Source of the DNA: Minisyncoccota bacterium
GTDB taxonomy: Bacteria > Patescibacteriota > Minisyncoccia > Phycocordibacterales > UBA9973
Length of the DNA: 62,863 nt
Assembly: GCA_942491275.1 (NCBI GenBank)
Contig: CALNZI010000008.1
Span: 1 to 62,863, forward strand
Direction of reading: 5' to 3'
Shown: piece by piece, positions 1 to 62,863 of the stretch
Layout of the letters: each line of letters opens with the position of its first letter
How positions within the stretch are numbered: the first letter of the stretch is position 1
Made by a program: the position numbers and the translations under genes
The notes under the pieces: model-generated
What the model was told of the DNA's origin: nothing
What the model saw: only the letters and a program-made list of their open reading frames with translations
The model's database searches: none

Positions 1-1322
1 GTAACTGGTTCTGGCTCCAATACTTATACTTTCCCTTCGGCTTCTGATACCTTAGTTGGTAGAGATTCAACTGATACTTTAACTAATAAAACAATAGACG
101 CTAATGGAAATACAGGAAACTCAATAACTAATACTATGTTGCTGATTTGGCAGACGGAACAGATGGAGAGCTTATCACTTGGGATGCAGCTGGGGCTCCC
201 ACTACAGTTGCAGCTGGAACAGCTGATCAAGTCCTTACTTCTAATGGAGTAGGTACAGCTCCAACTTTTCAGGATGCGGGAGGAGGATCAGATATCCTTG
301 TTGAAACAGTAGCGATGCCGACTTCCGGATGGGCTGTGGATGGAACATATAGTGATTTTTATTCAGCCACTGTTTCGATTACGGGATTGTTTGAATCGAC
401 GGACGTAGCATTGGCTACTCCTTTAGCAGAAGATACAACGGACGTAAATGCTTGGGCAAGTGCTTTAATAGTTAGAATTGATCGTGTTTCAGACACTTCA
501 ATAAAAATATATTCAAGAATCGCTAATACAAATGCGGTTAATTTCCAATTATTAATAATGGGGGGTAATGCTACATCAACACCAACGGTTACTATTGGAA
601 ATGTAAACCCATATGTCCCTTATTCGGGGGGTGACCCACTTAGTGGAGGAACAAGTACTACTTCTGGGCTTTATACGATTCGTACTTTTTCATCATCTGA
701 TACTTTAGATATTTATACTCCGACATATGTTCAATATTTATGCGTTGCTGGAGGAGGAGCAGGAAGTAGAGCTGGTGGAGGTGGTGGTGGTATGCGTTTT
801 GGATATATTACTTTGACCACAGGTACAATTGCCGTAGAAGTTGGTGCGGGTGGTGTTTATGGTGGTGTTCGTGGAGGTAGTACTTCAATTGGTAGTTATG
901 TTTCTTGTACGGGTGGTGGTTCAGCAACAACCCAGGATGGATACAGTGGAGGTTCAGGAGCTGGAGGTGATGAATTGGGAGATAATGGAGGATCAGGAAC
1001 ATCCGGAGAAGGAAATGCTGGAGGCGCCGGAGATAACGGTGGGAGTACAAGTGATGAAGGAGGTGGAGGTGGGGGTGGGAAAGGCTCTGCTGGACAAGCT
1101 GGTCAAGGTAATGTGGGTGGTGATGCTGGTAATGGATTAGCTAATTCTATTACAGGAACATCAATTTACTATGCAGGTGGACAAGCTGGTACAGGTGACG
1201 GAGGATCAGGATCTGCTGGTAGTCAAGGAGGTGTAGCTTATAATAATAATGGAATTGCCGGTAGAGGTTCTGGTGGTGATACTGGAGGTTCTGGAGTTGT
1301 TATATTACGATATTTAACATAA
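1..1322 (+). CDS. Glycine-rich phage tail-fibre-like protein, 5'-truncated by the window, with an apparent frameshift near 132-140
   Basis: Frame 1 (1-132) reads VTGSGSNTYTFPSASDTLVGRDSTDTLTNKTIDANGNTGNSITN. Frame 3 continues VADLADGTDGELITWDAAGAPTTV and ends in a long Gly-rich domain (VAGGGAGS...GGSGVVILRY). These motifs resemble phage fibre proteins (recalled, not searched). The ORF track starts at TTG 147. Confidence 0.6.
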
Positions 1323-1339
1323 AATAAAAATTAAGAATT

Positions 1340-2188
1340 ATGGCACATTTTGCAAAATTAGATAAGGATGGAAACGTGGTTAATGTTATAGTTGCTACGC
1401 AGGAAGTCATTGACGCGGGAAAGATGGGCCCCCAAGAACTTTTTATAAAGACTTCATACAATACATCTAAAGGGGAATACATACAAAACGGTGATCCAAA
1501 AAATATAGGCAAGAAACCACTCAGAAAAAATTATGCTGGTATAGGGATGAAGTATGATAAAGGACGAGATGCGTTTATTCCAAGAAAGCCCTTTGAGAGT
1601 TGGATATTAGATGAAGATACATGCATATGGGAAGCTCCAGTACCTATGCCTGATGATGGTAAATATGTTTGGGATGAAGATAGTTTAAGTTGGATTAAAA
1701 AAGAAAAGAAAGTTGAAATTAAAGAACCTCCAGCTGAAGAAATAACTCCAGAACCTCCAACTGAAGAACCAACTCCAGAACCTGAACCAGCACCAGAAAC
1801 TCCAGCAGAAGAGCCAGTTGTTGAACCAAATGAGACCGAAGAAACCCCATTAGAACCCACGGATCCACAAGTGGACCCTGCTTCTAACGGGGCAAGCACC
1901 ACAGAATTTCCTGTTGAAGGAGAACCAGCTGTTGAGCCAGTTGAACCAACTGAGCCTGAAGAAACAACCCCAGAACCTGAACCAACACCAGAACCTCCAA
2001 CTGAAGAACCAACACCAGAACCTGAACCAACACCAGAACCTCCAACTGAAGAACCAACTCCAGAACCTGAACCAGCACCAGAAACTCCAGCTGAAGAGCC
2101 AGTTGTTGAACCAACTGAGCCCGAGGAAATACCTCCGACTCCTGAAGAACCAACTCCAGAACCTCCAGTCGAGGAAACAACAGCCTAA
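1340..2188 (+). CDS. Phage fibre-associated small-domain protein (MAHFAKLD...LRKNYAGIG...WEAPVPMP) fused to a Pro/Glu/Thr-rich repeat tail
   Basis: The N-terminal ~120 aa resemble a family commonly encoded after Gly-rich fibre genes in uncultured tailed phages. The C-terminal ~160 aa are PEPTPEPPTEEPT repeats. Confidence 0.65.
   Translation: MAHFAKLDKDGNVVNVIVATQEVIDAGKMGPQELFIKTSYNTSKGEYIQNGDPKNIGKKPLRKNYAGIGMKYDKGRDAFIPRKPFESWILDEDTCIWEAPVPMPDDGKYVWDEDSLSWIKKEKKVEIKEPPAEEITPEPPTEEPTPEPEPAPETPAEEPVVEPNETEETPLEPTDPQVDPASNGASTTEFPVEGEPAVEPVEPTEPEETTPEPEPTPEPPTEEPTPEPEPTPEPPTEEPTPEPEPAPETPAEEPVVEPTEPEEIPPTPEEPTPEPPVEETTA
1748..2114 (+). repeat. Coding direct repeats (82-bp near-identical pair plus shorter units) encoding the PE/PT tract
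   Basis: 1748-1829 and 2033-2114 differ at one base; a shorter copy lies at ~1988-2032. Confidence 0.9.
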
Positions 2189-2268
2189 TATGTACAATAG
2201 GGGCTTGCTTTTTAAATATCATTATAGTAAAGTGTTTCCACTAGTCCTTGAGACTATTTTAATTTGAT

Positions 2269-2688
2269 ATGCCGACAATAAATCAATTGGTTCGCAAGAA
2301 TCGTAAAATAATTAAAAAGAAATCAAAATCAGTGGCTCTTGCCCGAGGTTTTAATTCCATTAAGAATAAGCCAGTTTTTTATCCTGCGCCATTTAAACGT
2401 GGTGTATGTACAAAGGTTTCAACAACCACACCTAAGAAACCTAACTCAGCTCTTCGAAAAATTGCTCGTGTTAGACTGACTAATGGTATGGAAGTTACGG
2501 CCTATATTCCAGGAGAAGGGCACAACCTACAGGAGCACTCAGTTGTTACTATCCGTGGAGGACGTGTTAAGGACTTAATTGGAGTTCGATATCACATCGT
2601 TCGTGGACGTCTTGATACAACTGGAATTGAGAAACGCCGAAAATCAAGAAGTAAATATGGAACTAAACTTCCCAAGGCTGCAAAATAA
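2269..2688 (+). CDS. rpsL: 30S ribosomal protein S12
   Basis: [20 protein letters not shown] and [11 protein letters not shown] motifs. Confidence 0.99.
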
Positions 2689-2720
2689 TAATTACGAATT
2701 AATACTTAGAAATTAAAAAA

Positions 2721-3191
2721 ATGCGAAGACCCATAAAAAATCCAAATATTGTTGAACCTGATATAGTTTACAACTCGCAAAAACTTGCGAAGTTTATTAA
2801 CAATATTATGGAAAACGGAAAGAAAGAAACTGCTCGTAAAATTGTTTATAAGGCTTTTGATATTATTAAAGAAAAAACAAAAAATCCTAATCCTTTGGAA
2901 GTTTTTGATACAGCTATAAAGAATGCAGGACCATTGGTTGAAGTTCGTTCCCGTCGTATTGGTGGAGCAAACTACCAGGTTCCTCGTGAAGTTCGTCCAG
3001 AAAGACGTACAGCTTTAGCCATGAGATGGATTATTCTTGCTGCTAGAGGAAAAAAAGGAGCACCTATTCATGAGAAATTAGCCGAAGAACTTATGCTTGC
3101 TTCAAACAATGAAGGAATTGCTGTTAAGAAGAAAGAAGATACTCATCGAATGGCAGAATCCAATAAAGCATTTGCCCATTTCGCTTGGTAG
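2721..3191 (+). CDS. rpsG: 30S ribosomal protein S7
   Basis: [15 protein letters not shown] and [15 protein letters not shown]; follows rpsL. Confidence 0.99.
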
Positions 3192-3218
3192 AAAAAGAAT
3201 CCCGAAAGGGATTTTTTT
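3192..3218 (+). terminator. Intrinsic terminator-like hairpin after rpsG
   Basis: AATCCC-GAAA-GGGATT followed by a T tract. Confidence 0.7.
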
Positions 3219-3227
3219 ATAGCAGTG

Positions 3228-3295
3228 CAAAATGGAGCATCCAGGTCTTAGTTTTACGAAGTAAAACTTTAGAGTCGGAGTTCCTCACTTTGCTT
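3228..3295. repeat. Imperfect long hairpin with a central AGTTTTAC-GAA-GTAAAACT palindrome
   Basis: Perfect 8-bp stem 3250-3257/3261-3268; outer GCAAA...TTTGC pairing. Confidence 0.5.
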
Positions 3296-3321
3296 GGTAA
3301 TTCTATTTTAAATATAAAACT

Positions 3322-3345
3322 GAAAATCCCCGAAAGGGGATTTTC
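3322..3345 (+). terminator. Second GAAA-tetraloop hairpin upstream of fusA
   Basis: GAAAATCCCC-GAAA-GGGGATTTTC, nearly the same as the hairpin at 3192-3218. Confidence 0.6.
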
Positions 3346-3448
3346 TATTGCAAAAAATAACGTTTTATTGTATATTCAGGGGACAAAAGACTTGAATGTC
3401 TCCCGCTTTGTGTGGGGAAATTTTATTTATAACAAGTAATTTAATAAT

Positions 3449-5590
3449 ATGGAAAGAGATTATCCTTTAGAAAAAGTTAGAAATTTTGGAATTATTGCTC
3501 ACATCGATGCTGGTAAAACAACTACCAGTGAACGTGTGCTTTACTATACCGGTCTATCCCATAAAATTGGGGAAGTTCATGATGGGGAAGCAACAACAGA
3601 CTGGATGGAACAGGAGCAGGAGCGTGGTATTACTATTACTTCTGCGGCTGTTACTTGTTTCTGGAATCCAACGGATGCACCCAAGGATGACAGCAGAAAA
3701 CATCGTTTTAATATTATTGATACTCCTGGGCACATCGACTTTACAGTTGAGGTTAAAAGATCTCTTCGTGTTTTAGATGGAGCCGTTGTGGTTTTCGATG
3801 GTGTGGCTGGAGTTGAACCTCAATCAGAAACAAACTGGAGATATGCCGACGAAGCTATGGTTCCTCGTATTTGTTTTGTTAATAAACTTGATAGAACTGG
3901 AGCCTCTTTCGAACATTCTTTTAAAACAATCCTTGATCGTTTAAGTAAGGATGCTGTTCGAATGCAAATTCCAATTGGTTTGGAAGAGAAACATGAAGGA
4001 GCAATTGATTTACTTAAAATGAAAGCTTTTTATTTTGAAGGAGAAATGGGTAGCAACGTCATAGAAAAAGAAATTCCCGAAGAGTTAAAAGCTGATGCTG
4101 AAAAATACCACGCTGAATTAATTGAAAAAATTGTTGAACAGGATGATGAAGTTATGTCTGAATATCTTGATGGTAAAATTCCTGAAATGAAAGTTTTGAG
4201 AGCACTTTTACGTAAAGGAGTTATCGCTAATAAAATTTTTCCAGTTTATGCCGGAAGTGCTTTAAAAAATAAAGGAGTGCAATTGGTCCTTGATGCTGTT
4301 ATTGATTATTTACCAAGTCCACTTGATATTCCTGCCATTGAAGGAATTAATCCTGAAACTGAAGAGAAGGAAACAAGACCCGCTTCCGACTCTGAACCTT
4401 TTTCCGCTTTGGCTTTCAAAGTTGCCACAGACCCATTCGTTGGGCAATTGATTTTCTTCCGTGTTTATTCAGGAAGCCTAGCTTCAGGAAGTTATGTTTA
4501 TAATCCTCGAACTAGAACTAAAGAGCGTATTGGCCGAATCTTAAGAATGCATGCCAATGATAGAGAAGAAGTTAAGAAAGTTTACGCTGGAGAAATTGCT
4601 GCAGCTGTTGGGCTTAAGGATACAATTACTTCTGATACTATTTGTGATGAAGAAAAACCAATCGAACTTTATCGAATTGAATTCCCGGAACCAGTTATTT
4701 CTTTACGCGTTGAGCCAAAAACAAAGGCTGACCAAGAAAAAATGGGAATGGCTTTATCCCGTCTTGCTCAAGAAGATCCAACTTTCCGTGTTTCAACTGA
4801 TAATGAAACCAATGAGACAATTATTTCAGGAATGGGAGAACTTCATTTGGAAATTATTGTTGATCGAATGAAGCGTGAATTTGCTGTTGAAACAAACGTA
4901 GGGAATCCTCAGGTTGCCTACAGGGAAACAATTACCGGAGAAGCCAGTGTTGAAGGTAAATATATTAAACAGTCAGGAGGAAGAGGTAACTATGGTCACG
5001 TTAAGATTAGAGTTAAACCAATGGACCTTTCTGTTAATGCTGAAGATCTACCTAAGAATACTAAGAGAGACAAGGACTTTGAATTTATTAATACAATTAA
5101 AGGAGGAGTTATTCCGCAAGAATATATTCCTGCCTGTGAAAAAGGATTTAGAGAAGGTCTTGATCGTGGAATTTTAGCTGGATTTAAATTAGTGAATGCT
5201 TCTGTTGAACTTTGGGATGGAAGTTATCACGATGTTGACTCCAATGAAATGGCTTTCAAAATTGCTTCTTCCATGGCTATCCAAGACGCCTGTAAAGCGG
5301 CTAAGCCTGTGATTCTTGAACCAATGATGAAAGTTGAAGTTGTTACTCCAGAAAAATTCATGGGTGATGTTACAGGAAGTCTTTCTTCTAAGAGAGGAAT
5401 TATCGAAGGAATGGAAGCTCGCGGAATGAATCAAGTTGTTCGAGCGATAATACCTTTGTCGGAGATGTTTGGTTATATGACCGCTCTTCGATCAATGACA
5501 GAAGGACGAGCTGGATTTACAATGGAATTTATTCGTTATGATATTGTTCCACAAAGTGTGGCTACAGAAATCATAGAAAAGAGGACATAA
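3449..5590 (+). CDS. fusA: Elongation factor G
   Basis: [18 protein letters not shown] and QVAYRET; 713 aa. Confidence 0.99.
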
Positions 5591-5598
5591 AGATCATT

Positions 5599-5629
5599 AA
5601 AAAATCCCGATATTTGTCGGGATTTTTTG
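5599..5629 (+). terminator. Intrinsic terminator after fusA
   Basis: AAAAAATCCCGA-loop-TCGGGATTTTTT. Confidence 0.85.
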
Positions 5630-5650
5630 TATTTTTTAATAAAGAAAATG

Positions 5651-5659
5651 TGATATAAT
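5651..5659 (+). promoter_or_regulatory. Extended -10 promoter (TGnTATAAT)
   Basis: TGATATAAT upstream of the FKBP gene. Confidence 0.6.
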
Positions 5660-5693
5660 ATCAGAGTATTATAAATTAATTTAATAAAATCAA

Positions 5694-6155
5694 ATGCAAA
5701 AAGGAAATGTAAGATTAGTCATATCTTTTATTATTACTATTGCTTTTATAGGTTTGATTGTTTATACACTCAAAACACCTAAACCTGAAAGTAATTTAAA
5801 TAATTTAGGAGGGGAACAATTACCAATAACAAATAATAATATGGAACAAAATATAAATGATCAAGTAGCAAAAAGTGGGGATTCTCTTATAGTAAAATAT
5901 ACAGGGCGATTAGAAGATGGGACAGTTTTTGATTCAAATGTGGACCCTAAATTTGGACATGTTGAGTCTTTTAAATTTATAGTTGGAGCTGGAAATGTTA
6001 TTCAAGGATGGGAAGAAGGATTCATTGGAATGAAAGTTGGAGAAAAGAAAACTTTAGTAATTCCTCCAGAAAAAGGTTACGGAGGACAAGCAGTTGGAAT
6101 CATTCCAGCCAATTCCACTCTTATTTTTGATGTTGAATTAGTAGGAATTAATTAA
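5694..6155 (+). CDS. FKBP-type peptidyl-prolyl cis-trans isomerase with N-terminal membrane anchor
   Basis: VKYTGRLEDGTVFDS, VIQGWEEG and IPANSTLIFDVEL. Confidence 0.96.
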   Translation: MQKGNVRLVISFIITIAFIGLIVYTLKTPKPESNLNNLGGEQLPITNNNMEQNINDQVAKSGDSLIVKYTGRLEDGTVFDSNVDPKFGHVESFKFIVGAGNVIQGWEEGFIGMKVGEKKTLVIPPEKGYGGQAVGIIPANSTLIFDVELVGIN

Positions 6156-6159
6156 TTAT

Positions 6160-7692
6160 ATGAAAGAAAAACTACCGTTTATTAAAAAAATGATTAGAAA
6201 GAAGAGAACATGGGTGATCCTTGTTCTTGTTGTGGTTGTTTTAATGTTTACTGTTTTTAAACAAAATCCACTTATTAAAAATACGGTTACTGAAAAAGCT
6301 GAACTTATGGATTTACAGCAGACAGTTCTGGCCACAGGTCAGGTTGTTTCCAATACAGATTTAGACCTATCTTTTAATTCAAGTGGGATTGTTAAGAAAA
6401 TCAAAGTTAAAGTAGGGGATCAGGTTAAAGCTAAACAAGTTTTAGCAACGTTGGAACAATCTACAGTGGCAGCTAATTTAACTTCGGCTCGGGGAACTTT
6501 AGCAGCAGCTAATGCAAAATATAAAAAAGTTTTAGAAGGGACAGAAGTTGCCTTAGCAAAGATCGCCTTAGATAGCGCTATTTCTAATTATGAAAATACA
6601 AAAAATACTCAAGCTACTTTAGTAAATAACGCCTATGAGAATTTATTGAATTCTACTCCAGAAGCAATTCCAGAGGATGGGAAAAGTGATTATACTGCTC
6701 CAACAATAAGTGGAACTTATAATTTGGGAAAAGAAGGGGTAATCTATATTGAAACCTATTATAGCAATAGTGGAACTAGTTATAGTGTTTCAGGGTTAGT
6801 TGATGGGACTGGAACAAATAATATAGCCATTCCTCAACCAATTGGAGATTCTGGTTTATTCATTAAATTTGAATCTAGCGCGATTCTTAATACAACTGAC
6901 TGGATAATAGAAATTCCCAATAAAGGTGCAACTAATTACTTAACTAATTATAATGCTTACCAGTCTGCTTTGAAAAATCAAGAAAGTGCTCTTTCTCAAG
7001 CAAAATCTTTAGTGGACCAGCGTCAAGTAGAATATGATTTTAAGGTTACTTCTGCTTCTGGTTCGGATTTAGATATTGCTCAAGCAGAGATTCTTTCAGC
7101 TCAAGGTCAATTGGAGCAGGCTTTGGCCAGATATAATGATACTCAGATAGTCGCTCCGGCCGATGGAACAATTACTGGAATTGATATTAAACTTGGAGAG
7201 CTGGCTTCTGCTTTGAATAAAGCCATTGTTCTTCAGGATGTTTCAAATATGTATATTGAATCAAATATTAATGAAGCAAACATTGTTGGTTTAACAAGGG
7301 GAATGCCAGTTGAAATAACTTTCGACGCCTTTGGCCCAGAAAGAATTTTTAAAGGAAGCATAATTAGTATAGACCCAAGTTCAACTTTAATTTCTGGAGT
7401 TGTAAATTATAAAATTAAGGTAAATGTAGAACAAGTGGAAGAATTGCGTCCTGGTATGACTGCTAATATGACAATTAATGTACAAGAAAAGAAACAAGTT
7501 CTAGCTATTCCTTCTCGTTCAATTATAAAAAATGAGGATGGAAGTAAGGTAATTAGAATTATAACTAATACAAAAAAGAAAAAATATAAAGAAGTAGAAG
7601 TTAAAACTGGTTTAAATGGAGATGGAGGTTTAGTTGAAATTACTGAAGGACTTAATGTGGGTGAAGAGTTTGTTATTCTAATCAAAAAATAG
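6160..7692 (+). CDS. MacA/HlyD-like membrane-fusion (adaptor) protein with an extra internal domain
   Basis: N-terminal TM helix, lipoyl halves (GIVKKIKVKVGDQVK; APADGTI), coiled hairpin, LRPGMTA; precedes an ABC ATPase and two permeases. Confidence 0.9.
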   Translation: MKEKLPFIKKMIRKKRTWVILVLVVVVLMFTVFKQNPLIKNTVTEKAELMDLQQTVLATGQVVSNTDLDLSFNSSGIVKKIKVKVGDQVKAKQVLATLEQSTVAANLTSARGTLAAANAKYKKVLEGTEVALAKIALDSAISNYENTKNTQATLVNNAYENLLNSTPEAIPEDGKSDYTAPTISGTYNLGKEGVIYIETYYSNSGTSYSVSGLVDGTGTNNIAIPQPIGDSGLFIKFESSAILNTTDWIIEIPNKGATNYLTNYNAYQSALKNQESALSQAKSLVDQRQVEYDFKVTSASGSDLDIAQAEILSAQGQLEQALARYNDTQIVAPADGTITGIDIKLGELASALNKAIVLQDVSNMYIESNINEANIVGLTRGMPVEITFDAFGPERIFKGSIISIDPSSTLISGVVNYKIKVNVEQVEELRPGMTANMTINVQEKKQVLAIPSRSIIKNEDGSKVIRIITNTKKKKYKEVEVKTGLNGDGGLVEITEGLNVGEEFVILIKK

Positions 7693-7693
7693 A

Positions 7694-8407
7694 ATGTTAA
7701 TCGAATTAAAAAAAATTGTTAAAAACTATGATAATGGTGGTGTAATCACACGTGTTCTTCGAGGAGTAGATTTGTCCATAGAGGAAGGGGAGTTTGTGGC
7801 TATTATGGGGCCTTCTGGTTCAGGAAAGTCTACTTTGATGCATACCATTGGTTTCTTAGATCGACCAACTTCTGGAGAATACTTTTTTGACGGAGAAAAT
7901 ACAAAAGATTTTATTGACGATGAATTAGCTCATATTAGAAATAATAGAATTGGTTTTGTTTTTCAATCCTTCAATTTATTACCTCGTACTTCTGTATTGG
8001 ATAATGTGGTTCTTCCTTTGTCCTATAGCAAAGATAAAAGAGGGCATGAAAGTAAAGCTAAAAAAGCATTGGAGTCTGTGGGTCTAGCTGATCGATTACA
8101 TTATATGAGTAATCAAATTTCTGGTGGACAAAAACAACGAGTAGCTATTGCGAGGGCGTTGGTTTGTGACCCTAAGGTTATTTTTGCTGACGAACCAACT
8201 GGTAATCTTGACTCAAAAAGTGGAAGTACTGTAATGAATATTCTAGAAAGATTGAGTAAAGAAGGAAAAACGATTATTCTTGTAACCCATGATATGAATG
8301 TTGCTCTTCATGCCAATCGAATTGTTACTATTCGTGATGGTGAGATAGTTTCAGACGAGAAAGTTCCTGAGAGTAAAAGAGTTCATTCTAAAATCATGAC
8401 GGATTAA
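7694..8407 (+). CDS. ABC transporter ATP-binding protein (MacB/LolD type)
   Basis: Walker [10 protein letters not shown], signature ISGGQKQR, Walker [12 protein letters not shown]. Confidence 0.97.
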
Positions 8408-8412
8408 TAAAT

Positions 8413-9690
8413 ATGAGTGATTTTAATAGAGAGTTGAAAATATTAATCAAAGACCTTCTTGCCAGAAAAGGGAGGTCTCTTTTAACTATCCTTGGAATTG
8501 TTATCGGAGTTGCCGGAGTTATTATAATTATCTCTCTTGGCGCCGGGGCTCAATCTCTTGTTTTAGGTCAAGTTACAAAAATGGGAACTAATTTAGTTGT
8601 AATTATGCCTGGCAAGGCAAATGAAAGTGGTCCGCCCGCTGCTGTTTTTGGAATACAAATTAAGACTTTAAGCTCAGCGGATGTTGATGCCATAAAAGAC
8701 AAGGTTCCAGGTGCTACAGAAATTACTCGTAATGTTCAAAATAACGTTACTATTATTTCCGGTCGCGAAAGTGTTGATACTCAATTTACGGCAGTTGATG
8801 GTAATTATCCTAAAATTCAATCGGCCGAAATGGCTAAGGGTGTATTTTTTACAGAGGAACAAGGGAGAGCCGGGGCCAATGTTATTGTTCTAGGTCATGA
8901 TGTGGCTGCTACTCTTTTCCCAAATGGAGATGAGCTAGGACAGATTGTTAAAATAAGAATACCAAATATAACCGGAGCAAAAGAATCCAGTGTAGGTAGT
9001 ATTCCTTTTAGAGTAATTGGTGTCCAGAAAAAAATGGGAACTGTTTTTTTCCAGAACCAAGACGACCAAGTATTTATTCCTTTTTCCATAGGGCAAAGAC
9101 AATTATTGGGAATTAGTCATTTACAAACAGCCGTTATTAAAGTAGATGAATCTGAGAATATTAAAGCAGTTATAGTAGATATTGAGCGAGTTATGAGAGA
9201 TCAACATAAAATACTAAGACCAGAAGATGACGATTTTACTGTTCGTGATTTAGCTGATGCCGTTAAAATTTTAACTGGTATAACTGATACATTAAAAATT
9301 TTTCTAGGGCTAATGGCTGGTATTTCCTTAATTGTTGGGGGTATTGGAATTATGAATATCATGTTGGTTACGGTTTCTGAAAGAACTCGAGAGATTGGTC
9401 TTCGTAAGGCCATAGGGGCAACTCGTCGAAAAATTCGTAATCAATTTTTATTTGAAGCAATAATTCTTACTTTAGCTGGTGGAATAATTGGAATTGTTGT
9501 GGGAATTTTTATCTCATATTTAATTGCCATGGGCGCTCGGTTTGCTGGTTACGATTGGGCTTTTGTAATCTCAATTCCGGCTGTTATTTTAGCTGTTAGT
9601 GTCTCAATTATTACAGGTATTGTGTTTGGTTTGTATCCAGCCCTAAAGGCCTCTAAATTAGACCCAATTGATGCTTTGCGTTATGAATAA
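8413..9690 (+). CDS. ABC transporter permease (MacB/FtsX family)
   Basis: RSLLTILGIVIGV, GGIGIMNIMLVTVSERTREIGLRKAIGA and LDPIDALRYE. Confidence 0.96.
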   Translation: MSDFNRELKILIKDLLARKGRSLLTILGIVIGVAGVIIIISLGAGAQSLVLGQVTKMGTNLVVIMPGKANESGPPAAVFGIQIKTLSSADVDAIKDKVPGATEITRNVQNNVTIISGRESVDTQFTAVDGNYPKIQSAEMAKGVFFTEEQGRAGANVIVLGHDVAATLFPNGDELGQIVKIRIPNITGAKESSVGSIPFRVIGVQKKMGTVFFQNQDDQVFIPFSIGQRQLLGISHLQTAVIKVDESENIKAVIVDIERVMRDQHKILRPEDDDFTVRDLADAVKILTGITDTLKIFLGLMAGISLIVGGIGIMNIMLVTVSERTREIGLRKAIGATRRKIRNQFLFEAIILTLAGGIIGIVVGIFISYLIAMGARFAGYDWAFVISIPAVILAVSVSIITGIVFGLYPALKASKLDPIDALRYE

Positions 9691-10939
9691 TATTTATATT
9701 AAACAAGCTATAAAAGGAATTAAATCGAATCCATCTCGAACATTTTTAACGACTCTTGGAATAATGATTGGTATTGGAACCGTTATTCTTGTTTTGGCTG
9801 CAGGAGAAGGTTTTAAGAGTTATATAAACGATCAAGTTGAAGCCTATGGATCTAACACTGTTTTTATTGAAGTTTCTGTTCCTCTTTCAACTAAACAACG
9901 CTCTAATTCTAATTCAGGCCAAACAGCCAACTCTACGGCAAGTAATGCAGTTACCATTACAACCTTAAAAACTAAAGATGTTGAGGATGTTAAAACTTTA
10001 CCTAATGTTGTTAACGCCTATGGTGCAGTTTATGGGCAAGAAGTTGCAACTTATAAGAATGTTTCAAAAAATGCTTTAATCCTTGGATCTGATGCTTCTC
10101 GTTTTGATATTGATAAAGGAGAGATTGAAATTGGGAGAGGTTATACTTATGAAGAAAATAGATCTCTTGCTCAAGTCGCTCTTCTTGGGAGTAAAATAGC
10201 AGAAGATCTTTTTGAAGATCAAAATCCTTTAGGAAAAAAAATTAGAGTAGGAGATTACAATTTTGAAGTTATTGGAGTTTATGCTAGTCGAGGGGGGTTT
10301 TCTTTTGATGATGACCAAGTTTTTATGCCCCTTACAACTCTTCAAAAGAAAATTTTGGGGATAGATTATTTAGGTTATGTTGTTGTTGAATTAGATGATA
10401 TAAGTAAGGCAGATGTTACTTCTCTTGATATGCAAGATATTATTCGTAGTAATCATTATATTACTGACCCTATTCGTGATGATTTTAAGATTACAACTCA
10501 AGAAGAAAGTTTGGCTATTTTTGATACTATTCTTCAAGCAATAACATTTTTATTGATTGCTATTGCTACAATATCTCTTATTGTTGGAGGTGTTGGTGTA
10601 ATGAACATAATGTATGTTGCGGTAACTGAGCGTATTGGAGAGATTGGCTTAAAAAAAGCTTTGGGTGCAACAAATAAAGATGTTCTCTTTGAATTTTTAT
10701 TTGAAGCGATTTTCCTGACCCTTCTTGGTGGAATTTTAGGTATTATTGGAGGTTCCTTAATTGCTTTTATTGTTTCTAAAGTAGCTCAAGGGTTTGGTCT
10801 AGCTTGGAAATTTGCTGTACCTATATGGGGGATAGTTCTTTCAGTTTCTGTTTCTATGGTAATTGGAATTATTTTTGGAGTATTTCCTGCTAGAAATGCT
10901 TCAAAACTTAACCCAATTGAGGCATTAAATAAGGAATAA
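9683..10939 (+). CDS. Second ABC transporter permease (MacB/FtsX family)
   Basis: RTFLTTLGIMIGI and GGVGVMNIMYVAVTERIGEIGLKKALGA; start moved to ATG 9683, overlapping the previous stop. Confidence 0.95.
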   Translation: MNNIYIKQAIKGIKSNPSRTFLTTLGIMIGIGTVILVLAAGEGFKSYINDQVEAYGSNTVFIEVSVPLSTKQRSNSNSGQTANSTASNAVTITTLKTKDVEDVKTLPNVVNAYGAVYGQEVATYKNVSKNALILGSDASRFDIDKGEIEIGRGYTYEENRSLAQVALLGSKIAEDLFEDQNPLGKKIRVGDYNFEVIGVYASRGGFSFDDDQVFMPLTTLQKKILGIDYLGYVVVELDDISKADVTSLDMQDIIRSNHYITDPIRDDFKITTQEESLAIFDTILQAITFLLIAIATISLIVGGVGVMNIMYVAVTERIGEIGLKKALGATNKDVLFEFLFEAIFLTLLGGILGIIGGSLIAFIVSKVAQGFGLAWKFAVPIWGIVLSVSVSMVIGIIFGVFPARNASKLNPIEALNKE

Positions 10940-10966
10940 AGAGCATTTTTAACTCTTTATTTTTTA

Positions 10967-10975
10967 TGCTATAAT
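10967..10975 (+). promoter_or_regulatory. Extended -10, 6 nt before the ATG (leaderless geometry)
   Basis: TGCTATAAT-CCCCCT-ATG. Confidence 0.65.
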
Positions 10976-10981
10976 CCCCCT

Positions 10982-11779
10982 ATGGAAACATTAACAAAAA
11001 ATAAAAATAGTGCTCTAGGTGCAGTTTCTTTATTATTACTAATTTTATCAGTTTTTTTTGTAGTTAAAATTATCAATGAGATTAAAATGAGCAAACACGT
11101 TGGTGTAGGCTCTCAGTATTCAAATGTTATCTATGTCAGCGGACATGGAGAAGTTAATGCTGTTTCAGACATTGCTTCACTTAGTATGAATCTTTCTAAA
11201 GAAGGGCTAACAGCTAAAGAGGCTCAAGATCTTCTTAATGAATCAGTTACCAGTGTTTTGTCTTATTTAAAAGAACAAAATATAGAAGATAAAGATATTA
11301 AATCTCAATACGGTGGTTTAACTCCCAAGTATTCCTATGACCAGATTGCTTGTTTTACTTACCCTTGCCCACGAAAAGAACCTAAGATTGTTGGATATAC
11401 AGCTACTCAATCAATTGTTGTAAAGATTAGAGAAGTTGATAGTGCCAATGAAATTAGAACTGGTTTAGCGGAGATTGATGTTACAGATATTAATGGTCCA
11501 ACTTTCTCAATTGATGATGAAGACGTTTACAAAGAAGAAGCTCGAGCTTTAGCTATAGAAGAAGCTAAAATGAAAGCTAAAGTTTTAGCAAAGAATCTTG
11601 GAGTTAGATTAGGAAAAATTACAAATTTTTCAGAAAATAATGATAGTCCTTTCCCTATGATGTATGGAGCTGGTGTCATGATGGAGTCTTCTCGAATGAA
11701 GGCAGATCTTGCACCTGAACTACCAAAAGGAGAAAATACAATCACTTCAAACGTAACAATCACATACGAGATTCGGTAA
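10982..11779 (+). CDS. SIMPL (DUF541/YggE-like) domain protein
   Basis: N-terminal TM; VSGHGEV...DI, AREAIEEA-like REEARALAIEEAKMKAKVLA, LGVRLG; ends VTITYEIR. Confidence 0.88.
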   Translation: METLTKNKNSALGAVSLLLLILSVFFVVKIINEIKMSKHVGVGSQYSNVIYVSGHGEVNAVSDIASLSMNLSKEGLTAKEAQDLLNESVTSVLSYLKEQNIEDKDIKSQYGGLTPKYSYDQIACFTYPCPRKEPKIVGYTATQSIVVKIREVDSANEIRTGLAEIDVTDINGPTFSIDDEDVYKEEARALAIEEAKMKAKVLAKNLGVRLGKITNFSENNDSPFPMMYGAGVMMESSRMKADLAPELPKGENTITSNVTITYEIR

Positions 11780-11789
11780 ACAAAGTAAG

Positions 11790-11904
11790 ATTAAAACCCA
11801 AATAGCTCTTCTCTTCAGGCACGAAAATTTTCTGCTGAAAATTTTCTCAGTGTTCGCTCCGTCGAGCTCACAAGCCCTTCAGATAAGACTATTTGGGTTT
11901 TAAT
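11790..11904 (+). repeat. Dispersed structured repeat, copy A
   Basis: Core AATTTTC-TGCT-GAAAATT ... GCTC-CGTC-GAGC within a 16-bp IR (ATTAAAACCCAAATAG / CTATTTGGGTTTTAAT). Confidence 0.92.
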
Positions 11905-11943
11905 TTATTATTAGAGGCATATTAATAGGGTGTTTTTTATAGA

Positions 11944-11973
11944 TTGACTTTCAAGAAGATATTATGGTATTAT
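11944..11973 (+). promoter_or_regulatory. Sigma70-type promoter of secE-nusG-rplK
   Basis: TTGACT at 11944, 18-nt spacer, TGG-TATTAT at 11965-11973. Confidence 0.55.
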
Positions 11974-12022
11974 CCTTCTATAAGCCCTTCGGGGTGGTTT
12001 TTAATAAGGAATAATAAATATT

Positions 12023-12208
12023 ATGGAAAAAATTACTCAATATATTAAAGAAGTTATTGCTGAATCTAAGAATGTAACTTGGCCAACTAAAAGTCAAACA
12101 ATTGCTTTTACCATTGCGGTGATGGTAGTTTCTTTGGCTGTAGCTTATTATTTAGGTTTGTTAGACTTCTTGTTTAAGCAAGGGTTAGATTCAATAATTA
12201 AACGTTAA
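12023..12208 (+). CDS. secE: Preprotein translocase subunit SecE
   Basis: EVIAESKNVTWPT plus one TM helix; precedes nusG. Confidence 0.95.
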   Translation: MEKITQYIKEVIAESKNVTWPTKSQTIAFTIAVMVVSLAVAYYLGLLDFLFKQGLDSIIKR

Positions 12209-12223
12209 TTTTAAAAAAATATT

Positions 12224-12775
12224 ATGGCAAAACAAGAACTAAAAGGAGAAAGAAATTGGTATGCAATTCACACCTATGCTGGCTATGAAAATGCTGTTTT
12301 ACGTAATTTAAAACAACGTATTGATTCATTGGCAATGAATGAAAATATTTTTGATGTGATAGTCCCAACTGAAAAGAAAATCAAAATTAAAGCAGGGAAG
12401 AGAGTTGAAGTTGAAGAAAAGATATACCCAGGTTATGTTTTAGTTGATATGATCGTTGATGATAACTCTTGGTATGTTGTTAGAAATACACCTCGGGTTA
12501 CTGGTTTCGTTGGCGCTGGGGTTAATCCTGTTCCTTTAAATAAAAAAGAAATTGATGATCTATTTAGTCGAATGAATAAAGATGATAAAAAGGATATTCA
12601 TCAGATTGATGTTGAAATGGATGAAATTGTTCTTATTGCTGATGGCCCATTTAAAGATTTAGAAGGGAAGGTTAATGATATAGATCAAGAAAGAGGTAAG
12701 GTTAAAGTTTTGGTTTCAATGTTTGGTCGTGAGACACCCGTTGAATTAGATTTTTTACAAGTAAAGAAATTATAA
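12224..12775 (+). CDS. nusG: Transcription termination/antitermination factor NusG
   Basis: WYAIHTYAGYE, YPGYVLV, VRNTPRVTGFVG and MFGRETPVELDF. Confidence 0.99.
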   Translation: MAKQELKGERNWYAIHTYAGYENAVLRNLKQRIDSLAMNENIFDVIVPTEKKIKIKAGKRVEVEEKIYPGYVLVDMIVDDNSWYVVRNTPRVTGFVGAGVNPVPLNKKEIDDLFSRMNKDDKKDIHQIDVEMDEIVLIADGPFKDLEGKVNDIDQERGKVKVLVSMFGRETPVELDFLQVKKL

Positions 12776-12841
12776 TTAATAAAGATTATTCCATGGTCGG
12801 ATTAACCGGCGCTTCTCATAGAATTAATCATAAATAATAAA

Positions 12842-13267
12842 ATGGCAGTAAAAAAAGCAACAAAAAAAGTAAAATTACAAATTCCCGCAGGGAAAGCAAC
12901 ACCAGCTCCACCGCTTGGACCAGCATTGGGTCAAGCCGGAATTAACATTGCAGAATTTTGTCAAAAGTTTAATGCAATGACACAAAAAATGGAAGGTGAG
13001 ACAGTAGGTGTTTTAATTTCAGTTTTTGAAGATCGTAGTTATGATATTAAGGTTAAAACTCCACCAGCCGCAGGCCTTATTCTAAAAGCTGTCGGAGTAG
13101 AGAAGGGTTCAGGTAAACCTAATACTTCAAAGGTTGGGAAGATAACAAAAGCTCAAGTTAAAGAAATAGCAGAAAAGAAAATGGTAGACTTGAATGCTAA
13201 GGATATAGAAGGAGCAATGAAAATTATCGAAGGAACAGCTCGCGCAGCTGGAATAACCGTAGAATAA
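12842..13267 (+). CDS. rplK: 50S ribosomal protein L11
   Basis: [17 protein letters not shown] and [13 protein letters not shown]. Confidence 0.99.
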
Positions 13268-13273
13268 TAAAAT

Positions 13274-13303
13274 AAAAAACCCTCACAATTGTGAGGGTTT
13301 TTT
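13274..13303 (+). terminator. Intrinsic terminator directly after rplK
   Basis: AAAAAACCCTCAC-AATT-GTGAGGGTTTTTT. Confidence 0.85.
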
Positions 13304-13366
13304 ATTTGTTTGACGCCTTTAAATATTTGTGGTAATGTTAAAATAAATCTAAAAAAGGAGGTAAAT

Positions 13367-14059
13367 GTGAAAAATACAATTATGGGGTATATGTTTGATG
13401 CATGGCTCAAAGTTCAAGTCTTATTACCTAAGGTAGAGAGATGGAGTAAGTATCGGATAAGAAATCCCAAATTAAGAAAACAGACAGTTTTGCATCATCA
13501 ATATTCAGTCTGTTTAGCCATCATTCCTGTTCTATTTAAATTAAAGGAATTTAATTTGTCTTTGGATACCGAACTATTAAAAGATGCTTTTATGTTGCAT
13601 GATATTCCAGAAGGGCTTTTGAAACTCAGATATGATGTCTTGTCTGATGAAAAGGAAAATTATCATGATTTGGCAGAGTATGTAGCTTTTAGAAAATGTT
13701 TTGAAGAAGTAGACCCTTTAGTTTACGAACATTTAGAAAGGTCTTTTTTACTTCAGTTTGCAAACAAAACACAAGAGGAAATTAATTTTTTCCCACCTAG
13801 AGCAGTCAGGGTTATTAGTGTATTAAAGAAAAATAATCCTATCGAGGTAGCTTTGTTTCCAGCTCTTGAAAGTTGGGAGTACCTCTTTTATGCCTATGAG
13901 GGGTATAAAGATAAAAATGACTTTGTTATTTTTAAGGAAGTTTTAAATAAACAGCTTCCGTCTTTAAGATTATACTGTAATCAAATTAATGGTTTTAGAG
14001 AGGTTGTTTTTCCTGAAGTATTAGAGAAAGAGTTAATCTCAATTTCTAAACAAAATTAA
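13367..14059 (+). CDS. HD-domain phosphohydrolase-like protein (YfbR/5'-deoxynucleotidase-like)
   Basis: H...HD..E pattern (HHQYSV; MLHDIPEG). GTG start at 13367 follows an AAGGAGG SD. Own promoter: TTGACG 13310, 17 nt, TAATGT. Confidence 0.6.
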   Translation: MKNTIMGYMFDAWLKVQVLLPKVERWSKYRIRNPKLRKQTVLHHQYSVCLAIIPVLFKLKEFNLSLDTELLKDAFMLHDIPEGLLKLRYDVLSDEKENYHDLAEYVAFRKCFEEVDPLVYEHLERSFLLQFANKTQEEINFFPPRAVRVISVLKKNNPIEVALFPALESWEYLFYAYEGYKDKNDFVIFKEVLNKQLPSLRLYCNQINGFREVVFPEVLEKELISISKQN

Positions 14060-14089
14060 AAAAGCCCCCATAATTGGGGGTATTTTTTT
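14059..14089. terminator. Bidirectional terminator between the HD gene and efp
   Basis: AAAAAGCCCCC-ATAATT-GGGGGTATTTTTT. Confidence 0.75.
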
Positions 14090-14660
14090 ATTTTACTCTT
14101 TCAACATATTCTCCTGTTTCAGTATTTACTCGAATTTTATCTCCAACATTTAAAAAGAAGGGAGCTGAGATTTTTATTCCATTCTCGAGGGTTACAACTT
14201 TTCCACCACCACTAGCAGTATTGCCCTTTATGGATGGGGGAGCTTCTTTAATAGTAAATTCCATCTTAATTGGGAGTTTTATATTAATTATTTTATCTTC
14301 ATCATCCCAAACAAGGGCTTCTACTATTTCATCAGATTTGAGAAATTTTGTTGTTTCTTTCCCAATAACATCTTCTGTTAATTGGAATCTATCAGATGGG
14401 TCTTTGGCATCACAGAACCAATATTCTCCCTTATTGGTGTACAGAAATTTTACATCTTTTTTACTGACATTAGCTTCTGCCACTTTGTCTGAAGCATGAA
14501 AAGTAGCGTTCCAAGTTCGCCCAGAGAGTAGACTTTTCAATTTTACTTGATTTTGAGGTTTCCTTTGTTGGGTTCGAGCCACATGATTGTCTAGAACTTC
14601 ACTAGGCTCATTTTGATAAATTATTATTTTTCCTTTTCTAATGTCGCTATATTCTAACAT
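14088..14660 (-). CDS. efp: Elongation factor P
   Basis: IRKGKII, PPSIKGNTASGGGK (EF-P loop) and GDKIRVNTETGEYVERV; start reassigned to ATG 14660. Confidence 0.96.
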   Translation of the reverse strand: MLEYSDIRKGKIIIYQNEPSEVLDNHVARTQQRKPQNQVKLKSLLSGRTWNATFHASDKVAEANVSKKDVKFLYTNKGEYWFCDAKDPSDRFQLTEDVIGKETTKFLKSDEIVEALVWDDEDKIINIKLPIKMEFTIKEAPPSIKGNTASGGGKVVTLENGIKISAPFFLNVGDKIRVNTETGEYVERVK

Positions 14661-14664
14661 GATT

Positions 14665-15708
14665 TTATTCAGGGTTATTTGTTTGTAATTCTCCAAATCG
14701 GTTTTTTATTTCCTTTAGAAAACCGTCGGCAACTTTTTTATTTTCTTTCAACCAGAGACGAGTAGCATCGTAACCTCTTCCCATAGAAACTTTGTTTCCA
14801 TCTTTATCTTTATATGAATAGGAAGCCCCTGATTTTTCCAGAATTTCAAGTTTCTCTCCTAGAGCGATGATTTCTCCTTCTCGAGAGATACCTTTTCCAT
14901 AGAGAATATCAAATTCAGTTTGTTTGAACGGGCTAGCTACTTTATTCTTTACAACTTTAACTCTAGTTCGGCTTCCGACAATTTCATCACCTTTTTTAAT
15001 TTGAGCAATTCGACGGATATCAAGCCTGACTGATGTGTAAAATTTAAGAGCTTTTCCTCCGGGAGTTGTTTCTGGATTACCAAACATAACACCTATCTGC
15101 ATTCTAATTTGGTTAATAAAGATAACAACAGTCTTTGAATTAGCAACGATGGCAGTCAATTTTCGAAGAGCCTGTGACATTAAACGAGCTTGTTTTCCCA
15201 TATGGGATTGACCCATATCTCCTTCAATTTCATCTCTAGGAGTTAGAGCTGCCACTGAATCAACTACTACTACATCGATTTTTCCAGAGCGAATTAAGCT
15301 TTCGGTAATTTCAAGAGCTTGTTCTCCATTGTCCGGCTGAGAGATTAATAGATCTTTGGTCTTTACTCCTAACTTTCCAGCATATACCGGATCCATTGCA
15401 TGCTCTGCATCAATGAAAGCACATATGCCACCCTTCTTTTGAGCTTCAGCAATGATGTGTAGGGCGAGAGTAGTCTTACCGGAGGATTCTGGTCCAAATA
15501 TCTCAAGAATGCGCCCTCGAGGGACACCACCTATTCCTAGAGCCATATCAAGCCCTAGAGATCCCGTTGGAATAACATCCACGTTTACTTTAGGAGTATC
15601 TCCCATTTTCATAATTGAACCTTCGCCGAATTTTGTTTGGATAGCTTTTATTGTATCTTCAATTTCTCCACCCACTGTTTTTAAGTCTTTCTTTGCTTTT
15701 TTTTGCAT
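14665..15708 (-). CDS. recA: Recombinase RecA
   Basis: [19 protein letters not shown] and [15 protein letters not shown]. Confidence 0.99.
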
Positions 15709-15723
15709 AATATAAAAATTATA

Positions 15724-15840
15724 AAAATAAATTAAAACAACTCTTCTCTTCGGGTATAAAAATTTTCTGCTGAAAATTTTCTCAGTATTCGCTCCGTCGA
15801 GCTCATAAGCCCCTCAGATAAGATTATTTTAATTTATTTT
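15724..15840 (+). repeat. Dispersed structured repeat, copy B
   Basis: Same core as copy A; flanking 17-bp IR AAAATAAATTAAAACAA / TTATTTTAATTTATTTT (one mismatch). Confidence 0.92.
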
Positions 15841-15860
15841 GAATATTTAATAAAAATAAG

Positions 15861-16256
15861 TTATTTTATAATTTCTCTTCCAAGTGCAATCGCCTCTGCA
15901 CTTTCATTTGATATGATAGTAAATTTCTTTTCTGCTGATTTTCCAAATTTGTCGCTGGCATGTAATGAAATAATAGAAAGTCCTGGTAATAGTCCAACTG
16001 TTTCTGAAAAATTACCTTGCTTGTCAATAAATATTTCACGTCCATTTAAACTTAGATGTATAGAATTTTTGGCATTGCCAAATACTTGGACAAGGGAAGA
16101 GGATTTATTCTGAGTTAGGCTTGCTTCTATTCGTACTCCTTTCATAACAAAATCCATTTTTATATAACCAAAAACACCGATAATTAAAATTAATAAAACA
16201 CAAGAAGAGAATCCTAGCCACCATTTTATTCCTTTGTTTTTAATATTCCTTATCAT
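15861..16256 (-). CDS. Hypothetical membrane-anchored protein, probable Ig-like fold
   Basis: One TM helix then a beta-rich domain (LSLNGREIFIDKQGNFSETVGLLPG). Confidence 0.7.
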   Translation of the reverse strand: MIRNIKNKGIKWWLGFSSCVLLILIIGVFGYIKMDFVMKGVRIEASLTQNKSSSLVQVFGNAKNSIHLSLNGREIFIDKQGNFSETVGLLPGLSIISLHASDKFGKSAEKKFTIISNESAEAIALGREIIK

Positions 16257-16290
16257 CTCATTTTTCCCTTACTACTTACTACTAATATAA

Positions 16291-18462
16291 TTATAACTCT
16301 TCCTCCTCAGTATTGTCCATCGGTTTTTCAAGGACATCTCGAGGTTTAGACCCATTAGCTTCACTGACGATTCCTCTTTCTTCCAGCATATCCATCAATT
16401 TAGCAGCACGGGCATAACCAATTCCCAATTTGCGTTGAAGGAAAGAGGTTGAAGCTTTCCCTGTTTCAATAACTGTCATGCGAGCATCTTCGTATAGGTC
16501 GTCGTCATTATTGTCTACATCGTCGTGGAATAGGCTACTTCCTTTTTCTATTGAACCCGTTAGTTCAATTGTTTCTGGAATTTCATCTATGTAAACTTTC
16601 TTAAGATGAGCAGTGACTTTCTTAACTTCGTCTTCTGAAATGAAGGCACTTTGGAGACGTTCTGGCTGGGACATTTCTCCACTGGCAAATAACATATCAC
16701 CGGCACCCAGAAGTTTTTCAGCTCCACCTTGATCCAAAATTGTTCGAGAGTCTATTTGAGAAGAGACCTGAAGGGCAATACGAGCTGGTACATTGGCTTT
16801 AATTAGTCCAGTAATAACATTAACACTTGGACGTTGAGTTGAAAGGATTAGATGAATACCAACGGCTCTGGACATTTGAGCAAGTCGGATAATAGAACTT
16901 TCTAGCTCTCTTGGATAGGTCTGCATGATGTCAGCTAATTCATCAATAACGATAACGATATAGGGCATTCTATCTGCTTGTTCTTCTCTGTCTTCATTAT
17001 TTTTACCATTCTTATAAATATTATTATGATATGACTCAATATCTCTAACTGATTCAGCTTCCAGTACGTCATATCTTCGATCCATCTCTTTAGCAGCCCA
17101 TTTTAGAGCTAGAATCGTTTTCTTTGCGTCAGTAATAACAGGAGTTAGAAGATGGGGAATTTTGTTATATAAAGGAAGCTCAACACGCTTTGGGTCAACT
17201 AGAATCATCTTCATATCATCTGGTCCATTTCTATACAATAGGGAAGTAATCATGGAGTGGATGGTTACTGATTTACCAGAACCCGTTGCTCCAGCTACCA
17301 GAAGATGAGGCATTTTAGCTAGATTGCCGAAGATAGCTTTGCCGGATAATCCTCTTCCCAAAGCCACCGTAAGTGGATTTGGTGCGTTCTGAAATTTGCT
17401 ATCAGAAAGCAATGTAGCTAAACCAACCGTTGATTTTACTTTGTTTGGGATTTCAATTCCCACTAGACTTTTTCCAGGAATTGGAGCCTCGATACGAATT
17501 GGATGAGCAGCTAATGCTAGAGCTAAATCATTTTGTAATCCAACAATTCTAGAAAGCTTAACTCCTTGAGCTGGCTTCAAAGCGTAACGAGTAATGGTTG
17601 GTCCGATTGTTACTTCATCCATTTCAACAGAAATTCCAAAGTTTAGAAGTGTCCTCTGGATGATATTCATATTTCCCTTTAGGTCTCCAACATTTGGTTT
17701 ACCCTTATCTTTTTCCAGTAGTGAAAGTGGGGGAGCGGCATAGTCTGTGTGAACTTTCTTTTTTCGTGAGAAAATGGAAGTTTTTTCTTCCACATCTCCT
17801 TCTTCGTAATCATCAGGAGACACCCCTTTTATTTCTTCATCTTCGCCTTCCTCTTCTTCTTCGTATTCTTCATCTTCCTCTTCACTTACTTCTTCTTCAT
17901 ATTCAACCTCATCTTTATTTCTTGAGAAGGGGAGGGAGAAGTCTCTCTTAAGAAAAGCTAAAACTTTTTGCCAGAAGGCTCCAAGATTTGGGCTTTGGTC
18001 GAATAAAATAATTAAAGAAATTATTAGAATTGTTCCTAGTAAAAGAATACTAGCGTAAACTCCAAAAAGTTTTATAAAAGGTAGGGCTACTAAACTTCCT
18101 AGGTATCCTCCCCAAACTATATTGATTGAGTGACCTGCTCCATTGACTGCAATGTCGGCTATTCCAAGTGCCGAGAGTAAAGAAATAAAACCAGTGATGC
18201 TGTGTCTACGAGCAACCTTGACTTCTCCACGACGAACAAAGGCGACTCCGGCAGCTCCAAGAACAATGGGTAGTAAATAATATCCAAAACCAAATAGTCC
18301 GCTTAGAATTGAAAAAATAAAATCACCAGCAACTCCGGCGGATTTAAATATTGTAAGTAATATAAAAAGACCTAGGACAAGAAATCCGAAGCCCCAGATA
18401 CTTTTTTTTGTTTCGTCTTTTAATGGTGTTCTTGTTGAGTTGTTCTTTTTTCTTTTTGCCAT
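16291..18462 (-). CDS. ftsK: DNA translocase FtsK/SpoIIIE
   Basis: N-terminal TM region, PHLLVAGATGSGKS, DPKRVEL, IDELAD, STQRPSV and gamma domain LQRKLGIGYARAA. Confidence 0.97.
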   Translation of the reverse strand: MAKRKKNNSTRTPLKDETKKSIWGFGFLVLGLFILLTIFKSAGVAGDFIFSILSGLFGFGYYLLPIVLGAAGVAFVRRGEVKVARRHSITGFISLLSALGIADIAVNGAGHSINIVWGGYLGSLVALPFIKLFGVYASILLLGTILIISLIILFDQSPNLGAFWQKVLAFLKRDFSLPFSRNKDEVEYEEEVSEEEDEEYEEEEEGEDEEIKGVSPDDYEEGDVEEKTSIFSRKKKVHTDYAAPPLSLLEKDKGKPNVGDLKGNMNIIQRTLLNFGISVEMDEVTIGPTITRYALKPAQGVKLSRIVGLQNDLALALAAHPIRIEAPIPGKSLVGIEIPNKVKSTVGLATLLSDSKFQNAPNPLTVALGRGLSGKAIFGNLAKMPHLLVAGATGSGKSVTIHSMITSLLYRNGPDDMKMILVDPKRVELPLYNKIPHLLTPVITDAKKTILALKWAAKEMDRRYDVLEAESVRDIESYHNNIYKNGKNNEDREEQADRMPYIVIVIDELADIMQTYPRELESSIIRLAQMSRAVGIHLILSTQRPSVNVITGLIKANVPARIALQVSSQIDSRTILDQGGAEKLLGAGDMLFASGEMSQPERLQSAFISEDEVKKVTAHLKKVYIDEIPETIELTGSIEKGSSLFHDDVDNNDDDLYEDARMTVIETGKASTSFLQRKLGIGYARAAKLMDMLEERGIVSEANGSKPRDVLEKPMDNTEEEEL

Positions 18463-18671
18463 AAATTTTCTTACTCGCCATTCTTTTTTATTTCATCCCG
18501 TTAGAAGTAGACCTCTACCCATAGTAAAAAATAAATGAATTACATGATTAAAATTAAATAAATATAAATCAAATTAAAACCCGTTTTTCGTTGTGGTCGT
18601 AGCTTCTTACGGGACTATAATTATGACCATTATATCATATTTTTTGAAAAAATATTTTTTTGAAAAACTAG

Positions 18672-18789
18672 AAAAAAATAGACAAGACATACTCGGATTC
18701 ACCACGAATATTTTCCTGCTGGAAAATTTCTCTACTCGGCCCGTCGGCCTCCGTAAGGGTTCTCTCGAGCATATCTTGTCTATTTTTTT
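18672..18789 (+). repeat. Dispersed structured repeat, copy C (divergent)
   Basis: ATTTTCC-TGCT-GGAAAAT and GGCC-CGTC-GGCC; perfect 16-bp flanking IR AAAAAAATAGACAAGA / TCTTGTCTATTTTTTT. Confidence 0.85.
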
Positions 18790-18897
18790 TGATAAGATAA
18801 GATTATTTTAATTTCCACTTGCTACTTCTTATTGGAGTATGTATAATGGACAAATCAGAGACATCTATTTTTTATTAAAGACTAACAAAAAAGACAT

Positions 18898-19722
18898 ATG
18901 AATAACCAAAAAGACATACAAAAGACAGGGTTGAGTTCATACGGACAAAGTAATTTTGCGGGTACTAATGCATTGGTAAATAAACCTATTTACGAGTTTG
19001 CCAACAAAAAGACAGGGAAGCTAGTTACCGCCCTTTATATGGTCACAGATTGCATGGAAGTAAACGACGCTCTCCGTGAAAAACTACGTCTTTTAGGAGT
19101 TGAACTTTTGTCCGATATATACAAATTATCCACACTATTACCCATGGAAAATAGTACTCAAGTTGAGCTATCTCTAATTCGAATAAATGAGCTAATTTCC
19201 TTTATTGAAATTGCCGAGACTATAGGATATATATCTGAAATGAATACTAGTATTTTGAAGAGAGAATTTAATATATTGAGTGAAGAAATTAAAGCACATC
19301 AAACTAAGGATAATCATTTTCCATTTACACTGGATGATGAAATGTTCAAAACTCCAATAGAAAATAAAAGACAAGAAAATCTGTCTTTAAACAAGAACAA
19401 TAATAAAAGGACACCTTCTTTATTGTCTTTTACAAATAAAAGGACAGAAGGGAACAATGTCTCTAATAAAAAGGTTACTTCTATTGATTATAAAAAAATC
19501 AAATCTGACAGGGCAGAAAAGATTATTACTACTATAAAGGACAAACAAAAACTCCCAGGAGGGGAGAATGGAGCATCTATAAAAGACATTGCTTCTGTCG
19601 TTATTGATTGTTCAGAAAAGACCATTCAACGAGAACTAAACGATTTAATAGAAAAAGGCCAAGTTAAAAAAACAGGGGCAAAACGTTGGTCTAGATACCT
19701 ATTAATTGATACTAATATATAG
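18898..19722 (+). CDS. Hypothetical protein: N-terminal helical bundle, low-complexity linker, C-terminal winged HTH (DeoR-like)
   Basis: C-terminal SIKDIASVVIDCSEKTIQRELNDLIEKGQVKKTG..RWSRY is a wHTH pattern. Confidence 0.75.
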   Translation: MNNQKDIQKTGLSSYGQSNFAGTNALVNKPIYEFANKKTGKLVTALYMVTDCMEVNDALREKLRLLGVELLSDIYKLSTLLPMENSTQVELSLIRINELISFIEIAETIGYISEMNTSILKREFNILSEEIKAHQTKDNHFPFTLDDEMFKTPIENKRQENLSLNKNNNKRTPSLLSFTNKRTEGNNVSNKKVTSIDYKKIKSDRAEKIITTIKDKQKLPGGENGASIKDIASVVIDCSEKTIQRELNDLIEKGQVKKTGAKRWSRYLLIDTNI

Positions 19723-19727
19723 GGCAG

Positions 19728-19828
19728 AAAGAATAGCTCTCCTCTTCGGGCACGTAAATTTTCTGCTGAAAATTTTCTCAGTATTCGCTCCGTCGAGCTC
19801 ATAAGCCCCTCAGATGAGACTATTCTTT
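19728..19828 (+). repeat. Dispersed structured repeat, copy D
   Basis: Core nearly identical to copy B; 9-bp IR AAAGAATAG / CTATTCTTT. Confidence 0.92.
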
Positions 19829-20760
19829 TGACCTCTTTCATTTGTATTTTCCACCCCATTTTCTATCTATTTTTAGGGTTCAAAAATCACCATTTTTTGA
19901 CCCAAATTAAACCCTTAGTTATCCACACTTTTCTATATATCTATTGATTATTTATAGGCCACGGTATATAATACGTATACATATTATTATTGCTAGTGTA
20001 ATTGCACTAAATATGATAGTATATGTTGTCTGATATTATATTCATTTTTAATGGATATAAGTTGGATTGATCATTGAAAATTTAATAGCTAAAAATTATT
20101 AATACCAAATAATTTTTAGAAATATAATTTTAGTTCTTATTTTTTAAGAAGGTTTTATTTATAATTTTAACACCTTGTTTTAAAACTAGTTCTAAATTAT
20201 TTATTACTTTTCGATGGTTAGACACCGTAAAATTTTGAAGTAAAAATTTGAAATTATTTCTTCCGCTTAAAATTTTGTTTCCAATATTTGATACTCGTCC
20301 GTGATTTTTTTTGATAGAGAAAATTATTAGGAGAGAAAATATAAAAATAATTTTTTAAAAAGAAAAATAAAATTGAATTTATATTTTAATTTTTTATTTG
20401 GTATCGGCCCTGTCGACAAGGCAGATATGCTATTTGTTTTTCATTAAAATATTTTAATTTTTTTAGAAAATTTTAATGATTACATTTAGTAATGTTTATC
20501 AGTTTTTTTTCTAACTAATTTTTTCAGAATTTGGATTGTTGCTTGGCATATTTCTTTTGATAGAGAAGTAAGTAAGTCAGGAATAAAAAAAATAATGAAA
20601 TTATTATTTGGAATTTGTGTTCGTTCATATTAATCAATTAATTAATGTGAACAAAAATAATATACACACGCACATTAGTTTTTTTTGTGGATGCATCATT
20701 ATTAATAAGCATTCCATGAATTAGTCGAAATTAATTTAAAAGTGTATAGAATTATTAAAT

Positions 20761-22719
20761 ATGTTAAAAAAATTCTTAATCGGAACATTCGCAGTTGCTG
20801 TTTTAGCTTTTGCTATGGTAGCATCCGCTGCTTATGATTTCGGAACTACAACTTTGAGAGTAGGTAGTACAGGCGAAGCTGTTATGAATGTTCAAACAGT
20901 TGTCGGTGCTTCCGTAGATGGAAAATTTGGTCCTATGACCAAAGCTAAAGTTATGGCTTGGCAGTCAAACAACGGCTTAGTTGCCGATGGTGCTGTTGGT
21001 CCTATGACTAAAGCTGCAATGAACGGTACATCAGTTGTTACATCAACTTGTCCAGCAGGTCAATTTGACCCTATGACAGGTCTTGCATGTGGAGAAGTTT
21101 CAACTCTTCCAGCAGGATGTATGGCAGGTTACGCGTTTAGTGCAACAACAGGCGTAGCTTGTGTTGCTGGAACAGTTCCTGCAGATACAACTTTCACTGG
21201 AGATGGTGAAGGTAAATTAACTTCTTTTGAAGAAAATGCCCCAGAAGTAACAGAAGCTTCTGAGAATGGAGTTGATGAAGAAGTTTTAAATGTTTCTTTT
21301 GACGCTGATAATGCTGATCAGAAAATTACTCGTATTGATGTAGACTTCCAAGCAGAAGATTCTACACAATCTGATAAGCCTTGGGATTATTTCACAGAAG
21401 TATCTCTTGTCTTTAATGGAAGCGTGGTAGCAACAGCAGATGCTGCTAGCTCAAGTGACTGGGATAGAACAGATGAAACAACTTCTTATGATACTTGGTC
21501 AATTAGATTTTCTAATCTTGATTTAGTTATCAAAGATAATGCTACTGCTAATTTGGCAGTTGCTGTTTCTTCTTTATCTAATGTTGATGGAAATGATGAA
21601 GGTCAATCTTGGGAAGTTGCAATTCCAACAAATGGAATTCGTGCTATTTCTCCAAATGGTCTTTCAGAAACATATCCTACAACAGAACTTAACGAAGACT
21701 TTACTGTAGCTGGTTCAGATGCAGGAACTCTTGTTTGGTCAACAAATGCAGATAATCCAGATGCAAAAGCTATCTCTCTTGATGCTACTGTTGATACTAA
21801 TGGTGTAGTTTTAGCTCTATATGATGTTGAAGCTGACAATCAAGATATATTAGTTGAAGATGTGGTAATTGAAGTTACTGGAACAACTACTGGAACAGCT
21901 AACCAAGTTAGCGACTTCGTTCAAACATTTCATCTTTATGCAGATGGGGACTTAGTTTCAAGTGAATCTGCTTCTACTGCAACAGATATTGATGATGTAG
22001 AAATTACATTTAGTAATGTTAACTTCACAGTTGAAGATGGAAAGACTGTTACTTTCAAAGTTACAGCTGACTTCCAACCTTTAGATGGGACAATTGTAAA
22101 GGCCGCAGATACCTTTAAGGTAAACATTGATGCTTCTGATACTGTTGCTGAACAAGCTTCAGGTGGAAACACAGGAGATTCAATTACTGTAACTGGTGAT
22201 ATTACCGGGCAAGTACATGCTTTGTTCGTTGATGCTCCAGAAATTGCTTTAGTTAGTGCAGTTCTAACAAAGACCCTCGCTTGTGATGGTGTTTGTGCTG
22301 GAGGCGAAGCAGAAAGAGCAGAAGCAGTTATAACTTATACAGTTAAAGCTGTTGGTGCTGATGTTTATCTTCCAGATGAATTAGTGGAAGATGCAGATGA
22401 ATCAGATACTACATACGGAACAGGATCAACATACTTCTTAAAAGAAGGAGCTGGTACTGAACCTACAGCAACTGCTTTGTTGACAACAACAAACGCTTCT
22501 ACTGATACAAACGGTTGGGTTGTTCGTAAGGGTGAAACAAAAACATTCAAAGCATATGTAACAATTACAGCTGCTGCTGATGGTTACCAATCAGTTGGTA
22601 TGTCATCTATTGAATGGAATGCAACTTCTGTTGCTGGAGGTTCTGCAAAGGACTACACTTACAGTATGCAACCAGACTGGACAACAAACAGTATTTATCT
22701 AGAATTTACAGCAGCATAA
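20761..22719 (+). CDS. Secreted peptidoglycan-binding, acidic beta-rich surface (S-layer-like) protein
   Basis: Signal peptide; PG-binding domain (LRVGSTGEAV...VDGKFGPMTKAKVMAWQ..GLVADGAVGP); Cys-rich linker; long T/D/A/V-rich beta region; strongly biased codon use. Confidence 0.8.
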   Translation: MLKKFLIGTFAVAVLAFAMVASAAYDFGTTTLRVGSTGEAVMNVQTVVGASVDGKFGPMTKAKVMAWQSNNGLVADGAVGPMTKAAMNGTSVVTSTCPAGQFDPMTGLACGEVSTLPAGCMAGYAFSATTGVACVAGTVPADTTFTGDGEGKLTSFEENAPEVTEASENGVDEEVLNVSFDADNADQKITRIDVDFQAEDSTQSDKPWDYFTEVSLVFNGSVVATADAASSSDWDRTDETTSYDTWSIRFSNLDLVIKDNATANLAVAVSSLSNVDGNDEGQSWEVAIPTNGIRAISPNGLSETYPTTELNEDFTVAGSDAGTLVWSTNADNPDAKAISLDATVDTNGVVLALYDVEADNQDILVEDVVIEVTGTTTGTANQVSDFVQTFHLYADGDLVSSESASTATDIDDVEITFSNVNFTVEDGKTVTFKVTADFQPLDGTIVKAADTFKVNIDASDTVAEQASGGNTGDSITVTGDITGQVHALFVDAPEIALVSAVLTKTLACDGVCAGGEAERAEAVITYTVKAVGADVYLPDELVEDADESDTTYGTGSTYFLKEGAGTEPTATALLTTTNASTDTNGWVVRKGETKTFKAYVTITAAADGYQSVGMSSIEWNATSVAGGSAKDYTYSMQPDWTTNSIYLEFTAA

Positions 22720-22818
22720 TTAATGTTGATGTAATCTAGCCAATTTAAACTAAATTGGAGTCGGTTAATACGCCTTAAAATGTATTCCCGGACACTATTA
22801 AAAAAGTGTACGGGTAAA

Positions 22819-22848
22819 CAAAAAACCACCCTCACGGGTGGTTTTTTG
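22819..22848 (+). terminator. Terminator after the surface-protein gene
   Basis: CAAAAAACCACCC-TCAC-GGGTGGTTTTTTG. Confidence 0.8.
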
Positions 22849-22906
22849 TTGCCTAATTTCTCACACCTAATAATAACCCACACCTCCGGGATAGGGGAAG
22901 AAAAAT

Positions 22907-22934
22907 GCACCGTTTCGGTTTACCGAAACGGTGC
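22907..22934. repeat. Perfect 13-bp hairpin
   Basis: GCACCGTTTCGGT-TT-ACCGAAACGGTGC. Confidence 0.8.
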
Positions 22935-22981
22935 TTTTGATTCTAACTCAAACGTCCGAACAATCCCCCAAATCCACCAAT

Positions 22982-23006
22982 TCTGCCAAGGACGGTCCTT
23001 GGCAGA
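22982..23006 (+). repeat. REP-like palindrome 1 (5' of RAYT)
   Basis: TCTGCCAAGGAC-G-GTCCTTGGCAGA. Confidence 0.9.
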
Positions 23007-23032
23007 TTTGAGCATTATGATATAATGGTTAT

Positions 23033-23704
23033 ATGTTACGTAAAGACCCATTTATAACAGGTCAATATTACCATATTTACAATAGGGGAATAGATAAACG
23101 TCTGATATTTAACTCAAAAAGTGATTATAAAAGATTTATTATACTTTTATATTTAACTAATTCTACTGGACCAACCAATATTCGTTACATATTAAAAAGA
23201 GATCATAAAAAATTTAATGAAATATTTCAAATAAATAGAGGTGATATGGTTGTTTCTATTGGGGCTTGGTGTTTGATGCCAAATCATTTTCATATATTAG
23301 TAAGACAAGAGAGTGATGGCGGAATAACTAAATTTATGAAAAAGTTATCCACAGGGTACTCTATGTATTTCAATAAAAAATACGAACGACAAGGGTCATT
23401 ATTTGGAGGAGTATTTAAATCTAAGTTAATTGGTGAAGATGATAATTATATGAGACAACTTTTTGCTTATATTCATTTAAATCCATTAGAAACTAATTTT
23501 CCAGATTGGGAAAATAATAAAAAAGAATTAAATCAAGCTGAAGTTCAAAATTTTTTAAATTTGTATGAATATTCTAGTTATCACGATTATCTCGGGGAGG
23601 GGAGAGAACAGAAAAATATATTAAACAAAACTGCATTCCCTGATTATTTTAATAATGATTCAACATCTTTTGTCGATTTTGTAGAAAATTATTTTAAAAC
23701 ATAA
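23033..23704 (+). mobile_element. REP-associated tyrosine transposase (RAYT/TnpA-REP, HUH Y1 family)
   Basis: YYHIYNRG, WCLMPNHFHIL (HUH), AYIHLNP (catalytic Tyr) and YSSY; flanked by inverted palindromes; TGATATAAT 6 nt upstream. Confidence 0.9.
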
Positions 23705-23705
23705 T

Positions 23706-23736
23706 AAAGTTGCCAAGGACCGTCCTTGGCAACTTT
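23706..23736 (-). repeat. REP-like palindrome 2 (3' of RAYT, inverted relative to REP 1)
   Basis: AAAGTTGCCAAGGAC-C-GTCCTTGGCAACTTT. Confidence 0.9.
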
Positions 23737-23802
23737 AGGAGTTATCCACAGTTTGAGAGTATTTTTTATGGAAATAAAAAATACAGATTATATAATTGAG
23801 GA

Positions 23803-24462
23803 ATGGAAAAAATAAAAAAAATATTTGCTCACAAAGTTTTTAAAATTATTTTTAAAATACTTAAGTGGGCTTTTTTAGTATTACTAGCTATTTATTTAAT
23901 TGTGGTAATTGTTAGAGTTTTTTATTTTATTAATTTAGACAAGACTAATGCGCAGGTTGAGAAGATTCATTCTACAAAAATTACGATGGACGACGTCATG
24001 GGAGTTAATTTACCACCCGACCCTGGAGCCGAAGCGGACAAAACTGTGGAGGGGGTTGATGTGAATGAGAATGGGATTCGAGATGATGTTGAATTGGCTA
24101 TTTTTGAAAAGTATTCTGATTCAGCAAAAACTCGGGCAGCGCTTTTGCAATATGCTTTAGCTCAACAAATGATGTTAACTCAACCTTTTGTTAATACAAC
24201 AATTGCGACGGAGGTGGTAAGAGAAGATAATAGAGCTCATTCTTGTATTGCCAATAAACTTGCCCCAAGAAAAACACCCGAATCTTTTAGAACGAATATA
24301 GAAATGGAAAAAATTAATAGTTATATTTCTTTTGTAGAAAATTTACAATTTAACACAGAAGAAAGAAAAGAAGTTCAAAATTCTTTTATTGAAAAATTGA
24401 GGAGTTATTCAAATTTAAGTATTGATGAGTGTGATATAGATTATTCTAAATTATCTAATTAA
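23803..24462 (+). CDS. Hypothetical membrane-anchored protein with a DxNxNG Ca-binding-like motif
   Basis: N-terminal TM; TVEGVDVNENGIRDDVE...KTRAALLQYA; two Cys. Confidence 0.75.
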   Translation: MEKIKKIFAHKVFKIIFKILKWAFLVLLAIYLIVVIVRVFYFINLDKTNAQVEKIHSTKITMDDVMGVNLPPDPGAEADKTVEGVDVNENGIRDDVELAIFEKYSDSAKTRAALLQYALAQQMMLTQPFVNTTIATEVVREDNRAHSCIANKLAPRKTPESFRTNIEMEKINSYISFVENLQFNTEERKEVQNSFIEKLRSYSNLSIDECDIDYSKLSN

Positions 24463-24470
24463 AAACAAAA

Positions 24471-27400
24471 ATGTTGTTAAAAAATATGAGAAATAAAATA
24501 ATATTTAGTTTAATATTTATTTTATTTTTTCTTTTTCAACATTCAGTTTTAGCGGAAGAGCTGTGTTCTTCCAATGGTTATTCTGTGATAACCATTAATG
24601 GTATGATAGCAGATTTAAACGATGCTAAAGCTAATAAGATTGCAATTGAAGATAAAGTTCCTCTTTATTACAATAATCAAAAAGTTACCGTCGACTACAT
24701 CCACAACGAAACTCATTTAGCTGGGCTGGGAGATTTATTTGATGCCATAAGACAGAAGCTTTCTAAAGAAGACTTTGTAGTTAATAGTTACGATTTGAAT
24801 AACATTCTGTTTGATTTGAGCGCTAAGCTTAAAACTCAGAAAGTTTTATTTATTCCTCATTCTCAGGGAAATTTTTATACCAATGACATATACAATAGAG
24901 TAGCTTCAAAAGAAGGAGGAACCCCCAAGGAATCTTTGGGAATTTATGGTATTGGTAGTCCAGCCAGTTATGTGGCTGGAGGTGGAAAATATATAACTTC
25001 TAGTAATGATAAAATAATTAACTTAGTTAGAAAAGCCGGCTGGTTTTTAAATGTTTTAGAACCGAATGTGGAGATTAATTCTCCAATTAATCCAGAAAAT
25101 TTATGGGGGCATAGTTTATCGTCGGTATATTTAAAATATGAGGGAGATAGAATTGCTTCAGAAATTAAAGAAGCTATTGATAAATTAAAAAATAATAAAA
25201 TACAAAATATTAATGAACCCTGTGTGTCTGCTCCAGAGTTAACAGTAGTTCATAAAATAAAAGATGTTTTTTATAGTGTAGCCGATCCTCTTTCTATTAA
25301 GACTAAAAATGTAGCGGTTCTTTTTTATAAAGTTGAGAAATTTATTGTTAATAAAGCAGGGGATATTGCCTCATCTATTGGTGGAACTTTAAAAAAATTA
25401 CTGGCTAGTGCCGGAGGAAGTTCTTTGGGCAATAACGAAGAATCAATTTTACCAACTGAAGCATCTGAGATGGAAGATCCCCAAGTACTTCCAGTTAATA
25501 GTGAATCTGAATTACAACTAGAACCAGTAGTTGAACCAGTTATACCTGAGGAAGAAAATACACCATCTGAATTAACCACGCCCGAGGAGATACCTCTATC
25601 CGCTTCGCTACCCGAGGAAACACCTCCGGCCTCTATAGAACCATTAGAAACAGAACTGGAAGAAGAGCCAATTTCTTCCGGACCTGTAATTCATGGTGGA
25701 GGAGGAAGTTCTTCAACTCCAGATACAACAGCTCCGATAATTTCTTTAATAGGGGAAAGTAATTTAGATGTTGAAAAAGATTCTGTTTATTACGATGCTG
25801 GAGCCACTGCCACCGATGACATCGATGGAGTGATTGATGTTGTTTCGGAAGGAGTTGTTGATACTTCAAATGTTGGAACTTATGCAATTATTTATACAGC
25901 AACAGATTCTTCAAATAATATTTCAACCTTAACTCGAACTATTAATGTTTTTATTCCTTTGTCAAGTTTAATTATTGATTCAGATACCACCTTATCCCCA
26001 GGAGAATATTTCTATGATAATTTAATAATTACTAATAATGCGACACTTACACTTCAAGGAGATCCACTTTCTACCGATTCTTTTAAGGGAGTAAAAATAA
26101 ATGCAAAAAATATTACCGTTGATGCTGGATCAGTAATTTCTGCCAATGGTCAAGGTTTTGTAATTGGACCAGGTACTCTTCTTGAAAATAATGCAGGAGG
26201 AAGTTATGGAGGAGACGGAGATCACAATATAAATTCATTAATTTATGGTTCTGCTAAGGAGCCCATTGATCTTGGTAGTGGGGGTTCTGGAGGAAAAAAT
26301 GGAGGAGGGGCTATTCGAATTATTATTGAAGAGACTTTTTTAAATAATGGGGTTGTTTCTGCAAATGGAGATCTTAATTCAAGTGGAGGAAGCCTCTATA
26401 TAACGACTAAAAATGTTACAGGCAGTGGAGCTTTTAAAGCAAATGGGGGAGGAATATTGTCTACTACAGTTGTAAATGCTTTGGGAGGAGGTGGGAGAGT
26501 CGCTATTTATTATGAGAACTCGACATTTAGTGGAAAAATAGAAGCAAAAGGTGGTTGTGGTCAGTATAATGGGATTACTTTGGTTTGTGCAGAAGCTGGG
26601 ACAGTTGGATTTTTTGATACTGTAAATAATAATCTTTTGATAAATACTTCTTGGCAATTTTTGAAAATAGATATCCCTTTTAATATTAATGAAATTAATA
26701 TTAAAGAAGGAGCAAAAGTATTATCAGAAAAAGATGTAGATATAACAGCAGGTAATTTTATTATTGATGAAGCTTCAACCTGGACTCTTTCTGGTGACGA
26801 AATAACTGATATTAATAGTTTAAATATTTTGGGAAATTCAATTATTACCATAGATCCAGAAGAAATACTTTCTTTAAAGGCTGGAAATCTTAGTATTGAA
26901 AATGGGTCATTGATTAAATCTGACGGGAAAGGCTATGTTAGTGGACCCGGTACACCGAATGTAAATTACGAGGCAGGGTCTAGTTATGGAGGTAAAGGGG
27001 GAGGAGCTAATGCTAAACCAATATATGGTTCTGCTTCTGAGCCTATTGATTTTGGAAGTGGAGCAGAGGCTAATCGTGGGGGTGGGGCAATTCATTTAAC
27101 TATTTCTGATACATTAATTAATAACGGAATTATTTCTGCCAATGGAAGTTCAGATCGTACCAGTGGAGGAAGTATATATATAGATTCAAATAAAGTAAAT
27201 GGAAGTGGAAGTTTCCAGGCAAATGGAGGTGGCAGTAGGTGGCCTTACGGATCCGTTGGAGGAGGAGGAAGAATTGCAATTCATTATCAAGATTCTACTT
27301 TTAGTGGAACATCGGACGTTTCTGGAGGTAAGTATTGTTATTCTGGTTGTAAATCATCAGGGGAAGATGGAACAGTAGAATTTGTTGATAAATCAATTGT

Positions 27401-28166
27401 TGTTCTCAGTTCTGAAAAACAAATTTCTTCTTTTGATTTTAAAATTTTAACACCAGAAGTTATTGGTCTTATTAATGAAGATGATCATACTATTTCTATG
27501 GCTGTACCTTTTGGGACAGAGGTGACAAATTTAGTTCCAATGATTTCTTTTTCAGATAAATCAACAGTGAATCCAAATTCGGAGGTGGCTCAAGATTTTA
27601 CAAATTCAATTATATATACAGTCACAGCTGAAGATAATTCAATACAAGAATACACAGTGAGTGTTGTTGTAGGAGCAGACCCAAGCCCTACCCCAGATCC
27701 TATTTTGGGTTGTATGGATTCTTCTTTCGATAATTATGATTCAACCGCAACGGAAGATACAGATCCAACTTTATGTGTTAATGATCCAGACCCTATCCCT
27801 GATCCCGTTGTGGACATAATTACACCTTCTATTACAAGTTATAGTTTAAATGGAATTTCTGGAGACATCACAGTTAATCCCTTGAGCAATCCCATGGTTA
27901 TAAATTTAAACTCCAGTGAAGATGTAAATTGGATGTCTGTAAAAATCGAAAATCAAGATAATTCAAGTTTTTATAAAATTTTCCAATCAGGAGCAGGTTG
28001 TGTGGATGGAACTAATACCTGTACAAAAACCTGGGATGGACTTCTTTCCAGCGGGGGATTACTAGATAGTGGAACATATAAGATTAAAGTACACATAAAA
28101 GATGCTGCAGATAATGAGTATTATGACTACCTACCGTCAATAATTACAGTTGAGATTCCAATTTAA
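24471..28166 (+). CDS. Large secreted multidomain protein: alpha/beta-hydrolase-like N-domain, Pro/Glu linker, Ig-like (DUF5011-type) domain, two Gly-rich modules, C-terminal Ig-like domains
   Basis: Signal peptide; PHSQGNFYTN nucleophile-elbow motif; DTTAPIISLIGE...DAGATATDDIDG...VGTYAIIYTATDSSNN; duplicated YGSA.EPID.GSG...GGGAI...GGGGR.AI modules. Confidence 0.8.
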   Translation: MLLKNMRNKIIFSLIFILFFLFQHSVLAEELCSSNGYSVITINGMIADLNDAKANKIAIEDKVPLYYNNQKVTVDYIHNETHLAGLGDLFDAIRQKLSKEDFVVNSYDLNNILFDLSAKLKTQKVLFIPHSQGNFYTNDIYNRVASKEGGTPKESLGIYGIGSPASYVAGGGKYITSSNDKIINLVRKAGWFLNVLEPNVEINSPINPENLWGHSLSSVYLKYEGDRIASEIKEAIDKLKNNKIQNINEPCVSAPELTVVHKIKDVFYSVADPLSIKTKNVAVLFYKVEKFIVNKAGDIASSIGGTLKKLLASAGGSSLGNNEESILPTEASEMEDPQVLPVNSESELQLEPVVEPVIPEEENTPSELTTPEEIPLSASLPEETPPASIEPLETELEEEPISSGPVIHGGGGSSSTPDTTAPIISLIGESNLDVEKDSVYYDAGATATDDIDGVIDVVSEGVVDTSNVGTYAIIYTATDSSNNISTLTRTINVFIPLSSLIIDSDTTLSPGEYFYDNLIITNNATLTLQGDPLSTDSFKGVKINAKNITVDAGSVISANGQGFVIGPGTLLENNAGGSYGGDGDHNINSLIYGSAKEPIDLGSGGSGGKNGGGAIRIIIEETFLNNGVVSANGDLNSSGGSLYITTKNVTGSGAFKANGGGILSTTVVNALGGGGRVAIYYENSTFSGKIEAKGGCGQYNGITLVCAEAGTVGFFDTVNNNLLINTSWQFLKIDIPFNINEINIKEGAKVLSEKDVDITAGNFIIDEASTWTLSGDEITDINSLNILGNSIITIDPEEILSLKAGNLSIENGSLIKSDGKGYVSGPGTPNVNYEAGSSYGGKGGGANAKPIYGSASEPIDFGSGAEANRGGGAIHLTISDTLINNGIISANGSSDRTSGGSIYIDSNKVNGSGSFQANGGGSRWPYGSVGGGGRIAIHYQDSTFSGTSDVSGGKYCYSGCKSSGEDGTVEFVDKSIVVLSSEKQISSFDFKILTPEVIGLINEDDHTISMAVPFGTEVTNLVPMISFSDKSTVNPNSEVAQDFTNSIIYTVTAEDNSIQEYTVSVVVGADPSPTPDPILGCMDSSFDNYDSTATEDTDPTLCVNDPDPIPDPVVDIITPSITSYSLNGISGDITVNPLSNPMVINLNSSEDVNWMSVKIENQDNSSFYKIFQSGAGCVDGTNTCTKTWDGLLSSGGLLDSGTYKIKVHIKDAADNEYYDYLPSIITVEIPI

Positions 28167-28173
28167 TTAGCTT

Positions 28174-28198
28174 TCTGCCAAGGACCGTCCTTGGCAGA
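28174..28198. repeat. REP-like palindrome 3 (8 nt after the large surface gene)
   Basis: TCTGCCAAGGAC-C-GTCCTTGGCAGA followed by TTTGAG, as for REP 1. Confidence 0.9.
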
Positions 28199-28318
28199 TT
28201 TGAGGTTTATTTTATAGAGCTGTCTAGGCGGTCAATATTGAAAAAATATTCAAAAAATTTTTATATTATTTTGGGATAATGAGTGGAAAATCTTGGCTTT
28301 TTGTGGTATAATAGGTGT

Positions 28319-28414
28319 ATGATCAATAAACATTCAATTAAGGTCATTCTTGCTTTTACTACCGTTGTTGTGTTGGGCTTGATTCTCCTGGTTGTTATTG
28401 ACGGATTTAAGTAA
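28319..28414 (+). CDS. Small single-TM protein (31 aa), not in the ORF track
   Basis: MINKHSIKVILAFTTVVVLGLILLVVIDGFK*; TGGTATAAT (28304-28312) lies exactly 6 nt upstream of the ATG. Confidence 0.6.
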   Translation: MINKHSIKVILAFTTVVVLGLILLVVIDGFK

Positions 28415-28426
28415 ATAGTATATATT
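28398..28426 (+). promoter_or_regulatory. Promoter of rplJL
   Basis: TTGACG, 17 nt, TATATT. Confidence 0.65.
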
Positions 28427-28435
28427 AATAAACGT

Positions 28436-28540
28436 TAGCCGTAGAAAGTAGGCAATCAATAAGCCCTACCCAGGTCGAATCTATCTTCTCAATATGAGTA
28501 AGGTAGGCTACACTTTAACGGCCCTTAGGGCCTTTTTTAA
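28436..28540 (+). ncRNA. Ribosomal protein L10 leader (autogenous control element)
   Basis: GCCGTAGAAAGTAGGC...CCCTACCCAGGTC resembles the L10-leader core; GC hairpin GGCCC-TTA-GGGCC before the rplJ start. Confidence 0.6.
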
Positions 28541-28554
28541 TTTTAAACAAAATT

Positions 28555-29043
28555 ATGCCGATTACATTAAACAAAAAGAAAGAACTTGTGGCTGGCTTGG
28601 AAAAGTCAATTAAAAGTTCAAATTCAGTTGTTTTTGTGAAGTTTGATAAGTTGTCAGTGGAAAATGCAAACGTACTTCGTCGTAAATTACAAAGCCAAGA
28701 AGTTGGCTACGTGGTTTCGAAGAAGACTCTTTTGAAAAGAGCTCTTGATTCTCAAAAGTTCGAAGGTGACCTTCCAGAAATTCCTGGACAGATTGCCATC
28801 GCCTACGGAGATGATTTAATTGCTCCGTCTCGAGAGATTTTTGATTTTGCAAAAACTCACAAAGAAAGCATTAAGATTGTTGGGGGAGTGTTTGAAGGAA
28901 AGTACATGAACGCTGAAGAAATGATGTCCATTGCTACTATTCCTCCATTACAAACTCTACGTGGAATGTTTGTCAACATTATCAATTCACCGATTCAAAG
29001 ATTTGCTGTTGTGTTAGATCAAATCGCACAGGCAAAAGCTTAG
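28555..29043 (+). CDS. rplJ: 50S ribosomal protein L10
   Basis: LRRKL...VSKKTLLKRAL and LATIPP-like IATIPPLQTLRGMFV; precedes rplL. Confidence 0.96.
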   Translation: MPITLNKKKELVAGLEKSIKSSNSVVFVKFDKLSVENANVLRRKLQSQEVGYVVSKKTLLKRALDSQKFEGDLPEIPGQIAIAYGDDLIAPSREIFDFAKTHKESIKIVGGVFEGKYMNAEEMMSIATIPPLQTLRGMFVNIINSPIQRFAVVLDQIAQAKA

Positions 29044-29072
29044 GAATTTACTAATTAATAAAATATAAAATT

Positions 29073-29549
29073 ATGTCAGAAGAAACAAAAAAAGAAGAAG
29101 TAGTTGCTACTCCAGAAGTTGCTGCTACCGAAGAAAAGAAAGAAGTCAAAGCAGAAGCTGAGACTAAAGAAGTTGCAGTTCCTGCAAAATTCAAGAAACT
29201 TGTTGAAGAAGTTGAAACAATGTCAGTTATTGAATTACACGAACTTGTAAAAGTTTTAGAAGAAAAATTCGGAGTTTCAGCTGCTGCTGCAGTTGCTGGA
29301 CCAGCTGCTGCTGCCGGAGGAGAAGAAGCAGAAGAAAAAAGTGCTTTCACCGTTGAACTTACTTCAGCAGGGGAACAGAAGATTGCTGTTATGAAAGTAG
29401 TTAAAGAAGTTCTTGCTCTTGGACTAAAAGAAGCTAAAGATTTAGTTGATGGAGCTCCTGGAGTTCTAAAGGAAGGAGTTAAGAAAGAAGAAGCAGAAGA
29501 AATGAAGAAGAAAATAGAAGAGGCTGGTGGTAGTGTTACTTTAAAATAA
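29073..29549 (+). CDS. rplL: 50S ribosomal protein L7/L12 with an acidic N-terminal extension
   Basis: [23 protein letters not shown] and [14 protein letters not shown]. Confidence 0.98.
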
Positions 29550-29564
29550 GGATTTCCTTAAAAG

Positions 29565-29600
29565 AAAAACACCCTGCAAGTAAACTTGCAGGGTGTTTTT
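29565..29600 (+). terminator. Terminator after rplL
   Basis: AAAAACACCCTGCAAGT-AA-ACTTGCAGGGTGTTTTT. Confidence 0.9.
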
Positions 29601-29622
29601 TGATAGCGTATAATAGATAAAT

Positions 29623-30243
29623 ATGGAAACCCTAGCAAAACTATTTGGTGGCCAACCGCGTGTTAAAATTATGAGGCTTTTTTTGCTGAATGGTGATATT
29701 AATTTTGAAATAGCTGATATATCCAGTCGTAGTCGAGTGACAAAACCAAATGTTCGTAAAGAAATCAATGCACTTTCGGCAATTGGTTTTATCAAACCAC
29801 GAACAATTATAAAAGAAGGAGCTCGAGGAGCCAAAAAGAAAGTCTCCACCTGGCATTTAAATAGATCATTCCAATACCTTCCTCCCATTCAGGAATTACT
29901 TGTAAATCCAAGTATTCTTTTGCAGGAAGATTTAGTTACTAGGTTTAAACCAATTGGTAAAATTAAACTAATGATTGTTTCAGGTGTATTTATGGGAGAA
30001 GAAGAAAGTCGAGCAGATCTTATGTTGGTTTGTGATAAATTAAAGAAAACACCCCTTAATCAAATAATTAAAAGTTTAGAAGCAGAAATAGGGAAGGAAC
30101 TTGATTATGCAGTTTTTGACAGTAAGGAGTTTAAATATAGATTAGAAATGTATGACAAGCTTGTTTGCGACATAATAGACTTACCTCATATAAAATTAGT
30201 TGATAGTGGCCAGTTATCCACATTGATTACTAAAAAAGCCTAA
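29623..30243 (+). CDS. Hypothetical protein, N-terminal wHTH plus a possible nucleotidyltransferase-like C-domain
   Basis: LAKLFGGQPRVKIMRLF...EIADISSRS...VRKEINAL; C-terminal GVF....RADLMLV pattern. Confidence 0.6.
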   Translation: METLAKLFGGQPRVKIMRLFLLNGDINFEIADISSRSRVTKPNVRKEINALSAIGFIKPRTIIKEGARGAKKKVSTWHLNRSFQYLPPIQELLVNPSILLQEDLVTRFKPIGKIKLMIVSGVFMGEEESRADLMLVCDKLKKTPLNQIIKSLEAEIGKELDYAVFDSKEFKYRLEMYDKLVCDIIDLPHIKLVDSGQLSTLITKKA

Positions 30244-30331
30244 AATTTGGTATAATAAAAGGAGTACTTAAAAAGGTCGAAGCTTTGTGGGTACCCTTTA
30301 TTATTATTTTTTAAATATTAAATTTATTATT

Positions 30332-31021
30332 ATGAATTTTTTTCAAACTTGGGGAGCAGTTTTTACTGATTCTCTAATGGGTCTCTGGTATGGATTTGTG
30401 AGTTTTATTCCAAGTCTTATTGGAGCAATAATTCTCTTTATCATTGGTTGGGTTCTTGGTTCAGTTATAGGTAAGGCAGTTAATCAAGTTGTCACTTCAT
30501 TGAAGATCGACAAACTTTTCGAAAGTGCTGGTGCAAATACCTTAATGGATCGTGCTGGAATTAAACTAAATGTTGGAAGATTTGTTGGTGTTGTTGTTAA
30601 GTGGTTCATCATTGTTGTTTTCTTGATGGCTTCTTTACAGATAATTGGTCTTACTCAAGTAAACGACTTCCTACGTGAAGCAGTTCTATATTATCTACCG
30701 AAAGTAATCGTCGCATCATTTGTTTTGGTTATTGCAACAGTTATTGCTGACGCAATGCACAAACTTGTTAATGCTTCTGCAAAGGCAGTTAATATCCGTT
30801 CAGCTAACATGCTTGGATCAATTACTCGCTACGCAATCTGGATTTTTGCTTTCATTATAGCTCTATCAGAACTTGGTATCGCTACTGCATTCATGCAGAT
30901 TCTTTTCACTGGATTCATCGCAGCTTTGGCCATCGCTTTGGGCTTAGCTTTTGGTCTAGGAGGGAAGGAAGCAGCAGCTCGAAAAATCGAGCATTTCTCA
31001 GATCACATGTCAATGAAATAA
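30332..31021 (+). CDS. Multi-TM protein of the MscS TM-helix/CmpX-like family
   Basis: PSLIGAIILFIIGW repeat, LPKVIVA, GLAFGLGGKEAA; start set at ATG 30332. Confidence 0.8.
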   Translation: MNFFQTWGAVFTDSLMGLWYGFVSFIPSLIGAIILFIIGWVLGSVIGKAVNQVVTSLKIDKLFESAGANTLMDRAGIKLNVGRFVGVVVKWFIIVVFLMASLQIIGLTQVNDFLREAVLYYLPKVIVASFVLVIATVIADAMHKLVNASAKAVNIRSANMLGSITRYAIWIFAFIIALSELGIATAFMQILFTGFIAALAIALGLAFGLGGKEAAARKIEHFSDHMSMK

Positions 31022-31039
31022 TCCTTATTTCATAAGCAC

Positions 31040-31078
31040 AAAAAGAACTCTTTAGCTTCGGCTAGAGGGTTCTTTTTT
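31040..31078 (+). terminator. Intrinsic terminator
   Basis: AAAAAGAACTCTTTAGC-TTCG-GCTAGAGGGTTCTTTTTT. Confidence 0.9.
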
Positions 31079-31116
31079 ATCCCCATAATATACACATAAT
31101 AGAGCAGTCAAAAAGG

Positions 31117-31145
31117 TTGACTTATTTTTACCCTTGGTATAGAAT
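31117..31145 (+). promoter_or_regulatory. Promoter of the stand-alone 23S-5S unit
   Basis: TTGACT, 17 nt, TAGAAT; followed by a leader containing GATATTTGAAAACTGAATGCT (~31267-31287), complementary to AGCATTCAGTTTTCAGATATTATC (~35023-35046), i.e. a processing stem. Confidence 0.65.
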
Positions 31146-31456
31146 ACTGCCTACGATGTTAATAAATAAAAACCAGTTGAAAATGCGGAAAAAGTAAAAC
31201 TTTCTTAGTTTTCCTTTGTCCGTCATTAAGACGGATTTTTTATTTGTTAGACAAGACATTGAAGATGATATTTGAAAACTGAATGCTGTTCCAACTCACT
31301 GTTATCCTTTAATTTTTTAAGGGTCTTTTGTATCGAGTTGGAAACAGAGTGTGATAATAAAAATTATTATTAGATCGGAAGCGGTTCTGAATGATAATAA
31401 TAAAGTCTGATTCTTTATCTGGAGAGAGAAAGATGATGATGGTTTTCAAATTTCCT

Positions 31457-34955
<3,499 letters not shown>

Positions 34956-35075
34956 AGGAAATATGAAAATCATCCCAGTAGTAGAGCATAGCTCACTACG
35001 GGATCAATTATTGTCACACTTTAGCATTCAGTTTTCAGATATTATCTATCTGAGTAGTGTTCATTGAATTTTTTG

Positions 35076-35184
35076 TTCTGGTGATTCGGCAGTGGGGTCA
35101 CACCCGATTACATTCCGAACTCGGAAGTTAAGTCCATTTGCACCGATGATACTCTTTATGGGGAAAGTAGGTTATTGCCAGAAC
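35076..35184 (+). rRNA. rrf: 5S rRNA
   Basis: TTCTGGTG...CACCCGATTACATTCCGAACTCGGAAGTTAAG...GAAAGTAGG...CCAGAAC. Confidence 0.95.
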
Positions 35185-35245
35185 AAAGAATTCAATACAA
35201 AAATCCACTTCATATTGAAGTGGATTTTTGCTATAGTATGTATAT

Positions 35246-36022
35246 ATGTCATGGGCCAGAAGAAAACAGTTTAAATACCTTTCCATTGTTTTTGGAGTTT
35301 TTTTCTTGATAGTTTTTTGGATTTTTTCTCCAGTAATTTTTAAGAAACCAACATGTTCAGATGGAAAAATGAATGGTACTGAGACTGAAATTGACTGTGG
35401 TGGTAGTTGCGCACGGATTTGTCCTTCCCAAATATCCTCAACGGTGACCGTTTGGAGCCGAGCTTTCCCAGTAACAGCCAGTGTTTATAATTTAGTTTCC
35501 TATGTGGAAAATCCAAATAAAAGTGCTGCTGTGGCCCAGGCAAATTATGAATTTAGAATTTATGATACAAATAATAAATTAATAGGAAGAAGAGAGGGCA
35601 GTACTTTCATTCCGCCCAATCAACAATTTGTAGTTTTTGAACCACGATTTGATTCTGGAGAAAGTGAAATAAGAAGTGTTTCTTTCGAGTTTTTACCACC
35701 ATTTATTTGGCAGAAGAAAGAACCAGTTATAAATACTTTGCCGGTCAGGGTTGATAACGTTATTTTTGATAATGATTCTAGTTTTCCAAATTTGACCGCA
35801 AGAGTTATTAATGAATCAATTCATGATATTCCGCCATTTGATGTTATGGCCGTTCTTTATGATTTGGACAATAATGCAATTAACGTTTCCAAGACACAAA
35901 AAGATGGGCTTCTTAGTAATAATGCCACACCTATTTCTTTTACTTGGCCTGAATCTTTAAGTGGCAATCCCGTTAAGCGTGATATTTTAGTGCAGATTAA
36001 TCCATTTTTACTTTCTTTCTAG
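35246..36022 (+). CDS. Hypothetical membrane-anchored protein with a Cys-rich motif
   Basis: TM helix, then CSDGKMNGTETEIDCGGSC; beta-rich C-region with YD motifs. Confidence 0.75.
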   Translation: MSWARRKQFKYLSIVFGVFFLIVFWIFSPVIFKKPTCSDGKMNGTETEIDCGGSCARICPSQISSTVTVWSRAFPVTASVYNLVSYVENPNKSAAVAQANYEFRIYDTNNKLIGRREGSTFIPPNQQFVVFEPRFDSGESEIRSVSFEFLPPFIWQKKEPVINTLPVRVDNVIFDNDSSFPNLTARVINESIHDIPPFDVMAVLYDLDNNAINVSKTQKDGLLSNNATPISFTWPESLSGNPVKRDILVQINPFLLSF

Positions 36023-36096
36023 AAATAACAAATTAAAAAGGGGATTTCTTCTGTGAAAATTTTTACAGTTTTATTTTCTATTAAATTTTTAAATAT

Positions 36097-37236
36097 ATGC
36101 CATTATCGCAAAGTAGAATAAGGAAAATTTTTAGTGGAATTGACTGGCCTCTTATTCTTTTCCTTCTCCCAATTCTTGGATTTGGTCTTGTAACCATGAA
36201 GTCTTTTACAGAAACCACTCCATTTTTTAGTCATCAGCTAATGTGGATCGTCATTTCTTTTTGTGTTCTTTTCTTTTTATCTTTTTTAGATTTTAGATTT
36301 TTGAAAAGGACCGATATTCTAGTTACTATTTTTGGCTTTTTCTCGGGACTATTGGTCCTTCTTTTCATTGCTGGACACACTGCCAATGGTGCTCAAAGTT
36401 GGTTTTCCTTTGGAGGTTTTTCTTTTCAACCGGTGGACATGATGAAGTTAGTAGTTGTTTTAATGTTAGCTAAATATTTTTCACGACGACATGTAGAAAT
36501 TGGGAATTTTAAACATATTTTTATTTCAGGGATTTATGCATTAATTCCTTTTCTCCTTGTTTTTCTTCAGCCAGACTTTGGTAGTGCTCTAATTATTTTT
36601 CTCATATGGTTAGGAATGATTTTGGTTTCTGGGATTTCAAAGAAATATCTATTGATTGTTTTTGGAGGGGGAGTACTTAGTTTTATCTTTCTATGGAGTT
36701 TTATTTTTGCTCCATATCAAAAGGCCCGTGTTCTTGATTTTGTACAACCTCTTTCTAATGTTCAAAGCTCTGGTTATAGTGTCTATCAATCAACCATTGC
36801 TGTTGGTTCAGGACAGATTTTTGGTAAAGGAGTTGGCTTTGGAACACAATCCAGGCTGAAGTTTTTGCCGGAATATCAGACTGACTTTGTTTTTGCAGCC
36901 TTTGTGGAAGAGTGGGGTTTTGTTGGAGCTATATTTATATTTATTTTATTTGGTTTAATAATTTGGCGGATATTGAGAATGGCCCTATTAGGTGTAACAA
37001 ATTTTGAAATACTTTTTGGAATCGGCCTAGCTATTTATTTCATGAGCCACTTTATTATTAATGTGGGAATGAATATTGGAATTATGCCGGTGACGGGAAT
37101 CACTCTACCTTTTATGAGTTATGGAGGATCTCATTTATTGGCTGAATTCATTGGTCTGGGTATTTTAATGGGGATGAACCGTTATCGAAGAATTGCGCAC
37201 CAAGATGATATGAGAAATGAGTTTCTTGGGATATAA
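36097..37236 (+). CDS. rodA: Rod shape-determining protein RodA (SEDS family)
   Basis: GAQSW, FQPVDMMK, LQPDFGSA, PEYQTDFVFA and PVTGITLPFMSYGGS. Confidence 0.93.
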   Translation: MPLSQSRIRKIFSGIDWPLILFLLPILGFGLVTMKSFTETTPFFSHQLMWIVISFCVLFFLSFLDFRFLKRTDILVTIFGFFSGLLVLLFIAGHTANGAQSWFSFGGFSFQPVDMMKLVVVLMLAKYFSRRHVEIGNFKHIFISGIYALIPFLLVFLQPDFGSALIIFLIWLGMILVSGISKKYLLIVFGGGVLSFIFLWSFIFAPYQKARVLDFVQPLSNVQSSGYSVYQSTIAVGSGQIFGKGVGFGTQSRLKFLPEYQTDFVFAAFVEEWGFVGAIFIFILFGLIIWRILRMALLGVTNFEILFGIGLAIYFMSHFIINVGMNIGIMPVTGITLPFMSYGGSHLLAEFIGLGILMGMNRYRRIAHQDDMRNEFLGI

Positions 37237-37241
37237 TTTAA

Positions 37242-37288
37242 AAGAATTAAGAATTAAGAATTAAGAATTAAGAATTAAGAATTAAGAA
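37242..37288 (+). repeat. Heptamer tandem repeat (AAGAATT)6 plus a partial unit, abutting the folD ATG
   Basis: Six perfect units plus AAGAA, then ATG at 37289. Confidence 0.97.
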
Positions 37289-38125
37289 ATGAAAACACAA
37301 ATTATTGACGGAAGAAAAATTAAAGAAGAGATCTTAAAGAAAGTAAAAGAAGAAGTTTTAACTTTACCTTTTTCTCCTGTTTTTTGTGATATTTTAGTAG
37401 GGGATGATAAGGTTTCTGCTTCCTATGTTCAAATTAAGGCAAAAAATGCTGATTCTGTAGGGATTAAATTCCGAACGGCAGAATTTCCAGAATCCATAAC
37501 TACGGAAGAACTAATTGAAGAAATAGAAAATTTAAATAGAGTCCCTCATATTTGTGGAGTAATTATTCAATTACCATTACCGGATCATATCGACAGAAAA
37601 AAAGTTTTAGATGCCATTGATCCACGGATTGACGTTGATTGTTTAGGGGCAGAAACAAATAAGGAATTTTATAATAATAAAGGAGAGCTTGGATATCCAA
37701 CAGCTTTAGCTTGTTTGAAAATTATTGATTCACTTAACTTAAATTTGTCTGATAAAAAAATTGTTGTTTTAGGGCAAGGATTTCTCGTTGGTCTTCCAGT
37801 GTCTCATTTGCTCCGTTCTCGAGGATTACAGATAGAAACTATTAGTAGCAATACAGAGGGAGCAAAAGATTTAATTAAAGAAGCAGATATTATAATCTCA
37901 GGAATAGGGAAAGGAAAATTTATTACTGGAGAAATGATTAAAAAAGATGTTATTATAATTGATGCGGGGACTTCTGAGGAGAATGGTTCTGTGATAGGGG
38001 ATGTGGATTTTGAATCAGTAAATGGAATTGCATCTCAGATAACACCATCACCGGGAGGAGTTGGGCCCGTTACTGTGGCAGTACTATTGGAGAATGTTTT
38101 AAAAGTAGCTAAAAATAAAAAATAA
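37289..38125 (+). CDS. folD: Methylenetetrahydrofolate dehydrogenase/cyclohydrolase
   Basis: GVIIQLPLP, DVDCL, IDAG, GDVDF and TPSPGGVGPVT. Confidence 0.95.
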   Translation: MKTQIIDGRKIKEEILKKVKEEVLTLPFSPVFCDILVGDDKVSASYVQIKAKNADSVGIKFRTAEFPESITTEELIEEIENLNRVPHICGVIIQLPLPDHIDRKKVLDAIDPRIDVDCLGAETNKEFYNNKGELGYPTALACLKIIDSLNLNLSDKKIVVLGQGFLVGLPVSHLLRSRGLQIETISSNTEGAKDLIKEADIIISGIGKGKFITGEMIKKDVIIIDAGTSEENGSVIGDVDFESVNGIASQITPSPGGVGPVTVAVLLENVLKVAKNKK

Positions 38126-38126
38126 A

Positions 38127-38666
38127 ATGAATCATACTATTTTCTTTATCTTTCATGATCTAGCTAACCAATCAATATTTTTTGACGGATTGGTTATTTT
38201 TTCTTCTAAAATTCTGGGTTGGTTGATGATTGTCGGAGTAATTTATTTTCTTTTTATTCATAGTGATGGAATGTTTGATCCTCAACGACCATTTTTACAA
38301 ATAAAAAATAAAATAAGAGAAACTTTCTTTGTTCTCACTTTTGGATTTTCGGCCTGGATACTTGCAAATATTATAAAGGCTTTGATTGTAGCTCCCAGGC
38401 CTTTTATTGTATTTGAAAATTTAAATCCATTATTTTTACACGGAGGATTTGATTCATTTCCTTCCGGCCACGCCACTTTGTTTTCAGCCTTGGCTATTTC
38501 AGTATTTTTGAGACATAAAAAAATGGGTTTTTATTTCATTTTAATAACTCTTGTGATTTCTTTTTCCAGAATCATTGCGGGAATTCATTTTCCAATAGAT
38601 ATTTTAGCTGGCTGGATTTTGGGAACAACTTTTGCTTTGATTTTTAATAGAGTATTTAGGAAATAG
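38127..38666 (+). CDS. PAP2-family phosphatase (undecaprenyl-PP phosphatase-like)
   Basis: K....RP, SFPSGHAT and SRIIAGIHFPIDILAG. Confidence 0.92.
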   Translation: MNHTIFFIFHDLANQSIFFDGLVIFSSKILGWLMIVGVIYFLFIHSDGMFDPQRPFLQIKNKIRETFFVLTFGFSAWILANIIKALIVAPRPFIVFENLNPLFLHGGFDSFPSGHATLFSALAISVFLRHKKMGFYFILITLVISFSRIIAGIHFPIDILAGWILGTTFALIFNRVFRK

Positions 38667-38731
38667 ACAATAAATTTAGTTATGTTAGTTAAGTTGATTT
38701 TTTGGGTAAAAAGGTCTAGAATAAGGCCATT

Positions 38732-40132
38732 ATGTTAAAAACACGAATTACAGCTTTAATTATCCTCATCGTAGGATTGGGGATTGGTTTTTTTGTTTAT
38801 AAATCAGAAGTCGCACATATGAATTTAGCTCCAGAGGAAATACCTAAAGGGGTAGCTAATTTGCCTTTTAAATTAGGTCTTGATTTGTCTGGAGGAACTC
38901 ATTTAGTATACAAAGCCGATGTTTCTCAGATCTATGGTTCCGAAGTAAATGACTCCATGAATGCTCTACGGGATGTCATTGAAAGAAGAGTTAATATGTT
39001 CGGAGTAGCTGAGCCTTCCATTCAAGTTCAAGATGCTGGTTTTGCAAATGGAGGGGAACAACGATTAATTGTTGATTTACCAGGAGTGACTGAAGTTGCC
39101 GAGGCCATAAAGATGATTGGTCAAACACCGACTCTTGATTTTCGAACAGAAAATCCTAATAAAGATGAAGCCCAGGAGTTAACCGTTGATGAGAATGGAG
39201 TTGCTACTGTTAGTATCGCCTCACAATACGTGATGACAGAATTAACTGGACGTTATCTAGATAAGGCAATTCTTGAATTTGATCCAAACACAGGAGAACC
39301 AACCGTTGGACTTCAATTTGATGCTGAAGGTTCAAAACTTTTTGAACAAATTACGACAGATAATGTTGGGAAATCCGTAGCTATTTTTCTTGATGGACAA
39401 CCAATTTCAATTCCAACAGTTAATGAACCCATCACTGGAGGACAGGCTCAAATTTCAGGAAACTTTAGACCAGAAGAAGCGAAACTTCTTGTGGGTCGTT
39501 TAAATTCTGGAGCATTACCTGTACCAATAAGTTTAATTTCAACTCAAACAATTGGACCATCTCTTGGAGGTGAGGCCACTTCCGCCGGAGTTAAGGCTGC
39601 TATAATTGGATTTTTGGCTATAGCTCTCTTTTTAATCATCTGGTATCGTTTACCAGGATTAATTGCTGTGATAGCTTTGTCTTTGTATGTGGCTATTATG
39701 ATGGCTATATTTAAGCTTCTTCCCGTTACTTTGACTGCTGCTGGTATTGCAGGGTTTATTCTTTCCATCGGTATTGCCGTTGACGCCAATGTTCTTATTT
39801 TTGAACGAATTAAGGAAGAGCTTCGTGGAGGTGATAAAATTGAAGATTCTATCCGTAATGGATTCAAAAGAGCTTGGTTCTCAGTTCGTGATTCAAATAT
39901 CTCAAGTATCATAACAGCTATTATTTTGTTTTGGTTTGGGACAACTTTGATTCAAGGATTTGCACTAGTCTTTTTGATTGGTGTTATTGTTTCCATGTTT
40001 TCAGCAATTACCATCACTCGTCTTTTCCTTTATACTCTTAACATTAAACGCACCAATTCTTTAACAGGTTTCCTATTCGGGTCGGGATTAAGTAACGCTA
40101 AGGCTGTAACTGCAACAGCGGATCAAAAATAA
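38732..40132 (+). CDS. secD: Protein translocase subunit SecD
   Basis: LGLDLSGG, VIERRVNMFGVAEP, IGPSLG and VDANVLIFERIKEE. Confidence 0.98.
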   Translation: MLKTRITALIILIVGLGIGFFVYKSEVAHMNLAPEEIPKGVANLPFKLGLDLSGGTHLVYKADVSQIYGSEVNDSMNALRDVIERRVNMFGVAEPSIQVQDAGFANGGEQRLIVDLPGVTEVAEAIKMIGQTPTLDFRTENPNKDEAQELTVDENGVATVSIASQYVMTELTGRYLDKAILEFDPNTGEPTVGLQFDAEGSKLFEQITTDNVGKSVAIFLDGQPISIPTVNEPITGGQAQISGNFRPEEAKLLVGRLNSGALPVPISLISTQTIGPSLGGEATSAGVKAAIIGFLAIALFLIIWYRLPGLIAVIALSLYVAIMMAIFKLLPVTLTAAGIAGFILSIGIAVDANVLIFERIKEELRGGDKIEDSIRNGFKRAWFSVRDSNISSIITAIILFWFGTTLIQGFALVFLIGVIVSMFSAITITRLFLYTLNIKRTNSLTGFLFGSGLSNAKAVTATADQK

Positions 40133-40133
40133 T

Positions 40134-41018
40134 ATGTTTATAATAAAAAATAAAAAAATATTTGTTATCATTTCAGCTACTCTAGTTTCTTTGTCCATTG
40201 CATCTTTATTTGTTTTTGGATTGAAAATGGGTATCGATTTTAAGGGAGGTTCTTTATTGGAAGTAGAATATATAAATGAACGTCCAGTACAGAATGTTGT
40301 CGAAGAGGCAATTAAACCTCTTGATATTGGAGAAATTGTTGTTCAACCAATGGGGAATATCGGTTATAGTATAAAATCTCGAGATATTAGTGAAGATGAA
40401 AGAGCTTCTGTTTTGGAAGCACTTGGGGCTGAAGCAACTGAAAAAAGCTTTACCTCCATCGGTCCTTCAATTGGATCCGAACTTGCACGTAAATCTATAA
40501 TTTCCTTTATTCTTGTTGTCCTAGGTATTATTTTCTGGATTGCTTTTTCTTTCCGAAAAGTTTCTAAGCCAGTTTCATCTTGGAAGTATGGTTTTATTGC
40601 CATTGCTGCTTTAATTCATGATGTTATTATTCCAATTGGAATATTCACAGTGGCTAGTTATTTCTATGGATTTGAAGTGGACACACTCTTTGTTGTAGCC
40701 GTGTTAACTATTTTAGCCTTGTCTGTTTCAGATACTATTGTTGTATTTGATCGTATTCGTGAAAATATCAGAAATAAAAGCTCTAAAGATTTTGATGTTG
40801 TTGTTGGTCAAAGTATAAATCAGGTTTACACTCGTTCAATTGCCACATCTTCAACAACTTTGATTATTTTAGTTGCTTTAATTATTTTTGGTCCTGTAAG
40901 TACTAAAATGTTTGCTATAATGTTGGCAGCCGGAATGTTCTTTGGAACATACTCGTCATTATTCTTAGCGAGTCCTTTGTTGGTTATGGTTAAGAATGGT
41001 CAAAAAAACAATAGATAA
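40134..41018 (+). CDS. secF: Protein translocase subunit SecF
   Basis: GIDFKGGS, IGPSIG, HDV and DTIVVFDRIRE. Confidence 0.98.
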   Translation: MFIIKNKKIFVIISATLVSLSIASLFVFGLKMGIDFKGGSLLEVEYINERPVQNVVEEAIKPLDIGEIVVQPMGNIGYSIKSRDISEDERASVLEALGAEATEKSFTSIGPSIGSELARKSIISFILVVLGIIFWIAFSFRKVSKPVSSWKYGFIAIAALIHDVIIPIGIFTVASYFYGFEVDTLFVVAVLTILALSVSDTIVVFDRIRENIRNKSSKDFDVVVGQSINQVYTRSIATSSTTLIILVALIIFGPVSTKMFAIMLAAGMFFGTYSSLFLASPLLVMVKNGQKNNR

Positions 41019-41127
41019 TAAGACTTAAATAACAAAAAATCTCCTAGTTCTCTAGGTGATTTTTTGTTATAATAAATAAGTTATTTACTCAAAGTCGCTT
41101 TATTAAACATTAAATTTTTTATCAAAT

Positions 41128-41676
41128 ATGTATATAGTAATAATAATTGTCGTTGCTTTTGTTTTGTTTTTAGTCTTTAAATATAATGGATTTATAGCCA
41201 TGATTAATCGATCTAAGGAAGCCTGGGCTGATATTGATGTTCAACTTAAGCGTCGTTATGATCTTATTCCTAATTTGATTAATACAGTTAAGGGTTATGC
41301 AAAACATGAATCAGCCACTTTTGAAAAGGTGACTGAAGCTAGAACTCAAGCAATGCAAGCAGGAACACCGGCTCAGAAAGGCGAAGCAGAAAACATGCTT
41401 TCAGGGACACTTAAATCTTTGTTCGCTGTTTCCGAGGCCTATCCAGAACTAAAAGCCAATACTAACTTTTTAGAATTACAAAAGGAACTTTCTGACACAG
41501 AAAATAAAATTCAAGCAGCTCGTCGTTTCTACAATGGAAATGTTCGTGATCTAAATACTGCAATTGAAATGTTCCCAGGTAATGTAATTGCCAACATGTT
41601 TAAATTTAAAATTATGGATTTCTTCCAATTGGAAGAGGGGAGTGAAGAGAAAGAGCCAGTGGCTGTTAAATTCTAA
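41128..41676 (+). CDS. lemA: LemA family protein
   Basis: WADIDVQLKRRYDLIPNL, EAYPELKAN and ARRFYN. Confidence 0.96.
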   Translation: MYIVIIIVVAFVLFLVFKYNGFIAMINRSKEAWADIDVQLKRRYDLIPNLINTVKGYAKHESATFEKVTEARTQAMQAGTPAQKGEAENMLSGTLKSLFAVSEAYPELKANTNFLELQKELSDTENKIQAARRFYNGNVRDLNTAIEMFPGNVIANMFKFKIMDFFQLEEGSEEKEPVAVKF

Positions 41677-41687
41677 ACTGAAACTTA

Positions 41688-42572
41688 ATGACTTTATATA
41701 AACAGCAATCGAGAAATGTTCAAAAGACTTGGTTATTAATGACTGTGTTTTTGGTGGTGGTTATTGGGATTGGTTATTTTTTTAGTGTTTATTATCAAAA
41801 TCCTTCAATACTTATTTTCTTCATAATTTTCTCTTTAATTATGAATGTGATTTCCTATTGGTATTCTGATAAAATTGTTCTTTCCATGGCAGGAGCACAT
41901 CGAGCTGACAGAAAGCAACACTTTGATCTGTATACTACAGTTGAAAATTTAGCTATCACTGCGGGACTACCCATGCCTAGAGTTTACATTATTAATGATC
42001 CTTCTCCCAATGCTTTTGCTACCGGACGAGACAAGGATCATGCTGTTGTAGCTGTCACAACGGGCCTCTTAGCTATTCTAGAGAAGAATGAGTTAGAAGG
42101 AGTCATTGCTCATGAACTGAGCCACATAGGCAATAAAGACATGCTATTATCCACAGTTATAGTGGTGTTAGTTGGATTTGTGGCCATCCTAGCTGACTTC
42201 TTTATGAGAAGTCTAATCTTTGGTGGAGGACGAGATAGAGACGGAAAAGGAAACTTTCTAATGATTGTTGGAATTGTTCTTTCCATTCTGGCTCCTATTT
42301 TTGTTATGATTATTCAATTGGCAATTTCTCGAAAGAGGGAATTTCTAGCCGACGCCTCGGGAGCTCTATTGACTCGTTATCCAGAAGGACTGGCCAGTGC
42401 TTTGGAAAAGATAAGTAAATTCAGTCGTCCAATGAAGAAACAATCTAAGGCAATTTCACATTTATATATTTCTGATCCGAAAGGGAAGTCTCTTTCTATG
42501 AAAGTTTCCGGAATGTTTGCCACCCATCCGTCAACCGAAGAGAGGGTAAAAAGATTGAGAGGAAATAGTTGA
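41688..42572 (+). CDS. htpX: Zinc metalloprotease HtpX (M48)
   Basis: PNAFATG, HELSH, SRKREFLADA and THP; follows lemA. Confidence 0.93.
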   Translation: MTLYKQQSRNVQKTWLLMTVFLVVVIGIGYFFSVYYQNPSILIFFIIFSLIMNVISYWYSDKIVLSMAGAHRADRKQHFDLYTTVENLAITAGLPMPRVYIINDPSPNAFATGRDKDHAVVAVTTGLLAILEKNELEGVIAHELSHIGNKDMLLSTVIVVLVGFVAILADFFMRSLIFGGGRDRDGKGNFLMIVGIVLSILAPIFVMIIQLAISRKREFLADASGALLTRYPEGLASALEKISKFSRPMKKQSKAISHLYISDPKGKSLSMKVSGMFATHPSTEERVKRLRGNS

Positions 42573-42717
42573 TTTAGACCACACTTTTTGGGTTGTTTAT
42601 TTTTATTATTTCTAGTACCATACATCTCGAATATTATTTGTTCCTGTGAATCTGTTAGCTTTATTATTAATAGATAGATTCGCTACACCCTTTTCGGTGA
42701 TGATTGTTGGGTGTTAA

Positions 42718-42807
42718 GGAGAGGTCGCATAGTGGTCTAGTGCGCTCGCTTGGAAAGCGAGTGAGGGGTCAAACCCTCCGCGAGTTCGAATCTCGCTCTC
42801 TCCGCCA
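42718..42807 (+). tRNA. tRNA-Ser (anticodon GGA)
   Basis: Acceptor GGAGAGG/TCTCTCC, anticodon stem CTCGC-TTGGAAA-GCGAG, long variable arm, GTTCGAATC, encoded CCA. Confidence 0.97.
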
Positions 42808-42832
42808 CTAAGTTTTATGGTAATATTTATAT

Positions 42833-44557
42833 ATGAAACCTGAAACTAGAAATTGCCAGAATTGTAAAAAAGACTTCGTTATTGAAGTTGATGATTTTTC
42901 TTTTTATGAGAAAATCAAGGTTCCTCCTCCTACTTTTTGTCCGGGATGTCGTATGCAAAGGAGATTAAACTTTAGAAATGAAAGGTCTTTATATAAGAAA
43001 GAATGCAATCATTGCAAAAAAATGGTTATTTCTGTTTATCCAAAAGAAAGCTCGGTAATAGTTTTTTGCCAGGATTGCTGGTGGGAAGATTTCTGGGACC
43101 CTTTTTCTTTTGGAAGTGAGTATGATTTTTCAAAACCATTTTTTGAACAATTTGAAAATTTATATGCAAAAGTTCCACAGATAAGTTTATTTAATACTAA
43201 ACCTTTAAATTCAGATTATTGTAATTTTGCAGCAGAAAATAAAAACTCCTATCTCTTCTTTGGAGGAAAGGGGAATGACGGAGTTTTATATTCCCACAAC
43301 TCATCTTTTTCCAAGGATTCTTTAGATGTCTCTATATCAGGCAAATTAGAACTTTGTTATGAAGATATTCAATGTGATAATTCAAATCGTCTCTTTTTTA
43401 GTAAAGATTGTGATAATTGTGTAGATTCTTATTTTCTTTATGATTGCAAAAATTGCATAAATTGTTTTGGTTGTACTAATTTAAGGAATAAACAATATTG
43501 TTTATTTAATAAACAGCTTGGGAGAGAAGAATATTTAAAGAGTATTGAAAGTTTAAACCTAGGTAGTTTTTCTTCTGTGGCGGAGGTCAAAAAAGAGTTT
43601 CAGAATTTATACAATAAGGCTGTTCATAGATTTTCTCATTTCATAAATACAGAAAATTGTACGGGAGATAATATTAGAAATTCTAAAAATTGTAAGAATT
43701 GTTTTTATATGCTGGGTTCCGATTCTGAAAATAATAAATATTCTGCTCATTCAGTTGTCGGAATGAAAGATAGTTATGATAATTATGGATCAGCAAAAGC
43801 AGAATTAGTTTATGAAACAATAGCAATTGGGTTTGAGTCTAACGAAAATTATGATTATAAATTTAGTTTTTTTATTAGAAGTAGTAGTGATATTTCTTAT
43901 TCTATAAATTGTACTGGATCCATGCACCTCTTCGCCTGCATCGGCCTCCGAAACAAAAGTTATTGTATTCTTAACAAACAATACACCAAAGAACAATACG
44001 AAGAATTGGTCCCCAAGATAATACAACACATGAACGACATGCCATACATAGATAGTAAGGGAAGAGTATATAAATACGGAGAGTTCTTTCCATCAGAACT
44101 ATCACCATTTGCCTACAATGAAACAATAGCTCAAGAATATTTCCCATTAACAAAGGAACAAGCTCTAGAACAAGGATATAGATGGAAAGATAAGGAAGAA
44201 CGTAATTACACCATTGATATCAAGAATCAAGACATTCCCGATGATATAAAAGACGTAAACACTGACATACTAGGTAAAGTTATAGAATGTGCACATAAAG
44301 ACTGTAATCATCAATGCACTGAAGCTTTCAAGATAATACCCGAAGAACTACAGTTCTACCAAAGAATGAACTTACCCCTACCACGTCTATGTCCCAACTG
44401 TAGACATTATGAAAGACTAAACCAACGTAATCCAATGAAACTATGGCACCGATCCTGTATGAAAGAAGGATGTACCAACACCTTTCAAACATCATACTCC
44501 CCAGACAGACCAGAGATAGTATATTGTGAAGAGTGTTATCAAAAGGAGGTGTATTAA
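42833..44557 (+). CDS. Cys-rich protein with zinc-ribbon CxxC pairs and C/S/N-rich beta-helix-like repeats
   Basis: CQNC, CPGC, CNHC, CQDC at the N-terminus; CDNCVDSYFLYDCKNCINCFGC repeats; CPNC and CEEC at the C-terminus. Confidence 0.8.
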   Translation: MKPETRNCQNCKKDFVIEVDDFSFYEKIKVPPPTFCPGCRMQRRLNFRNERSLYKKECNHCKKMVISVYPKESSVIVFCQDCWWEDFWDPFSFGSEYDFSKPFFEQFENLYAKVPQISLFNTKPLNSDYCNFAAENKNSYLFFGGKGNDGVLYSHNSSFSKDSLDVSISGKLELCYEDIQCDNSNRLFFSKDCDNCVDSYFLYDCKNCINCFGCTNLRNKQYCLFNKQLGREEYLKSIESLNLGSFSSVAEVKKEFQNLYNKAVHRFSHFINTENCTGDNIRNSKNCKNCFYMLGSDSENNKYSAHSVVGMKDSYDNYGSAKAELVYETIAIGFESNENYDYKFSFFIRSSSDISYSINCTGSMHLFACIGLRNKSYCILNKQYTKEQYEELVPKIIQHMNDMPYIDSKGRVYKYGEFFPSELSPFAYNETIAQEYFPLTKEQALEQGYRWKDKEERNYTIDIKNQDIPDDIKDVNTDILGKVIECAHKDCNHQCTEAFKIIPEELQFYQRMNLPLPRLCPNCRHYERLNQRNPMKLWHRSCMKEGCTNTFQTSYSPDRPEIVYCEECYQKEVY

Positions 44558-44559
44558 AT

Positions 44560-44584
44560 TCTGCCAAGGACGGTCCTTGGTAAG
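44560..44584 (+). repeat. REP-like palindrome 4 (2 nt after the stop of the Cys-rich gene)
   Basis: TCTGCCAAGGAC-G-GTCCTTGGTAAG, then AAACGTCCGAA (44585-44595), also found at 22950-22960 near REP 1. Confidence 0.88.
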
Positions 44585-44621
44585 AAACGTCCGAATCAAG
44601 ATGAGGTGTTATAATTAAAAA

Positions 44622-45218
44622 ATGAATAAAAACACAGAATACCTAGAAGTTTTTAAGAGTGCTGATTTTAAAAGATGGCTCTCAAAAAATCATAAAGAAA
44701 AAAGTAAAATTGGTTTAATCATTCACAAAAAACATACGGGCAAAAAATCACCTAGTCATAACGAACTTTTACTGGAAGCAATTTGCTATGGTTGGGTTGA
44801 TACAGTAATAAAGAAATTAGATGAAGATAGGTTTATCCGCTTTTTTTCTAAAAGAAGTTTGAAGGGTAAGTGGAGTTATAATACATTGAGTTACGGAGAA
44901 AAAGTAATAAAAGAAAAAAGGATGAAGTCTTCAGGTTTAATTGCCTATAAGGAAGGAAAGAAGAGACTTCCTCTTGATCATGGAATTCCTAAAAATCCTG
45001 AATTACCAGAAGAAATGAAAGTTGAGCTAGATAAAAAGAAAAACAAAAAAGCTAAGGAAGCCTGGGATAAACTAGCTCCTTCCTCTAGAAAAACATATTT
45101 AAGATGGGTTATAAGAGGGAAGCAAGCTGAAACTCGAAAAAAGAGAATTTATTCGATAATTAATGGGTTAACGAAGGATGGAGTTAAAATGGGTATTTCT
45201 CTTAAGATTAATATTTAA
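44622..45218 (+). CDS. YdeI/OmpD-associated (bacteriocin-protection) family protein
   Basis: F..WL..NH, EAICYGWVD, F..R..K.KWS, W.KLAPS.RK.Y..W. Confidence 0.85.
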   Translation: MNKNTEYLEVFKSADFKRWLSKNHKEKSKIGLIIHKKHTGKKSPSHNELLLEAICYGWVDTVIKKLDEDRFIRFFSKRSLKGKWSYNTLSYGEKVIKEKRMKSSGLIAYKEGKKRLPLDHGIPKNPELPEEMKVELDKKKNKKAKEAWDKLAPSSRKTYLRWVIRGKQAETRKKRIYSIINGLTKDGVKMGISLKINI

Positions 45219-45335
45219 TATGTTCCATTATTTTTTCTTTTGTTGAAAAATGTTATAATTTAACTATGCTTGAATCTTTTCAGTCAGGAGATTTGAGTTA
45301 ATATTTTTAGAAATTACTAATAATAAAAAAAATTT

Positions 45336-46073
45336 ATGAAAAAAAAGATTACAATTATTACGGCACTAATGTTTTCTCTACTTTTAGTTTTTATGGCATT
45401 TAATGTTCAAGCTAAAGAGGGAGGGGAAGAAAAAGGAGGAATTAATGTAAAGGATAGCGTTCAGATTCAAACTACTAACCAAGGAGAAGAATCTGAAATT
45501 CAAGTTCAAAACAGAGAAGAAAATCGAGTTGAAACAAATGCTCAAGTTAAGACCCAGGGGGAAGATGATGATTCTGATGAAAATGAATATGGTAACAGAA
45601 AAAATGACGACAGTGATGATGATTTAGACGATGAAGATAACGGTAAAAATATGGGTGAAGAAAGAAGAAGTATGGTTGCCAATGCTGTTCAAGAAATGCT
45701 TCAAGTTGCTGATAGAACCGGAGGAATTGGTGAACAAGTTAGAGTTATTGCTCAAAATCAAGTAATGCACCAAGAGGCATTAGAAGAATCACTAGAAGAG
45801 GCTAGGGATCGTAGCGGTTTTGCTAAATTTTTTATTGGTCCAAAATACAATAAAATAAATGAGTCTAAAAAATTACTTGAACAAAACAAAGAAAGAGTAA
45901 CAGAATTGAATCAAATTCACGCTCAAATTTTAAATGAGGCTGATGCTCAAAATTTAATGGAACAGATTTCTCTTTTGGAACAAGCTAATCTACAAATTGA
46001 GGCAACAATCAATAGTTCAGAAAAAACCTTTAGTTTATTAGGTTGGTTTTCTAAAATGTTTGTAAAGAAATAA
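45336..46073 (+). CDS. Hypothetical secreted protein, acidic N-half and helical C-half
   Basis: Signal peptide ending VQA; D/E-rich tract; coiled-coil-like C-terminus. Confidence 0.75.
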   Translation: MKKKITIITALMFSLLLVFMAFNVQAKEGGEEKGGINVKDSVQIQTTNQGEESEIQVQNREENRVETNAQVKTQGEDDDSDENEYGNRKNDDSDDDLDDEDNGKNMGEERRSMVANAVQEMLQVADRTGGIGEQVRVIAQNQVMHQEALEESLEEARDRSGFAKFFIGPKYNKINESKKLLEQNKERVTELNQIHAQILNEADAQNLMEQISLLEQANLQIEATINSSEKTFSLLGWFSKMFVKK

Positions 46074-46103
46074 AAAACTCATAGTCAGGGGTATAATTAA
46101 TTA

Positions 46104-46784
46104 ATGTCTCACCAAGGAAATACCTGGGAAAAGGAATATCGAAATCCCAAATTGGTAACTAAAAATGAAGGTCCTCAAGCGGATACTTTACGTTTTTTGA
46201 AGTTTCTTAAAAAAAATGAAAAATATTTAGTTGAAGAAAGGAATATTTTAGATCTTGGTTGCGGAACCGGTAGAAATTCTAATTACTTAGCTGAAAAAGG
46301 GAATAGGATTATTGGAATTGAAATTTCAAGGACAGCATTGGAAATTGCTAAGCTTCGTGATTTAAATAAAAAGGTAGATTATAGACTTGGAGATATTGGC
46401 CAACCCTATGATATTCCAGATAATTCCATAGATATTATTTTAGATGTTACTAGTTCTAATTCTTTAGATGAAAAAGGGAGGGGAGTTTACTTAAAAGAAA
46501 GCTCTAGGGCTTTAAAAGAAGGTGGGTATTTCTTTGTTCGAGCTTTGGCCAAGGATGGAAATAAAAATGTAAAAAATTTATTAAAAATGAGCCCGGGTCC
46601 CGAAAAGGACACCTATATAATTAAAGAAATTAATTTGACGGAGAGAGTTTTTTCTCGAGAAGATTTTATAAGAATATATAGTAAATATTTCAAAATTCTA
46701 AAATTAGAAAAGAAAACAAACTATGCAACTTTTAATAATCGTATTTACAAAAGAGACTATTGGTTGGCCTATCTACAAAAGTAA
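46104..46784 (+). CDS. Class I SAM-dependent methyltransferase
   Basis: ILDLGCGTGRNS, IGIEIS and GD motif. Confidence 0.9.
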   Translation: MSHQGNTWEKEYRNPKLVTKNEGPQADTLRFLKFLKKNEKYLVEERNILDLGCGTGRNSNYLAEKGNRIIGIEISRTALEIAKLRDLNKKVDYRLGDIGQPYDIPDNSIDIILDVTSSNSLDEKGRGVYLKESSRALKEGGYFFVRALAKDGNKNVKNLLKMSPGPEKDTYIIKEINLTERVFSREDFIRIYSKYFKILKLEKKTNYATFNNRIYKRDYWLAYLQK

Positions 46785-46816
46785 TAGTCCCTACAAAAAA
46801 GTGTTATAATAACTTT

Positions 46817-47605
46817 ATGACCATTGGAGTATTTGATTCAGGAGTAGGTGGATTATGGGTTTTAGATCATATTAGAAGGGAATTCCCTCAATATGATTAT
46901 ATTTATATGGCTGACCAAGCTCATGTACCCTATGGCCCCAGACCAATAGAAGAAGTTCAGAATTTTTCAGAGGAGATTACAAAGTTTTTAATTAATAGAG
47001 ATTGTCAGATTATTGTTATTGCCTGTAACACAGCCTCAGCAGCCTCATTGAAATATCTAAGAAATAAATTTCCAGAAATCCTTTTTGTTGGCATGGAGCC
47101 AGCTCTTAAACCAGCAGTTGAAAATTCTAAAACTGGAAAGATCGGAGTTTTAGCTACACCCACAACTTTTAAAGGAGAACTCTATAGTTCCATTGTTGAA
47201 AAATTTGGAGAAGGCAAAGAGTTATTGGAACATACCTGCCCTGGCCTTGTTGAAGAAATAGAAAAAGGAGAATTAGATTCATTAAGTATAATTGCAATTC
47301 TCGAGCAGGCACTTTTCCATATGATAAAAAAAGGAGTGGATGCCATCGTTCTAGGTTGTACTCATTATCCTTTTGTATTACCATCCATTAAAAAAATTGT
47401 TGGGAAAAAAGTTAAAATTATTGACCCCACTCTAGCCATTGTTCGACAGGTTGGGAGAATTATAGAAAAAGAGGGTCTTACAAAGAATTCAATTTCTAGT
47501 GGAAGCCTAGAGGTATTTACTTCAGGAGATCCTGTGAAAATAGAGACTTTTCTGTGGGAATCATTGAAACAAAAAATAAAAGTACAAAAATATGAAATTA
47601 AGTAA
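46817..47605 (+). CDS. murI: Glutamate racemase
   Basis: GVFDSGVGG, PYG, IACNTAS and LGCTHYP; start set at ATG 46817, 6 nt after TGTTATAAT. Confidence 0.96.
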   Translation: MTIGVFDSGVGGLWVLDHIRREFPQYDYIYMADQAHVPYGPRPIEEVQNFSEEITKFLINRDCQIIVIACNTASAASLKYLRNKFPEILFVGMEPALKPAVENSKTGKIGVLATPTTFKGELYSSIVEKFGEGKELLEHTCPGLVEEIEKGELDSLSIIAILEQALFHMIKKGVDAIVLGCTHYPFVLPSIKKIVGKKVKIIDPTLAIVRQVGRIIEKEGLTKNSISSGSLEVFTSGDPVKIETFLWESLKQKIKVQKYEIK

Positions 47606-49085
47606 AACAGATTATCTTATATATAAAGACTGCGGGAAAAATGCCTGGCTTAAAATTCACAAATATGATGTATATAAGACAAAAACATTATCTGCCTTTG
47701 AGGAGGGAATAATTGAAACCGGGAATGAAGTTGATGAATTGGCAAGAGATTTATTTCCTGGAGGAGTTCTTTTGAAAGATAGAAATGCTTCAGATGAAAC
47801 AGCTAAACTAATAAAAGAAAAGACTTCAGTAATTTATCAGCCAGTTTTTGAAACAGATAAATATAAAGTTATTTGCGATATTATTGTTTGGAATAAAAAT
47901 TCAGAAGTTTATGATCTTTATGAAGTAAAGGCTTCCAATAGTGGAGAAAATAAAAGTGCTAAGGATAAACTCTATACTGATGATATTGCTTTTCAATATT
48001 TAGTTTTAAAAGAATTAGGAATTCCTCTAGGGAAATTAAACTTAATAAGACTCAATAGTGAATATATTAGAGGGGCTAATCTTGATATTGAGGGTTTATT
48101 TTCAATTGAAGATTTCACAGAAAGAGTTATGTACGTAGAGGAGAGTGTCATTTTAGAGATGGAAAATGCCTATGGAGTTCTTTCTTCAGAGCAGGAACCA
48201 ATTGGTCCCTGTAAGTGCATAGCTAGAGGTAGAAGTGCTCATTGTACGACATTTTCATATTCTAATCCGGATATTCCAGAATATAGTGTCCATGATATTT
48301 CAAGAATAGGAAGTTCTAAAAAGAAATTAGCTGAACTTGTTGATTCTGGTATTTTTGATATAAAAGATGTTCCTGAGGATTTTCCTTTAAGTGAAAAACA
48401 AAGAAATCAAGTTGATGCTATTCAATTGAATAAAATATTCATCAATAAAGAAGAAATTAAAAATTTTCTTGATTCTATTTCTGAACCTATTTCATTTTTA
48501 GATTATGAAACCTATGCTGCTGGAATTCCCAGGTATGCTGGTTATTCTCCTTTCAATCAAATTCCATTTCAGTTTTCTCTGCATGTTGTGAGAGACTTAG
48601 ATAGAGAACCAGATCATTCAGAGTTTATTTTTACGGAGAATAAGAATCCCGATGAAGCATTTATTTTAGCCCTCAAAGAACAACTTCCAAAGAAAGGGAA
48701 TGTCGTTGCCTGGCATAAGAGTTTTGAAATTGGAAGAAACAAAGATTTAATAAAAAGAAATCCTGAGCATAAAGTTTTTTTAGAAGATTTGAATTCTCGA
48801 ATGGTTGACCTAGAAGAAGTTTTTTTGAATCAACACTTCGTTCATCCTAAATTTAAAGGGAAAACTTCTATTAAATTTGTTTTACCCGTGCTTGTTCCAG
48901 AGTTGTCCTACAAAGAGCTTGATATTCAAGAAGGAGCTTCAGCTTCAAATACCTGGGATCAAATTGTCACCGGTGTTTATAAGGAAAAAGAAAAATTAGA
49001 AAAAATTGAGAATCTAAAAATTTACTGCAAATTAGACACCTATGCTATGTATAAAATCTGGAAATATTTAAGGGAGATAAAATAG
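47592..49085 (+). CDS. DUF2779-type protein (PD-(D/E)xK-like N-region plus RNase H-like C-domain)
   Basis: CDII...LYEVKAS; FLDYET, QIPFQFSLH, W..SFE, MVDL, SIK.VLP and YCKLDTYAM. Confidence 0.8.
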   Translation: MKLSKTDYLIYKDCGKNAWLKIHKYDVYKTKTLSAFEEGIIETGNEVDELARDLFPGGVLLKDRNASDETAKLIKEKTSVIYQPVFETDKYKVICDIIVWNKNSEVYDLYEVKASNSGENKSAKDKLYTDDIAFQYLVLKELGIPLGKLNLIRLNSEYIRGANLDIEGLFSIEDFTERVMYVEESVILEMENAYGVLSSEQEPIGPCKCIARGRSAHCTTFSYSNPDIPEYSVHDISRIGSSKKKLAELVDSGIFDIKDVPEDFPLSEKQRNQVDAIQLNKIFINKEEIKNFLDSISEPISFLDYETYAAGIPRYAGYSPFNQIPFQFSLHVVRDLDREPDHSEFIFTENKNPDEAFILALKEQLPKKGNVVAWHKSFEIGRNKDLIKRNPEHKVFLEDLNSRMVDLEEVFLNQHFVHPKFKGKTSIKFVLPVLVPELSYKELDIQEGASASNTWDQIVTGVYKEKEKLEKIENLKIYCKLDTYAMYKIWKYLREIK

Positions 49086-49131
49086 CTGAAATTATTGGAA
49101 AATAGCCTTAAAAATGTTATATTTTTAAGGT

Positions 49132-49842
49132 ATGAAAGATTACGAAAAGGGGTCTTTGCACCCATTAACGTTGATAATAAACCAATCTGTCTCTATATTT
49201 AAAGACCTTGGTTTTGTGGTGGAAGTTGGCCCTGAACTAGAAGATCAATGGCACAATTTTGATGCTTTAAATATACCAAAGGATCATCCAGCTCGTGATA
49301 TGCAGGATACATTTTTTATAAAAAATAAAGAAGATTTTGTTCTTCGTACTCATACTTCAAATACTCAAATTAGATTTATGGAAAATCTATCAAAATCTAG
49401 CAATAAGCCTCCGTTTGCAATTATTGTTCCTGGAAAAGTTTTTAGAAATGAAGCCACCGACTCTACTCATGAAATGCAATTCAGTCAGATTGAAGGGTTG
49501 ATGATAGGTGAAGATATTTCTGTTGCCCACATGAAAGGTGTTCTCTTGGAATTTTTCAAAAGATTTTTTGATGGAGAAAAAGTGGATATTAGGTTGCGCC
49601 CTAGTTTTTTCCCATTTGTTGAACCTGGTTTTGAAATAGATCTCAGAAGGGGAGATAAGTGGATAGAATTATTGGGAGCAGGAATGGTTCATCCTAAGGT
49701 TTTAGAAAATTGTGGAATTGATTCAGAAAAATATCAAGGATTTGCTTTTGGTATTGGAGCTGACCGTTTAATGATGATGAAGTTGGGTGTTTCCGATGTT
49801 AGATATTCTTATCAAGGAGATTTAAGACTTAATCAATTTTAA
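49132..49842 (+). CDS. pheS: Phenylalanine-tRNA ligase alpha subunit (short form)
   Basis: HNFDALN...HPARDMQDTF, LRTHTS, YFPF-like FFPFVEP and FAFGIGADR; only 236 aa. Confidence 0.95.
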   Translation: MKDYEKGSLHPLTLIINQSVSIFKDLGFVVEVGPELEDQWHNFDALNIPKDHPARDMQDTFFIKNKEDFVLRTHTSNTQIRFMENLSKSSNKPPFAIIVPGKVFRNEATDSTHEMQFSQIEGLMIGEDISVAHMKGVLLEFFKRFFDGEKVDIRLRPSFFPFVEPGFEIDLRRGDKWIELLGAGMVHPKVLENCGIDSEKYQGFAFGIGADRLMMMKLGVSDVRYSYQGDLRLNQF

Positions 49843-49845
49843 TAT

Positions 49846-51672
49846 ATGTTAATTTCATACAATTGGCTAAAATCATATGTTCCCGAACTTCCAGAAAGTG
49901 AAAAAATTTCTGATATTATTAACAATCATCTTTGTGAGATTGAAGGTATTGAAAAAAAAGAAAATGATACAGTTTTTGATTTAAATATCTTGCCGGACAG
50001 AGCCCACGATTTACTTTCTCACCAAGGTGTTGCTCGAGAGTTAGCTTCTTTGCTGGAGTTAGATTTTAAACTTCCTGAATATAAAATTCCCACAGATAAT
50101 AAATCTAATTTCAAAATAGAAATAGAGACCGATAAATGTCGTCGATATATGGGTAGAATTGTTAGGAATGTAAAGATTGGACCATCTCCAAAATGGATGG
50201 CTGATTATCTAACTGCCATTGGGCAAAGAAGTATAAATAATATTGTTGATGCAACAAATATTGTGATGTTTGATTGTGGCCAACCAATTCATGCTTTTGA
50301 TTTAAAAGAACTTTCTTCGGAGAAAATAGTAGTTAAAAATGCTGTTATGGATGAAGAATTACAATTAGTTGGATCTGAAGAGGCAATCGTTAAATTAACC
50401 GATTCAAATATGATGATTACCGATGGAAAAAAGAACCTTGCAATAGCAGGAGTTAAAGGGGGAAAGAATTCTGGAGTCTCAGAAAATACAAAGGATCTTT
50501 TAATTGAAGTGGCGAACTTTGAACCAGTTTCTGTTCGTAGAACTTCAAGAGTTTTAGGAATACAAACAGACGCAACAAAGAGATATGAAAATGATTTATC
50601 TGCAAATTTATGTGATTTTGCAATGAAAGAAATTTCATCCTTATTTTTGGACATGTTTCCTGACGCAAAGTTTGAAGAAATTATTGATGAATATCCCATA
50701 AAGAAAGAAAAGAAAGTTATTTCTTTTAGTACAGAATATGTTTCAAAAATGTTGGGTGTTGAGATTTCAGATAAAGAGATAGAAAAAATCTTAAAAAATT
50801 ATAACTTTGATTATAGCGGAAATTGGAATGTGGAAGTTCCTGATATGAGAATCGATTTAAGTGGCCCGCAGGATATGGTTGAGGAAATAGGGAGAGTCTA
50901 TGGTTATGATAAAATTCCTTCAAGATTACCAGAGGTAGATTTTCCCGGAGAGAATAATCCTATTTGGGATAAAATACAAAAAGCGAAGGTCCAGCTTATT
51001 AATGATGGATATAAGGAGATAATGACCTACACTTTTACCAATAGGGGCAAAGTTGAAGTTTTAGCCAGCGCCAGTGATAAAAATTTTCTAAGAGACAATC
51101 TTTCTGACGGGCTTAGGGAGAGTTTAAGATTAAATAAAATAAATGCACCACTTCTTGATTTTGATGAAATTAAAATTTTTGAAATAGGGACAGTGTTTTT
51201 TGAGGATAGGGAGGAAATTCATGTTTGTTTTAATGAGAAGAAAAATATTATAGAAATGACGCTAAAAGAGTTTTCGGGAAAGAAGATTTCTTCTGAAGTC
51301 TACGGATATTTTTCTGCTGAAAAATTCCTCGTGCTCGGGCCGTCGCCCTCCCAAGGTACTTCAGATGAAACTTCTTTTCCTTCAACTTTTAAACCTTGGT
51401 CTTCCTATCCATTTATTTCTCGTGATATTTCTGTTTGGGTTCCAGAAAATACTAAGCCAGAAGAGTTGTCAAAAATTTATGAAGAACTTGGAACTGATCT
51501 TCTTATTAATAAACCAAAACTTTTCGATCAATTTACTAAGGATGGAAGGACTTCCTATGCATTTCGATTGGTTTTTCAATCTCAAGAGAGAACTCTGACG
51601 GACGAGGAAATAAATAAAGTAATGGTAAAAATTGAAGAGAAAATAGCTTCTTCTGGGTGGGAAGTAAGATAA
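49846..51672 (+). CDS. pheT: Phenylalanine-tRNA ligase beta subunit (short form) with a repeat-derived in-frame insert
   Basis: MLISYNWL, PDRAHDLLSHQG.ARE, INNIVDATN, B5 RIDL...EEIGR.YGYD, B8 YPFISRDIS...SYAFRL.FQ...RTL. Confidence 0.95.
   Translation: MLISYNWLKSYVPELPESEKISDIINNHLCEIEGIEKKENDTVFDLNILPDRAHDLLSHQGVARELASLLELDFKLPEYKIPTDNKSNFKIEIETDKCRRYMGRIVRNVKIGPSPKWMADYLTAIGQRSINNIVDATNIVMFDCGQPIHAFDLKELSSEKIVVKNAVMDEELQLVGSEEAIVKLTDSNMMITDGKKNLAIAGVKGGKNSGVSENTKDLLIEVANFEPVSVRRTSRVLGIQTDATKRYENDLSANLCDFAMKEISSLFLDMFPDAKFEEIIDEYPIKKEKKVISFSTEYVSKMLGVEISDKEIEKILKNYNFDYSGNWNVEVPDMRIDLSGPQDMVEEIGRVYGYDKIPSRLPEVDFPGENNPIWDKIQKAKVQLINDGYKEIMTYTFTNRGKVEVLASASDKNFLRDNLSDGLRESLRLNKINAPLLDFDEIKIFEIGTVFFEDREEIHVCFNEKKNIIEMTLKEFSGKKISSEVYGYFSAEKFLVLGPSPSQGTSDETSFPSTFKPWSSYPFISRDISVWVPENTKPEELSKIYEELGTDLLINKPKLFDQFTKDGRTSYAFRLVFQSQERTLTDEEINKVMVKIEEKIASSGWEVR
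51279..51378 (+). repeat. Dispersed structured repeat, copy E, inside the pheT coding sequence
   Basis: ATTTTTC-TGCT-GAAAAAT and GGGC-CGTC-GCCC; IR AAAGAAGATTTCTTCTGAAGT / ACTTCAGATGAAACTTCTTT. Confidence 0.85.
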
Positions 51673-51821
51673 ATAAAAATAGTTAAATATTCATTAAATA
51701 ACCTTATTAAATAAGGTTAAAAATACTCTAAAAACACTGGTTTTTCGAGTATTTTTTTGCTATAATAGAAGAGTATCTTACCCAGTTTATGAGGGTATTT
51801 TTAAATTAATTTTTTAACAAA

Positions 51822-53969
51822 ATGGCTAAAAAAGAAGTAAAAACTAAAGTTAAAAGTAAAACAAAAAATGAATATGGTGCCGATAAGATTTCTGTTTTAG
51901 AAGGACTTGAACCAGTACGTCGTCGTCCCGGAATGTATATTGGATCCACTGGAGTTGAAGGATTACATCATTTGATTTGGGAAATTTTTGATAACTCTCG
52001 AGATGAAGCCATGGGAGGTTTTTGTGATCGCATTGAAGTGACTTTGCTTCCAGATAATGCTGTTCGAGTTGTTGATAATGGACGAGGAATTCCAGTTGGC
52101 ATCCATCCAAAGACAAAAGTTTCTGCTTTGGAAACAGTAATGACAACCCTTCATGCTGGAGGTAAGTTTGGAGGAGAAGATAGTGGGTATAAAGTTTCCG
52201 GAGGACTTCATGGAGTTGGGGCTTCCGTTGTAAATGCTCTTTCTATTTACACTAAAGCTGAGATTCACACTGAAGGCGGCAAGCACGTCCAGGAATATTC
52301 AAAAGGGAAAAGAAAGTCTGCCGTTAAAAAAGTTTCTTCATCGAAACATCATGGAACAATTATTTCTTTCCAGCCTGATGATGAAATTTTTTCTGCCAAG
52401 GAAGGGAAAGATATTAGATTTAAGTGGGAAACTATAGTAGATCATTTACGCCAGCAAGCATATTTAGTTAAGGGATTAAGAATAGATATTATTGATGCCC
52501 GAGAGTGGAGTCCTTTAGTTGAAGGAAAGGGTAAAAAAGATTTTGAAAATATTTTTTGGTTTAGAGAATTAGAATTAGAACTTCCTTCTACCACTTTCTA
52601 TTTTGAAGGAGGACTTGTTTCTTTGGTTAAATTTTATAATCAATTAGATAAACCATTACACCGAACAGTTTTTTATGTAGACAGAGAATTAGATAATGTT
52701 GGAGTCGAAGTTGCACTTCAGTATGTAGATGATATTAGCTCTGAAATAGTTCCTTTTGCGAACAATATCCATAATCCAGAAGGGGGGACTCACATAACTG
52801 GTTTTAAAATGGCTTTAACTCGTATCCTAAACACCTACGGCAAGAAGAATAATATGATTAAAGATAGCGATGGTGGTTTTACGGGAGACGATGTCCTAGA
52901 AGGGCTTATGGCAGTAGTTTCCGTTAAATTACGAGAGATTCAGTTTGAGGGACAAACAAAGGGTAAATTAGGGTCAACAGAGGCTCAGGGAGCTGTAGCA
53001 ACCGTCTTTGGAGAAGCTTTCTCAGCTTTCCTTGAAGAAAATCCAGATGAAGCTAAAGCTATAATTAATAAGTCAATTTTAGCTCTTAGGGCTCGAAAAG
53101 CAGCTAAGGCGGCGAAAGATTCAGTTCTTCGAAAGGGAGTTCTAGAGGGAATGACATTACCTGGAAAGCTAGCTGATTGTCAGGTTAAAGATGCTGAAAG
53201 TGCAGAATTGTTTATTGTGGAGGGAGATTCCGCTGGAGGTACTGCGAAGATGGGACGAGATCGAAAAACTCAAGCCATTTTACCTCTGCGAGGAAAAATT
53301 TTAAATGTTGAAAGAGCCCGTCTTGATCGAATATTAGGATCTGAACAGATAAAAAATTTAGTTATTGCCATGGGTGCTTCCATTGGAGATACTTTTGATA
53401 TTGAAAAAATGCGTTATCATAAGATAATTATTGCTACCGACGCCGATGTGGATGGAGCTCATATTGATACACTTATTTTAACTTTATTGTATCGTTATTT
53501 CCGCCCAGTGATAGAAGCTGGCTATGTTTATATTGCCCAACCCCCACTTTTCAAAATAAAGAAAGGAAAAGAAATTTTCTATGCTTACTCCGACGAAGAA
53601 AGAGATTCTATTTTAGGAGAAGACGCTGTTGCCATTGAAGATTTATTAACTGCTTCAGCTAACGAAGAAGGGGATTTTAGTTCTGAAGAAGAAACAGAAG
53701 ATGTTGATGAAAAAGAAAATACTTCTTCTAAAAAAGTAGTAAAGAAGAAAGCAAAAATTCATGTTCAGAGATATAAAGGTTTGGGGGAAATGAATGCCGA
53801 AGAATTATGGGAAACTACAATGGACCCAGAACGTCGTCTTTTGAAACAAATTGTTATAAATGATGCGGAAAAAGCCAATAAAGTTTTTGATACTTTAATG
53901 GGATCACTGGTTCCACCTCGTAAAGCTTTCATTCAATCTCACGCTAAGATGGCGAATCTAGATGTATAA
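51822..53969 (+). CDS. gyrB: DNA gyrase subunit B
   Basis: LEPVRRRPGMYIG, DNGRGIP, SGGLHGVGASVVNALS, VEGDSAGG, PLRGK, TDADVDG, RYKGLGEM; C-terminal NLDV. Confidence 0.9.
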   Translation: MAKKEVKTKVKSKTKNEYGADKISVLEGLEPVRRRPGMYIGSTGVEGLHHLIWEIFDNSRDEAMGGFCDRIEVTLLPDNAVRVVDNGRGIPVGIHPKTKVSALETVMTTLHAGGKFGGEDSGYKVSGGLHGVGASVVNALSIYTKAEIHTEGGKHVQEYSKGKRKSAVKKVSSSKHHGTIISFQPDDEIFSAKEGKDIRFKWETIVDHLRQQAYLVKGLRIDIIDAREWSPLVEGKGKKDFENIFWFRELELELPSTTFYFEGGLVSLVKFYNQLDKPLHRTVFYVDRELDNVGVEVALQYVDDISSEIVPFANNIHNPEGGTHITGFKMALTRILNTYGKKNNMIKDSDGGFTGDDVLEGLMAVVSVKLREIQFEGQTKGKLGSTEAQGAVATVFGEAFSAFLEENPDEAKAIINKSILALRARKAAKAAKDSVLRKGVLEGMTLPGKLADCQVKDAESAELFIVEGDSAGGTAKMGRDRKTQAILPLRGKILNVERARLDRILGSEQIKNLVIAMGASIGDTFDIEKMRYHKIIIATDADVDGAHIDTLILTLLYRYFRPVIEAGYVYIAQPPLFKIKKGKEIFYAYSDEERDSILGEDAVAIEDLLTASANEEGDFSSEEETEDVDEKENTSSKKVVKKKAKIHVQRYKGLGEMNAEELWETTMDPERRLLKQIVINDAEKANKVFDTLMGSLVPPRKAFIQSHAKMANLDV

Positions 53970-53974
53970 TTTAT

Positions 53975-54093
53975 AAAAAATATTAAAAATAGCTCTTCTC
54001 TAAATGCACACATAATTTTCTGCTGAAAATTTGATCTGCTCGGGCCGTCGCCCTGCGCAAGGCATCTCTTGAAGACTATTTTTAATATTTTTT
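53975..54093 (+). repeat. Dispersed structured repeat, copy F (between convergent gyrB and thrS)
   Basis: AATTTTC-TGCT-GAAAATT and GGGC-CGTC-GCCC; perfect 18-bp IR AAAAAATATTAAAAATAG / CTATTTTTAATATTTTTT. Confidence 0.92.
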
Positions 54094-55858
54094 AATTTAG
54101 AGTTTTTTCTGAAATTTCTTTTTGTAATTTTTCGAGAAGTTGCTCCGAAGTAATTCCTTCTAACTTTTCATCTCGTCCTTCGAGAGTTACTGTTCTAGAT
54201 TCTTTTTCTTTATCTCCAATAACTATCACGTATGGAGTTTTTTGTAATTTAGCATTACGGATACGTTTTCCAAGAGATTCATTTGAATCATCCAACTCAA
54301 CTCGGATATTTTTTTCTTTTAGTTTATTATAGATTTCATCCGCGTATCCTTTTTGTTTTTCACTAATTGGAGTAATGATTACTTGAACAGGAGAAAGCCA
54401 AAGGGGGAATGCTCCAGCATATTTTTCAATAAGGAAAGCCATTATTCTTTCGATTGCTCCAATAGAAGATCGATGAACCACAAAGGCTCTATGTGATTTT
54501 CCATCTTCTCCTATATAGGAAAGATCAAATCTTTCTGGCATGCAGAAATCATATTGGACCGTGAAGGCCGTATCTTCTTTACCATTTACATTTTTCATTT
54601 GGATATCTATTTTGGGACCATAAAAGGCAGCCTCATCTTTGGCTTCTTCGAATGCAGATTTTCTACTTATCATTAATTCTCGTAGAAGGTCTTCTCCTTT
54701 TTCCCAGGCAGAATCATCGTTATAATATTTTTCAGTATTATTTCTGTCTCCCAGAGAAAGTCGGTATCTATAATCCACATCAAGTTTTAGTCCAAAAACA
54801 GAGGTAATGTACTCAATCAAATCTAGAGCTTTACCAATTTCTTCTACAGCTTGTTTATCTGAAGCACATATTATATGGGCATCGGCTAGACAGAAACTTC
54901 TAACTCTAACAAGACCCATAAGTTCTCCCGACTGTTCATATCGATATAATTTAGCTAATTCAGCAATTTTCAGAGGTAGCTCTTTATAACTATGTGGTTT
55001 ATTTAAATATAATTCAAAGTGATGAGGACAGGTCATTGGTCTAAGCATATATTCTGATTCATCAATTTTTATTGGAGCATACATGGAATCCTTGTAATGG
55101 GGATAATGTCCAGATTTTTTATATAATTCTAAGTTAGCAATGTCTGGAGTTACAACATGTTGATATCCACGTCTAATTTCTTCATCAACAATAAATCTTT
55201 CTAGTTCACGTCTAATTGTTGCTCCCTTAACTGTAAAGAGAGGAAGACCCTTACCAACTGTTTCAGAAAAGACAAAAAGGTCTAATTCTTTCCCTAATTT
55301 TTTATGATCTCTTTTTTCGGCTTCAATTCTCATTTCCTCATATTCTTTTAAAGCCTCTTTGCTTTCAAAAGCCAATCCGTAAATACGAGTAAGCATTTTA
55401 TTTTTTTCATCTCCTCTCCAGTAGGCTCCAGCAACACGGTCCAAATTAAAAGAATCACTTTTAATTTCTTTAGAAGGATTTTCTACATGTCCTCCTCCAC
55501 AAAGATCAGTAAAATCACCACAACTATAAAGGGTTATTTCTTCTCCTCTTTCTACTATTCCGTCTATTAATTCTAATTTGTATACATTATCTTTGTAATA
55601 TTCTCGGGCTTCTTCGGGGGAAACTTTTTTATGACTGAATTCTTTCCAAGAAGAAAGATTTTTTTTCATTATTTTCTCTAATTTTTTTAAATCGTCATCA
55701 TTAACTTTCTTGTCCCCGAAATCAATATCATAATAGAACCCATTATCAACAGCCGGACCCAGTGTTAAGAGCGACCCCGGATGTATTTCTTTGGCAGCCT
55801 GGGCCAATAGATGAGAAAGTGTATGTCTAATATTTTTAATTTTTTCGTTATTTTCCAT
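54092..55858 (-). CDS. thrS: Threonine-tRNA ligase (lacks the N1/TGS domain)
   Basis: RHTLSHLL, DLCGGGHV, AYWRG, DHKKLG, RPMTCPHH, AFYGPKID and VHRSSIGAIER. Confidence 0.98.
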   Translation of the reverse strand: MENNEKIKNIRHTLSHLLAQAAKEIHPGSLLTLGPAVDNGFYYDIDFGDKKVNDDDLKKLEKIMKKNLSSWKEFSHKKVSPEEAREYYKDNVYKLELIDGIVERGEEITLYSCGDFTDLCGGGHVENPSKEIKSDSFNLDRVAGAYWRGDEKNKMLTRIYGLAFESKEALKEYEEMRIEAEKRDHKKLGKELDLFVFSETVGKGLPLFTVKGATIRRELERFIVDEEIRRGYQHVVTPDIANLELYKKSGHYPHYKDSMYAPIKIDESEYMLRPMTCPHHFELYLNKPHSYKELPLKIAELAKLYRYEQSGELMGLVRVRSFCLADAHIICASDKQAVEEIGKALDLIEYITSVFGLKLDVDYRYRLSLGDRNNTEKYYNDDSAWEKGEDLLRELMISRKSAFEEAKDEAAFYGPKIDIQMKNVNGKEDTAFTVQYDFCMPERFDLSYIGEDGKSHRAFVVHRSSIGAIERIMAFLIEKYAGAFPLWLSPVQVIITPISEKQKGYADEIYNKLKEKNIRVELDDSNESLGKRIRNAKLQKTPYVIVIGDKEKESRTVTLEGRDEKLEGITSEQLLEKLQKEISEKTLN

Positions 55859-55879
55859 ATTATTTTTTAAATTAATTAA

Positions 55880-56030
55880 TTAAAATAAAATCGCCCCGAC
55901 AAAAATTAAAAAATTCATTTTTGTCGGGGCGAGTCTAAATTCGCGGTTCCACCCAACTTTGTTCTCTTTTCTATAGATTAGCCCGAAGGTCCCGAGGGGA
56001 TTATGGTTGGTAGCCATAACAATCTCTATC
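55880..56030 (-). ncRNA. Compact T-box riboswitch (Thr) with terminator
   Basis: Minus strand has AAAGTTGGGTGGAACCGCG (55960-55942), a CTCGCCCC antiterminator arm, a 15-bp terminator stem (55891-55932) with U tract, and hairpin TTATGG-CTACCAA-CCATAA with ACC in the loop. Confidence 0.85.
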
Positions 56031-56123
56031 TTTAAATAATACAATTAATGTTTTAATAATGCAAGGACGGTATAGGTCCTTATTTTGTTTGCATTTTAGC
56101 TAAAAATCGGTATACTATGAAAT

Positions 56124-56336
56124 ATGGTAATCCGAATGAGACATACACGAGCCCATACTGGGAATCGTCGATCACATCATGCTTTGAAAGCTAAGGTTTT
56201 TACTACATGTACTAATTGTAAACAACAGAAGGAAACTCATGTGGTTTGCAAAAGCTGTGGTTTTTACCGGGGGCGCAAAGTCATTGATATGATTAAAAAA
56301 GTTGAAAAGAAGCAAGCCAAGAAAAAGTCTAAATAG
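56124..56336 (+). CDS. rpmF: 50S ribosomal protein L32
   Basis: RRSHHAL, CTNC, HVVCKSCGFYRGR. Confidence 0.95.
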   Translation: MVIRMRHTRAHTGNRRSHHALKAKVFTTCTNCKQQKETHVVCKSCGFYRGRKVIDMIKKVEKKQAKKKSK

Positions 56337-56401
56337 CACCTAGAAATTATTTATTAATTATATTGTTAATGGATGATTTCTAGAGGTTATAGATAATAAT
56401 T

Positions 56402-57301
56402 ATGGCAAACAGGCACCTTTCACGTTCAATTGTTCTTCAGACACTCTTTGAGTGGGATTTTGATGCTGAAAAAAATACCACCCCCGAAGCAATGCTTGAT
56501 CGTAATATAAAAGAATTTGGTCCTGGTCTTGATGATTCTCAATTTATGAGTGATCTTTTTTCTGGTATTGTTGAAAAAAGAGAAGTGATAAATGAAATTA
56601 TTGAAAAAGCTGCTCCCGATTGGCCAATTGAAAAAATATCTATTGTCGATCGTAATATTCTGAGACTTGGTTTGTATGAGCTACTTTTTGGAGATCGAAA
56701 AGAAGTTCCTCCTAAAGTAGCTATAAATGAAGCCATTGAATTGGCTAAAAGTTTTGGAGGAGAGAATTCCAGTAAATTCATTAATGGTGTTCTTGGTGGT
56801 GTCTACAAAGAAATTGGAGAACCAGGGAAGGACGATGTTAGTAAAAAGAAAAAGAAATTTGAAACTGACCCAACTAAGTTTCCCATAGAAAAAAAAGCTG
56901 GAGCTATCGTATATGCTAATCACGAAAATAAGGTTTACCTTGCTTTCGTCCATGATGTTTTTGGATATTGGACTCTTTCAAAAGGAGGAATAGATGATTT
57001 AAAAGATGAAAAAGAAGGAGCAATTCGCGAGATTAAAAAAGAGATGGGAATTGATATAAAGATTAAAGAACTATTGGGACGTAATGAATATATTGCAAAT
57101 CATCCAGAAAAAGGCAAGATTCGTAAGCAGGTAGTTTTCTTTTTGGCTGAGGCGGATTATCAGGATTTGGTGCTTAATAAGGAATCTGGGGGATTAGATG
57201 AGGCGAGATGGTTCCCAATGGATGAAATTGCTAGTCTCAAAATGTATGACAATATGGTTCCTTTGTTAACAAAAGCTGTCGAAATTTTAACCAGTAAATA
57301 A
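56402..57301 (+). CDS. nusB: NusB fused to a C-terminal Nudix-fold domain
   Basis: R..SR..VLQ.LFE, DRNILRLG.YEL, VAINEAIELAK.FG and FINGVLG; then KAGAIVY...WTLSKGGID...AIREIKKEMGI. Confidence 0.9.
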   Translation: MANRHLSRSIVLQTLFEWDFDAEKNTTPEAMLDRNIKEFGPGLDDSQFMSDLFSGIVEKREVINEIIEKAAPDWPIEKISIVDRNILRLGLYELLFGDRKEVPPKVAINEAIELAKSFGGENSSKFINGVLGGVYKEIGEPGKDDVSKKKKKFETDPTKFPIEKKAGAIVYANHENKVYLAFVHDVFGYWTLSKGGIDDLKDEKEGAIREIKKEMGIDIKIKELLGRNEYIANHPEKGKIRKQVVFFLAEADYQDLVLNKESGGLDEARWFPMDEIASLKMYDNMVPLLTKAVEILTSK

Positions 57302-57311
57302 TAAAAATAAT

Positions 57312-58007
57312 ATGATTGATTTTTCACTATTTGAAAAAAAGACAGGGATTGTCTTTAGTGATAAAAAACTACTGGAGCAGGCTTTCATCCATCGTTCTTA
57401 TATAAATGAGAATGACGGATCGAAGCTATCTCACAATGAACGTCTGGAATTTTTAGGGGACGCTGTTTTAGAGTTAGTGGTTACGGATTATTTGTATAAA
57501 AAATATCCTGGAAAAAATGAGGGAGAATTAACTGCTTATCGTTCATCTTTGGTCAATACTATTACCATTGGTGATGTGGCTCATGAATTAGAAATGAATA
57601 ATTATCTTCTCCTTTCAAAAGGAGAGGCTAAGGATGTGGGGAAAGCTCGAAGTTATATTTTAGCTAACACCTATGAAGCCTATATTGGAGCAACCTACTT
57701 AGATCAAGGTTACGATACTGCTCGTGGTTTTATTACTAAAACTTTACTTGGGAAATTAGAAGAAATAATTAGTCAGAAACTATGGAGAGATTCTAAAAGT
57801 TTAGTTCAAGAAAAATCTCAAGAATTTTTGAATGTTACTCCTTCCTATAAAGTTCTGAATGAATCAGGGCCTGACCACGACAAGAGTTTTACCGTTGGAA
57901 TTTTCTTTGGTGATGATCGAATCGCTGATGGTAAGGGGCACAGTAAACAGGAAGCTGAACAGGCTGCTGCCCATGCCGCATTAGAATTAAAGAATTGGTT
58001 AGATTAG
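57312..58007 (+). CDS. rnc: Ribonuclease III
   Basis: HNERLEFLGDAVLEL; dsRBD GPDHDKSF...GKGHSKQEAEQAAA. Confidence 0.99.
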   Translation: MIDFSLFEKKTGIVFSDKKLLEQAFIHRSYINENDGSKLSHNERLEFLGDAVLELVVTDYLYKKYPGKNEGELTAYRSSLVNTITIGDVAHELEMNNYLLLSKGEAKDVGKARSYILANTYEAYIGATYLDQGYDTARGFITKTLLGKLEEIISQKLWRDSKSLVQEKSQEFLNVTPSYKVLNESGPDHDKSFTVGIFFGDDRIADGKGHSKQEAEQAAAHAALELKNWLD

Positions 58008-58014
58008 AAATCTC

Positions 58015-60279
58015 ATGACTTTAAAAAGTATTGAATTAATAGGTTTTAAATCCTTTGGACGCAAAAGTCTAGTTAGTTTTTTAACGCCAGTTACTTCAAT
58101 TGTTGGACCAAATGGATCTGGAAAATCAAATATTGTTGAAGCCATAAGATTTGTTCTAGGAGAACAGTCAATGAAATCTCTAAGGGGGAAAGGGGGAGTG
58201 GATTTAATTTTTAAAGGATCTAAAACTTTAACTGCTTCAAATAGAGCTTCTGTGGTAATAACTTTTGATAATAGTAAGAAAGATTTTTGTTTTACAAATA
58301 GTGGATTAGGAGTGCCCCTTGATTATGATGAAGTGAACATTGGGCGTGAAGTTTTTGCCGATGGAGCTAGTCGATATAGTATAAATGGGACAGAGGTTAG
58401 ATTAAAGGATGTGGTTGACCTGTTAGCTTCTATTAATATTGGTAGTTCTGGCCATCACATTATTTCTCAAGGAGAAGCTGATCGTGTTTTAAATGCTTCA
58501 AATAAAGATCGTAAGGCCATGATTGAAGATGCTTTAGGTCTTAGAGTATATCAATATCGAATTCGTGAGTCTGAACGTAAGTTAGAAAAAACCACTTTGA
58601 ACATGAAGGAAGTTCAGTCTCTTCGTCGTGAAATTGCACCTCATTTGAATTTCTTGAAGAAGCAGGTTCAAGTTGTGGAAAAGGCTAAAAATATGAGAGA
58701 GGAATTAAAGGATTTGTATAAAACATATTTACCAGCTGAATCAACCTATATCAATAAAGAAACAATTCGTCTTAGGGACTTAAAAGAAACTTTGAATGAG
58801 AAAGGGATTGTTTTGGATGAGCAAATTCAAAAATTAAAAGACGAACAGGGGCCCCAGGAAGAAAGTGAATATTTAAAGGAAATAAAAAATCAAGAAATAA
58901 AACTTACAGAAGTTCGCCGACAAAAAGACGAGCTTGTTCGTTCTTCAGGTAGAATTGAAGGTATTTTAGAAAGCTTGAAACGTCAGTCGGAGAAAGTTCA
59001 AAAAACTGAAGAAAAAGTTATTTCCGCATCCCAATGGAAGATTATAGTTGATGAAGTTGAAGAAAAAATCAATGAAGCTTTGAGTATTCAAGATATGCCA
59101 AGAATAGTTGAGATTTTAAAAACTATTAAAGAAAAAATTAATTCTCTCAATGGTAAAGAAAAGAATAATGAAACTGTTCCTGATTTAAATATTGAAAATG
59201 AATACAATGAAATGAAGTCAGAGAGAGATGATATTAACTCTCAATTAGAAGAAATTAATAATAACGAGAATCAAATTCTGGTATTAATTTCAGAGCTTAG
59301 AGGAAAAGAAAAAGAAGAGCAAGAGTCTCTTCGCGACAATGAGCGTGTTTTATATGAGCTTTTAAATCAAAGAAATACAATAACTTCAAAAACACACTCT
59401 CTTAGGTTTGAGGAAGAAAAGCTAACTTTAATTAAAACTGATTTTGATAGAGAATTAATGGAAGCAGGAGTTTTGATTGGAAGAGATATTGTGACTTACG
59501 CTAAAACCGTAGTTGAGCATCAAATAGAGCGCGAAACTCAGGAAGGTCTTCGCCGTAAAATAGAAAGAATTAAAATAAAACTAGAAGACGCCGGTTCAGG
59601 AAGTGGATCAGAGGTTGTTAAAGAATATGAAGAAACTCAAGAAAGGGATGCTTTTCTAGCTAAAGAGTTGGATGATTTAAAAGAAAGTATGGATTCTTTA
59701 AGAATATTAATTCAAGAATTAAAAGAAACATTGGACACAGAGTTTAAAGGAGGTGTTGTTAAAATTAATCAACAATTTCAGGATTTCTTTGCTTTGATGT
59801 TTGGAGGAGGAAAGGCTTCCTTGTCCGTTACTATGGAATATAAAAAGCCCCGCAAAGCTGAAGATCTTGGAGATGAAGGAGAGACATTAGAAGAAGTAGA
59901 AGAAGAAAATGAATTGGGATTTGAGAGGGGAATTGAGATTGATGTTTCTCTTCCACAGAAAAAAGTTAAAGATCTGAATATGCTTTCTGGGGGAGAAAGA
60001 TCATTAACTTCTATCGCTCTTCTCTTTGCTATCTCTCAAGTTAATCCACCTCCATTTTTAGTTTTGGATGAAACTGATGCGGCCCTTGATGAAGCTAACT
60101 CTCGAAAATATGGAGATATGTTAGAAAATCTTTCTAAATATTCTCAGCTTATCTTAGTTACCCATAATAGGGAAACCATGTCTCGAGCTCATGTTCTCTA
60201 TGGAGTGACAATGAGTTCCGAAGGAGTTTCCAAACTTCTCTCAATTCACCTCGAAGACGCCACCTCCTATGCGAAATAA
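58015..60279 (+). CDS. smc: Short SMC-family ATPase
   Basis: GFKSF, GPNGSGKSN, ISQG Q-loop, LSGGE and LDETDAALD; adjacent to rnc; only 754 aa. Confidence 0.8.
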   Translation: MTLKSIELIGFKSFGRKSLVSFLTPVTSIVGPNGSGKSNIVEAIRFVLGEQSMKSLRGKGGVDLIFKGSKTLTASNRASVVITFDNSKKDFCFTNSGLGVPLDYDEVNIGREVFADGASRYSINGTEVRLKDVVDLLASINIGSSGHHIISQGEADRVLNASNKDRKAMIEDALGLRVYQYRIRESERKLEKTTLNMKEVQSLRREIAPHLNFLKKQVQVVEKAKNMREELKDLYKTYLPAESTYINKETIRLRDLKETLNEKGIVLDEQIQKLKDEQGPQEESEYLKEIKNQEIKLTEVRRQKDELVRSSGRIEGILESLKRQSEKVQKTEEKVISASQWKIIVDEVEEKINEALSIQDMPRIVEILKTIKEKINSLNGKEKNNETVPDLNIENEYNEMKSERDDINSQLEEINNNENQILVLISELRGKEKEEQESLRDNERVLYELLNQRNTITSKTHSLRFEEEKLTLIKTDFDRELMEAGVLIGRDIVTYAKTVVEHQIERETQEGLRRKIERIKIKLEDAGSGSGSEVVKEYEETQERDAFLAKELDDLKESMDSLRILIQELKETLDTEFKGGVVKINQQFQDFFALMFGGGKASLSVTMEYKKPRKAEDLGDEGETLEEVEEENELGFERGIEIDVSLPQKKVKDLNMLSGGERSLTSIALLFAISQVNPPPFLVLDETDAALDEANSRKYGDMLENLSKYSQLILVTHNRETMSRAHVLYGVTMSSEGVSKLLSIHLEDATSYAK

Positions 60280-60307
60280 AAAACCCTTATAACTGTAAGG
60301 GTTTTTT
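60278..60307. terminator. Bidirectional terminator
   Basis: AAAAAACCCTTAT-AACT-GTAAGGGTTTTTT between convergent genes. Confidence 0.8.
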
Positions 60308-61934
60308 ATTTTAAAAATTCAGTGATCGTTAAACCAGATTCTTTTATTTTTAGAGCTGTTTCTGTTCCAAGATAACGATAATGCCAAGGTTCGTACATGT
60401 AACCAGTAATTGCTTCTTTCCCAAAAGGGTAACTCATAACAAAACCAAATTTATAAGCATTTTCCTTTAGCCATAGATCTTCCGGAGTTTCATTAAAATC
60501 ACTTACAGCTGAAGAGTAACCAATAGATGAACCTGATAAATCCACGGCTGTACCCAGTTGATGCTCAGAATGTCCTGGTTTAGCAATGGCTATTGAAGCG
60601 TTTTTATGTCCATTTTTGATAGCGTTATTTAAAATATTTTCTTGATAGGAGAAACTTCTGTAGGCTGAGGTGGCTCTAATTTTTAAATTATCTTTTTGAG
60701 CAGCCTCTTCCATCTTAGCTAGAGCTTTTTTAGTTTCTTGAGTTAAGCAAATTTCTTCTCGAATAGAAAGTGATTTTAACTCAACTAAATCTTTGGGAAC
60801 ATAGGTTTTATCCGGTAAACCAATTTCTTGTCCTATATTCAAATTAAACATATCTTCATATTCTTTCTTTGGTTTAGAACAGGCAGAATAGATAACTTCT
60901 TCTTTGTCTTTAACTAAATTTTCTTCATATAGCCCCTCGGACTGGTATTTTTTATTTAAAATATTTATCAAGCTTTTTGTTTCTTTTAGTTCTCCATTTT
61001 CATAGGTTGTAGAAAATAACATTCCCTTCATTGTATTTCTAGAAAAAGATTGATCAAAAATAAAATTACCCAAAGAATAGACAATTGGTTTTCCGTTGTA
61101 GGTTTCAATATCTTGAATTACATGAGGATGATGTCCTATTATAAGATCAGCTCCAGCATCAATGGCTTTATGAGCTAAAGTTTCTTGTCTTGCATTATGA
61201 GTGGTTTTATATTCTTCGCCCCAATGAAAAGAAATAATTAGAACTTCACATTCATTATTGGCTTTATTAATAATGCTTTCAAAATTTGGATCACTGGCTA
61301 GCAATATCCCAGGATTGTCTTTTTTTGCTTCCATCCAAGCTGGTCCAACATCGGAGAATCCAAGGAAACCAAATTTGATCCCATTTTTTTCTATGATGGT
61401 TGGTGTTTCAGCTTCTTCTTTATTCAAACTAGCTCCAGTTTTTAAAATATTATTTTCTGAAAGTCTTTGAAGTGTATCTTCATGGGCAACTACATTCCAA
61501 TCACCCACATGATTGTTGGCAAGAGAAAAGATATCAAATCCAGCTTCTTTTAAAGCAGGCAAAACAAAAGGGGACATTCGAAAAGAATATTTACTTCCCA
61601 CATTATTTCCCTTATCTGAAATTGGCCCTTCTAGATTTCCAAATAAAATGTCAGCTTTCTTTAATTCTTATAGATTTTTAAATAATTGAGAATAGTCTCC
61701 ATTGAAATTTTTATTAACCGAAGATTCAACTCCTCGAGTCATCATAATATCTCCAACGAAATAAAGTGTTGTTTGGGGAATTTTCTTTTTAAAAACAAAA
61801 CTATCAGGGACTATATTGTTTAATCCATTTTTGATTTGTTGGCTTTTATTTAGAATTACAAAAGTTGAAATTAAACCAATTATTATAATAATTGAAATAT
61901 AAAAAATAGATTTATTTTTTTTCCGAAAATTCAT
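60306..61934 (-). pseudogene. CapA-like metallophosphatase fused to a VanY/M15B D,D-carboxypeptidase, interrupted by one in-frame TAA at 61668-61670
   Basis: The two ORF-track pieces share one frame: ...GDYSQLFKNL*ELKKADILFGNLEGPIS.... CapA motifs VGDIM, GNLE, SLANNH, HWG, GHHPH and YSLGNF; VanY motifs SAYRS, SEHQLG.AVD and YEPWHYRY. Confidence 0.8.
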
Positions 61935-61935
61935 A

Positions 61936-62862
61936 TTATACTAATAGGTAATCAATTGTTTTTTTATTTATATCTACCTTAGAAACCTTAAAACGAACTT
62001 TACTTCCCAGTGCATATTTTTTACGAGTTTTTTGACCTACTAAACGCATTTGTTTTTTATCAAAAGTGTAATAGTCATTACCTAGATCACGCATTCTTAT
62101 CATTCCTTCACATTTTGTTTCTTCTTCTTCCACATATAGGCCCCATTCTGTAACTCCTGTGATAACGCCGTTAAATTGGTCACCAATTCGAGAAGACATA
62201 TATTCAACCTGTTTGTATTTAATGGAAGCTCTTTCTGCCTCGGCCGCTTCTTTTTCTCTTTGTGAAGTCTCTAAACTAATTTCTTGGTATTTTTTTAATT
62301 TATCGCTGGAGATTGTTTTACCGTTAATATTCATTTCTAGAATTCGATGAACAATAATATCAGGATACCTTCTAATGGGGGAAGTAAAATGAGTGTAGTA
62401 TTTAAAAGCTAATCCATAGTGGCCAATATTTTTTACGGAATAGATTGCTTTAGCCATGGTTCTAATTATAGCTGTATGAACCATATCTCGAATGGGACTA
62501 CCTTCTAATTTATGAATCAAAAGGTTTATTTCTTCAGAAGGAATGACTCCATTTCGTAGACTTAGTTTGTAGCCTAATTTTCTTAAGAAAAAAGCTAAAT
62601 CCTGCATTTTTTCTTTATTTGGTAAATCATGGATTCTGTACAGGAAGATATTATCCGTCTTACCTTTCTTTTTAGCAGACATTTTTTCAGCTATTCTTCT
62701 GTTGGCTAAAAGCATTAATTCCTCGATCATTTTATGGGAATCTCCTCGAGTTTTTAAATAAACTTTCACGGGAACACCGTTTTGGTCTAATTCAAATTTA
62801 ACTTCATCTTGTTCGAGAGAGATAGCCCCATTGGCAAATCTTTGTTTTTTTAATTTTTTTGC
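61936..62862 (-). CDS. rnr: Ribonuclease R (RNB plus S1), 5'-truncated by the window
   Basis: IEELMLLAN, YRIH..P, GHYGLA...YTHFTSPIRRYPD and S1 domain; the frame stays open to the window edge (AKKLKKQRFANGAISL...). Confidence 0.95.
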   Translation of the reverse strand, partial: AKKLKKQRFANGAISLEQDEVKFELDQNGVPVKVYLKTRGDSHKMIEELMLLANRRIAEKMSAKKKGKTDNIFLYRIHDLPNKEKMQDLAFFLRKLGYKLSLRNGVIPSEEINLLIHKLEGSPIRDMVHTAIIRTMAKAIYSVKNIGHYGLAFKYYTHFTSPIRRYPDIIVHRILEMNINGKTISSDKLKKYQEISLETSQREKEAAEAERASIKYKQVEYMSSRIGDQFNGVITGVTEWGLYVEEEETKCEGMIRMRDLGNDYYTFDKKQMRLVGQKTRKKYALGSKVRFKVSKVDINKKTIDYLLV

Positions 62863-62863
62863 A

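Follow-up and report, generated by a model that had tools for sequence, protein, structure and literature searches.

A probable stripped-down T-box riboswitch of thrS in Patescibacteria, with its putative threonine specifier on one arm of a predicted four-way junction

On the minus strand of the DNA analysed here (the window, a stretch of 62,863 nucleotides from a CPR/Patescibacteria bacterium), the leader of thrS is, very probably, a genuine and conserved T-box riboswitch of stripped-down architecture that would attenuate transcription and be specific for tRNA-Thr. From comparison of related sequences we infer its start site, the binding of tRNA, the discrimination of the charged state of that tRNA and the tRNA's U73. 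The element, its terminator not counted, is about 105 nt long. Its logic and core motifs are those of a T-box, but it departs in several structural features from both the canonical family and the actinobacterial ultrashort class.

The whole leader is housed in the 265-nt intergenic gap between thrS (54092..55858, with its ATG at 55858) and the divergent neighbour rpmF (L32; 56124-56336, plus strand), and the features of it that are described below are all on the minus strand. The gene it is predicted to regulate encodes a threonyl-tRNA synthetase of 588 aa, without a TGS domain and with, as Pfam domains, the class II core, an HGTP anticodon-binding domain and tRNA_SAD. An earlier note on this DNA had placed a T-box, an antiterminator and a terminator before thrS, and all of its coordinates for them hold. 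The T-box sequence GGGTGGAACCGCG (= GGGUGGAACCGCG) is at 55954-55942, and a scan of the whole 62.8-kb window finds the motif GGTGGNACCRCG once only. Antiterminator helix A1 pairs GUUGGG (55957-55952) with CCCGAC (55928-55923), so spanning 55923..55957, and A2 pairs GCGA (55944-55941) with UCGC (55932-55929) over 4 bp, the two being separated by the 7-nt bulge UGGAACC (55951-55945). The antiterminator 3′ strand is also the 5′ strand of an intrinsic terminator hairpin of 16 bp, UCGCCCCGACAAAAAU / AUUUUUGUCGGGGCGA (55891..55932; -27.2 kcal/mol), directly 3′ of which is the U-run UUUUAUUUUA (55881..55890). The thrS start codon comes 23 nt past the U-run, and a Shine-Dalgarno-like sequence is neither present nor paired. 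A 54-codon open reading frame at 55880-56044 was set aside as a gene as it overlaps conserved RNA structure.

Does such a leader occur elsewhere? A protein-based scan, with one genome per GTDB species, gave 80 Patescibacteria thrS loci, and eight of these (L005, L031, L046, L047, L057, L067, L069 and L080) have a T-box motif upstream of thrS, in each case with UGGA in the T-box bulge. The motif is absent from the other 72, and in the 14 of them that were inspected an extended -10 abuts the start codon, which leaves practically no leader, so that the T-box-less CPR loci are apparently almost without leaders and the T-box leader is patchily distributed. L005 shares the leader of the window. In L046, L047, L057, L067 and L080 a consensus promoter is followed at once by a short leader of another kind; the leader of L069 is long and of the canonical type, with ACC-G in an internal loop, and that of L031 is a further variant. 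A scan of metagenomes yielded 23 loci; its pattern specified TAGAGA, AAGAG and GGGTGGNACCRC and nothing else, so that hairpin, spacers and the base that pairs with the discriminator could vary. Of the 23, 16 have the window's leader and 15 of those are distinct (L202 being identical to L210). The family in total is the window and 16 further members, namely L005 and the 15 from metagenomes, with L057 as a 17th and more distant relative that keeps Stem III. Given the three strings fixed in the pattern, the metagenomic members are a biased and fairly close set, and as the search demanded AAGAG, finding it conserved in L202-L223 adds no independent support. At the level of sequence comparison, the recovery of 16 homologous leaders independently of the hairpin sequence confirms that the T-box-like leader is real and beyond chance.

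The relatives are Patescibacteria MAGs, and wherever a family locus extends far enough downstream, the gene found there is thrS, preceded in L206 by a small MazG-like ORF. The divergent rpmF adjoins the leader in most members. While the ThrS proteins of the family are 45-65% identical to that of the window, the leaders are conserved far better. Seven other metagenome matches were discarded: L204, L208 and L215 are ordinary T-boxes outside the family, L217 and L219 lie inside coding sequence, and L201/L207 are without a downstream ORF and are not T-boxes. A trial pattern scan of viral contigs gave only chance matches (L081-L200), its 14 specified bases being too few, and a covariance model (R1) run over the collected sequences found no further close members among them.

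The part that would read the tRNA 3′ end is kept throughout the family. All 17 members have A1 at 6 bp, the UGGAACC bulge and A2, with (A)GGGUGGNACCGCG positioned as a 7-nt bulge between the two helices, and the extension of A1 varies among U·G, U-A and C-G. All of them also have terminators of 16-20 bp (-22 to -35 kcal/mol), followed by AUUUU..., whose upper stems differ in sequence and stay paired, and in all of them one stretch, in the window CGCCCCGAC, serves both as 3′ strand of the antiterminator and as 5′ strand of the terminator, making the two helices mutually exclusive. Since a terminator and U-run are present in every member and the Shine-Dalgarno sequence is uninvolved, transcription attenuation and not translational control is indicated; where a platform sequestering a Shine-Dalgarno sequence was looked for, the platform found is a terminator with U-run. 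In this respect, and in that its relatives belong to Patescibacteria, the earlier proposal of a minimal transcriptional T-box of Thr specificity in CPR has held up. Upstream of A1 is the purine-rich linker AGAAAAGAGAACAAA (55958..55972), in which AAGAG (55968-55964) fits the RRRxG motif and AA comes directly after. The likeness to canonical T-boxes (RF00230; e.g., B. subtilis tyrS and thrS) extends to their 7-nt UGGNACC bulge between A1 and A2, to the sharing of the antiterminator 3′ strand with an intrinsic terminator, to RRRxG and AA upstream of A1, and to a specifier, followed by a purine, that matches the aminoacyl-tRNA synthetase gene downstream.

What of the codon? The earlier note had found the hairpin TTATGG-CTACCAA-CCATAA with ACC at 56011-56009, which is exactly where they are, and had read it as a specifier hairpin whose terminal loop holds the codon. 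The terminal-loop position stands. The hairpin itself is not free-standing: to judge from covariation, the decoding part, compact at ~58 nt, is a four-way junction of which the hairpin, P2, is one arm and P1 the closing helix. There is thus more to the element than an ultrashort Stem I joined to a T-box; the note had passed over the closing helix, the two small hairpins and the lack of Stem III and of a G·U pair, to which we return. The 5′ strand of P1, AUAGA[GA]UUG (56020..56029), comprises an outer helix, a GA bulge and an inner UUG. It is followed by P2 (56001..56019), with a 6-bp stem and a 7-nt loop (UUAUGG, 56019-56014; CUACCAA, 56013-56007; CCAUAA, 56006-56001), by the small and variable hairpin P3 (UCCC-CUC-GGGA, 55990..56000), by P4, a hairpin of 2-3 bp with a tetraloop (CC-UUCG-GG, 55982..55989), and by a junction C with the P1 3′ strand UAA-UCUAU (CUAAUCUAU, 55973..55981).

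The evidence for the junction is comparative. In a MAFFT alignment of the 17 leaders all six pairs of the P2 stem have compensatory changes, with variants that include UUAUGG/CCAUAA, CAAGAG/CUCUUG, UUGCGA/UCGCAA and UGGCGG/CCGCUG, and 97% of the cells are paired; controls in which P2 was slid fall to 30-48%, and none of 500 shuffles attains the covariation values observed. P1 was examined on a purely positional alignment, made up of the 7 nt before GAUUG, P2, CUAA and the 7 nt after it, where GAUUG and CUAA are invariant and the 5′ end of the leader pairs with the sequence after CUAA, 13/16 pairs being doubly changed. One outer pair of P1 is AU in 8 leaders, GC in 4, UA in 2, CG in 1 and GU in 1. 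The register is fixed by L223 (UAGG/CCUA) together with the distant L057 (CUUUU/GAAAG), and the consensus is NNUAGA[GA]UUG / UAA-UCUANN, the GA bulge being invariant. RNAalifold, given the same alignment, recovered P1 and P2 unaided, with P1 in the slipped register AGAUUG/UAAUCU. P3 is a hairpin at the equivalent place in the members, unrelated in sequence and length from one to another and missing in L213, and the pairs of P4 switch from CC/GG to UC/GA, CU/AG and GC/GC, under loops that may be UUCG, GAAA, GUAA, AGAA or others. With P3 and the P4 loop so variable, a conserved S-turn or pseudoknot is impossible in the family. Pairing of the loop CCAAC with the GUUGG before the T-box, as an anti-antiterminator, was considered and rejected, as the flank changes to GUCGG and CCCGG among L202, L220 and L206 and this is uncompensated.

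In the P2 loop ACCAA is invariant (17/17), and the two bases before it vary as CU, UC, UU and CC. Five other short CPR thrS leaders (L046, L047, L057, L067 and L080) also have ACC-A in a hairpin loop, their loops being UUACCAA, ACUUACCAC, ACUCACCAA, ACGCAACCAAC and AUCUCACCAAC. As a Thr codon with a following purine is invariant there amid changing surroundings and recurs in these five leaders, the P2 loop is read as the specifier; ACC-A matches the thrS downstream and has the purine expected after the codon. The earlier note had pointed to an alignment of thrS leaders as the place where conservation of ACC ought to appear, and there it does, invariant in the 17, present in the other five, and on a stem that covaries at six pairs of six.

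Could the specifier be another ACC, and P2 have a different role? There is a second ACC, in the GGGACC at the P3/P4 junction (55993-55988), in the window and 11 other members. However, its CC forms the 5′ side of P4 and varies together with the bases it pairs with, the triplet being AUC, UUC, ACU and GCC among L202, L206, L218, L223 and L220, which makes it structural and not a codon; it is absent from the other short CPR leaders, and it is the ACC of P2 that is invariant and has a purine after it, as a specifier should. A specifier at the junction is accordingly judged highly improbable.

A different role for P2 has a precedent in the operator of E. coli thrS, where ThrS binds an anticodon-arm mimic in its own leader, and which is likewise a structured leader controlling thrS. 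The size of P2 and its 7-nt loop do resemble an anticodon arm, and the gene is again thrS. However, the triplet in the loop is a codon, ACC, where a mimic would have a Thr anticodon (GGU, UGU or CGU); the bulge, antiterminator and terminator that are complete here are absent from the E. coli operator; and neither a Shine-Dalgarno sequence nor a start codon is involved. An operator of the E. coli type, i.e., a protein-bound mimic acting on translation initiation and having no T-box or terminator, was rejected, and autoregulation by ThrS through P2 has in our estimate the faintest of likelihoods. We return to a T-box with its specifier in the P2 loop.

ACC accounts for just 14% of the Thr codons in the window (35% GC), and its choice fits the preference of T-boxes for C at the third specifier position, NNC (PMC7583486), and not codon usage. 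The cognate tRNA-Thr would then be expected to have the anticodon GGU, and, as the variable base of the bulge is the A of UGGA, to have U73. That is plausible, for though A73 is found in 131,288 bacterial tRNA-Thr genes, U73 is found in 28,854, or 18% (PMC6097841). An ARAGORN scan for a tRNA-Thr gene in the window and in 103 CPR loci returned none; the one tRNA in the window is tRNA-Ser(GGA).

Where the transcript begins matters for how much Stem I it can have. The predicted thrS promoter has a -35 hexamer, TTGCAT (56059..56064), and, after a 17-nt spacer, an extended -10, TG-TATTAT (56036..56043). When 18 family leaders are anchored on GAUUG, the promoter columns are fixed as TTGnnn, a 17-nt spacer and TGnTAnnAT, and in all of them 6-8 nt lie between the end of the -10 and the first pair of P1. 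Transcription should therefore begin at P1, at a predicted ~56030-56028, which puts about 77 nt before the T-box, close to the ~70 nt given earlier, and between promoter and first helix there is no space for a long Stem I. It was by this fixed position of the promoter that a long upstream Stem I was looked for, and its presence upstream of P1 is, on the sequence, very unlikely. Upstream of the promoter, conservation is limited to an rpmF promoter-like site on the other strand, and in the window the divergent rpmF, with its promoter and the beginning of the gene, fills the remaining ~60 nt.

A start still further upstream, with a true leader that has a conventional long Stem I, would find some encouragement in the hairpin AAGGAC-CUAUACC-GUCCUU (56081-56063), whose loop ends in ACC. 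That hairpin, though, runs into the -35, and the family does not conserve it, whereas the promoter elements keep their distance from P1 in 18 leaders and P1 pairs the extreme 5′ end with CUAAUCUAU in covarying fashion. Just 94 nt separate P1 from the start codon of the divergent rpmF, the rpmF promoter-like site among them, and the longer RNA folded without significant structure (z = -0.3). Such an upstream start is left with a very slender chance, and a leader that begins at P1 is the one considered further.

Several modules are missing. Transcriptional T-boxes generally need a long Stem I with an elbow-binding module for timely capture of the tRNA (PMC7583486). The Stem I of the CPR leader is instead a 6-bp hairpin with a terminal-loop codon, without the K-turn, specifier internal loop, AG bulge and elbow-binding distal loop of the canonical form, and its closing helix P1 makes of the whole a four-way junction. 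A conserved Stem II S-turn and IIA/B pseudoknot (F-box) were sought and not found in the family, where P3 is unrelated between members or, in L213, absent, and the loops of P4 vary. The T-box discriminator consists of 5′-RRRxG-Stem III-AA-3′ with A1 and A2, and Stem III has been termed indispensable for binding of the tRNA 3′ end (PMC7583486); in the window's leader AAGAG and AA are contiguous with no helix between them. Also, T-boxes have a conserved G·U at the terminus of A2 that senses the aminoacyl group sterically (PMC7583486). At this position, adjoining the bulge, 17 of 17 members have G-C and not G·U, so that aminoacyl sensing may work differently or less well. The absence of Stem III and of an elbow-binding distal Stem I, both held necessary (PMC7583486), counts against the preferred reading of the leader, as does this G-C pair.

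Is the discriminator perhaps real and its response of another kind? The missing Stem III helix and the replacement of the G·U sensor pair, both of them features rated important for sensing (PMC7583486), would suit a leader that does not distinguish charged from uncharged tRNA or that needs a protein partner, i.e., a sensor of tRNA-Thr abundance, or an attenuator that is protein-assisted or largely constitutive. [quoted passage not shown] We regard these variants as unlikely, and a tRNA-Thr-specific T-box remains the reading that is preferred. The other CPR thrS leaders bear on the missing parts. L057 and L069 keep both the G·U pair and a Stem III between the RRRxG and AA motifs, while L031, L046 and L047 are also without Stem III, and on their sequences the set looks like a reduction series.

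Ultrashort-Stem-I T-boxes that act translationally on ileS in Actinobacteria were reportedly described by Sherwood, Grundy and Henkin in 2015. A truncated Stem I is known from such translational actinobacterial ileS leaders, and these rely on the Stem II S-turn and IIA/B pseudoknot (PMC7583486, PMC11297988). With them (the structures are from M. tuberculosis and N. farcinica) the CPR leader shares the truncated Stem I, the terminal-loop specifier, the lack of an elbow-binding module, the T-box bulge and the logic of A1 and A2. The actinobacterial leaders, however, keep the Stem II S-turn, the IIA/B pseudoknot and Stem III, sequester the Shine-Dalgarno sequence, and present AUC for ileS, whereas the CPR leader has a terminator with U-run, a P3 that is variable or absent in the place of Stem II, and ACC for thrS. 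The glyQS T-box, the simplest of the well-characterised transcriptional ones, resembles the CPR leader in other respects, being also transcriptional, without a Stem II domain and IIA/B pseudoknot, and having a UGGA bulge for a U73 tRNA, as is predicted here. However, glyQS keeps Stem III and a long Stem I, with K-turn, specifier internal loop and elbow-binding distal module, which the CPR leader is without. Its reduced design has been explained by the strong pairing of GGC with GCC (PMC7583486), whereas the ACC/GGU pairing of the CPR leader includes an A-U pair.

How does standard annotation treat the leader? Rfam, run at gathering thresholds, reports no T-box in the window, and none of 20 related loci yields one either. 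With a permissive E-value the window does match RF00230, at 27.6 bits where the gathering score is 93, so that the check with the Rfam T-box model, which had been suggested earlier, does find the discriminator, in the 3′ part, and falls far below the threshold. The alignment is confident only over the linker purines and the antiterminator; the Stem I, Stem II and IIA/B of the model are unaligned, and Stem III is deleted. No family of Rfam 15 besides RF00230 matched the leader, and plus-strand matches to an ‘L21 leader’ and to miRNA at 55871-55946 are spurious, being the reverse complement of the terminator hairpin.

How would such a leader work? Transcription would start at ~56030 from a promoter of the sigma-70 type (56064-56036), and the first ~58 nt would fold into the four-way junction P1-P4, with the P2 loop displaying ACC and then AA. 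[quoted passage not shown] Otherwise CGCCCCGAC would be captured by the far more stable 16-bp terminator and transcription would stop in the U-run. What might supply the contacts that other T-boxes obtain from the missing modules? Our guess is a loop pre-organised on the P1-P2 stack together with the junction and the purine linker, or else a helper protein. A tentative further step, quite possibly right and held with a little less than even confidence, is to see in the family a distinct T-box class, a transcriptional sensor of ~105 nt for which a codon in a 7-nt loop on the four-way junction and a discriminator with G-C and no Stem III suffice to recognise uncharged tRNA-Thr co-transcriptionally. 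The four accessory modules that are currently held essential, namely the elbow-binding distal Stem I, Stem II S-turn, IIA/B pseudoknot and Stem III, would go unused, with contacts from the junction and purine linker substituting for them.

Within the full-text library covered, a search of the literature on T-boxes in CPR, Patescibacteria, Parcubacteria and Saccharibacteria and on atypical thrS forms found no prior description, and within the limits of that literature the leader family appears undescribed. T-boxes do, it seems, occur in CPR/Patescibacteria and have been overlooked by standard annotation, the present ones lying below the Rfam threshold. In TBDB sequences of <100 nt were removed and short forms were sought in Actinobacteria only (PMC7778990). 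If the reading is true, this would be the smallest natural tRNA-sensing RNA known, and a compact part for the engineering of tRNA-responsive switches. The family would, moreover, test which contacts with tRNA are truly required, and the set of CPR thrS leaders may be a record of the stepwise reduction of a T-box.

Is thrS alone in the window in being under T-box control? To judge from the sequence, it is the only gene there that would be T-box-controlled, and upstream of pheT, which encodes the beta subunit of phenylalanyl-tRNA synthetase (49846-51672), there is no T-box motif. From the U-run of the thrS terminator to the thrS ATG (55859-55880) there is only A and U, AUUAAUUAAUUUAAAAAAUAAU, with nothing resembling a Shine-Dalgarno sequence ahead of the start codon. 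The ThrS that follows (54092-55858, 588 amino acids) begins with the editing and second additional domain; its N-terminal TGS domain is absent, the only Pfam domains being tRNA_SAD, the class II core and HGTP_anticodon.

The promoters of thrS and rpmF point away from each other, and the plus strand between them has a 6-bp hairpin, AAGGAC-GGTATAG-GTCCTT (56063-56081), which overlaps the thrS -35 element and is followed by ATTTTGTTTG. Together, hairpin and ATTTTGTTTG look like an intrinsic terminator; there is no plus-strand gene upstream of it, and the hairpin is not conserved among the leaders of the family, the short thrS T-box leaders related to that of the window. On the other side of rpmF, a single ORF (56402-57301) contains both NusB and NUDIX hydrolase domains; the gene beyond it encodes RNase III. 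Elsewhere, in the stretch 31456-35183, the 23S rRNA match spans 3503 nt against a model of 2925 nt, and the 23S rRNA gene therefore has several insertions, at least one being visible near 31733-31761; 5S comes after it, and as there is no 16S gene anywhere in the window, the rRNA operon appears to be split.

Two metagenomic relatives with the same leader type have extra sequence between the T-box terminator and thrS. In L206 a MazG-like pyrophosphohydrolase ORF separates them (about 1114-1500, reverse strand), and in L216 the insert is non-coding, GC-richer and ~150 nt long (500-650). Additional T-box designs lie upstream of thrS in the CPR loci L046, L047, L067, L080, L031 and L069. Among them are short leaders that hold ACC within loops of 9-11 nt, and Stem III is missing in some; L067 and L080 carry AUGGAACC, with the antiterminator enclosed by a helix. 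The leader of L069 is long and of canonical type, and still its Rfam score is only 45.8 bits.

What of CPR thrS genes with no T-box? In the 14 such loci inspected (within L001-L016), an extended -10, TGCTATAnT, lies only a few bases ahead of the ATG, a spacing that points to leaderless transcripts of thrS. The ThrS nearest to that of the window, at 74% identity, is encoded by a T-box-less locus, L007. Since the motif is absent upstream of thrS in 72 of the 80 CPR loci, the T-box is patchily distributed across CPR thrS genes.
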